Origin: Octopus vulgaris | Taxonomy: Eukaryota | Assembly: GCA_951406725.2 (NCBI GenBank) | Contig: OX597831.1 | Location: 64,232,001-64,296,000, forward strand | Reading direction: 5' to 3' | Length of the DNA: 64,000 nucleotides | Shown: in pieces, positions 1 to 64,000 of the stretch | Position numbering within the stretch: position 1 is the stretch's first letter | Layout: every line of letters starts with the position of its first letter | Notes under the pieces: model-generated | What the model was told of the DNA's origin: nothing | Databases searched by the model: none | What the model saw: only the letters and a program-made list of their open reading frames with translations | Position numbers and translations under genes: made by a program

Positions 1-335
1 TACGTTCTGAGTTCAAATTCCGCCGAGGTCGACTTTGCCTTTCATCCTTTCGGGGTCGATTAAATAAGTACCAGTTACGCACTGGGGTCGATATAATCGA
101 CTTAATCTATTTATCTGTCCTTGTTTGTCCCCTCTGTGTTTAGCCCCTTGTGGGTAGTAAAGAAATAGGTATTTCGTCTGTCATTACGTTCTGAGTTCAA
201 ATTCCGCCGAGGTCGACTTTGCCTTTCGTCCTTTCGTAGTCGGTAAATTAAGTACCAGTTGCTTACTGAAGTCGATCTAATCGACTGGCCCCCTCTCTAA
301 AAATTTCAGGCTTTGAGTCTGGAATAGAAAAGATT
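1..335 (+). mobile_element. tRNA-derived SINE with Deu/Nin-like central domain (dimeric). Other copies at 8120-8545, 12101-12555, 13800-14190, 25752-25965, 31931-32160, 34890-35122, 45500-46250, 50997-51210, 55900-56105, 60780-61180
   Basis: B-box-like GAGTTCAAATTCC, conserved GCCTTTCATCCTTTCGGGGTCGATAAATTAAGTACCAG, tail GTAGTAAAGAAATA; several copies have 9-17 bp TSDs. Confidence 0.85.
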
Positions 336-989
336 CTTGTTCACTGTTCACCGCATTAAATCTCTCACACAAAGCATCTCAGTCTCGGCTTGTCGTTCAT
401 CATTCTATTTTGAAACCATTTTTCCCGACTGTATATTAGCTCAAATAGCTATCTACCCCCAACAATTTTAACCACAATACCACCATCACCAATACCAACG
501 TCACCACACATCCAAAATTCCTTGTCTATCACTCATACATTGCATTGCATCTAACCCCCAGCAACCACAACCTCGAGTGCAAACTATCTAGAACTGAACA
601 GTTCATATTTGACAATTTGTAGATGCATACCAATGCAACACTTAACCTTTCGATACCCCCAACTCGCCGCTTTAAGAAGACTACAAGCGAATGACCTCAT
701 CTAACTTCCTTTGTGCAAATGAAAAAAAATTCTGTCATCACCTGAGATACCTGTAATAAACCAGTGTATAGACACCTCGACTTGTATCTAGAAGTCATTT
801 GAACTGACAACAGCAACCTATCTAGCTTCACAACCAGAGTTAAAACTACCTTCACGGCAATCAACAGACTTCCCAAATCATCATAACTCCTAACAAGAAC
901 CAGTTACTAAAAGCTGATCCATCGTTTTGAGCATAAAGGATTCCTTCTACAAACTTTCCTGATTCCTCCTCCGCGATTATATTTTATAG

Positions 990-1230
990 TTCTTAAATCT
1001 GATAGAAAGAGGCAGGTTGGTGTGTTGGTGAGTGCTGGTTACGGTCAGCAAAAGAGTAAAGATTAGTGATGCATTTAGCTGGGTGACAGCAAGGTTGCAG
1101 GTACCGATGTAGCGAGGAATGTGTAGTTCAGACTGAATGGATATCTGTTATATTTGGTGATCTTAGGGCCGAGTCGATATAGTTATAGAATAACTTTATC
1201 TGAACACCTGACGTGTCCTATGAAGGTTAA
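990..1230 (-). mobile_element. Degenerate retroelement remnant, possibly the Penelope-like Cys-rich linker region
   Basis: Minus-strand reading PCCHPAKCITNLYSFADRNQHS resembles the Cys/His linker preceding GIY-YIG; its end recurs inverted at ~1995-2040. Confidence 0.3.
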
Positions 1231-1497
1231 GAGTAAGGATTTCAGAACACGAAAAGTCACGGAAAATCACGATAAAATCACATGAGAATCTCAGTAAACA
1301 AAAACAAGACATCAAGGGTAATGAGTATTACACATATCCAGGACATTATGATATAAAGAAACTTATCATTCAGCAACCCCAAACCCTTACGAATTCGACG
1401 TTGAAATCTGTGTAAGAATATGTGATATACATGTAATAATCATGTAACTGTCCCTTTAGAATTAATATAAACCGACTGGTTTACAGCGGAATTATTG

Positions 1498-1908
1498 GGG
1501 TCTTTTCGGTTTGAACGGCAGTTTTTAACATAATTTCTAGGTAACTAAAAAGTTTAAACTTCGTATACTGGTAGAATGTGTTTATAAAACATCTTTTCCT
1601 CTTGGCTTTATTGAGAAAATTCTATAGTTTGTAAGATATTTGTTGTTGTTTTTCTTCAATTTCTGCAATTTCAACCAATCACTGACATCTATTGAGGTAA
1701 ATAAAAGCATACTGTGCCGTATGAATATTCCCTCGTTTAAGAAACAGATTGGGTTTATTTACATTTGTGAAGAAAAAATATGCACTTCCCCCCACCCCTA
1801 ACTCTAAAATAGATTGAAATGCAATAGATCGATTCTAGGGTCATAATTATGGGTGACAATTTCATGTGACACCGCTAGAAAAAACTGCCGTTCAAACCGA
1901 AAAGATCC
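1498..1908 (+). mobile_element. MITE with GGATCTTTTCGGTTTGAACGGCAG TIRs, 8 bp TSD and internal CCCTAA repeats. Other copies at 14944-15364 (inverted), 24791-25206, 60338-60764
   Basis: ~29 bp TIRs; TSDs aattattg/aattagtg and tctttacg/tctttatg. Confidence 0.88.
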
Positions 1909-2729
1909 AATTAGTGTAAGATCAGTTGAGGCTTTTAATGAATGTTTTTTCTCGTCTTCACCCTATATCCGTCCCTCACATCTTCCATCTCATCACACCA
2001 AACACACCAGCCTGCCTCTTTCTGTCAGATTTAAGAACCATAATTAGTCCGTAGTTGTTTTTGTAAACAAGCTTTCATGTGCTCTCACTGTGTACCGGTT
2101 ATAAGACTTTAGCTGCAGCATGACGTCATGGTCGTATCGGCTGTCTTTTGTCTTACGTTTTTTCATTGGTTGATTTTACTGTCCATACATCGATTCTTAT
2201 CTTCGTGAAAAGTTTCTTTTCCATGGAGAAAAGTTCTTAGAATCGGGTTTACGGCAGTTATATAAAAGCCCTGAGTTTTGGAAAATTATTCAGTGACACT
2301 CGGTTGCCTCATTTTGACAATGCTATTTTGCATTGTTCATCATTCATGACATTTTGTCATGCTTTTCTCAACCTGTTTAGAGTAGTTTTAAGGAACTAGC
2401 TAAGAAATGTTTTTCCTGCCATCATTCTAGCGACTGAAACCCTTTTAAAACGCGTTTTAAAGACAAACAAGTTACCTCCCATCTGCCAGAGTTACTGCCC
2501 TTCAAAAATAATTTTCTTTACTTTCTACTTACAAATGATCTCCGTTTCTCTTTTTATTTTTCAAGATATTTGTGAAAACATTTTGTTTCACACCGCCAGC
2601 ACATCCAAATATATATACATCATTGTTTCTTAAATTTATAGTGGAAGTATCGCAGCAGATATAATAATAGCGAAATAGTGACTGAAATATTGCTGCAATT
2701 AACAGAGCGTTTATATATAAGGTACAAAG

Positions 2730-2929
2730 GGCGATCCTTCGGTATAGGTACCTTACGTACAGGAAGTGGCTTTGTTTACATTTCTGAAAATAACAGAAAC
2801 CCTTTTCTCCCACCCCTAACCCTAACACAAACCCTAACCATAACCATACCCACCCCCCCATATATATAATAAAAAAACACTTTCTTGAAATGTGTCCGGG
2901 ACTTCTGGTACCTATACCGAAGTTACGCC
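2730..2929. mobile_element. 200 bp MITE with GG-ended TIRs, perfect 9 bp TSD and CCCTAA repeats
   Basis: TIR core CTTCGGTATAGGTACC / GGTACCTATACCGAAG; ggtacaaag on both sides. Confidence 0.88.
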
Positions 2930-3532
2930 GGTACAAAGATTCGTGTTGTTGACGAACCTTTGGAATGGGAGATATTGCAGCAGTCTACACTCATAAGAAC
3001 ACTTTCGTATCCTTCATTCATATTATGCATACCTGCGCGTGCATCAGTGTTGTGTGTGTGTGCGTGAGTGCGCGGTTGCGTGAGTATATGTGTTAGCGGG
3101 AATTACTGAGATATAACGAAAATATTTCTATAACCTATTCGAGGGTAGGTAACTCTAAAATATATGTTTAAAGGGGAATAACTTTGTGTAGTTGACATAT
3201 GTCTATATATTATATGACTATTTATTATCCAGTGTGTTCATAGATTATTTTTGCAAACTTGTACACTTCCTTGTATTGTATCGTCTGGAAGTGTTTCGCT
3301 GTTTTCAATAAAACTTCCTTTGTTTGCCAATAAACATTGCGGAGTTATCCGTATTTTTCATTCTTTTCTGAATTTTTCAAAGTGTAAAGGCAACTTTATT
3401 GAATACCCATTATAGCGATCCACTGGCGCAAGATATGTGCGTGTGTGCGTGTGTGTGCATTTATGAGCATATATCTGTGCGATTTTTTTTCCTCCGTCTT
3501 CCCTTCTTTAGATCTTTCCTTTTCCTATGTTT

Positions 3533-3562
3533 CTGACGAAGAGCTCCGCTCGAAACGTTAAA
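3533..3562 (+). ncRNA. Minimal type I hammerhead ribozyme motif in a Penelope-like terminal repeat
   Basis: CTGACGA-A-GAGC-tcc-GCTC-GAAA-CGT-T. Canonical CUGANGA and GAAA core, 4-bp stem II, palindromic ACGT stem III, short ttt/aaa stem I. Matches the minimal hammerheads known from Penelope-like elements. Confidence 0.6.
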
Positions 3563-4201
3563 TACATCTGTCTGTTTTGTACACCACCTGTCTTCGTCTT
3601 TTGTTTTTTTCGTAAACTCTCCCTATACATATATTTACATATACAACAGGCTTTCATACACCTTTCATCCACCGATTCCACTCACAAAGTATCAGCTGGC
3701 CTGGAGCTACAGTAAATGACATCAACCCAAAGCGTTATGCAATGGGACTGAACTCAAAACCATGTGGTTATGGAGCAAACTGCTTAACCAGAGAACTTTA
3801 CCTGTCCAGTAATTAGACACGCACACAAACACGCAAATGTATCAATTTTATTAAGCTAATCAATGAGTACAAGCTATAAGATATGACAATAAATCAAAGA
3901 CCAACTATTTTATAGATCACATTTCTGAAAATCCATAAATATCCATAGAGTTTATATAATTATTCACAAGGTAGATGGATTGATTAGGTCATTTCATTAC
4001 ATAAACTTAGATTTGATCTCAAGAGTGTTGCTATATCATGATATAGTACAAGCAACTATTGATTTCTGAAGTTTCATTATACTGATACAATCAATTGTCC
4101 ACTCTTCAGGGTTTTGTATAAAATCCATTTTCTCAACAATTGTAAAACTATATAACAACACAACTTTCTTACTCCTTTCTCTTTGTGAATAATTATATAT
4201 A
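3561..4201 (+). repeat. 641 bp direct duplication, identical to 7461-8101
   Basis: Line-by-line identity at an offset of exactly 3900 bp; followed by 4200-4291, which copies 5358-5449. Confidence 0.95.
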
Positions 4202-4373
4202 GGATGCACCGGATATCTATATGGTGTTAGCCATACGACAAGTGGGGTGATTATAAATAGGAAAAAAGCAACAAGAATGGATTAAAATCTCCTGGGCGTC
4301 CAATAACATTATACTTGTTCCACATCCTCGCGTTGTTGTGTTTTCTCTTTGCGTTTTCATGTTTGGATTAACT

Positions 4374-4451
<78 letters not shown>

Positions 4452-4454
4452 GTC

Positions 4455-4660
4455 GCCATGATAGATCGTTAGCCACTACACACATTTTTTTCTCTCCTTG
4501 TATCTCTCCGTGTTTTTTCTGTGTCACTTTCTGTAGAAGAGCATAGGCTCGAAACGTAAAAGACTTTTTCTATTCCTGAGCGTTATACTAATACATCTGT
4601 TTGTTTTGTACACCACCTGTCTTCGTATTTTGTTTTTTTTCGTAAGCTCTCCCTATATAT
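4455..4660 (+). mobile_element. Penelope-like element terminal repeat next to (TA)n; related copies at ~4900-5075, 7200-7530, 42670-42830; sister family at 3480-3560 plus 4291-4372
   Basis: Shared architecture: pyrimidine tract, CTGTNGA-AGAGC..GCTC-GAAAC hammerhead-like motif, cctgagcgt, and a T-rich tail ending in (TA)n. Confidence 0.6.
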
Positions 4661-5089
4661 ATATATATATATATAGGGAGAGAGAGGGGGAGAGAGAGAG
4701 AGAGAGAAGGTGTATGGTGGTATATAACCCTTGTTTTTGCTACATGAAGCACTTCTACAAATATCAGCTGTCTGGAAATTGACGAGTGGAAAGCTTTTTC
4801 ATGCTACGACTCAACTTGTCTGAAAATGCACAAAACATCCATATAGTATGTATCATAACAAATACTGAAGAATAGTTTTAGCAAATTCTTAAAATATTCA
4901 TATTTTTCTCTCTCCGTATTCTTTTTTTCATTCTCACTCCAGTTTTTCCACTTCACCCTTTCTGTGAAAGAGCGTAGGCTCAAAAACTCAAAGACTTTTC
5001 CATTCTTCCCGAGCATCACACTAATACACCTGCTTGTGGTTCCCTCACCTGTCTTTGTGTTTTGTTTGAACTGTATGTGTGTATTTGTA

Positions 5090-5242
<153 letters not shown>

Positions 5243-5420
5243 ATATGTATATGTATATGTATATGTATATATGTGTATATGTATATATATATATATACAG
5301 TTAAGTAATTGAGATTCTAGTGAATTCTAAAGAATTCACATGAATATGGTCCTTAACTAGGATGCACCGGATATCTATATGGTGTTAGCCATACGACAAG
5401 TGGGGGTGATTATAAATAGG

Positions 5421-5574
5421 AAAAAGCAACAAGAATGGATTAAAATCTCGGTACGATCGTTTCGTACGAGGACATCTTTAATAAGCTACAAAAAATGCAT
5501 TTTTTGTAGCTTATTAAAGATGTCCTCGTACGAAACGATCGTACCGAGATTTTAATCCATTCTTGTTGCTTTTT
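5421..5574. repeat. Perfect 154 bp palindrome with no spacer
   Basis: Arms are exact reverse complements about the centre 5497/5498 (aaaaaatg|catttttt); extends to 5416-5580 with one homopolymer indel. Confidence 0.95.
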
Positions 5575-5882
5575 TCCTATATATATATACATATATATAT
5601 ATATACATATATATATATACATAACTTATCTCTATATCCTACATGTACTTTATATATATATATGTATCGTGGCCGATGCCAGACCCCTCTGGCACCTGTG
5701 CAGGTGGCACGTAAAAAACACCCACTACACTCGCGGAGTGGTTGGTGTTAGGAAAGGCATCCAGCTGTAGAAACACTGCCAGACTAGACTGGAGCCTGGG
5801 GCAGTCCCGAGCTCCCCAGACCCCGGTCGAAACCGTCCAACCCGTGCTAGCGCGGAAAACGGATGTTAAACGATGATGATGA

Positions 5883-5936
<54 letters not shown>

Positions 5937-5937
5937 G

Positions 5938-5982
<45 letters not shown>

Positions 5983-6003
5983 GTATATGTATATATGTGT
6001 ATA

Positions 6004-6064
<61 letters not shown>

Positions 6065-9000
6065 GCATGTATATATATAAGGTCCTTGTAGAGTATAAAG
6101 ATAGGGTATTTCCAAAGAAGCACTCAGCTCAGTACTTGGCCAATCACCAATCAACACTGTCAGGTTCCATACTAATACTAAAATTCTTCAAGTGTAGACA
6201 ATCCTGGTTTCACAATGGTGAAACTATTGTGTGGATTTTTGTTTCCTCTTGATATAAGCAAAAGACAAAATCTGGAAGATGCACCTTTGACACAAGTCTG
6301 ATAAAGTGCCACTCAAAAAAGTGTGTGTGTGTGTGTGTGTGTGTGTTATCAAACATCAAACAATGTAAATTCTTGATTTCTTAAAATTATCTCCACCTCG
6401 AGAGGAAGTATCATAATTACCAAATGGTAATTAAGATCATCTCCAAATTTTTTCCAAAGTTACATGCCATAACGGTAAAGGATGGGCTTATAGTGAGAAG
6501 GTAAGAGAACAGCTGTGAACACATGTTTCTGGGTCAATAGACATCATCAGAACAGCAATTGTCTGACCTTATCTTCAGTAGCAAAAGGATAGACTGTTTT
6601 TGTTAGAGGTATCTTTCAGATTTGAAATTTTCCAGTTCCCCACATTGCTTCACAATCAATGTTTTCCCCAGTGGTGGCAGTTTCTGGATGCCCAGACATT
6701 GGGTCATCTTTAAGACTCTTCCTTCCCAATGCTTTTCCTATTGGCAACCCCTACCTGCTTCTTAGGTCTTTGGAAAAGTACAAGGACCAGTTGTAAGGTC
6801 AACTTATATCACTGTGTCACTAAGGCAGTAACAAGTAAAACCACAGGAGGCACACACACACACACACTTAAATGGATCTGACCATAACTATTCAGTTGTC
6901 TGAAAAACATTGAATTAGTTCTGTAAGTAGCAAAGTGCTTCCCAGATATGTACATTCAATGTAATACTCTGATGGAATCAGTGTGACATTGTGACAAAGG
7001 CTGGACCTTTGAATTACAGACAATCCATTCGAGACTCCAATCCAATTTCACTTACAAGGTATGAATTGACCAGAGGTAATGAAAAATTATACTTAACCAA
7101 GATACTGTGCAACAGAATCGAAACCAGGACCCAATAATTGCATTGCAAATGCCTTAAATACTCAGCCACATTACTCCTATGTACACACATGTATACATAC
7201 ACCTACACATACATACACGCACACGTCTAGACCACCAGCCCTCTTTCACACGCACATACATACTCTCTTATACACACATGTACCTTCGTGTTGGGGGTCA
7301 TCTTTACTTTATCTCCCCTACTTTCCTTCTCATGTGTGACCCTTCTGTCCGAGTTAGATGCCATGGTAGATTGTTAGCCACTACACACATTTTTTTTCTC
7401 TCCTTGTTTTTTTCTGTGTTCCTTTCTGTAGAAGAGTGTAGGCTCGAAACGTAAAAGACTAATACATCTGTCTGTTTTGTACACCACCTGTCTTCGTCTT
7501 TTGTTTTTTTCGTAAACTCTCCCTATACATATATTTACATATACAACAGGCTTTCATACACCTTTCATCCACCGATTCCACTCACAAAGTATCAGCTGGC
7601 CTGGAGCTACAGTAAATGACATCAACCCAAAGCGTTATGCAATGGGACTGAACTCAAAACCATGTGGTTATGGAGCAAACTGCTTAACCAGAGAACTTTA
7701 CCTGTCCAGTAATTAGACACGCACACAAACACGCAAATGTATCAATTTTATTAAGCTAATCAATGAGTACAAGCTATAAGATATGACAATAAATCAAAGA
7801 CCAACTATTTTATAGATCACATTTCTGAAAATCCATAAATATCCATAGAGTTTATATAATTATTCACAAGGTAGATGGATTGATTAGGTCATTTCATTAC
7901 ATAAACTTAGATTTGATCTCAAGAGTGTTGCTATATCATGATATAGTACAAGCAACTATTGATTTCTGAAGTTTCATTATACTGATACAATCAATTGTCC
8001 ACTCTTCAGGGTTTTGTATAAAATCCATTTTCTCAACAATTGTAAAACTATATAACAACACAACTTTCTTACTCCTTTCTCTTTGTGAATAATTATATAT
8101 ATATATATAATAAAGTCAGTAAGCTGCTGGATCATTAACATGCTGGACAAAATGCTTAGCAGCATTTTTTCTGGCTTTACATTCTGAGTTCAAATGTCAC
8201 CAAGGTTGATTTTGCATCTTAAAATAAGAACCAGATAAGGTGAGCTGGCAGCAACATTAGCACACCGGGCGAAATCCTTAGCGGTATTTCATCTGCCGTT
8301 ATGTTCTCAGTTCAAATTCCCCGAGGTCGACTTTGCCTTTCATCCTTTCGGGGTCGATAAATTAAGTACCAGTTACACACTGGGGTCGATGTAATCGACT
8401 GAATCCGTTTGTCTGTCCTTGTTTGTCCCCTCTATGTTTAGCCCCTTGTGGGTAATAAAGAAATAAGACGAGCACTGGTAACGACCTAATCACCTAGCTC
8501 TTCCCTATAAAATTTCAGACCTTGTGTCAATATCAGAAAGAATATGTGTTTTTATGCTTGTTTTAACTTTAAAAACCTGTATTTCTAGTAATGGCATTTC
8601 TATTAATTTAAAAATGTCAGTTGTTTGAAACAATGATGCAAAGTTCATTTTCTGTGTGAAGCATCTGTTTTTAAATGTAATATTTTTGATGTTGAGAAGA
8701 TAACAATGATATTTTTGGAGTCTGGTACAGCCCCTCATCTTACAAGCCCTGGTCGAACTGTCCACCCATGCCAACATGGACAGCAGATGTTAAGAGATGA
8801 TGATAGTGATGATGTTGTTATTTTTCCTGTAAAATCATGTATTCTTCTGGATCAGACCAATCTCCTGTAAAAGGGTCTGCCTAGGATGATTTCAATATAA
8901 TTTGGAATAGTTGGAGGTCTGAGGTCAGGTGGTGAAGAATTTTTCTTTGTAACATGAATGTTGTGAGTAGTTTTATACATATACACATACACACACATTT

Positions 9001-9801
9001 AATGGGCTTTTTTCAGTTTCTGTCTACAAGATCCACTCACAAAGCTTTGGTCAGCCTAGGGAATAGAGGATACTAACCCAAAGTACCACACAGCAAGACT
9101 GAACCCATGGTTGGCAAATGAGCTTCTTAATCACACAGACACACAGCTTTCTACAAATGTGTTTCATTTTAAGCACAGCCTGCACTTTAGAATATCCTTT
9201 CATCAGATACTCTTTTACTTGTTTCAGTCATTCGGCAAAAGAGACCGATAGAATAAGTACTAGGCTTACAAAGAATAAGTCCTGGGAGTCGATTTGCTCG
9301 ACTAAAGGCGGTGCTCCAGCATGGCCACAGTCAAATGACTGAAACAAGTAAAAGAGTAAAAGAGTAATAGATACACACATTTTACTTATACACAGACACA
9401 CATAAAATGCATACATACATTGATTGTCACTTTTATATGTTAGGAAGAGGGGGCAGAGCCTGACTCTCCCAGGTTGATGACTTTGATGCGGCTGATGTTT
9501 AGTTTGAATATTTACTCTGTAAGAAAGACATGGGTGGAGAAGAAAGCAAGGTCCGATTCGAAAGCCTGCAACAAAGTGAACTCTGCTAAAGCAACAATGA
9601 GTAGATGAAGATATGTAATATTAATATTTGAATTTCCACGAGTATTTTACGCTTATAATTTTTATTAGCGCGCAAGAGAGTGCACCCACACACCCACACG
9701 TGTGTATATTATATATGTAAACCAATACCAAGTTTATAGCTTTTAAACTGTATGCATGATACCAGACTGATATCAATCAATATTACATGGTTTCAAATAC
9801 A

Positions 9802-10070
9802 GGTACTACTAGCGAACAGTGGTCCAGGTGCGCGCACTCGCGCTAGCTAGTCTTAAGTAGTCGATCCTACAACGATTTTTTAACCTTAACCCTAACCTTT
9901 GTTTATAAAAAATAATCTATTTACTTAGTTTAAAAAATTATTTACTTTGCGTTTTATTTACTTTGTTAGAAAAATATTATTTAATTTTCTTTGATATGTA
10001 TTCGGCCTTGAAATACAAACACGCGCATGTGCGAGTGCGCGCACCAGGACCACTGTTCGCTAGTAGTACC
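9802..10070. mobile_element. MITE immediately downstream of FRG1
   Basis: TIR GGTACTACTAGCGAACAGTGGTCC; perfect 9 bp TSD tcaaataca; internal aaccttaaccctaacc. Confidence 0.92.
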
Positions 10071-10198
10071 TCAAATACATATGACATTTGTACAGTGAAA
10101 TATAAGAAATAAAAAGATAAAGTATCTAATGTGACAACAAATTTTGTTTAATGGGTTTTCTGGGTTTTTTTTTAATCAAATAAAAATGACAAAACTGT

Positions 10199-10975
10199 TT
10201 ATTTACAATACCGATCGGATTTCATTTTTTCGCGTCGGTCCAACAGATTTCCATGCAAAGTTCCATCTTTTTTAGCTTTCTTTAGCACTTTAACATCATC
10301 TTTACTCACTCGTAGTCTTCGGTCTTGGAAACTTTGAAACTTCTTCACGTAGTTGATTTCGGCTTGTCTAACAGAAGCCCGTTCTTCAACGGGTATATCA
10401 GCTTTGGGGTCTGGTGTATTATCAGTGCAAGATTTCAGGCGGACCATTTCGCTTGGGCCAGCTTTCGATTTAATACAAGTTATGTTACCGTCCTCATCGG
10501 AGGAGAGAAAACAACCATTGGGCCCACAAATTGCAGTTTTCCCTTCTTGAAAAACCGGTTCCCATTGTTCTCGTTCACCAATAGCATCGGACCGACCCAC
10601 CACTTCACCAGACTTTTCCACGCTCAGATATTTCCCGTATCCGGATTTAAGCGCGATTTTCGTCTCATTCACTTTAATAGCCGTAATGATCTCCGTGGGG
10701 TCGGGTGGTTCCTGTTCGTCGTGTTCGGGTCCCAGTTCAAAAAGCCCGTTGTCCAAGCTATTAATGTAATGTGATGGCTTCATTTCGACAGCAATGGGTC
10801 CGGTTAGATCATCGATAGACGATACACTCCACCATCCACTGCGATCGGTATCTACAGGGGTACTTTCTTCGGGACCAGAAATAGCATCATGTTTTCTCTT
10901 TTTATGCTTTTTGTGCTTCTTTTGACCCTTCACTTTTAACCGTCCACCTTTCACAAACGAATATGAATCAGCCAT
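10199..10975 (-). CDS. FRG1: FRG1 (FSHD region gene 1) protein, 258 aa, single-exon CDS
   Basis: Uninterrupted ATG-TAA ORF. It has the N-terminal basic NLS (KGQKKHKKHKKRK), GWW, the fascin-like domain motifs IALKSGYGKYL and SDAIGEREQWEPVFQEGK, EINYVKKFQSFQD, and the C-terminal LLDRREKMKSDRYCK, all characteristic of FRG1. Confidence 0.97.
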   Translation of the reverse strand: MADSYSFVKGGRLKVKGQKKHKKHKKRKHDAISGPEESTPVDTDRSGWWSVSSIDDLTGPIAVEMKPSHYINSLDNGLFELGPEHDEQEPPDPTEIITAIKVNETKIALKSGYGKYLSVEKSGEVVGRSDAIGEREQWEPVFQEGKTAICGPNGCFLSSDEDGNITCIKSKAGPSEMVRLKSCTDNTPDPKADIPVEERASVRQAEINYVKKFQSFQDRRLRVSKDDVKVLKKAKKDGTLHGNLLDRREKMKSDRYCK

Positions 10976-11099
10976 GCTATTATATATCCAAGCTGTTTTT
11001 CAGCTGATACAGAAAATATTATAAATATAAATTGATGATTTGTATTTCTTAGGTGTCAATAAAATTGAATTAATACAAATTTTCAAAAATTAATGCCGA

Positions 11100-11215
11100 A
11101 CTATTCGCATGGTTTCAAGGAATCCGAGTGTTTATGTTTCGAACAGGAAGTTTGTTCTTGATGGAACTCTGGGTAGAAGTTCACTTCCGTAAAACTTGAC
11201 CTCTGACAATGTCTT
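11100..11215 (-). promoter_or_regulatory. Probable FRG1 proximal promoter with ETS-like motifs
   Basis: Unique, CpG-retaining sequence 130-240 bp upstream of the ATG, containing CAGGAAGT (~11144) and ACTTCCGT (~11183). Position and motif evidence only. Confidence 0.35.
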
Positions 11216-11287
11216 TTAATAATTCTTTATACTAATTGTTACTGTAAAGAAATATAATAAGAAACATATAAACAACCGACAAATATA

Positions 11288-11587
11288 GGTACTACTAGCG
11301 AACAGTGGTCCCGGTGCGCGCACTCGCGCAAGCCAGTCATGACTAGTCGATCCTTACTTTGTGTTTTTGTGTTATTTACTTCGTTTAAAAAATTATTTAC
11401 TTTGTGTTTTTGTGTTTTATTTACTTTGTTTAACAAAAATTATTTACTTCGTGTAAAGAAATGATTTATTTTGTGTTTTATTTACTTTGCTAGGGAGTCG
11501 TTGTAGGATCGACTAGTCACGACTAGCTAGCGCGGATGCGTGACTACGCGTGTGCGCACACTGGGACCACTGTTCGCTAGTAGTACC
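11288..11587. mobile_element. Same-family MITE upstream of FRG1
   Basis: Same TIR; TSD acaaatata/acgaatata; internal array of ttatttactt-type repeats. Confidence 0.9.
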
Positions 11588-12100
11588 ACGAATATATTTA
11601 AATACCTAGATGTTATCTTATTAAAACTTCTGCCAAACCGCTTGAAGATTTTCAAATTTTTACCAGATTATTTTCACAAAATGTAGTACTAATGTCCTTT
11701 CGTTTGACGATGACGAAAATCGCGTTTATTTTTTCCGAGAATTTAATAATAAAGTAACCAGCATTTGAAATTATGTCGTTTTAACAAATCGAAGCTTCGA
11801 TTGCCGAATATATACCTTATGGGAACAGCTCACACGCAACCTTCTCGACCTGCTAGAAATAACAGCCAAATCTTCCTTAAACTTTGCCATAAAGTCTACA
11901 AAATCAAAAAGGCCACGTTGTGCCACAACACTGTCTATTTCCTTCTTTGAGACAAGCTCAAGTAATTTCCATTTGTGAAGTATTAATAACATACAAATTA
12001 AAGTCAGTCTCCTTTTATCGACCCTTCGAACACTCACTAGGGCTCACTTTCTTTCCTTATGGTAAAATTGTTTTACAAACTTTGAAGGTGGAGAAAGAAT

Positions 12101-12555
12101 ACCTATTTCTTTACTACCCACAAGGGGCTAAACACAGAGGGGACAAACAAGGACAGACAAACGGATTAAGTCGAGTATACCGACCCCGAAAGGATGAAAG
12201 GCAAAATCGGCCTCGGCGGAATTTGAACTCAGAACGTAAAGACAGACGAAATACGCTGAGCATTTCGCCCGGCGTGCTAACGTTTCTGCCAGCTCGCCAC
12301 CTTTAGGTGGAGAAAGAATACATATTTCTTTATTACTTACAAGGGACTAAAACACAGAGGGGACAAACAAGGACAGACAAACGGATTAAGTCGATTATAT
12401 CGACCCAGTGCATAGCTGGTACTTATTTAATCGACCCCGAAAGGATGAAAGGCAAAGTCGACCTCAGCGGAATTTGAACTCAGAACGTAGCGGCAGACGA
12501 AATACCGCAAAGCATTTCGCCCCGTGTGCTAACGATTCTGCCAGCTCGCCGCCTT
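12101..12555 (-). mobile_element. Two Nin-like SINEs separated and flanked by the same 17-mer AGGTGGAGAAAGAATAC
   Basis: The 17-mer occurs at ~12086, ~12305 and ~12557. Confidence 0.85.
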
Positions 12556-13057
12556 TAGGTGGAGAAAGAATACCGTCATCATCATCATCATCAACACTAC
12601 ACTTCAAACAATAGCATCATTCTTTTCTTTTATCATTAGGTCGCGGCAATGCTGAGGCACCGCCTTGAGGAATTTTAGGCGAATGAATCGACTCCGGTAC
12701 TTAAAGCCTGGTACTTATTCAATCAGTGTCGTTCACCAAACCGCTAAATTACGGGGATGTAAACACACCAACACTGGTTATCAAGCGGTGGAGGGAGGGA
12801 CAAATACAGATACACTCCCACACACATTTATACAACGTCGTTCTTTCAGTTTCCGTCAGCCAAATCTACTTACAAGGTTTTTTGGTCGGCCCAAGGCCAT
12901 ACTAGAAGACACTTGCCCAAGGTGCCACGCACATGGTTGGGAAGCAAGCTTATTACCACGCAGCCATTGGTTACCAATTCTTTCTCCTCCACCACCACTG
13001 CCAAGCATTTTTCTTTTAAACTTCGTTTCCAGTTCTATTATAAGAAATGAAAAAGAA

Positions 13058-13223
13058 CTGAGTGGCTGTGTGCTAAGTAGCTTGCTTACGAACCGCATGG
13101 TTCCGGGTTCAGTCCCACTTCGTGGCACCTTGGGCAAGTGTCTTCTACTATAGCCTCGGGTCGACAAAAGCTTTGCGAGTGGATTTGGTAGGCGGAAACT
13201 GAAAGAAGCCTGTCGTATATATG

Positions 13224-13278
<55 letters not shown>

Positions 13279-13478
13279 CTGTGTATGTCCCCCCAACATC
13301 GCTTGACGACCGATGCTGGTGTGTTTACGTCCCCGTAACTTTGCAGTTCGGCAAAAGAGACCGATAGAATAAGTACTAGGATTACAAAGAATAAGTCCTG
13401 GGGCGGGGTGATTTTCTCGACTAAATGCGGTGCTCCAGCATGGCTGCAGTCAAATGACTGAAAGAAGTAAAAGAGAGA
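13058..13478 (+). mobile_element. tRNA-derived CORE-like SINE with internal (TA)(TG) tract and GTAAAAGA tail. Other copies: + at 15729-16117, 16122-16520, 50497-50925, 54473-54870, 61217-61633, 63026-63340, 63815-64000; - at 12620-12970, 17675-18440, 39990-40305, 49140-49430, 58420-58712
   Basis: A-box TGGCTGTGTGG, B-box GGTTCAGTCCC, CORE-like CACCTTGGGCAAGTG, tandem GTAAAAGA tail; more than 12 copies in the window. Confidence 0.88.
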
Positions 13479-14278
13479 GCAACATTTAACATCAGTCTGT
13501 GGGATCCAATGTTATTTTAAGAGACATGAGTTCGATAAAAAGATACGTCTGGAAAGATTGACTTAAATTTAGATCTGGCACAATATATTATGTATTTTGT
13601 TTTAGTTTCTGTTTTTTTTTTTCTTTTAGACATTGTGGTGTAGTTAAAGGGATACATTAGAACTACATTTTTTGAAAATGTTCTGGTGAGAATTTAAAAA
13701 CTTCAAAAGGTTGGAAGAAATTTAACAAAGTCCCAAGATGAGACTCTACATGACTTGCTCAGTCTGCTGAAAATATCACCCAAATTCTCTCAAATCATGC
13801 TTATTTCTTTACTACCCACGCAGAGGGGACAAACAAGGACAGACAAACAGATTAAGTCGATTATATCGATCCCAATGTTTCACTGATACTTATTTAATCA
13901 ACCCCGAAAGGATGAAAGGCAAATTCAACCTCAGCGGAATCTGAACTCAGAACGTAGCTGCAGACGAAATACCTATTTCTTTACTACCCACAAGGGGCTA
14001 AACACAGAGGGGACAAACGGATTAAGTCGATTAGATCGACCCCAGTGTTTCACTGGTACTTATTTAATGACCCCGAAACGATGAAAGGCAAATTCGACCT
14101 CGGCAGAATTTGAACTCAGAACGTAGCCGCAGACGAAATACCGCTCAGCAATTCGCCCGGCATGTTAACATTTCTGCCAGCTCGCCACCGTCATCTTAAA
14201 AGAAAGAGAGACACTATTAATAGACCAAATATATTCCAAGATCATCACAGTGTGGTGAACAAAAGATTAAGTTCGCAG

Positions 14279-14857
14279 AAGCACGACCTTCGAACTTTAG
14301 GTCTCACCGAGGAAATGACTAGAGACCAAGACCTTTGGAAGTATGCTGTGCGTGGGAAGACCCGGCAGGACAAGTGAGGCCATAACCCGTGGTATCTACC
14401 TGGGATGTAGCCAGCCCACTTGTGTATTCCTTTCCTTCTTGGGACACAAAACTCTACTTGTGAAGACCTGTTGAGGCAAGTGAAAACCAAAATCGTAATC
14501 GATCAACATCAATGGAATTCGTAGCTGTGATACCAGTGCCAGTGACACATAAAAGAACCATCCAAACGTGGCCGTAGCCAGCGCCGCCCTGACTGGCCTC
14601 CATGCCGGTGGCACGTAAAAAGCACCATCCGATCGTGGCCGTTTGCCAGCCTCATCTGGCACCTGTGCCTGTTGCATGTAAAAAGCACCCACTACACTCA
14701 CAGAGTGGTTGGCGTTAGGAAGGGCATCCAGCTGTAGAAGCACTGCCAGATCAAACTGGGCCTGATGCAGCCTTCTGGCTTCCCAGACCCCAGTTGAACC
14801 ATCCAACCCATGCTAGCATGGAAAGCGGACGTTAAACGATGATGATGATGATGATGT
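14279..14857 (+). mobile_element. RTE-clade LINE 3' end with 3' UTR and (GAT)n tail. Tail-only or SINE-tail copies at 5667-5887, 8715-8815, 46833-47013, 47405-47686, 55060-55390, 55600-55740, 62615-62941
   Basis: Encodes KHDLRTLGLTEEMTRDQDLWKYAV-stop, an RTE C-terminus; shared tail CCAACCCATGCTAGCATGGAAAGCGGACGTTAAAC(GAT)n. Confidence 0.8.
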
Positions 14858-16833
14858 AATCACAACCTAGGTTCAACCACTAATTCAATAAGCAGTTCAA
14901 ACAACTAAAAATTTATGGTAGGAAATTCTGTGAGATCTTTACGGGATCTTTTCGGTTTGAACGGCAGTTTTTTCTAGCGGTGTCATATGAAATTGTCACC
15001 CATAATTATGGCCCTAGTATTGATCTATTGCATTTCAATCTGTTTTAGGGTTAGGGTTAGAGTTAGGGTTAGAGGGAAGGGTATCTTTTTTCTTCACAAA
15101 TGTAAATAAACCCAATCTGTTTCTTAAACGAGGGACATATTCATTCGGTACAGAATGTTTTCACCTCAATAGATGTCATTGATTGGTTGAAATTGCAGAA
15201 ATTGAAGGAAAAAAACAACAAATATCTTACAAACTATAGAATTTTCTCAATAAAGCCAAGAGAAAAAGATGTTTTATAAACACATTCTACCAGTATACGA
15301 AGTTTAAAAGTGTTTAGTTACGTGGAAATTATTTTAAAAAACTACCTGTCAACCGAAAAGATCCTCTTTATGTCCATTTAACTTAGTGGTTCAGCTAAAG
15401 AGAGTGATAGAATATATACCAGGCTTAAAGAAAAAAAATAAGTAGTGGGGTTGATCCATTTGACTAAAATTCCTCATGGCAGTACCCCAGCATGGCCACA
15501 GTCTAATGACTAAAACAACTAAAACATGGAAGATAAAAGAAAACACAGCAATACACAAATTCTGGATGAGAAGTCACCAAGATACTCTCATGGAAATGTG
15601 ACCAAACGAGGTTTTATTTTTAAACATAGTCCCTCTTGCACTCCACACACTTCTTCCTTTGGTGCTGGCAATGCTTGAATCCCATTGAAGAAGCTCTCAT
15701 CCTGTTATTCCAAAAGAGTCATCAACAGTAGGCGTAGGAGTGGCTGTGTGGTAAGTAGCTTGCTAACCAACCACATGGTTCCGGGTTCAGTCCCACTGCG
15801 TGGCATCTTGGGCAAGCGTCTTCTGCTATAGCCCCGGGCTGACCAAAGCCTTGTGAGTGGATTTGGTAGACGGAAACTGAAAGAAGCCTGTCGTATATAT
15901 GTATATATATATATTTGTGTGTCTGTGTTTGTCCCCCTAGCATTGCTCGACAACCGATGCTGGTGTGTTTACGTCCCCGTCACTTAGCGGTTCAGCAAAA
16001 GAGACCGATAGAATAAGTACTGGGCTTACAAAGAATAAGTCCCGGGGTCGAGTTGCTTGATTAAAGGCGGTGCTCCAACATGGCTGCTGTCTGAAACAAG
16101 TAAAAGAGTAAAGAGTAACAGCAGGCATAGGAGTGGCTGTGTGGTAAGTAGCTTCCTAACGAACCACATGGCTCCGGGTTCAGTCCCACAAACCTTGGGC
16201 AAGTGTCTTCTGCTATAGCCTCGGGCCAACCAAAGCCTTGTGAGTGGATATGATAGATGGAAACTGAAAGAAGCCCGTCATATATATGTATGTATGTATA
16301 TATATGTTTGTGTGTCTGTGTTTGTTCCCCCCCCCCCCCCAGCATCACTTGACAACCGATGCTGGTGTGTTTAGGTCCCCGTAACTTAGCAGTTCTGCAA
16401 AAGAGACCGATAGAATAAATACTAGGCTTACAAAGAATAAGTCCTGGGGTCGATTTGCTCGACTAAAGGCGGTGCTTCAGCATGGCCACAGTCAAATGAC
16501 TGAAACAAGTAAAAGAGTAGATATGATGTCATCATTGAGATACTGATTCCCAGCCAAATGCTCTTTCATATCAGAGGAACAGGTGATAATCAAATGAAGC
16601 TAAATCTGGAAAATAGTGAGGGTGATTAACCAGTTCAAAGTCCCACTTACACACAGCAACCATTGAAACCAAACTCTTGTAAAATTATCATTATTAAGCC
16701 AGAGTTTGGGATATAGATTCATATGAAAATTTTTATTTAATTATTTAGAGTGCTCTCAAGCAGGCTAGTATCAGAAGAGTTACATAAATGGTTGATCATT
16801 ATAATGAAGCTCTTGGATTAGATAGAAGCTTAA

Positions 16834-17050
16834 CCCATTCGTTACCAACCCGGCTGAAACTGGCTCTGGCTCTCAGTACAAATGTCTTTTTGTAAGTTCT
16901 GAATCAAAATCTTCCACCAAACCTTAGTCACAATTTATGTTCCAAACACTAGTTTAATGATAACTAAGTTATTTTACTAAATTCTTTGTTGTATTTAAAG
17001 TTATTGAAAGAAACACAGAACATCTCAAAATAAATACAGTAACGAAAGGG
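16834..17050. mobile_element. piggyBac-like TTAA MITE family 1. Other copies at 32251-32472, 48022-48464, 51826-52046
   Basis: TTAA|CCC...GGG|TTAA termini with shared internal sequence. Confidence 0.88.
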
Positions 17051-17929
17051 TTAATCACTGTTAATCACTTGAGTGATCAAATTTCAATCCATCTTAAGAG
17101 TGATCTCAGTGTTCTGGTAAGCTGTACATAATAAAATAAGCAAACTTGTAAATGAATTTAGTAGATGAAAACTGAGAGAATCCCATCATATATATGTATG
17201 AAGGAGCAAGAATTCCTGAAATATGCATATACATCCACCTCCTATTTTTCCATCTTCAATTGCATTTATTATATTAGATGTATTTGGGTACAAAACATCA
17301 TAACAAATCAGTGCTTGCTGGATATAATTTTTATTAAAAAATCTGTAGAAATAACCTTAAAAAATGATATGTATATATGTGTGTGTTTGTGTGTAGCCTT
17401 GTTTTGACTTTACATAGAGATTGTAAATGAGCATCACCATGCCATCATATAAGTGATAATGTTCATTTCTGGCCTTCCATGGAGAGACAAGTCTGGTCAT
17501 GGAGAAATATTACCTTCTTGGGAACAGCTGGTGGCTGACAACAGGAAGGGCATCTGACCATAAAAACCTACCTCAGCAAATTTTGTCTAACCCATACAAA
17601 CACAGAAAAGTGGACATTAAATAATGATGATGATGATGATTTCAATCAGCAGTCATAACACACCTTTTTTTTTTATGTTTCAGTCAGTTGACTGCAGCCA
17701 TGCTGGAGCACCGCCTTTAGTCGAAGAAATCAACCCCAGGATTTATTCTTTGTAAGCCTAATACTTATTCTGTCAATGTCTTTTTGCTGAACTGTTAAGT
17801 TATGGGGCCATAAACACACCAACATTGGTTGTCAAGTGATAGTGGGGGAACAAACACAAAAACATACATACATACATATATACCTATATATACATATATA
17901 CACATATGCATATACATATATATATACAC

Positions 17930-17976
<47 letters not shown>

Positions 17977-18229
17977 TATATATACACACACACACATATA
18001 TATACACACACACACATATATATACACACACACACATATATATATATACACACACACACATATATATACACACACACACATATATATATACACACACACA
18101 CATATATACACACACACATATATATACACACACACACACATATATACACACACACACACATATATATATACACACACACACATATATATACACACACACA
18201 CATATATATACACACACACACATATATAT

Positions 18230-18291
<62 letters not shown>

Positions 18292-18587
18292 GACAGGCTT
18301 CTTTCTTCTATTTACCAGATCACAAGGCTTTGGTCAGCCCAAGGCTATAGAAGACACTTGCCTAAGGTGCTGTGCAGAGGGACTGAACCCAGAACCATGT
18401 AGTTGGGAAGCAAGCTTCTTACCAAAGAGCCACTCCAGCATCTCTATAAAATAGAGACATTCTGCCAATGTACGAAACTGTTATTAGAATTACCATGCAC
18501 TGAAAACCCTCAAAGAGCAAAAAAATTATATTTTTCTTCATCTTTTTCCTGTAGGGTGAACTAAACATAACAATATATATAAAGATA

Positions 18588-18986
18588 CTAGCAGTATCGC
18601 CCGGCGTTGCTCAGGTTTGTAAGGGAAATAACTATATAAGCAGTTTTAGAGAGTTATAGCCAAAAAATAGCAAAAAAATGCATTAAAAATGGGAAAAAAA
18701 TTATGCTAAATTTTTTTTTTTAATTATTGACTCATCGTAGACATTTTTAGAGAGTTACTTCCCTTATATAATAGCGAAAAAATGCATTAAAATGGAAAAA
18801 AATGATGGTAAATTTTTTTTAAATCAGACTCATCGTAGACGCGTGCTAATACCCAGAAGGGCTCGATATGAATCATGACTATAAGATACCCGGTTTTGGT
18901 TAAACTGCACCGCAAAATGTGGGAGTAGTTAGGAATCTAAATCATAGGAGACAGACAGCACACAACCTCACTTTTATATATAAAGA
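18588..18986 (-). mobile_element. Non-autonomous Helitron
   Basis: Minus strand starts TCTTTATATATAAA, ends with a GC hairpin plus CTAG, inserted between A and T. Confidence 0.8.
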
Positions 18987-19436
18987 TATATACACAAAAA
19001 TATAAAACATTGAATTCAATTTACTTCATTTCCAGCATGTTCCGTCGAGGCATTGTAGAGAATTATATATCTAAACAAAAACTAAATTAAATTAAATTAA
19101 ATTAAAAAACAACAAGCCAAAAAAATTGAAATCTTTCTTTTATTATAAATATTTTGAGAATTATCAGCAACAGCAGCACCGTGTGACTGTTAGCTGTGTA
19201 ATAGTCAATAGACTAAGTGCCTCAGTAAGGTAAGGCTAACTGAGTCCTGCTTTATATCTCAGCATATAGAAGTCTCTTTTGTACAGGATTGTGTTTCTGT
19301 ATCAGTAAGTGTAAAATTTAAGGTGACTGTATAACAGTTAGTGTCACTGTTTGTGATTGAGTTGGGGGGGAGGGGCTGGGAAGTAGGTGGTCGTATGAAT
19401 ATATATGTTCCCATGCATATAAATTTAAAGGACATA

Positions 19437-19467
<31 letters not shown>

Positions 19468-19777
19468 TATTATTATAGGTATCTGTATGGGTCTATGGTG
19501 TATTTTACAGATGTATTTTAAAAGGCAGTGTAAATGTGTGCATGTAGATGTATGCATGTGTGAATGCGCGTGTGTGTGTGTGTGTGTGTAATAATAAGTG
19601 AGTGTTTAATAACTATGAATATGTATAAGCGTGTGAGAGTGTGTGGAGGTAAAGGTATGGGGGGAGAAGGCCAACTGAGATCAGGCTCTAATTTCTTAAT
19701 TCTTTACCTTTGTCCAACCCGTGTGGTAAATTTTTCACCTCTGATTAAAGAAAAAAATAAATAAAACTGATTTAATT

Positions 19778-19843
19778 TTTGATGCAGGTTGTAATAATGA
19801 CTTCATCTCATTTGATGCAGGTTGTAATAATGACCTCACCTCG
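19778..19843 (+). repeat. 33 bp tandem duplication
   Basis: tttgatgcaggttgtaataatgac(t/c)tca(t/c)ctc occurs twice. Confidence 0.85.
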
Positions 19844-20079
19844 TTTTTATCTCCAACAAAAATAGCGTTGCACTTTGCTTAAAGTAAACTGGTCGTTCAC
19901 TCAATTCGAAACCAATTTTTACAAGCAACAACAGGGAGAAATCTGTAACAATCTTTGTATATAATGAAAGTTAGTGAGTTAGAAAGAGAGGGGGAGGGAA
20001 AGAGAAAGAGAGAGAGAGAGAGAGAGATAATAGCCAAACTATTTTCCATCACAAAACACCAACAAATACACAATATGAT

Positions 20080-21860
<1,781 letters not shown>

Positions 21861-24800
21861 CAGAAAAATACAAGAAGGAGCAGGGGTTTTTTGTTTGTTT
21901 TTTTTGTTTGTTTGTTTTTTTTTGTTGTTTTTTTTTTAAAGTTTTTTTTTTTAAGTACAGTGAAACTGACTTCCCCTCTCATGGAGAGAAGTGTCAGATA
22001 TAAGCGGAAATAAAGCTAAAACAATGTACATACAGTGTCGATTTCCAAATCTGAAAGAACAAAGTAAAATATATTGTTTCCAAGGTGATTCTGATAGAGA
22101 AGAATTCGGTAGTGTCTCTACTTTATTAAAAGGATTATGGGTTTTGGGGAATGGCCAGGAATACAGATGTCACAATGGTTAAGGGTGGAAGATGGAGTGA
22201 CAAACAAAAAAAAAAAAAAAAAAAAAAAAAAGGAAAATGAACAATGCAACATTAAGGTTTAGTACCATTCACAATGTCATTTCGGGTAAATCCATGTTTA
22301 AGAAACCTCACAGACTATTCAGGAGTATATGTTTAAAATGTTCTTTTGTATTAAACAGATTATTGAATTAAATTCAATGAATCTGCAAAGAAATTTTCTT
22401 TGTAATAGTGCTAGCCTAATTGTGCATAAATTAGAGAAGAGAAAGAGAGAATTTCTCTGTATTTATTTGATATTATATGATGTGGCAGAAAAGCATAACA
22501 ACTGTTAAAAGTTGGAAAAAGAGAATAAGCTCTCTAAATTTTTTAAGTCTCTATATCCTATTTATCGTGGATGTATTGTAAGAACGTTGTAATACTGTGG
22601 TATCTGTCCAGAGAAAGCATCTCACGGACATTTAATGCTTAGAAAAGAGGAGAAATAACAGCAGCGGACAAGAAATAGAATTATTTTTCGTATCGGCAAT
22701 AAATAGCAAAAACAATATTAGTCCAAATCAAGAAGATCAAACCAGTCTAACAATGGGATTGACAAACACTATTTCTTAGTGTCAACTTAATATCACTCCC
22801 TACGGAAAAGAAAAGGGGTTGAAAACCAGCAACCCCTTCAGTTTGTTCTTATACAAACTATTCAACAGAATGAGTGAATCTCTTGTTTTTGTGTCTGTCA
22901 TTTCCTGTATAAGGAACTACTGGAAACTGGAGGACTTCCTTGATGGTAATTCTAAAATATTTTGGTAAAACAGATACAATACAAGATGCTATACCGAATT
23001 ATAGCATTATAACAACTCAAACATAGCAAAGTTTGAAGTTCTAATCTCGCAAACACAATATCATAAGACTTTAACTACCCAACTACAATGCATTCATCAA
23101 AGGTGCCACTACACGGTTGCTTGACCTGCTAGAAATAGCAGCCAAATTCCCTTAAATCCCACACCATCAAGCTGACAGCTATGACTACACCGAATGATGC
23201 AGCATTGGATGGATGGATGGATGTACAATGCTTGAATAAAAGGAATGGTCATGGCTGAAACACTTTCGATCATAAGTCTACTTAATCAGGGCTGACCTAG
23301 GGCTAAACAACAAAGACTATTTATATGATAACGTGTGAAATAAAAGTGCTATGTCAATATCTAACAACATGGAAGACTTTTAAAATATATCTTTGCATGC
23401 AGTCCTTGAGTCACATACTTCCACAAAACTGACTTCAGCAAAAGGATTTCAGGGGATTTATGAATAACATCAGGGAAACCAAGAGAAGACCAGGAAAACC
23501 AAAAGGATCAGAAAACATTTTTTGCTACAGGGAACAGCTATTTCCCCAAGAAATACAAAGCACATCTATCGAAAGTTACTCAGACTTTGGACAGATCAAA
23601 GTCATGTAATTTTTCTAGCAATATATTTTTACAAAATTTGTACAGTTATACAAGATTAACTGTGAATGAACAATATGCATCTTAATTGGCCATAAACTTA
23701 GCTGGCAATATATTTTCAAAGTTTCTAGCTAGTGTTCTCTTAGATTTGAATCCCAAAAGAGAGGAATTAAAGTAAGCATTAAAGAAACTTTACTCCCTTT
23801 TGAAACCAGGACTGCCCTTGGTTCTTTGATACAAACTCCCAGCTTCAAAATGATCTCAACTGAAAACATCAATCAAAATCAAATTTTAATTTGCAACTTA
23901 AAAATGACTAAGCTGTTTTACTAAATTCTTTATGTTCAAAATTACTTGAAATGAAGGCAGTGTTTCAATAGAAATTTGATAACAAAAGGGTTAAAGATGA
24001 AAACCTTGTGATATTTTCATAAGTAGAAAAGTTAAATCTAAGATTTATAGAATCCGGAAGATTAGAAGCATGGTTAATTTTTAAACATAGCAACTTTTAC
24101 TGAATAAACTACTGGTTTATTCCAGTCTAGAGTATGTAAAAGTGTTTCTTTTAAAAGAGAGAAATGGGATAGTGAGTTTCTGAGATGCGTCCCTCATTCA
24201 TTGGGAAGAAACATGAAGCTGAAGAACACAAAATGGTAAGATCATACATATATTTGGATACACACACACATAACATAGGAAATCCCCGAACCTGCAGTAT
24301 GGAATTATTGGTTACACACATGTACATGCATGCACACACACACACACACACAATGGGAAATGAAGATATGCAGATATGTTTTTATTTTTTGTTTGCATTT
24401 TTGTTTTATTTTTTAGGTTTTTTTTTTTTTTTTTGCGAGGGAGGGATAGCAAATGCCTAGTTAAAATACTCTTGAAGAACACTTCAATATTCATTGGTTC
24501 CAAGCGTCCAGATATCCAGCAATAACAGTTTTACATAAAGAATGTTTGAAGTTTAAACAAGAAATTCTACTCTAGCTTTAACACAAACACCAAAAACAAT
24601 AGCTAAATGTCTTAATCTGCAGAAACAAAACATAACAATCACTGAACAGTTCTATTGTTATTCTCGCATTTTAGTTTTGAAATCTCTTTTAATAATAAAA
24701 GTTTTTTTATATAAAAATGTTGCACTTTTCACTTCCTGTCAACAGGTTTATAAAATATTGAACTTATTTTCCATGTTGATTTCTTTTTTTGGATGTTTTC

Positions 24801-26154
24801 GGTTCGAACGGCAGTTTTTAACATAATTTCTAGGTAACTAAAAAATTTTAAACTTCGTATACTGGTAGAATGTGTTTATAAAACATCTTTTTCTCTTGGC
24901 TTTATTGAGAAAATTTATAGTTTGTAAGATATTTGTTGTGTTTTTTTCTTCAATTTCTGCAATTTCAACCAATCACTGACGTCTATTGAGGTAAAAAAAA
25001 ACATTCTGTGCCATATGAATATGTCCCTCGTTTAAGAAACAGATTGGGTTTATTTACATTTGTGAAGAAAAAAATACCCTTCCTCCACCCCTAACCCTAA
25101 CCCTAAAGAGATTGAAATGCAATAGATCGATACTAGGGTCATAATTATGGGTGACAATTTCATATGACACCACTAGAAAAAACTGCCGTTCAAACCGAAA
25201 AGATCCCTTTTTAAAATTTCTATTATATCATATGAATTCTAAGCAAGGATGTCACTCATTTTAGAGAATAAGTATCTTAAGATTTTTTTTTTTTATTTTT
25301 GTTCTTTTCTTAATGGGTGAGGTGAAAGAAGAAAAAAAAACAATAGCAGGGTTTCTGAAAGAATGTTCCAACACTTTGTTTTCACAAAACAGCTTTAAAA
25401 TATTTACTTGATAATGAGAGATGAGATTTAATAAAACTAGCAAGAGGTAGAATTCAAAAAATAGTTTAGTGAGCAACATCTATGAGAATTAACAAAGTAT
25501 TAAACTCTTTTGCTTGGAAGAATGCTAATGCAACTAATCTGGTTTGTATCTTACTTTTCTGGAGTTCTAAAACCATTATCAACAGAAAACCACTTTTGAA
25601 GATGACTAAATCAGCAGCAATTTAATCAAAAACACGCATACACCAATATTTCAAAATGGTAAGAATTTGAAATTGCTAGATTACTATATTAGAAACACAT
25701 TTTATATGTATGGATGGTTTAATTAATAATTGTAGGTGTATATGTGCACATATATTTCTTTACTACCCACAAGGGGACAAACAAGGACAGACAAAGGGGT
25801 TAAGTCGATTAGATCGACCCCAGTGCGTAACAGGTACTTCATTTATCGACCCCGAAAGGATGAAAGGCAAAGTCGACCTCGTCGGAATTTGAACTCAGAA
25901 CGTAACGACACGAAATACCGCAAAGCATTTCGCCCGGTGTGCTAACGATTCTGCCAGCTCACCGCATATGTGCACATAAATGTGGCCATAAAAGTCAAAT
26001 ATTGTTTTCAAAATTACACTATTAACTTGTATGCAGATTGCAGTGCCGAATAATCCAATAAGGTAAGTACAACTGCATGCATACATAACAAATACTCTAC
26101 TGGTTCCAACAATGAGTATTCTAGTCATTCAATCAACTGAACTACCAGTTCAAT

Positions 26155-26480
26155 GAACTTACACTCGCCTCCTTATGAGAGCTCAAAATCTCTCGTGGAA
26201 GCGTCATCCAACCAAAGTACAAATATATGGGAAACTACCACCTGTATCATCTCTTGTGAAAGGTAGAAGAGTCCAGTTTGCTGGACATTGTTGTAGAGCT
26301 GAAAACGAGGCAATTTCTACTCTTCTCCTCTGGAAGCCATCTACTCGCAACACCATGTAATTTCCAGGGATACAGGCATCCAGCAACAGGACCTCCGTAA
26401 TGCTATGATGGACTGTGAGGTCTGGCGTAGCACAGTAAATTCCATTGTCTCGACCACGGTCAAACAATGATGATGATGAT
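26155..26480 (+). mobile_element. RTE-like LINE 3' fragment; inverted copy at 38580-38848
   Basis: Encodes TRLLMRAQNLSWKRHPTK...RRVQFAGHCCR...LLLWKP and ends in (GAT)n. Confidence 0.75.
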
Positions 26481-27792
26481 CAATGTACTATTGTGATTCA
26501 GATTCCACAGAAACTAATATCCTTAACATAATCTTCAGGCAGAATCATTATGACAGTATGGATTAAGGATGGCACTTTCAATTACATATACAGTATAAAC
26601 CATCTGAAGGGACTTCCATAGTTTCCATTCACTAAATTTCATTCACAAAGGTTTAGGTTGATCCTGGGCTCACACAAGATGTCATACAGCAGGATCAAAT
26701 CTGAGACCACATTACTGCAAAGTAAAATTTTTTTAACTAACTGACCATACCTCTATCTACACACATACATGCATTCACTCGCACATGCGCACACACACAC
26801 ACACAATTTCAAAACCTACATATCTGTCTGAAAAATTCATTTTACATTTCTAATAACAGTTAGTGCACTTAGTTATGTTGGTAAATGCCAAAATGCTCAA
26901 AAAAGTTGAGATTTCCAGGCAATGGAAGTGACCAGCTAAAAAACACTTTACAAATACAATCTGTAGGCATTTCAGTAAAAAATAAGCAAAACTTTTCTTA
27001 AGTTCAACAAGTAGCTCATAACAATTACTGCTATCTAAATTCCCATGATAGATCTTTGATTCTGTTTGAAACCAGATCCTTCATTATAGAAAGAATTCAA
27101 GTAGTTAACGAAGAAGGATAACATGTATACATAAGTACATACATACATACATACATCTAGCCATTTTGAAAGTCTACTAGCATAAACATTAAACATAAGA
27201 ACATGGGGACTGTTCTCTGCGATACATGTACTACATCTTCAACTGTAAAGAACAGTACAATAATTCCAGAGGAAAAGGGAAAAAAACTGTGACCACTAAC
27301 TTTTGCTCTCTAAGTTGATAGCACGAACAGAAATAACAATGCTTGTAACTTCTAAAAAGTTTTTGGTTATCAAGTAATATTTTCCTTTCCTTGTAATATC
27401 TTCTTTTGTGAGACCCTTCTACTACATACACTGTAGCTTTATAGTCTAAATTGAATTACTTTTTTGCTCTTTAACACTAAAGCCACGCAATTGTATAGCT
27501 GACTTAATTTGTAGCATACGAAACAACAGACCGGGGGGACATGTGTACATATGCACAAATATACATGCTGTTTCACAGGGGGGTGGGGGTATATAACACC
27601 TTTCGTGTGGAGGTTTTAAAATCAAGTAATTGCAGTTCCATACAAACTGAGAATATATAAACAGACAGAATCCTAAAAGAAAAAAGATTTTGTCATAAAG
27701 GCTCTTACCTCACTCTGCATGTATGCTTATGTGTGTGAGTGTGTATATATACTATATATATCAATATAAGTTGTGTAGTATATACAGGTACA

Positions 27793-30160
<2,368 letters not shown>

Positions 30161-30427
30161 ATGCAAGTCAGCTACACAGATTCTTTACTATGCTTTTCAA
30201 AATGAAAGGTTTTCTTTTTTTTTCTTTTTGTTGTTGTTGAGAGGTGGAATAGTTGACCAAGGGTTGTAGATCATTGAAGAAATTCAAGAATGAGAGGTAG
30301 CAACAACAACAACAACAACAACGACACTGTAACCATATTCTGACCACTGTTATCACATACATAGATTTTACGGGTGGGGAAATTAGAAGAGGTGGGAAAA
30401 GTGACAGAGAGCGAGAGAGCGAGAGAG

Positions 30428-30468
<41 letters not shown>

Positions 30469-30879
30469 CAATTTTTGTCAATTGCCACACTATTTTGTTG
30501 GCGAGGTTAACTACTTCATGTTATTCCACCATCCAAGTAGTGCAGTCTGTTGTGTTGATGGTAGTAAGGAAATATTAGCATGGTTTGAAGCAACAGAAAG
30601 GAGACAGAACAAGAGTTGAGGAACTGCTCCGGTAACACAGACGTCATAGCTATCCAAGGGATATGTACAAGAAATACACAGGACGTTATCTTTCTCCAAT
30701 TCAGTCATCGACAGATGTCAGTAAACATCCACATCAAGCAGAAATGTACAACACTTTGTTGATTTGTTCCATGTAGACCATTGGCGACAGCGGAAATGAT
30801 AACAGATCCATATGTAGATATACACAGATACATATATGCACACCTGCACATAAATATATATAAATATGTGTATATATAA

Positions 30880-30955
<76 letters not shown>

Positions 30956-31244
30956 TATATATACAGATACATAAATATATATATGTGTATATATATACAT
31001 ATATATATATATACAGATACATAAATATATATATATATGTGTATATATGTGTGTGTCTGTGTACACAGGCACACACACATGTATGTATGTATGTGTGTGT
31101 ATATATATATTTATATATACACATGCATGTGCACATATATATGTATGTATATTGTGCATGCATTGTGTGCACATGTGAATTTTTATATGTCTATTAGTCT
31201 CTGCACATATGTAGAAAGAAAAGAGCAGAAGAGGGTACAACCCT

Positions 31245-31289
31245 TCACAAGTCAACCCTCTGTCGGTAATGTAACATTAGTGGTGTGTC
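31245..31289 (-). CDS. PCGF3: PCGF3 last coding exon ([14 protein letters not shown]-stop)
   Basis: Polypyrimidine tract plus tttcag acceptor; PLxLHYR C-terminal motif; TGA at 31247-31245. Summed CDS is 684 nt = 227 aa. Confidence 0.93.
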
Positions 31290-32782
31290 CTGAAAGGAAA
31301 AAGAAAGAAAAAAAAAACAAAGCATTATTATGTAATTAAACAATTTAATTATGTAATTAAAACAGGGGAGTACACAATACTCAAATATATGAATTTAAAG
31401 GATTTAAATATTTTGAATAATCGTTTCTCTTCCATCACCCCCATCTATCATCAGCTCTATTCTGCTGCCCCACCCCCACCCACCCGCAAGACATCCCCTA
31501 CCCTCCTACTTACTCCTGGCACCTCTGCCCCACTCTTTCTTTGAAGGTCCACTCTGACAACTTATCACCAATTTCCAGTACCATCCTCACTTCCACCCCA
31601 ACCCTTTCTTCTAAAAGAGGAGTAGTCAGGTAACAAGAGGCTCCAACCCTTTTCTCTTCTACTTTACCCATTTCTATCTACTCTTTACTCCCCTAGCATA
31701 AAGTTCCCCAAACTCCAACTAAGGCTCATAGTCTTGCAGGCTAGAGAGCAACAACACAAATGCTGGTGGCACAAAAAAAAAAAATCCATTCAGTATACAC
31801 TGTAAAGTGGTTGGCATTAGGAAGGGTGACTAGCTTCAGAAATCATGCCAAATAGACACCAAAGCATGATACAGTCCCTGAACACATCAGATCCAGTCAA
31901 ACTATTTAATCCATGCTAGCATAGGACATGTATTTCTTTACTACCCACAAGGGGCTAAACACAGAGGGGACAAACAAGGACAGACAAACGGATCAAGTCG
32001 ATTACATCGATCCTAGTGCGTAACTGGTACTTAATTTATCGACCCCGAAAGGATGAAAGGCAAAGTCGACCTCGGCGGAATTTGAACTCAGAACGTAACG
32101 GCAGACGAAATACGGCTACGCATTTCACCTGGTGTGCTAACGTTTCTGCCAGCTCGTCGCATAGGACATGGACATGTGATGACCTGGCTCTCTGTCAGTT
32201 TTAAAGGATCCAGTCGATCAATCAAAAGAACAACTTGCCTGTGTAATTAACCCTTTCGTTACCAACCCGGCTGAAACCAGCTCTGGCTCTGTAGTACAAA
32301 TGTCTGGTTTTCATAAATTTTGGATTAAAATCTTCCACCAAACCTTAGTCACAATTTACGTTCCTAACACTAGCTGAATGATAACTAAGTTATTTTACTA
32401 AATTCATGGTTATATTTAAAATTAATTGAAAGAAACACAGAGCATCTCAAAATAAATACAGTAACCAAAGGGTTAATATGCAAGTGATTGAGCATTCCAT
32501 GGACATGTGCACCCTTAATGTAATTCTCAGAGAAATTCAGCATAACATGGAGTGTGACATATACTACAGGTACAAGCCATTTTTGCCAGGTGACTGGACT
32601 GGAGCAATGAGAAATAAAGTGTCTTGCTCAAGGACACAATGCACTGTCAGGAATCAAACTCATGGCCTTACGATCATGAACCAAATATCCTGGCCACTAA
32701 CATGGGAGAAATTTATAAAACATTTAAGCAGAATGTCATCAATTGTTAATCAGGTAAAATTACAGGTAACATGTCAACTTAC

Positions 32783-32863
32783 TTTGGCTTGCCAACTTGT
32801 GACTGAAATAAATTTCAGCGTATGATCTTTTCCTAGGATGGCATCATTACAGAGAATATCAAT
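32783..32863 (-). CDS. PCGF3: PCGF3 coding exon 6 (IDILCNDAILGKDHTLKFISVTSWQAK)
   Basis: 81 nt, ttatag acceptor and GTAAGT donor; RAWUL motif DILCNxxILGKDHTLKF. Confidence 0.95.
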
Positions 32864-32939
32864 CTATAAATTAAAAGAAACAATGAAAAATACAGATTAA
32901 TTTGTAAAATATCAACCATCTTCCACTTTAATATAAAGA

Positions 32940-34175
32940 AATGATGGGGAGTTACCCAGACAGGAAGGTAAGGATTGGGAAATACCAATGTGCAGTGGTT
33001 GTCAAAAGCAACAGGTGAAGTCCAAAGGGATCTTGTGATTCAGGAAGTTAGGAGTGAAGAGGAAAGAAACATGTGTGTGAAAGCCATCCAACAATCTCAG
33101 TAGGGGTAATGGACAACTTGGGATGCTACAATGCAGAAATCTCTCACAAGGAATGATGTATGGTACATGGCACCACTCAGATTCAGTTTCATAATAAGAG
33201 TAACTTATGACTTGCTTCCATCAAACACCAACCTTGTAAAGTGGGGCATGGAAGACATGTCAATATGCCTCCTGTGCAAGGACAAACCCCAGGCAATAGA
33301 CTATATCCTGAATTCCTGCAAGACTGTTCTCACTGATGGCAGGTACACATAGAGGCACAACAAAGTGCTAGAAGAATTGACCACTTCAATCTGGCACCAG
33401 ATGCAGTGGGACACAACCAAATCAAAAGTGACCTTCATTAGCAGAGAAAGAAAGAAAATGGTTGGAGCGAAGAAGATAAGTAGATATGAATTTGTAGCAG
33501 GAAGGAACCTACTTGGACACGAGGATTCTTGGGAAATATCTGCAGACATTGGTGAGAAGCACAAGAACTACCCAGAGTTTATCACCAAGAATGGCTTGCA
33601 ACCAGACATTGTCTTATGGCCTGAATAGGGTGCCAAAGTGATTCTTATTGAATTAACGAGAGCCACATAGAAGAGTAACACATCTTTAAGATGAACAAAT
33701 ATGGTGAACTGGCAAAGCAGCTAGGGAGTGTGGGTTACCACTGCACTGTGAAGCCAGTTGAAGCTGGATTGCAAGGATTCATGGCTGCATCAACCTGTCA
33801 GCTACTCAGGCAGTTAGGTATCAAAGGCTGCAGAACAACTTCCACAATTAAATGCTTGTCTGATGTTGCTGGAAAGAGCTCATTGTGGATGTAAGCAAAG
33901 AGGAATGACCAATGGACCTACTTAAGGATTTCATTTGTTATTTACTGGAATAGAAGCAAGAAGGGAGCTGGTTCCTTTGTCGGTCAGCCTGCTGGGCTGA
34001 AACACAGACCTGGGAACAAAAGAACAACCCAGGTTCAAATCCTGGAGACAAGATTTTGGAAAACAGCAGGAGGACACCAAGGAGTCATGACCTGGGTGGG
34101 CCTGGCATCCATAGAGTCAGATATAAGGGCCAAAACACATGTTGGATGGGAGATCTTCCTCTGAAGGTCTCTCCT
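32940..34175 (+). mobile_element. Degenerate HERO/NeSL-like non-LTR retrotransposon 3' part (zinc knuckle plus restriction-like endonuclease), antisense within a PCGF3 intron
   Basis: YDLLPSNTNLVKWG..CLLC..ILNSC..GRYT*RHNKVL, LQPDIVLW..ILIELT, KY..L, PVEAGLQGF; contains stop codons and frameshifts. Confidence 0.85.
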
Positions 34176-35841
34176 GTTGTACGCTCACCTTGAAAGCAAG
34201 TTTCTGTTATACGTATTTTGAAGACGAAACTTAACGAGAATATTTACAACAATTATCTCTTACTTTTGAATGAACAAAACTGGATTAACTTGGGGGGTGT
34301 TGGAATGGAAATGAAATTCATTGTGAAAGAAATAATCAATGAACATTTTCCTCAGTAGAAAGTGTGAAATGAAACAAAATTCCATACTCAAAATAGTTTA
34401 GAAAACAAATCTATATCTAAGAAACAATAGACACATTAGCATTTTTTAGAATGCTTATTTTTTTTGTTTTCATTCATTATTGAATATTGGAGAAATTTTG
34501 CAGTTTGTAAATTTCAGTTAAATTTTTTTTACTGGGTGTCGTTCAAAGAAATAAATATGTACAATGGTTTGGTTACAGAATTCCAGCTGATAGTGACTGT
34601 GACTGACATATCATCTCGTTAGCTCACATCAGACAATTGCCACACAACTGTGAAGAAGGGAGGGAGAGAGCTGATGTTTATCTTACTAACAGCAAAGAAA
34701 TGAGTCGCTTTTTCTTTTCCTCAAAATCACTGCAAGCAGGTAAAATTAGGGAATGCCATCACTGCCACAAAATTCTTAATACCTGCACCTTGTGGTGCGG
34801 GTATTAAGAAGTTTGCTTCCTAAGCATGTGGTTTCAGGTTCAACCTCAGTCTGTGTGGCACCATGGGCAAGTGCCTTCAGCTACATACATATTTCTTTAC
34901 TACCCACAAGGAGCTAAACATAGAGAGGACACACAAGGACAGACAAACGGATTAAGTCGATTACATCAACCCCAGTGCATAACTGGTACTTAATTTATCG
35001 ACCCCGAAAGGATGAAAGGCAAAGTCGACCTCAGCGGAATTTGAACTCAGAACCTAATGGCAGACGAAATACTGCTAAGCATTTCGCCCAGCGTGCTAAC
35101 ATTTTTGCCAGCTCACCACCTTAAAACTACATACAGTCGCCTTCAATTTTCAATTACATAGTCCTTGGTCAACCAAAGACTTATGATTGGATTTGGTTAA
35201 CAGAAACTGAAGAAGCACAGAGTAGTGTGGAAGAGAGAGAGAGAGAATGGCTATGACTGGGTATCAATGTCATATAAATGGTGTCCCTGTGAGATATAGT
35301 GTATTTGTATATCTTATATCAATATGAATATTAATACAGGACTTTCTGGTTATAAAGACTGCCAACAAAAGTCAATAAAACGCATAAATTTGCATGTTTA
35401 ATATGACTGCTTACATGAACGTGAAAGATTCATATATTTGACCATGTTCTTGAAACAGGTCTTTTATAAAAGTATGCACTTCCTGATTCAAAGAATTCAG
35501 GACCATACCTATTTTTTAGATAGCTAGGTTAACATAAATAGGGTAAGATGCCTTTGGCTTTTCTCTGAACATAAATGATTCAGGAAAATATTGCAGCATT
35601 TTAATCTTCTGTTATTTTTATACTTTTTAAGCTATTGCAATATTCCAATATTTTGAAATGAGAGAGAGAGAGACAGACAGACAGAGATTGCAAGAAAGAG
35701 ATAGCAAGAAAGAGATAGCAAGAAAGAGGTGGGTGAAAAACAAAAGAGAGAAAGAATTAAGAAAGGGCATTAAAAGCAGAAATAAACAATTATATATTTA
35801 CTGTAGTATTTATTTATGAAGCTGGAAATTTTCCATCATGA

Positions 35842-36178
35842 AGGCACATGGCTCAGTGGTTAGAGCGTCGAGCTTACGATCGTAAGGTTGTGAGCTCAAA
35901 TACCGGACCGGGCTGCGTGTTGTGTCCTTGAGCAAGACACTTTATTTCACGTTGCTCCAGTTCACTCAGCTGTAGAAATGAGTTGCGATGTAACAGGTGC
36001 CAAGCTGTATCAGCCCCTTTGCCTTTCCCTTGGATAACACTGGTGGCGTGGAGAGGGAAGGCCGGTATGCATGGGCGACTGCTGGTCTTCCATAAACAAC
36101 CTTGCCCTGACTTGTGTCTGGGAGGGAAACTTTCTAGGTGCAATCCCATGGTCAGTGTTGTGACCGAAGGGGGGTCTC
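35842..36178 (+). mobile_element. tRNA-derived SINE; inverted copy at 52690-53010; partial relatives at 32205-32700 and 57730-58268
   Basis: tRNA-like head GGCTCAGTGGTTAGAGCG...CTCAAATACC followed by GTGTTGTGTCCTTGAGCAAGACACTTT. Confidence 0.85.
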
Positions 36179-36398
36179 AGTCAGTCAGTTATTTATGAAG
36201 GGATACCAATTAAAATAACAGCCTATTACTAAGAATATACTTACAATATTAAAAACAGAAATATTAAACACAGAAAACAGCTAAATTTAGTTATGTCTAC
36301 ACAGGCATACTGAGAATTTTCCACCTCCTGTTACAAAACATTTACTGCCAAATAGACTCAGATTTGTACTAAAATAATGGAAAATATGGTAGACTTAC

Positions 36399-36628
36399 AT
36401 CTGTATGCTTAGCTGAACTGTTGAATACTTTCAAAGCAACAAACTTTTTCAGTTGCATTATGGTAGCTTGTGAAGAGCATCGAATGAATTTACGTTTCAA
36501 ATTGCGCATCGATACACCTCGACCTTCTAGACAGATGTTAACTTGTTCATCGCTGCGATGATAGTCTTGGGTGTCAGAATCTGGTGGTTGCGTGTGTGTC
36601 CGTTCAGTTTCCACACACTCTTCATTAG
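36399..36628 (-). CDS. PCGF3: PCGF3 coding exon 5 (linker plus RAWUL start, DYHRSDEQVNICLE...KRKFIRCSSQATIMQLKKFVA)
   Basis: 230 nt, ttccag acceptor and GTAAGT donor; DYHRSDEQV is diagnostic of the PCGF3/5 group. Confidence 0.95.
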
Positions 36629-36805
36629 CTGGAAATAAAACATGTCAAAGGTCATTAACATGATCAAAATACAATGGAAAGGAAAAACCAGAGATATCAA
36701 CTGTGTTAACTCTTTCACAACCATATTTTTAATGAAATACTCTCTGTTTCAGTTAATTTTGAAAATAATCAATGATTTGAAGAGATCTAGTGACACAACT
36801 ATTTT

Positions 36806-37443
36806 TCAATTCAATTCAATTCAATTTTTATTGGCTCAAAAAGCAAAAGCAAGGCCATGTAGGGGGACAGGGAGTTATGTATAGGGAGGGTGGTCATACA
36901 AAGAGTTCAGGCCATTTCTGGTCAAAAGAGACTTTGAACCAAGCGGTCGTCAGCATCTTCACTATCTCATCCAGCAGCTTATTCCACGGATCCGCAACCT
37001 GGACGGAGAAAGCCCCTCTCCTTCGATTGAGATGAAACCATCGTAGATAGAGCTTTTCGGAGTGACCCCGTAGCCCACGCTCTGGAGCAGGAGTGAAGAA
37101 CAGTTCTATCAAGAGGTTACACTTTCCGCTTATGATGCTGTGAGCAAGAATGAGATCACCACGGCAGCGGCGTTTTTCAAGAGAATAAAGGTCGAGCGTC
37201 TTCAGCCTTTCTTCATAAGACAAATGCTTGAGACCAAGAACCATGCGGGTAGCCAGCTTCTGGACTCTTTCGAGATGATGTATGTCTTTGAGGAGATAAG
37301 GAGAAGAGGCTTGAATCCCATACTCCAATATGGGTCTCACCAGTGTGACATAGAGCGGTAGGAATATGGCTGCTGTGAGCATTCCGAATGACCGTCGAAT
37401 CAAAAACAGAACTCTGCATGCTTTGTCGGCAGCATGGACGCCA
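36806..37443 (-). mobile_element. CR1-clade LINE 3' fragment with (ATTGA)n tail
   Basis: LYVTLVRPILEYG..SPYLLKDIHHLERVQKLATRMV..LSYEERL..L.SLEKRR.RGDLI..RGH..WNKL. Confidence 0.9.
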
Positions 37444-39214
37444 GTTTTGGAAATATAACAAAAAGTTCAATGGGGTAAAGTTTCAGTTTAAATAGGAACT
37501 CTTTAAAATAGTTTATATAACAGAACCAGAAGCAGTCTCCAGTAAGTTTGTATTAAAAGAGCTAAGATGACACACATTATCACTTGTGAGAGAATGTGCT
37601 ACGGAGCAGGAGCAGGAATTTTAGCAGCACAATTCTCTACACAAAAGAGTGTATGGTAGGAATTCCTTCACTCTTTGCAACTGGAAAAAAGACACTAAAT
37701 TGAAGCAATGTTTTATGGACAGAGGTTTCAGACCAATCCTTGTATTTCATTTTATTTATTAATCTAACACAGTGGTTCTCAACCAGAGTCCATATAAGAT
37801 TTTGGTGGGGGTCCATGCAAGCAAAATTATAAATTAGGGACCCATAATAGTATATTAAAGGTCCATGAAAAATGTTTGCTTTAGATGTATTTAATGCAAG
37901 AAACCGTCCAACCCATGCTAGCATGGAAAGCGGACGTTAAACAATGATGATGATGATGATGATGATGCAAAAAGTATTGTTCTGTGGTTAATTGAAATAG
38001 GATGTGCTAGAAAACTTCATGATGATTTCATATATTAAATACCACATGTATCCTAGTAAAACTATAACATGGTTTGACAGATTTAAACACTGTTAACAAA
38101 GTACAATGACATGACAGAATAAAATGCATTTACAAGGACAGAAAAATGTAAAAAAAAATTTAGGCTCAAGAATGATCCAAATCAAAAACATTTGACTAAC
38201 AAAAAGGCAATAATCCTATCCTAAGTTGGTTTTTATACTTTTATCTTGGCTTAAAATGTGTCATACAATAGAGATAAAAAGTGACTCAAAGTTAGCTAAA
38301 ACAGCTTAATTGTTAGTATATTGTGTGACAAACTGTTATAATAAAGGGCAATAGATAAGCTACTAGGAATAAATAAATTTGTCTTATCTTGTTGAATTTA
38401 GCGACTGTGTGTTATACAGCTGGAGCATTCTAAATATATATTGCTGTATTCAGTCAATGAATGTACTTTATTGTACTTAATAGTATAAAGAAAAATGGCC
38501 ATGAAACATCAGACAACAATGGCAATCAGAAATCAAAATCATACAAGATGCAATTAAATACTCTTTTCTACAATAATAATCATCATCATCATTGTTCGAC
38601 CGTGGTCGAGACAATGGAATTTACTATGCTACGCCAGACTTCACGGTCCATCATAGCATTACGGAGGTCCGGTTGCTGGATGCCTGTATCCCTGGAGATT
38701 ACATCAGGGTAGGAGAGTGTGCACCCTCTGGTATCGCGAGTGGATGGCTTCCAGAGGAGAAGAGTAGAAATTGCCTCGTTTTCAGCTCTACAACAATGTC
38801 CAGCAAACTGGACTCTCCTACCTATTTGTATTTTGGTTGGATGACACTATAATAATAATAATTATGAGCAAAGTGCTAAAGATCTAGGGTAAATGATATC
38901 AGATATCATAAGTACTAATTTGAGACATGAAAACAAAACAGTCTCACAGAAGGACCAAAACTTCCTAGTTGCCAGAAAATTCCATCATGGACCACAGTAT
39001 AGTGTAAGTCCTCAAATTGCCTGCTATAATTTGTTTCTGCTTTCATCTTGTAAAGGAAAGATATTTTGAATAATGTAGTCCTAGATACACAATGCATGAA
39101 GAAGAGGAGATGGTCACAGTTGGAACGCCTTTGATCATCAGACTGCTCAATCAGAGCTTATCTGGAACTAATTAACAAAGGGTGCTGATCATAAGACCAT
39201 ACACATGAAGGTTG

Positions 39215-39720
39215 TGGAGGTGCAATGGCCCAGTGGTTAGGGCAGCGGACTCGCAGTCGTAGGATCATGGTTTCGATTCCCAGACCGGGCATTGTGAGTG
39301 TTTATTGAGCGAAAACACCTAAAGCTCCACGAGGCTCCGGCAGGGGGTGGTGGTGAACCCTGCTGTACTCTCACCACAACTTTCTCTCACTCTTTCTTCA
39401 TGTTTCTGTTGCACCTGTATTTCAAAGGGCCAACCTTGTCACACTCTGTGTCACGCTGAATCTCCTCGAGAACTACGTTAATGGTACACGTGTCTGTGGA
39501 GTGCTCAGCCACTTGCACATTAATAAATGAGCTGCGACGTCACTGGTGCCAAGCTGTATCGGCCTTTGCCTTTCCCTTGGATAACATCGGTGGTGTGGAG
39601 AGGGGAGGCTGGTATGCGTGGGCGACTGCTGGTCTTCCATAAACAACCTTGCCCAGACTTGTGCCTCAGAGGGTAACTTTCTAGGAGCAATCCCATGGTC
39701 ATTCATGATTGAAGGGGGTC
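39215..39720 (+). mobile_element. Chimeric SINE: a different tRNA-like head joined to the 3' half of the 35842 family
   Basis: Head TGGCCCAGTGGTTAGGGCAGCGG...GGTTTCGATTCCC; 39525-39720 aligns with ~35975-36178. Confidence 0.75.
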
Positions 39721-40376
39721 ACAACAACAACACATGAAGGTTTGTTGCAAATAAATATCTTTTGAGATTGCATTTCTTATTATTTTTTCTTAAAATATTT
39801 CAAAATTTAAAGTTTTGATCTTCTGATGTTATAACATTTGATATTCTGATTTTTCAGTCATATGAAATCCAGCTTCATGACCCCAAATCATAGCATCAAT
39901 ATTCAGTAAAATAGAGAGAAAAGCAGAAGGGAAGTATGCAGTTCAGTATTACAGCCAATAAAAGTAAGAGAAACCTGTTATTTCCACATACTCTCTTTTT
40001 CTCTTTTACTCTCTCTTTTACTTGTTTCAGTCATTTGGCTATGGCCATGCTGGAGCACCACCTTTAGTCGAGCAAATCAACCCCAGGACTTATTCTTTGT
40101 AAGCCTAGTACTTATTCTATCGGTCTCTTAGGTCGAACCGCTAAGTTGCAGGGACGTAAACACACCAGCATCAGTTGTCAAGCGATGTAAGGGGGGACAA
40201 ACACACACATAGACATATATATACATATATACGACGGGCTTCTTCAAGTTTCCGTCTACCAAATCCACTCACAAGGCTTTGGTTGGCCCGAGGCTATAGT
40301 AGAAGATGCACTATTTTCTCAATGTAGAATAAAGAGTGAAAACAGGAAAATCAAGGTAAAACAAAGAGATACTGAC

Positions 40377-40442
40377 CTCCAATGGATTTTGGAAATGGAA
40401 CACCTCTGCTCTTATAAAACTGTTGCTGCCGCCGTAGTTCAT
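40377..40442 (-). CDS. PCGF3: PCGF3 coding exon 4 (NELRRQQQFYKSRGVPFPKSIG)
   Basis: 66 nt, tttcag acceptor and GTCAGT donor; phases fit the neighbouring exons; matches the ExRxQxxFY helix. Confidence 0.9.
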
Positions 40443-40776
40443 CTGAAATAATACAGCAGACCCGTTAGGATACCACACACAACCCAACAAGATATCATAC
40501 CCTCCATATGCAGTTGTGAAATATTACGTATTAGGACAACATAACACGATATTATATTTTCCATGTAAAGATATTTAATAGAAAATACAATATACTATAC
40601 TAGCACTATGACCCAGCAACGCCGGGTCATAGTGCTAGTGCATGCATATGCAGCTGCGTGCGTGCACACATACACGCGAGTACTGTCCAAATAAAAAAAT
40701 TATTTTTCTTATAAAAAAAACTCCAATATCTAAATTAGAAACTTAAAACATTAGGATTATGTCATACAACCCATTT

Positions 40777-40860
<84 letters not shown>

Positions 40861-41488
40861 TACATATATATATGCACTTAGGTGGCATCTGTTTGTGTTG
40901 CCAACTATGGAGAATGACTACGAAGGCAGTAGATGAAGAGCAACTTCTGAAATTACTATGAAGACCAATTCTCAACATGCAAATTTGGCTGCCACAGATG
41001 TATGTGTGTGGGTGTGTGTGTACATACACACACACGCGCACACATGCATGCACACATATATACACACACACACACACACGCATGCACACAGATATACACA
41101 CACACACACATACACACACATATATATATGTGTGTGTATTACACATGCACACACACATATGTATGTATTATGGAATTAACTTTCTATGCCAAAAACAATG
41201 ATTTGTTCAGTACAAGCAATTTGTTAAATATCAATTGTTGTTGACCACTTCTAATTTGCCCCAAGTCATCTGTGTGTCTATAGTAATATACTTTACTGCA
41301 ATCTCTTGCTAGTAAAAGCCTGCTGAAGACAGAGGTATACAAACACAGAAATTCATCTTGTAAGTATTTTCTACATACAGTTTCCACTGTATGTAGACTA
41401 ATTAACAAATGCAATTGTTGAAGTAACTAAATCATTTGATTTACACAGAGACCATATAATTATCAAGCAAATGAAGGAGTGTCTAGCT

Positions 41489-41839
41489 CAGTGGTTCTCA
41501 ACCATTTTTTGCCTATGGACCCCCTTTGATTCAAGACAAGCATTTTCTATATATGTTCCAAATAGGGTAGATCTGGAAGAAATTGTCTCAATATGGATAT
41601 CTGGTTGAAAATGAACCATTTCAACATACTTTTACAGATATATAATGTTTGGGTGGATCCTCATATCCATTCAATATTTTTTTTTATTTTATTATATTTT
41701 TATAATTAAATATTATTATGAACTATAATAAAAAAAATTTTTTTTTAATATTTTGTGTATTGTAGAAATAAAACCAATATAACCAATTTATTGCAGCTAA
41801 AGTTTAACAAAAAATACTTATGTGGACACCCAACCACTG
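41489..41839. mobile_element. hAT (Charlie/Buster-like) MITE; a single related end at ~37770
   Basis: CAGTGGTTCTCAACC...AACCACTG termini; 8 bp TSD gtctagct/gtctagtt with central TA. Confidence 0.75.
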
Positions 41840-41980
41840 GTCTAGTTAGTCCTTAACCTACTAGAAATAGCAGGTGAATCTCCTTCAAATTCCTCTGTAG
41901 TGTCTTTAGGGCAATGGAATCTTTGCAAGGCTGACATGAGACTTAACTACATGACACCAAGCGTTTGTTTCAATACTTAC

Positions 41981-42036
41981 TTTCTTGTAATTCTGGCACC
42001 AGTTTGTACACAATGTCCTGCATGGTCCGGTCATGG
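41981..42036 (-). CDS. PCGF3: PCGF3 coding exon 3 (SHDRTMQDIVYKLVPELQE)
   Basis: 56 nt, ttgcag acceptor and GTAAGT donor; contains the DRTMQDIVYKLVP signature of PCGF proteins. Confidence 0.95.
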
Positions 42037-42299
42037 CTGCAACACATAATAGTAACATGTTAGCACTAAATATAAACTGACATGAATGACACACAATGTT
42101 AACATTAAACATGATGTAATTTATATACAGCTTGATATTCTAAATATTTAAAATATTATTTACAGACAATACTGTCTTATAATAATAATAAAAATAACAA
42201 TTTATGGATTTGAATAATGTTCCATGCACCCTTGAAAAAAGCTTATAGAAAAACAACAGAAAAATCCCCAGCATAGTGTTTTAGGAGAAGTAGTTAGGT

Positions 42300-42560
42300 T
42301 GAATGGAACCTTGTAAAAGAACTGGATGGGTAACAGATATTTAGAGTATATCATAAGAGCAGATGACCAACAAAAATTGTGGTGCACAGGAAAAGCCCTC
42401 AGGAAAAACAACAAGAGGATGATTTGGAATAAACTGGATTGACAACATCGTGGAGATGTCAGGTTTGAAGATGCAACTATGAATAAAAGCATCAGAAAAT
42501 TAAGAGGAGTGGAGAAAAGAGCTGAAAGTATTGACTTTAGTGTGAGCAGGATAACTCATT
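42300..42560 (+). mobile_element. Highly decayed RTE-like LINE C-terminal remnant
   Basis: Fragmentary GKSPQEK..WIDNIVEMSGL..EWRK pattern read across frameshifts. Confidence 0.3.
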
Positions 42561-42885
42561 GGCTGGTGCATTATTCATCAGTAAAAGTCTTAATTGAAAT
42601 TCTCAATGAAAAATATGAGCAAGTGTCACTCAATTTTTGAGGTTGGGGTGATATTTTTAGTAATATCAACATTTTTTCTCTCTTTTCCCTCCATTTTTTT
42701 CTCTCATCCTTTTCTGTTGAAGAGCATAAGCTCAAAATCTCAAAGACTTTTCATCTTCCCCAAGTATCAAACTAATATATCTGCTTGTTTTCCTTCACCT
42801 GTCTTTTGGTTTCTGTACATCTGAACCATGTTTTTCTTTGATAACTGGATGCCCTACTTATCATTAACCACATCACAGAATGAAC

Positions 42886-43052
42886 GGTACTAGGACAAAA
42901 TCCCCTGGCAGTCAATATCCCCCAGGATTATTGTTCTTTCTTTACAATAAAAAATATCTTAAGAAAGAAAAATTTTATTAAAAAAATTTTTAATATTTAT
43001 TTGTTAATATTTTTGTGTAAAATTTTATCCAGAGGGATTTTGTCCTGATACC
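42886..43052. mobile_element. Small GG-ended MITE
   Basis: GGTACTAGGACAAAATCCC / GGGATTTTGTCCTGATACC; 8 bp TSD gaatgaac/gaatggac. Confidence 0.75.
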
Positions 43053-43702
43053 GAATGGACTGGGCGTATGTTATTGTGTTACCAGTATAAGAAAAGTTGT
43101 CTTTGGTTAGATTTATTAGTCCTCTCTACTTTGCATCCGTATTTTTCTTCTTTTTTTTTTTAACTTACTCTCTTTTAACAGGTTGCCTAGATGCAATTCC
43201 TAGGGTCCTTGTCAATTCTATTTCATTCCCACCTTATTTTTTGCATAATAAAGGGATCGAATTATTACACAAGAGGTCTGAGGTAGTTAGCAATAAAGTG
43301 GGACTGTGAGTTCATTTTAGTCTTATCACACAAAGAACTTATCAACATCTCCAGTGCTGGAGCTGCAAGAAAATGCACCCAGTACATTCTGTAAAATAGT
43401 TGGCAATAGGTAGGGCATCGAGCCATCAAAATCAAGCCAAAATGATATGAATGAACCCTAGTCTATGAGTAGTAGCAGCTCTCAATAAGAAAGGGCTTGG
43501 AGTGTGGTGCCCAGCCCAACAAATGCCAGTGTGGAAAGTGGATGCAAAACAGTAGCAGCATCCACCACCACCACTCATCTCCTGCTTGAATAAACTGCAA
43601 GAGGTGAAATGTGAAGACTTTGTCAACCAAATACATAATAATAAATTTGACTCTACTGTCATATTGGGTCGTATTCAAACTATCAAAGTCAACAGCAGTT
43701 AC

Positions 43703-43720
43703 TAATAATAATAATAATAA

Positions 43721-43751
<31 letters not shown>

Positions 43752-43986
43752 AAGAAGAAGAAGAAGAAGAAGAAGAAGAAGAAGAAGAAGAAGAAGAAGA
43801 AGAAGAAGAAGAAGAAGAAGAAGAAGAAGAAGAAGAAGAAGAAGAAGAAGAAGAAGAAGAAGAAGAAGAAGAAGAAGAAGAAGAAGAAGAAGAAGAAGAA
43901 GAAGAAGAAGAAGAAGAAGAAGAAGAAGAAGAAGAAGAAGAAGAAGAAGAAGAAGAAGAAGAAGAAGAAGAAGAAGAAGAAGAAGA
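43703..43986. repeat. (TAA)n followed by a pure (AAG)n tract of about 88 units in a PCGF3 intron
   Basis: Directly visible; source of the poly-K and poly-S ORFs. Confidence 0.98.
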
Positions 43987-44639
43987 ACCCATCACAGGTG
44001 CATTTAAGCTCAGCCGGTCTTTTCTCCTTTCTTTCATATTGCAGTAGATGATGACAGGCCCTACTCTGCTGTGCAGTAAGCTACCTGCCAGGAAAGTAAC
44101 CTTTACCATTATCAGTTTCAACCTCATTCATGCCATTGTTCAATGCATTTGTACTTGACATTTTCACTCACTGTGAGGGTTGTGGTGATACAACCACCAG
44201 TGTTTTTATTGAGACACCTCCCCCAGAGAACTTGCCAAACAAGGCTAAAGAGTCCACCCCAATCCAATGAGACAGACTTAACCCTGCCAGATACCAACCA
44301 AGTACCTCATGGTCTTGGGGTGGGCTTACAAGTACTACACTTAGCCCAAGAGTGACCTGGAGGTAGTTATGGCCTAAGGGTAACCTCATTATTCCCATAT
44401 TGAGATTCCACAGCCTGACACCATTGAACACCAATCCTAATCCTAACCCCAATGCAGTAAACACATGAGCAAAATCTCTGATGATATTCTATTACTTTCC
44501 TGAACTGGACTATGGAAGAACTAAGACACATAGACTGTAAAACCAGAAGGACAATGTCCACATATACAGCTAGAAAACTATTACAAAATAACCACCATAG
44601 GACTACAGGAATACCTACTTCAGAATTAAGGAAAACTAA

Positions 44640-45495
44640 TACAAACAGTCACAAAACACGAACAAAATAAAAAAACTGTTTTCAGACTTTAAGGAAGTTG
44701 AGAAATACAAACAAGAAGTCATACTACCAAACAACTATGAAGAAAAAGAAACAATAAAAGCTGTAAAACAACTGAAATCCAAACTAAAACTAGAACAGCA
44801 ATGGATCATAATAAAACAATGGCAAGAAAAGCACCATCATGGCAAATACTGGGTTAAACTAAATGCAAAAGAAATAGATAAAGCAAAATCCTAACAATGG
44901 TTAAGAAGCTCAGGACTCAAAGCAGAGACTGAAGGATTTTTAATTGCAGCACAAGACCAAAGCCTCCCCACCAGAAATTACTGAAAACATATAATGAAAA
45001 GAAACATAACAGAAACTGCAGAATATGTGGAGGTGGACAAAGAAGCAATAAATCATATTGTCTTTGGCTGCCCGGTCCTGGCTAAGAAGGAATATATTTA
45101 CAGACACGACAGAGTTGGGACCTACATACACTGGAAGTTATGCCAACACTATGGAATAACATCAGAAAAAAGATGGTATAGGCACACGCCAGACAAGGTC
45201 ACAAAAATGAGAAAGCAACAATATCATGGGATATGCCAATACACACAGATAGAAAAATTAAGGCCAATAGGCCAGATATAGTTATCAAAGATCAAGAAAA
45301 AATGCTTTCTAATCGATGTTTCAATACCAACAGATGACAACGTTTCTCCAAAAGAAGTGAAGAAACTTTCAAAATACAAAGACCTGGAAATAGAGGTAAC
45401 TCGAATGTGAAATCTAAAAACAGAAACAATTCCTATCAAAGTGGGCACATGAGGTATGATAAAAAAAAAATTTAGACAAATACATAATAAAAACA
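44640..45495 (+). mobile_element. Degenerate R4/Dong-clade non-LTR retrotransposon (zinc knuckle plus restriction-like endonuclease)
   Basis: LKAETEGFLIAAQDQSL, CRICGG..EAINHIVFGCPVLA..YIYRHDRV, RPDIV..LIDVSIP..KLSKYKDL; contains stop codons and frameshifts. Confidence 0.88.
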
Positions 45496-46484
45496 TAACT
45501 GATACTTTATTCTATCAGCCCTGGAAGAATGAAAGGCAAAGTTGATTTTAGTGGGCTGTGAACTCTGACCATAAAGAGGAAGAAATATCTTGAGGCATTT
45601 TGTCGGACGCTCTAACAATTCCACCAGCTTGCCATGTTTTGATGATGGTTTCTGATTAAGGTGAAAGACCAGCAATTTTTAGGGAAGAGAAGTTGATACA
45701 ACTGACCCCAGTATTTTACTGATACTTTACTTCATCAACCCCAACTGAATGAAAAGCAAAGCTGACCTCAGTGGGGTTTGAACTTGGAACATAAAGGGCT
45801 GTAATTAAATACTACAATGCACTATATCTTATTTCTTTACTGCCCTCAAGGGGCTACACACAGAGGGGACAAACAAGGACAGACAAACGGATTAAGTCGA
45901 TTATATCGACCCCAGTGCATAACTGGTACTTATTTAATGGACTCCGAAAGGATGAAAGGCAAAGTTGGCCTTGGTGGAATTTGAACTCAGAACGTAGCGG
46001 CAGACGAAATACCTATTTCTTTATTACCCACAAGGGGCTAAACATAGAGGGGACAAACAAGGACATACATAGGTATTAAGTCGATTACATTGACCCCCAG
46101 TGTGTAACTGGTACTTAATTTTATGGACCCCGAAAGGATGAAAAGCAAAGTCAACCTCAGCGAAATTTGAACTCAGAGCGTAACAGCAGACAAAATACCG
46201 CTAAGCATTTCGCCTGGCGTGCTAACGTTTCTGCCAGCTCGCTGCCCTATACAATGCACTGTATCTGACACTTTCACACTTCTACCAATAATAATAATAA
46301 TTTTTTTTTTTTCCTTTATCACTGCTACCCACACACCTTCGTACAAGAAAAATGTTATCAAGAGAGGTTATCATACATATTAAGGATGGATAGTTATATA
46401 AAAATGTAAGGATGCATAATTATACAATGACTTCTAGCAGTGGCACAAATAATTGTGGCTGAAATTAAGAAGAGAACCACTCAC

Positions 46485-46581
46485 CTGATGTAATTAAGTG
46501 GGTGACTCTGATGAATCACAATTTCACAAGTAGGGCAAGTGTTATTGTCATCCAGGTACTGAACCAAACAGCTTTTGCAGA
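46485..46581 (-). CDS. PCGF3: PCGF3 coding exon 2 (FCKSCLVQYLDDNNTCPTCEIVIHQSHPLNYI)
   Basis: 97 nt, ttacag acceptor and GTGAGT donor; completes the C3HC4 RING in frame with exon 1. Confidence 0.95.
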
Positions 46582-48077
46582 CTGTAAGATAAAAGTATAA
46601 AACCATTTAATAATCACCAAAATCAATGTTTATATCGAATGAAAAATTTAGACTGTTCAATACATTTGTGTTGTTTTTCTTGATGTGTTGCTCCAGCTGG
46701 TCCAAACCAACTAGACATGAGTTATGTAGGTAGGGAGGGAGTGAACAGTTGGGATCTGTAGATTTATCCATCACCACAGAGTGAGGATTGGATTGAACAC
46801 ACAATGTGTAATTTTCTTTTTTTATTATCAATGGCACGTAAAAAGCACCCTCTACACTCGCGGAGTGGTTGGCGTTAGGAAGGGCATCCAGCCGTAGAAA
46901 CCTTGCCAGATCAGACAGGAGCCTGGTGCAGCCTTCTGGCCTCCCAGACCCCAGTTGAACCATCCAACCCATGCTAGCATGGAAAGCGGACGCTAAACGA
47001 TGATGATGATGATGAACTTGTGCTTTAAGACCATTTTCCCTGTTATGGTGGGGCTAGCTTTGTAGGCCCCTTTACAGCCTAAATCATATTCATCATTGCA
47101 CACTTTTTTCAGGCAGTGTTTAACAGCTAGATACCCTCCCAATTGCCAACCCTTTTAACTGACCCTTACAACAAGCAGTGATACTATGCTCCTGTTCTAT
47201 AGTATCCGTACTGTCAACCAACTAATCCTACTTGGATTATTCTCCTTGCTTGTTGATTTAGATATTAAATAACTTCTGGGGTGACTTTTGTCTGATAACT
47301 GATTGCATAAGCTGATCAAAGTTTTCCAGTTCTACATTATAAGTATGAAAACTAACCAATATGTATATTTAGTATACAAAATACTCCTAAGGTGGTTTTC
47401 ATGTGCTTACCAACGTCGCTTCACTGGTACCTGTGCCAGTGGCACATATAAAAGAATTCGAGCGAGGTCATTGCCAGTACCGACTGACTGGCACCCGTGC
47501 CGGTGGCATGTAAAAAAGCACCTACTACACACTTGGAATGGTTGGCATTAGGAAGGGCATCCAGCTGTAGAAACTCTGCCAGATCAAGATTGGAGCCTGG
47601 TGCAGCCATCTGGTTCGCCAGCCCTCAGTCAAAATCGTCCAACCCATGCTAGCATGGAAGGCGAACATTAAACGATGATGATGATGCCTAATCAGTTTCA
47701 TTATATAATTTTTGTCTCTCTATGTTGATCACTTTTAGCTTTGCCAAATTTACTTGCAAAATAAAAATCTACCCAGAGCTGAAAAAATTAAGGAACTGTG
47801 TTTAGAATGTTATAGGTATTGTAAACCAACAACTGGCAAGAGCCAGCAAGAGAGTCTCTATGTGCATGCTTGATTTACTAAAAGTAGCAGCTAAATCTCC
47901 CTTAAATCATACTTTACCATCTTAAATCATATTTTGCCATCTTAAAAAATAATAAACTACGCCTGGAAAATAAAAAGAAAATAGTCACAACTTAACCACT
48001 TTTGATCATAGGTTTGTTTAACCCTTTCATTACTGTATTTATTTTGAGATGCTCTGGGTTTCTTTCAATTACTTTAA

Positions 48078-48296
48078 CCCTTTAGTATTTAAACCGGCCA
48101 TATCCGGCCAAAATATTTAATCTGTTTTATGTTCAAACTGACCAGATCCAGGCTCTTACACCTACCCTACAATGTTATTCTACATTAAGTAATTACACCA
48201 TCAAGATCTTGAAGATATGAGATAATGCATGATTAATTCAAATCAATGGGAATCAATAGGCATTATGTTTGATAGAATAATCTGAACACTAAAGGG
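48078..48296. mobile_element. piggyBac-like TTAA MITE family 2, nested in a family 1 copy. Other copies at 56213-56432 and 57961-58181
   Basis: TTAA|CCCTTTAG...CTAAAGGG|TTAA with AAACCGGCCATATCCGGCC; removing it restores family 1. Confidence 0.88.
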
Positions 48297-48726
48297 TTAA
48301 ATATAACAAGGAATTTAGTAAAATGACTTAGTTATCATTAAGCTAGTGTTAGGAACATAAATTGTGACTAAGGCTTGGTGAAGGATTTTAATTCAAAACT
48401 TATGAAAAAAAGACATTTGTACTGAGAGCCAGAGCCGGTTTCAGCCGGGTTGGTAACGAAAGGGTTAATCAGAATCTTTGGGCTAAACAACAAAGATAGC
48501 TATCTACCACTTAGATAAACTGTTATTGCTACTAAGCCTAATATTGTCACTAAGAGGGCCGAAGTATAACTGCAAAGGCATTCGCAAACCAGCAATGGCT
48601 GAAAACATTTCTCAAGACCAGAAAAATAAAGAAGGTATCAAAGAATTAAAATAAACAAACGAAGACAATCATCTAATTGGCAAACGCTGAGAATAGTTGT
48701 ACAATAAAACAAAGAACTTCACTTAC

Positions 48727-48835
48727 ATGTGTGCAGACATTCTGTGATGGTGGTCGCATCAATGAGGTAGCCAGAACACAGTGTGCATGTAATGTGAACA
48801 TTGACTGACTTCAAACGAATTCTCCGCTCCATCAT
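48727..48835 (-). CDS. PCGF3: PCGF3-like Polycomb group RING finger protein, coding exon 1 (MMERRIRLKSVNVHITCTLCSGYLIDATTITECLHT)
   Basis: RING N-half resembling PCGF3 (HITCxLCSGYLIDATTxTECLHT). Acceptor tttcag precedes the exon start at 48861; donor GTAAGT at 48726-48721, phase 1. Confidence 0.93.
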
Positions 48836-49018
48836 GGTGTCAGAAGAACTGACATCCTCATCTGAAATAGAAAAAAAATGTGCATCAAAGATAGTGTTAA
48901 CACAAAGATACTGCAATCCTTCAGTTTTTCTAAAGCCCTGTAAAAGCACACAGAAGGTTGGGCCTCCAACCAGGCTTTTTGCGATACCTTTTTCGGCAGA
49001 CCCTCCTATGTGTGTATA

Positions 49019-49064
<46 letters not shown>

Positions 49065-50958
49065 CTTACATGCATGCATGTATGTATGTATGCATGCATG
49101 CATCTATATACATGTGTGTGTGCGTGTGTGTGTCTTTTATCTTCTGTTTATCTGATTCTGTCATTAGACTGCGGTCATGCTGGGGCACTGCCTTGACCCC
49201 CCAGTACTTTTTTCTTTAAACCTGGTACTTCTCTAACCATCTCTTTTAGCAAACTGCTAAGTTACAGCGACATAAACACACGCATATATGTACGATGGGC
49301 TTCTTTTAGTTTCCATTCATCAAATCCACTCACAATACTTTGATTAGCCTGAGGCTCAAGGTGACCCACAGTGAGACTGAACTCAGAACCATGTGGTTGG
49401 GAAGCAAACTTCTAACCACACAGCCACACTTCTGTGTGTGTGTGTGTGTGCATGTGCTTATACAGATTTCTACACATTTTCTTTCCTTCTTATATAGTTT
49501 TTTTTCTTTTTACTTAAAATATACACACTTCTTATTAACACACTCATTTGCACTTTTGTACAAACTGTAAATGCTCAGTTACAACTTAGTCTTTCTAATA
49601 GTTGGAAGACGTTCTTTCCTTTATCATGTAAACACCATTTCTATTTCCAGGTAGTTTTCTTTATCACACCAACAGTGTCAAAGATCTGTACTAAGTACAG
49701 ATCTACCAAGCACTAGTACGAACGATTCTCCTTTACGGCAGCGAGTCATGGCCAATGAGGGGGGAAGATATTAAGTGACTAGAATCCTTTGATCACCTCT
49801 GTCTACGCCGCATCCTTCATGTCCGATGACATAACTATAAAATAGCTTATTTGCTTTTCTTTTGACAAAGTATAAGGCCAAATTGCTTAGGTAAGATAGT
49901 AAAATCAATCAAGTAATATAAGAGACACTTATTTCATTGACTCAAAAAGAATTACAATCAAAGTCAAGTATGGCAGGATTTGAACCCAAATGCAAGAGAC
50001 CACAGACTAAAAGCTGTAAAGCTTTCGGTGTAATGTTTTCCTATTTGAACTCATCCCGTTGTTCTGATTATAATCAAACATAAAAGTAACAATAGCTATT
50101 CAGATTAAATTATGCTAGTAAAGTGAGACTCGTTAGCCTAACCTTGCTCTTTCTAATTTAATTACAATCCACAGTATATCATTAAGTATTTATTTATTCT
50201 GTTTATTGGGGTTTTTTATTTGGTAGTATTGGTTCAAAAGATGACTACTACAGCCTCTTCTGATAATGTTCTTTATTACCATCAAAGAAACTTTTCAGAA
50301 AAACCACATAATCAATAATACATTTCAAACCACACTTCCAACAATTTAGCTGATATTTTTCAATAAACTATATTAATAAAAAATAGATATTAATCTATTT
50401 CCAATCACTGTTAATTATATTTATAATAAGTCATATAATAATTTGAGAAAAGAAATTGTAATTAAGGAACAGAAAAGGATGAGTGTCTACAACAAAAGGC
50501 GCAGGAGTGGCTGTGTGGTAAGCAGCTTGCTAACCAACCACATGGTTCCAGGTTCAGTACCACTGCGTGGCATCTTGGGCAAGTGTCTTCTGCTATAGCC
50601 CCGGGTCGACCAATGCCTTGTGAGTGGATTTGGTAGACGGAAACTGAAAGAAGCCTGTCGTATATATGTATATATATATATGTGTGTGTGTGTGCGTGTG
50701 TTTGTGTGTGTGTGTTTGTCCCCCTAGCATTACTTGACAACCGATGCTGGTGTGTTTACGTCCCCGTCCATTAGCGGTTCGGCAAAAGAGACCGATAGAA
50801 TAAGTACTGGGCTTACAAAAGAATAAGTCCTGGGGTCGATTTGCTCGACTAAAGGTGGTGCTCCAGCATGACCGCAGTCAAATGACTGAAACAAGTAAAA
50901 GAGTAAAAGAGAGAGTAAAAGAGTATATTACATCACCAATCTTTTAGCTGTCAGAAAC

Positions 50959-50997
<39 letters not shown>

Positions 50998-53900
50998 GGT
51001 GGCGAGCTGGCAGACTCATTAGTGGGCTGGGCAAAATGCTTAGCGGCATTTCACCCGTCCTTACGTTCTGAGTTCAAATTCCACCGGGGTCAACTTTGCT
51101 TTCATCCTTTCGAGGTCAATAAATCAAGTACCAGTAGAGTACTGAGGTCAATGTAATTGACTCATCCCCCTCCTCTAAAATTGCTGCCCTTGTGGCAAAA
51201 TTTGAAATCATTATTATTATTATTATTATTATTGAGTGAGAGAGCAGTGCATGCCATCAAAGTGACACTGGGGTAAAATATACAAAGCCCAGCATATCCA
51301 TCTAATAAGGGTACACCAGGCACATGAATCTCAACCACATGTGCGCGACATGGTGACGACGACGACAGCATTTTGTTTCTTAGTGATCTCTGACAACTAT
51401 ATCCAGCCTATTAGCCTTGATTTCTTTATCCATGTGTATAGGCATATCTCAGAATATGGTTGCTTTCGCATTTTTTTGTGACCTTTTTCTTGCGTGTTCC
51501 TATACCATCTTACCTGGCAGAACCATTAGCAAGTTGAGCAAAATGCTTAGCAGCATTTCATCTATCTTTATGTTCTGAGTTCAAATGCTGCCACGATTAA
51601 ACACTGGGGCCAATGTAATTGACTTATCTCCTCCCCCGAAATTGCTGGCCTTGTACCAAAATTTGAAACCATTATTATTACTGTAGTTGCCCGCAACAAT
51701 TTACAAATACACCAAAAGTTAACTATTATTTACTACTACATTGATTGTTTTCTTCCAGTTATAAATAAATACTCCCGAAGTTTTGGGGATTATTTATTTA
51801 CAACTCCAAACAATATTGTCTTCAACCCTTTCATTATCGTATTTATTTTGAGATGCTCTGTATTTCTTTCAATTACTTTAAATATAACAAAGAATTTAGT
51901 AAAATAACTTAAGTTATCATTAAGCTAGTGTTAGGAACATAAATTGTGACTAAGGTTTGGTGGAAGATTTTAATTCAACACTTATGAATATAAGACATTT
52001 GTACTCAGAGCCAGAGCCGGTTTCAGTCGGGTTGGTAATGAAAGGGTTAAGCCATGAAATGCCAGACAAAGACTTATTAATGTATTAGACACAGGTTCCC
52101 CATTAAAAAAAAATAATCTAAGGTTAAGAGAACATTAACTCTTCATATCTTGTGCAAAGACTATTACTGACTGAAAGATCTTCTCAAAAGTTGCCTTTTC
52201 CTTAAGTCAAAGAATTTTTAACTAATTTTTTTGCTTTTTCATGGAAATAAAAGAAAAACAGAGAAACTATAATTCAACTACTATTAATACAGAAAACATT
52301 AAATTGTCATCATCAAACAACATTTAAAAGTCACTTGAAGCCGACTAATCAACAAAATTGTTAACTTTTAATAATGAAGTGGAAAGCATCTAAGAAAACA
52401 ACACATAATTAATGTTAAATTAATTGAGTGTTTAGTAATTAGATAGAGCTGAGGCAAACTTCTCTGCATAGCTAGAAGAATAGTATCATTTTTATCACTG
52501 ACTACATTTAACCGTTTGACTCAATGTATTTTTAATACTCAATACATCTTCATGGCTTCAACATCTTCGTTCTTAAAATATTCTGTTTTGTGTGTTAGTG
52601 ATGATGAAGATGTAAGCAAAAGAGAAATGCTGACAGAAGCTGCATTCAAATCAATATAATGTTCAGTTGTGCCTCTACAATCGGTTCGGGGCCCCTTCAG
52701 TCACGACACTGACCATGGGATTGCACCTAGAAAGTTACCCTCCTAGTCTGGGCAAGGTGGTTTATGGAAGACCAGCAGTCACCCATGCATACCGGCCTCC
52801 ACTCTCCATGCCACCAGTGTTATCCAAGGGAAAGGCAAAGGGGCTGATACAGCTTGGCACCCATGATACCGCAACTCATTTCTACAGCTGAGTTAACTGG
52901 AGCAACGTGAAATAAAGTGTCTTGCTCAAGAACACAACACACAGCCCAGTCTGAGATTCGAGCTCACAACCTCCCGATCGTAAACGCGACGCTCTAACCA
53001 GAGCCATGCCTCTACAATACATCTCTATAAATTATGCACATTGTACCCAGATTGGTTAATTCAGGAAAAAAAAAATCATATCTCAGGTTAAAATAATCAG
53101 TGGTTGAGGGCTTGTTTGAACCACAATTTTAAGGGCTATCAGCTGGAACCAAAGTTATTTGTTTTATTTTTTTTGTTTATGGGGGTCTGAGTTCACACAA
53201 CCAAATCAAGCATATCAACCAAAATTGCCTTTTCAGTGTATTGCGGTTAAAAACGATCATCTGCAAGATCTCACCAGCTTTCAATCAAGGATAGCATCTT
53301 TGACATCTCCAGAAGAATGTCCATCGTGTCACATCCAGCAACTACTTTGAAACGTCCCACCCTGAATTGTTCTGTTTGTGTATGAAGTTGGTCATAAAGC
53401 TCAATCTTCCAAACATAAGGTGTCTGCTTTGACAGAAGCACAATCAAGAATCAAATCGCTATATTACTGACTGGTCTGTGTCACGCAGAGTTATTGTTTA
53501 GCATTGTTGTTTCAATATTTGTTGTGAATAATAAGTGATCAGTTTTCATGATTTAGTGCAAATGATTTTGATTTTTTCTGTGGTAGCAGTTTTAGGGGGT
53601 AGCAGTTTTCATTGTATTTTTCACTTTTTGGGGTGGGGTGGGGAGTAGACTATGGTAAAGTTTCAATCCAGGGATTTGTTGGGAATATTTTCTTTTTGCT
53701 ATCTTTGGCCCTTCTTCAATTTCGGCAAAATCCTCCAAGCTGAAATCCAATCTTCCTAATCAGATTTTTATCCCATAAAATGGGCTAAAAACCAAAAAGG
53801 TGTATTTAAGATCAATTATTTCAAGAAATTTATTAGGTTTTGAGTCCATTTTATGTTTCCTGTTTTTATACTTGTTTAATCATGTTGGGGGTCAATAACT

Positions 53901-56900
53901 ACTGATGTTACCCAAACTTGGTTGGTTTTGATGTTTGGTACCCAAATTGCACTTTCTGTGCAGCCTTTTAACCCCTTTGAACTGATTTTTTTCCACAGTT
54001 TACATAAAAAGTTGAGGATGTCAAATATGTTAACCCTTAATGTCAAAATTTGTCATCTTTTTTTTTTAATTATCAAGTTTGAGGGGGTTTTTCTAAAAAT
54101 TTGGATATTTTTCATGCATCCCCTATTTTCTCAAATTTATGTTGGCCTATGCACTCTAGGCTGTAGCTTGACTGAAAGACAATAAAACATGCTTCTAAAT
54201 AAGTTCAAACAGAAGTTAAAAATCGTTTTTTGTGAAAGAAAACATGTTTAATCTTATGATACTCCAAAAAAAAAAACATAAATTTTGATAAATTGGTCAA
54301 TTTTAAAGAGCTATAAAAATTGAACCGTACATTATTTTAAACTTTGGCTTTTTGCTTTGTAATCTCTTGAGTTTAGAGAAGCAGAAAATAAGCATTTTAA
54401 ACATCTGGGGGAAACTTCCAAAAATGATAAATTCCCATTCTGGGCACAATGTGTTATGCTCCATCAAAAATCCAGGTGCAGGTGTGGCTGTGTGGTAAGA
54501 AGCTTGTTTCCCAACCACATGACACCTTGGGCAAGTGTCTTCTGCTATAGCCTCGGGCCAATGAAAGCCTTGTGAGTGGATTTGGTAGACAGAAACTGAA
54601 AGAACCCTGTCATGTGCGCGTGTGAGTGTGTGTGTGTGTGTGTGTGCGTGTGTGTGTGTGTTTTGTCTCCCACCACCACTTGACAACCAGTGTTGATGTG
54701 TTTACATCCCCATAACTTAGCAGTTCAACAAAAGTGATCAACAGAATAAGTACCAGACCGTAAAAAAAAAAGTACTGGAGCTGAGTCATTCAAATGCAAT
54801 TCTTCCAGGTGGTGCCCCAGCATCACTGCAGTCTAATGACTGAAATCAGTAAAAGAAAAAGATAAAAGACAGACATGGAATTGACAAAGGATCAGATGAG
54901 AAGACAAACAGGTAAACTTCCTTCTCAATATTAAATGGTCAAACAGCATTGGCAACACACAACTTTACAAAACCCTAACCCTAACATCACAACAGCAGAT
55001 AACTGAGCATTGGTATTGTGCAGGCTCACTGATGTCTGTGTGAACACATTTTCAGAAAGAATGGCTTCCGTACCCGTGGCACGTAAAAGGACACCATTCG
55101 AGAGTGATCGTTACCAACGTCGCTTCACTGGGACCTGTGCCGGTGATATGTGTAAAAAGATTCGAGCGAGGGCATTGCCGGCACCGCCTGACTGGCCCCC
55201 GTGAAGGTGGCATGTAAAAAGCACCCACTACACTCTCGGAGTGGTTGGCATTAGGAAGGGCATCCAGCTGTAGAAACTCTGCCAGATCAAGACTGGAGCC
55301 TGGTGCAGCCATCTGGTTGCCAGCCCTCAGTCAAAATCGTCCAACCCATGCTAGCATGGAAAACGGACGTTAAATGATGATGATGATGAATGGACTGCAG
55401 AACACCCATTAACACCCACATCAAGGCAACAGGGCTTGAGAAATTTCAGAATGATTCCCAGATAGACAATGTGTGCCAAGTATTAGACTCTTCGGTACAG
55501 TTTATATATGATCAAATATACATGACCATATACCAGGTTCAATAAACTTATATCTATACAGACCCAAGGGCTAATATTTGAAGAGCACTGGTGGAATTCA
55601 TCATCATCATCGTTTAACATCCGCTTTCCATACTGGCATGGGTTGGACGGTTTGACTGAGGACTATTGAGCCAGAGGCTGCACCAGACTCAATCTGGTCT
55701 GGCAAAGGTTCTACAGCTGGATGCCCTTCCTAATGCCAACAAGTTATGTATGCACAAAAATTTTCTCAATATTCTTTCTCATATCAACAGACCATACCTC
55801 ACAAAGTAGTTGAAGTCATCACTGACTGATAGAATTGCAAGGACACGCTAAACTTAGATAATGGGCATCTATACCAAACCAAAATATAATGAATTCAAAT
55901 TCTGGCACAAGGCCAGCAATTTCAAGGGAAGAGGCAAGTCAATTACATTAACCCCAGTGCTCAGCTGGTACTTATCTTATTGATCCTGAAAGGATGAAAA
56001 CCAAAGTTAACCTTGGTGAAATCAGAACTCCGAACACAAAGACAGATGAAATGCCACTAAGCATTTTGCCAAGCATGCTAACAATTCTACCAGCTTGCCA
56101 CCTTCAAGCCAAACCATGATATAATACAGGCAAGACTCCAGCTGGCCATTCACAAACAACAACCAACTGAATTTGTGGATCAATTTCTTCAAGCCTTGAA
56201 ACTACTAGTTAACCCTTAAGTGTTTAAACCGGCCATATCTGGCCCAAATATTCTACATGTTTTATATTCAAACTGGCCATATCTAGCCTCTCACACCTAA
56301 CCTACATTGACATTCTAAAAATAAACAATCACATCATTGAAACCTCAAAGCTATAAGATAATGCATGATTAATACAAAACAATTTAAGTGAAAAAGTATT
56401 ACATTTAACAGAGTAATCTGAACACTAAAGGGTTAAAGAATAGAACTTTAAAACAATTGGAAGTATATACCAAAAAAAAAAATTAATAGTGGACAGTTTT
56501 ATTTCTGGAAAACCATCAGCAGAAATGTGGCTCAAAGAACTTGAGGATAGATTTTAGAATCGCAGTTTCATAAACCAGAGCTTAACACTAAAATACTCCA
56601 GCATCAATAATCAGGATGTGTTTTTATACATTAATACTATTACAAGAGGACAGCAAACAGGAATGTGTAACTAACATATTAAACATTCAGAAGGCCAGCA
56701 TAAACCAGGTAGACCCTTTTTCCCAACATAATATCTTGAACTGTAGGTTGTTCTTCTGCTTTATGGGAGCATCTTTTGAGTCAATACACTTTTTAATGTT
56801 ACAATTAACACGAATTAACATACGCTTTGATTAACAGTGAAAGAACTGACAATTTATCCAAGGTGATGTTACTAAAGCAGAATGATTTAGTCATTAAACT

Positions 56901-57347
56901 AATCTCAAGAGGCAAGAACATTGTGATGGCATCGGTTAGTTCTAGAATCAAAGAGATATAAAGTTGTTATTAGAATAGATAAGTGGGAAAATTGCACCAA
57001 AGGCGTTCACTATTAGTTATATTCGGTTTCTGCTCAAATCTGCTTCAGGTAGAGTTTCATATCCCAACATTCCTTAACAGCATTGAAATTTAATACTTCA
57101 AAAGCTTCTCCAATGTTGTTAGATTTTGCTTCACTAATTTAACTCCAAATGAAAAACCTACTGCTATACCTACTTGAAGCTATTATGTGGAAGATTTCAA
57201 ATTCGTAAGGCAAAAAAAGTACCTAGTCAAAGAAGGCAGCAGTGAACCATTAGCTCACAGTAAAGAGATCAAGTTATAGTAAAGAAAAAAAAACAAAAAT
57301 CACAAATGATGCCTTATCATTTATTTCTCTACCACTATCAATATTCA

Positions 57348-57717
57348 TCTCTCTATATATAAACAGCAAAATGTCTGTCTGTGTGTGTGTATCCTTTATA
57401 CAAATCCACAATTTTTCAGTTAGAGGGCTCGCACTTTCTATGGTCATTGAAAACCGTCCAAGGGTGGTCGTGCACATCTTTACATTTCCCCAGTCACCCC
57501 GCAAAAGCATTAAAAAATCAATAGAAGTGACTTTTATGTGAATTTTCTATCCAAAACCCAATCAAAATGCCCGAAACTTGATACACCAATTGAATGCCAG
57601 CTAGCTGTATGTGATTGGTTGGAGATTTGGACAGTGCTCTCGTGTATGTGCACACTCACGCAGCTGTATATGCATGCACTAGCACTACGACCCGGCATTA
57701 ACAGGTCATAGTCCTAG
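57348..57717 (+). mobile_element. Non-autonomous Helitron; 3' end fragment of the same family at 40600-40692 (-); another 5' end at 62096
   Basis: A|TC...TATATATAAA start, terminal hairpin, CTAG|T end. The 40600 fragment has the hairpin CTAGCACTATGACCC/GGGTCATAGTGCTAG. Confidence 0.78.
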
Positions 57718-58791
57718 TATATTTGTAACTGACATTCCATCAGTCACAATGATGAGGTTTCCAATTGATCTGATCAATGGAACAGCCTGCTAGTGAAATT
57801 ATCGTACAAGTGGATGAGCACTCCAGAGATACAAGTACTCTTAACATGTGCAGATTCAACATGACACAATGTGAACAGACTGGCCATATGAATTACATGT
57901 ACAACTCATTTTCGCCATCTGAGTGGACAGGAGCAGCATAAAATAAAGTGTCTTGTTTAACCCTTTAGCATTTAAACCGGCCATATCCGGCCCAAATATT
58001 CTACTTGTTCTGTGTTCAAACCAGCAGGATCTGGCTTTGCACACTTATCCTACAATGTCATTCTAAGAATAAGCAATCACATCCTCAAAATTTCTATACT
58101 ACGATGTCTTTGTATGATTAATTCAAAACAATATGCATTAATAAGTATTACATTTGACAGAATAATCTGAATACTAAAGGGTTAAGGACACAAAGTACCA
58201 CTAGAAATTGAATTCAAGATCTTACAATCGTGAACCAAATGCCCTAACCAGTAAGCCGTGCACCTTCACATCAAATACTTTTACATGCTTTTCTAGTACC
58301 TGTCATTGATGAAACAACACATACTATATTGCAATATTCATATTTTAGCAAGACTGACATGAAATTTGCATATTATCAACTGCCACTGACAAAGTTATTT
58401 ATTATTTTTTTTTTTTTTTAATCTGATACTTATTCTGTCTCTTTTGCTGAACTGCTAAGTTACAGGGGTACAAAAACACCAACACAGGTTGTCAAGCAGT
58501 GGGGGGGGGGAACAAACATAGGAATTAAGACACATACAGATATATACACAGTGAGCTTCTTTCAGTTTCCATCTACTAAATCTACTTTCAAGGCTTTGGT
58601 CAGCTCGAGGCTATTAGTAGAAGGCATTTGCTCAAGGTGCCACACAATAGGACTGAACCTGGAACCATGCAGTTGGGATGCAAGCTTCTTACCACAAAGC
58701 CATGCTTGCACCTTCATTTTAATTTTATTTATTTATTAGTTTATTATTCTGTGGCTTAAAATATCTCACATGAAAGAGCAAATATAACAAA

Positions 58792-58828
<37 letters not shown>

Positions 58829-59039
58829 GAGCCTCCGTGGAGTTTCCATCTACCAATTCCTTCCATAAGTCATTGGTTGGCCCAAGGCAATAGCAGAAGA
58901 CACTTGCTCAAAGTGCCACACATCAGACTAAACCTAAAACCATGTGGTTGCAAAGTGAACCTCTTAACCATATACATGCAGCTCTGTATCTGTCCAATAA
59001 AAATGCATTCTTTACAAAACAAGCATGACATTCCTTGGA

Positions 59040-59404
59040 TATTGCAATCACCTCCCTCCAGCAGGTCATCCTAACGAGACGTCTGCGTTGGCTGGGTCAT
59101 GCCTTCCGTCGTCAACCAGGAGAATTCATCTACAAAGCAATTGCCCCAGCTCCCCTTCAGGGTTGGCGAAAGCAATGTGGTGGACAACGAAAAACCTGGC
59201 TGATGACAGTCAAGGATGATCGGGAACCCATCCTAGGCCCCCATATCTACGGTGTTCGCCGCTGGGGTAAGGAGTGGTTGAAGATCACGCAGTCATTAGC
59301 CTCAAATCGCCAGGCCTGGTCTGTGTTTGTGAGAGATGCAGCATTGAGGATGAATGAAGCCAGCTCAACCCACCCCGGGTGAATACTGTCTCAAGTCAAG
59401 TCAA
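59040..59404 (+). mobile_element. RTE-clade LINE 3' end with (TCAAG)n tail
   Basis: RRLRWLGHAFRR...GGQRKTW..TVKDD...ASNRQAW; tail tcaagtcaagtcaa. Confidence 0.85.
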
Positions 59405-61375
59405 AAGTCTCTTATTCCCCACTGAACAAAACAGAGTAAGAATCCTAAATTTTGTATTTTTCATTGCATTATTAGCATCTCGCTTGAAGGAAAACCAACA
59501 AAAATTAGCTATCAGAAAAGCAATAAGAAAGTTGCCTTGTTGCCACACACACACAGATTAACATAAATGGCTCTCTATTTCACTATTTCATCAAGTGTTA
59601 TAAATTCACTATCATTCCTAGCTAAATATTTCCTGTGATTACAAGTAAGCATCTCAAACAATATCAAAACAACCACAAAATAATATTTTCTCAAATCAAC
59701 ATAGGATGTTTACTTGACACAAAAGTGAGTGGAATTCTAGATATAAAAAATGCAATGCAATTGGTTAAAGAGTGATGTGCAACAGCAGGGTACATCAACT
59801 CTTGTATGGATTTGCTTGTCATCATTTCAAGCATACTCCCTTGCCCATTTGCAACAAGATTCTTACAAGCAGCAGCTGTGTCAACTCCATAGCGAGAGAG
59901 GGATGGGTTGAAGGTTAAGTTCATGAATTGAAGGCTGACAGCAGGAGCAATAGCAGCCACAGCAACCGGGAGTTATAAGCTAATGCTTGCTGTAATCGCT
60001 ACATTGTGTACCACTGTGCTTACTATTCAGATCGTTACACTCCTTTACCTCTTGTCCATTATTGCAAGGGGATAGAGTATATTCAATTATCAACACCAAA
60101 GGGATGAAAGGCAAAATTTCTTCTATCAGGATTTAAACAGGCAACATTAATATACTGAAAACAGAGGCCATAAAACAACCAATCCAGATTTCTACTGTTT
60201 CAATTGCTTTTAAACTATTAATAATGATTTGTTATGCTATGATTCAATACTTTAGAGAGGAGGAAGTTGATTAATCCAAAACCAGAATATTACTGGTATT
60301 TATCTCATTGAGAATTTCAAATTTTATAAGTATTTTCGGATCTTTTCGGTTTGAACGGCAGTTTTTAACATAATTTCTAGGTAACTAAAAAATTTTAAAC
60401 TTCGTATACTGGTAGAATGTGTTTATAAAACATCTTTTCCTCTTGGCTTTATTGAGAAAATTTTATAGTTTGTAAGATGGTTTTTTTTCTTCAATTTCTG
60501 CAATTTCAACCAATCAATGACGTCTATTGAGGTAAAAAAAAATATTCTGTGCCGTATGAATATGTCCCTCGTTTAAGAAACAGATTGGGTTTATTTACAT
60601 TTGTGAAGAAAAAACGATACCCTTCCCCCCAACCCTAACCCTAACCAACCCTAACTAATCCTAACCCTAAAACAGATTGAAATGCAATAGATCGATACTA
60701 GGGTCATAATTATGGGTGACAATTTCATATGAAACCGCTAGAAAAAACTGCCGTTCAAACTGAAGGAGTTGAGACTAATTTCAAATTTTGGCACAAGACC
60801 AGCTACTTCGGGGGGTGGGACCCCGGTACTTGACTGGTATTCACTTTATCAACCCCAAAAGGATGAAAGGCAAAGTCGACCTCAGCGAAATGTCACTAAG
60901 CTATTTGCCCAGCATGCAGCTTTTTTGTAATAGGGATTACTAAGGTGTTAATATTACACAAGAAGAAGGCAGCAAGCTGGCAGAATTGTTACCACACTGG
61001 CAAAAATGCATAACAGCATTTCTTCTAACTCTGCATTCTGAGTTCAAATGCCGACAGAGTCAACTTTGCTTTTCATCTTTTTGGGGTGAATAAAATAAGT
61101 ACCAGTTGAGTACTGGGGTCAGTGTAATCGGCTTACCTCCTCACCCAAAATTGCTGGCCTTGTGCCAAAATTTGAAACTAATATTATACAAGAAGAGAAA
61201 AATAAAGATTATCTAAGGAGTGGCTGTGTGGTAAGTAGCTTGCTTACCAACCACATGGTTCCAGGTTCAGTCCCACTGCGTGGCACCTTGGGCAAGTGTC
61301 TTCTACTATAGCTTCAGGCTGACCAAAGCCTTGTGAGTGGATTTGGTAGATGAAAACTGAAAGAAGCCCGTCGTA

Positions 61376-61426
<51 letters not shown>

Positions 61427-62374
61427 ATGTTTGTGTGTCTGTGTTTATCCCCTCCAAAATCGCTTGACAACCGATTGGTGTGTTTTTGTTCCCATAACTT
61501 AGCAGTTCGGCAAAAGAGACCAATAGAATAAGTACTAGGCTTACAAAGAATAAGTCCTGGGGTCGATTTGCTCAACTAAAGGCAGTGTTCCAGCATGGCC
61601 GCAGTCAAATGACTGAAACAAGTAAAAGAGTAAATATTTCTTTCCTCAATTGAAGTTTGCAGGAATATCTGATTTCATCTGAAAAATCAATATCTCTTTA
61701 CTGAGCTCATAAATCAAAGCAGCTGAGTAGATAATATGTCAGCTTGATAGCTCATGAATTGCATGTATTATGATAAACATTATACTCATGCACTGTATGT
61801 ATCTGATCGTGTCACTGAGCAACAAAGCTATTCTAAAAATCTACACTTGGAACCAGTGACCTGGAGACCAGGCACTAAGGGTTTTCTAAGGTAGGTTAAC
61901 TGCATTAGTGTTCAGGTTGTCTATCATCTGTCCAACTGGTTTCATGAACTAGAATGATTTGTAGCAGGGCTACAGGAGCTCACCATCATCTTTTTAGAAA
62001 TAAAATTTTTGTTGTTTTTACATTTTGATAGTAGTACCATACTTCCAATTATAACGATAAAGAGACATATGTGAATTAAATCAAAACTAAGGTAATCTAT
62101 ATATATAAAACTGAGAATGTGTGTCTGTCTGTATCTATGTGTGTGAGTGTGTATGTGTGCATCACTAAAACTCAAGAACTAACCAACCAATTTCATTCAA
62201 GTTTTACACATGCATTACTTAGGATCCATGGAGTGTTATGGGCCAAAAACATTTTCAACTTCTTGCCTAATGCAAGCCCTAAACAATCGCTTAGATTATT
62301 TCAGTATAATGGTATAACGTGTAAAAAAAGGGAAACAATAACATCTCTATTATAATGTGATAGAATAGTTTCAC

Positions 62375-62413
<39 letters not shown>

Positions 62414-62627
62414 TTGTTTGTATATATATATATATTAATACTTTCACTTGTAATACTTCCATTTCTTTTAGTTTCACTATGTATATATATATACATGTTT
62501 GGAAAATGATGCGTGGCGTTCGATCATATAATAATATAAATAATATATAAATATATGCATATATACATATACATATGCACATACCTACGTACATATGTAT
62601 ATATACATGCATATGGCCCCCGTGCTG

Positions 62628-62770
62628 GTGGCACGTAAAAAGCACCATCCAACCGTGGCCGTTTGCCAGCCCCGTCTGGCACCTATGCCGGTGGCACGTA
62701 AAAAGCACCATCCAACCGTGGCCGTTTGCCAGCCCCGTCTGGCACCTATGCCGGTGGCACGTAAAAAGCA
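62628..62770 (+). repeat. 63 bp tandem duplication inside an RTE-type 3' UTR
   Basis: GTGGCACGTAAAAAGCACCATCCAACCGTGGCC...CCTATGCCG occurs twice plus a partial third unit. Confidence 0.85.
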
Positions 62771-64000
62771 CCCACTACACTCACGGAGTTGTTGGCATTA
62801 GGAAGGGCATCCAGCCGTAGAAACACTGCCAGATCAGACTGGGCCTGATGCAGCCTTCTGGCTTCTCAGACCCCAGTTGAACCGTCCAACCCATGCTAGC
62901 ATGGAAAGCAGACGCTAAATGATGATGATGATGATGATGATATGGGTACAGGACATATTTGGGATTTTTTGCAGAGGGTAAAAGTGGTAACAAGAACAGG
63001 ACAATAAGAACAAAACAGTAAAAACAATGGGCAAGTGTCTTCTACTACAGCCTCAGGCTGACCAAAGCCTTGTGAGTAAATTTGATAGGTGAAAACTGAA
63101 AGAAGCCTGTCATGTGTGTGTATGTGTCTTTGTGTCTGTGTTTGTCCCCCACCACTGCTTGACAACCAGTGTTGGTGTGTTTACATCCCCATAGCTTAGC
63201 AGTTCAGCAAAAGAGACCAATAGAATAAGTACCAGGCTTAAAAAGAAAATAAATACTGGGATCAATTAGTTCGACTAAAATTCCTCAAGGCGATGCCCCA
63301 GCGTGGCCACAGTCTAATGACTGAAACAAGCAAGAGATAAATGGTAAATGATCAAAATACAAATTGCAAAAAAAAAAAAAGTAGGGTGTAAATTTATTTT
63401 TTAAACTATACCAGAGGAATGAAAAAGGTTGGGAACCCCTAATTACAGCATTTACAAGGGTTTTGTTATTGTTTTTTCTCATTTACAAGAGTACAAATTT
63501 GTTAGGGCAGGGATAGTGAAATGAAGTGACTCTAGTACATGACTATACCTTGTTTTATCCATCCTAACAGATGAATGAACAGAGTGAATCCAAAGAGATT
63601 TGAAATCCCTGATGTAGCAGCACAGCAAAAAAAACACTATAATATTTCATCAGATACTTTGCCACATCTGCTAGGAAAGCGATTACAAGATGTCCATATA
63701 AGTAAAACACAATAGATAAGATCTGCTGATGTGTCAAAAGAAGGCATATCTAATCTACCTTCAACAGATGAGGGACAAGAGAGTAGGAAGACAGAGATGC
63801 CTGTTAAAGCTTTTAGGCGCAGGAGTGGCTGTGTGGTAAGTAGCTTGCTAACCAACCATATGGTTCTGGGTTCAGTCCCACTGCTTGGCATCTTGGGCAA
63901 GTGTCTTCTGCTATAGCCCCGGGCCGACCAATGCCTTGTGAGTGGATTTGGTAGACGGAAACTGAAAGAAGCCTGTCGTATATATGTATATATATATGTG

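Follow-up and report, generated by a model that had tools for sequence, protein, structure and literature searches.

A composite templated insertion beside a predicted hammerhead in a Penelope-like terminal repeat

A Penelope-like terminal repeat in the window (the whole 64,000-nucleotide stretch analysed here) carries, in place of ~19 of its own bases, a ~730-base patch that joins a perfect copy of a segment ~4 kb away to a 92-bp stretch of a young Penelope-like family. The patch is probably a recent product of DNA repair, laid down with three template switches by FoSTeS/MMBIR or synthesis-dependent end joining. Predicted hammerhead ribozymes lie close to its joints and most likely matter as shared DNA sequence and structure, not as cutters of RNA. 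An initial annotation had described a ~730-bp composite insertion in a Penelope-like repeat, and the assembly bears this out: both copied pieces, X and Y, are found, as is the resumed element. Template switching onto nearby DNA, one of the mechanisms that it offered, gains support from the local copies and from microhomology at the joints; the other, ribozyme-anchored transduction, fares poorly, given an acceptor older than the insert, an explanation of joint 1 by homeology between hammerhead cores, and template polarities that let only one piece fit a hammerhead-sense RNA.

The acceptor is a forward-strand terminal repeat of family A, divided into a left part (3479–3563; 39 other places match ~3479–3562 at 90–100%) and a right part (4290–4366). 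Piece X (3561–4201, +) equals 7461–8101 (+) over 641 bp with zero differences by exact matching, as had been claimed, and is the sole exact duplicate of at least 100 bp of complex sequence in the window and the 10 kb to its left. It opens with ~70 bp from the 3′ end of a family-B repeat, continues into host DNA that holds an old repeat remnant (about 3624–3786), and closes in a TA run; the earlier statement that the main donor extends into flanking DNA is thus correct. Piece Y (4200–4291, +; 92 bp) resembles 5358–5449 apart from two compensating homopolymer indels, G4/A6 in Y against G5/A5 in that neighbouring copy. The proposed copying of 5358–5449 therefore stands as similarity and falls as exact identity; the donor, formerly labelled host DNA, is instead part of a young Penelope-like family, C (99% identical copies, GIY-YIG). 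The acceptor picks up again at 4290–4292, agreeing with the 4291 first given.

Every joint (3/3) carries microhomology of 2–3 bp: AA or AAT at joint 1, where 3561–3563 is common to acceptor and insert; TA at the X–Y joint (4200–4201, already noticed in the initial annotation); and TC at the return to the acceptor, leaving Y with TA and TC at its two ends. Joint 1 sits 1–4 nt past the predicted family-A cut, in an AT-rich spot (TT/AAAT) at the start of a pyrimidine tract, and the right part resumes at ~+23, with ~19 nt (+4 to +22) missing. We take the insert to have replaced ~19 nt because the tract between the two joints is most often 19 nt long in intact relatives. The donor of X is left intact, continuous with a family-B repeat (B2) on its left and with flanking DNA on its right, and lies 3.9 kb from the acceptor.

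The acceptor motif follows the description of minimal type I hammerheads in excerpts of PMC4209133, from which our criteria were taken; the two landmarks named earlier, CTGACGA (3533–3539) and GAAACGTT (3552–3559), are in place. The predicted ribozyme (3529–3563, +) consists of a 4-bp helix I, the core at 3533–3539, one unpaired A, a 4-bp helix II with a 3-nt loop and a palindromic helix III, with the cut placed after 3559. The motif is conserved across 77 A-type motifs and displays CUGANGA, GAAA, UH, G10.1–C11.1, an extra base after position 9, palindromic 15.2–16.2 and a helix I of 4–5 bp. We regard it as a fair minimal type I hammerhead, for which cleavage is predicted. An Rfam scan gave no hammerhead among 150 listed of 159 matches, which were only microsatellite-driven miRNA and snoRNA entries below the gathering score. 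The motifs folded as monomers are not significantly stable, as expected for hammerheads of the dimer type. No RNA data set was listed as containing 2900–4366.

Families A and B are placed with Penelope-like elements by motif, fixed 3′ end, TA targets and inverted forms; no recognisable ORF was found beside five fetched family-A/B copies. Relatives drawn from the 2.8-Gb animal assembly that we searched show what the undisturbed acceptor looks like: all 28 fetched on the left part run on into the pyrimidine tract, and all 19 picked on the right part run through the motif region. The repeat at 4531–4660 had been read as the acceptor's intact sister; it belongs to family B, like the main donor, and the true intact relatives lie elsewhere.

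Family B is represented by B1 (4448–4660, +) and B2 (7355–7530, +), neighbours of a decayed third B-type terminal repeat with a hammerhead at 4900–5070. B1, with the variant core CUGUAGA, is not a donor and agrees with the acceptor left end in 28/34 columns. Its core type is general: 45/53 B-type motifs read CUGUNGA rather than CUGANGA, so the donor family departs from the canonical core, with U at core position 6 family-wide (4448–4660, 7355–7530 and loci L052–L080) and the helices kept, helix I through a compensatory pair relative to family A. B2 has a 24-bp deletion after its motif, and X starts at the far end of that deletion, at +8 of the motif. The initial annotation had placed the main donor ~8 nt past a hammerhead-like motif; the position is right, and the short distance is due to the deletion, the corresponding point in B1 sitting 24 nt further from the cut. 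We considered an origin of this deletion in the same event as the insert and rejected it, since another locus (L054) shares the deletion junction and many family-B copies, in a query-biased set, carry varied deletions just 3′ of the motif.

Three of the six breakpoints fall within 8 nt of a predicted cut, a proportion above chance were they independent. Homeology links them. Across both strands of the window, the top two matches to the acceptor's last 40 nt are B1 (score 42) and B2 (38), with the next at 30. The acceptor left end and B2 (7423–7456) are identical in 27/34 columns, 11 of them consecutive, and X starts 6 nt off this register. An end broken in the hammerhead core would pair with the look-alike core of B2, which accounts for the coincidence with a motif on the donor side; homeology of the two cores would thus explain joint 1 on both of its sides.

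Divergence separates acceptor and insert in age. The right part differs at 3/83 positions or more from each of the 40 scored relatives (the closest of these genomic matches is 96% identical), and both parts together differ at 4/158 positions from the nearest of 46 intact copies, against 0/641 differences in X (Fisher P 0.0015). On this measure the acceptor is older than the insert, and hence the insert is not part of the acceptor's own insertion. Polarity adds a second constraint: synthesis would have to run leftward if X came from family-B read-through RNA but rightward if Y came from family-C RNA, which leaves room for no more than one piece derived from a hammerhead-sense RNA.

The candidate donor of Y lies in a two-armed, young family-C insertion in TA repeats (5298–5579), which contains a perfect 154-bp palindrome (5421–5574) and has a ~115-bp tail between its two fixed ends. 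Family C is, judged by sequence, a young Penelope-like element with a GIY-YIG ORF upstream of a hammerhead-bearing terminal repeat and two fixed ends, found in TA runs. Its copies are 99% identical, 525 arms share one exact 24-mer, and two long copies encode GIY-YIG (PF01541; E 1e-4 and 3e-4, one above and one just below the curated cut-off); no RT domain was seen in the truncated copies fetched. Relative to Y the hammerhead is on the minus strand; its cut is predicted between 5452 and 5451, at a distance of 2 nt from the end of Y, a point absent from the initial annotation. The neighbouring copy retains only the 3′ half of the family hammerhead, folding back before the 5′ half. Y ends at the foot of a DNA hairpin predicted within the perfect palindrome (−7.5 kcal/mol, z −2.4). 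The homopolymer state G4/A6 occurs in 51/56 family-C arms, Y counted; G5/A5 occurs in the neighbour only.

Elsewhere in the genome, four family-C arms (L115, L116, L117 and L118, ~position 1526 in each) end exactly at the predicted cut, three in short fold-back insertions and one by a jump to a more internal part of the element. A fold-back list for family C and its relatives (50 listed of 73 loci) was set aside, its turns lying mostly at local palindromes by eye and the counts not being normalised. Next to a family-C insertion at one further locus (L090, 2225–2829), TA runs hold a different short element whose two ends are exact direct repeats of 115 bp.

We propose that the insert arose in a single event that began with a break or stalled fork inside the older terminal repeat. 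In left-to-right order, the broken left end, in the hammerhead core, would have paired with the B2 core 3.9 kb off, synthesis starting at AA(T), 6 nt off register. A polymerase would then have copied 641 nt and dropped off within the TA run; re-priming on TA in the family-C insertion, 2.7 kb back, would have let it copy 92 nt, to the hairpin foot in the 154-bp palindrome. Rejoining to the right end on TC would have cost the 19-nt pyrimidine tract.

Repair from DNA is favoured by the short microhomologies, the small deletion, the lack of target duplication and poly(A), and the intact donor; by the first and second rank of B1 and B2 among window matches to the acceptor end; and by an acceptor older than the exact copy X. 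For Y, the predicted DNA hairpin at whose foot it ends argues in the same direction, as do the absence, from the neighbouring C copy, of the hammerhead's 5′ half and the lack of an excess of family-C arm ends at the cut (P 0.25, below). A local source is further favoured by proximity, the chance of a family-C locus within 10 kb being only 0.1–0.7%. Other observations count against repair. Y lacks the neighbour's two private indels, which calls for later mutation or assembly error in the neighbour. The end of Y is 2 nt from the C cut and the acceptor break 1–4 nt from its own, coincidences to which we assign an estimated ~4–5% chance each. Joints 1 and 3 are unbridged among the contigs listed. 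Finally, the site is not neutral in family A, since 5′ truncations crowd just 3′ of the cut.

This crowding emerged from a genome-wide survey of family-A breakpoints. A pattern anchored in the 5′ part, which catches about one quarter of breaks, missed the present locus and so has low power, gave 14 matches leaving the consensus, eight with internal deletions and six losing the right part (breaks at +4, +4, +9, −10, −11 and −14); in no case is there an insert after which the element picks up again within 1.5 kb. Anchoring in the 3′ part gave 371 matches, 100 of them listed. Setting aside 42 (one tandem duplicate and 41 copies with internal indels, five of these borderline) left 58: 19 have their end at +7, the edge of the anchor, another 23 between +6 and +1, and 16 between −1 and −24. 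Leaving out +7, 23 ends in 6 nt against 16 in 24 nt gives P 1e-7 for the 100 listed of 371 matches, among which no insert of the present kind occurs. TA-flanked truncations, counted by eye in the first 100 of 2543 rows and overlapping partly with the 3′-anchored set, comprise 27 loci: 13 end at +33 to +8, five at +7 to +1, five at −1 to −27 and four further on (P 0.019). As a control for truncation rates further 3′ than +33, incidental copies are too few (18 rows, some redundant).

Family-A truncation points are therefore several times as dense immediately 3′ of the cut as they are across the core, with a plateau-like profile (L171–L200, L275–L344 and the TA-flanked rows). The predicted pile-up of breakpoints at the cut is recovered to this extent, in ordinary element insertions and not in events like the present one; a second such insert is absent from the 28, 19, 14 and 100 family-A loci examined, sets that partly overlap and give low power. 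The step could reflect cut RNA templates, stalling before structure or the pyrimidine tract itself, and is possibly either an in vivo footprint of cleavage or fall-off at the tract. In family C, 33 matches scored by eye split into 12, counting the present locus, with ends in the 8 positions leading to the cut, and 21 whose ends fall in the 21 positions past it; with the present locus left out, 11/32 ends in 8/29 positions amount to no excess (P 0.25).

The best-surviving alternative divides the insert between two kinds of synthesis. X would have been copied from DNA, and its TA 3′ end then extended by Penelope RT on family-C RNA or annealed to fresh cDNA, with run-off close to the 5′ end left by the ribozyme; the neighbouring C insertion would probably date from that very episode. 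We give this a minor chance, and a slightly smaller one to the specific statement that Penelope RT patched a DNA break with ribozyme-cut RNA, running off its hammerhead-defined 5′ end, after a repair polymerase had copied 641 nt of local DNA and passed on its TA end. Its appeal lies in Y, whose G4/A6 state is that of the family and unlike the neighbour's, whose rightward synthesis needs a minus-polarity template, the sense of family-C RNA (by the ORF and hammerhead orientation in L164), and whose start, at a TA run, shares its opening five bases with the short fixed end of the family. Y also stops 2 nt short of the predicted C cut, at which four genomic arms end exactly, and excerpts of PMC11167929 describe a purified PLE protein from anole that cleaves AT-rich DNA and can prime in the absence of homology. 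Yet of 58 arm contexts no other begins at the start of Y after a TA run, arm ends do not pile up at the cut, and the DNA hairpin at the same place equally explains a stop on DNA. The same excerpts report that hammerhead cleavage is dispensable in vitro, that uncut RNA is the main template there and that no RNA-seq reads end at the cut. A neighbour this close is also improbable by chance, unless both arose together. If the RT-patch reading were true together with the family-A truncation step, they would form a genomic footprint of Penelope hammerheads cutting in the germ line and setting the ends of inserted DNA.

Quite improbable is the model first put forward, in which ribozyme-cut read-through RNA of B2 was reverse transcribed into a sister element. 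X does begin 7 nt after the predicted B cut and run into flanking DNA, the B motif does keep helix I through its compensatory pair, and family-A truncations are enriched just 3′ of the cut. But the core of B departs from CUGANGA, the +8 distance exists only through a separate 24-bp deletion, and homeology explains the donor start. Leftward synthesis would first have copied Y from plus-strand DNA, against the sense of C RNA, so that a DNA-to-RNA switch is needed; cutting RNA, moreover, would by itself set no break in an older DNA acceptor. The survey found no second case (14 5′-anchored copies; 100 listed of 371 3′-anchored).

Less probable again are two separate events: a longer templated duplication, then an independent integration of a short family-C segment in the duplicate's TA run, with loss of everything beyond. 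Family C does target TA runs, and the family state of Y would be explained without a local template; against this, Y starts at neither fixed end, the right joint of the first event has left no remnant, and one spot would have to have been hit twice very recently, beside another rare C copy.

Sequencing contigs bear on whether the insert is real. A 490-nt contig (3740–4229) present in runs X2 and X3, which come from one sample, crosses the X–Y joint with no differences, passing it by 28 letters, just below our 31-letter rule. Support for the middle joint thus comes from one sample, possibly the very one that was assembled. An assembly artefact in the form of a chimeric consensus is the least probable reading: X and its donor are 100% identical, joints 1 and 3, which link high-copy repeats, are unbridged among the contigs listed, and a run X1 contig goes from X into the donor flank rather than into Y (contigs showing presence only), but the X2 and X3 contigs cross the middle joint, the joints carry microhomology and both acceptor halves fit one element. 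Contig depth for X over the left flank (103.5/75 in X1, 36.4/33.6 in X4 and 43.9/50.5 in X5) was unusable, depth not being copy number. Joints that skip the insert, considered as an empty allele, derive from intact family-A copies elsewhere. At position 2953, a 19-letter insertion is common to runs X4 and X5, which carry two organism labels, and occurs in neither the assembly nor run X1.

Returning to DNA repair, the insert looks real and recent, and most plausibly belongs to the known class of templated insertions, made with three switches. The closest case that we found, in excerpts of PMC6902434, is an 861-bp junction insertion at the PLP1 locus, drawn from two flanking regions by FoSTeS x3 with one AluY/AluY switch; microhomeology is given there for ~32% of joints, and excerpts of PMC5120786 describe complex insertions of the same geometry. 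With these FoSTeS/MMBIR insertions the present one shares a similar size, two probably nearby templates, three switches, microhomology and a switch between diverged repeats. It differs from the PLP1 type, as excerpted, in its invertebrate host, in having the hammerhead core of two Penelope-like families as the shared sequence, in a switch 6 nt off register and in the lack of a large copy-number change. Local n-jumps and bridges of templated insertions (PMC7025897, in part) are likewise strings of local copies that return to the host and leave a gap; those events are somatic, from cancer, whereas this insert is sub-kilobase.

Retrotransposon-related insertions offer a second comparison. Class 1 TSIPs and LINE-type events are marked by a target duplication of at least 5 bp, a poly(A) tail and a poly(A) signal; here there is a deletion instead of a duplication, and no poly(A) tail, though the left joint, TT/AAAT, is near the LINE-1 consensus of PMC5110952. 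Class 2 TSIPs, in excerpts of PMC5110952, resemble the insert in their intact donor, microdeletion, microhomology and lack of target duplication and poly(A). They differ in their distant templates, argued to be RNA-derived, whereas our main template is 3.9 kb away and two pieces are joined. LINE-1 events are described in part of 10.1101/2024.12.14.628481 as remodelling local DNA into inversions and inverted duplications, in contrast to the direct copies seen here.

Against known PLEs (excerpts of PMC4209133 and PMC11167929), A and B agree in their minimal motif and C in its hammerhead, GIY-YIG, two fixed ends and TA targets, with a family-C tail of ~115 bp compared with 30–40 bp for other PLEs. 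Unlike a standard PLE insertion in these sources, the composite starts at no fixed end and carries host DNA. Neither ribozyme-anchored transduction nor truncation at the cut is reported in the titles and abstract openings that our literature search listed. As a repair scar the insert is ordinary; it suggests that template switches can land on conserved ribozyme cores shared by otherwise unlike repeat families, a role comparable to that of Alu pairs in humans. The wider question is what Penelope hammerheads do in vivo, and both the family-A truncation step and the family-state sequence of Y bear on whether cut RNA serves as template.

Two other frames in the window stand apart from the repeats. 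The frame at 48719–48830 (−), which has no Pfam match as a whole, contains what is presumably the first part of a RING-finger-like sequence, similar to Polycomb group RING proteins. At 10199–10999 (−), 2 kb from the main donor and pointing towards it, an uninterrupted 266-codon frame encodes a full FRG1 domain (PF06229, E 5e-73) and represents either an intronless gene or a young retrocopy.
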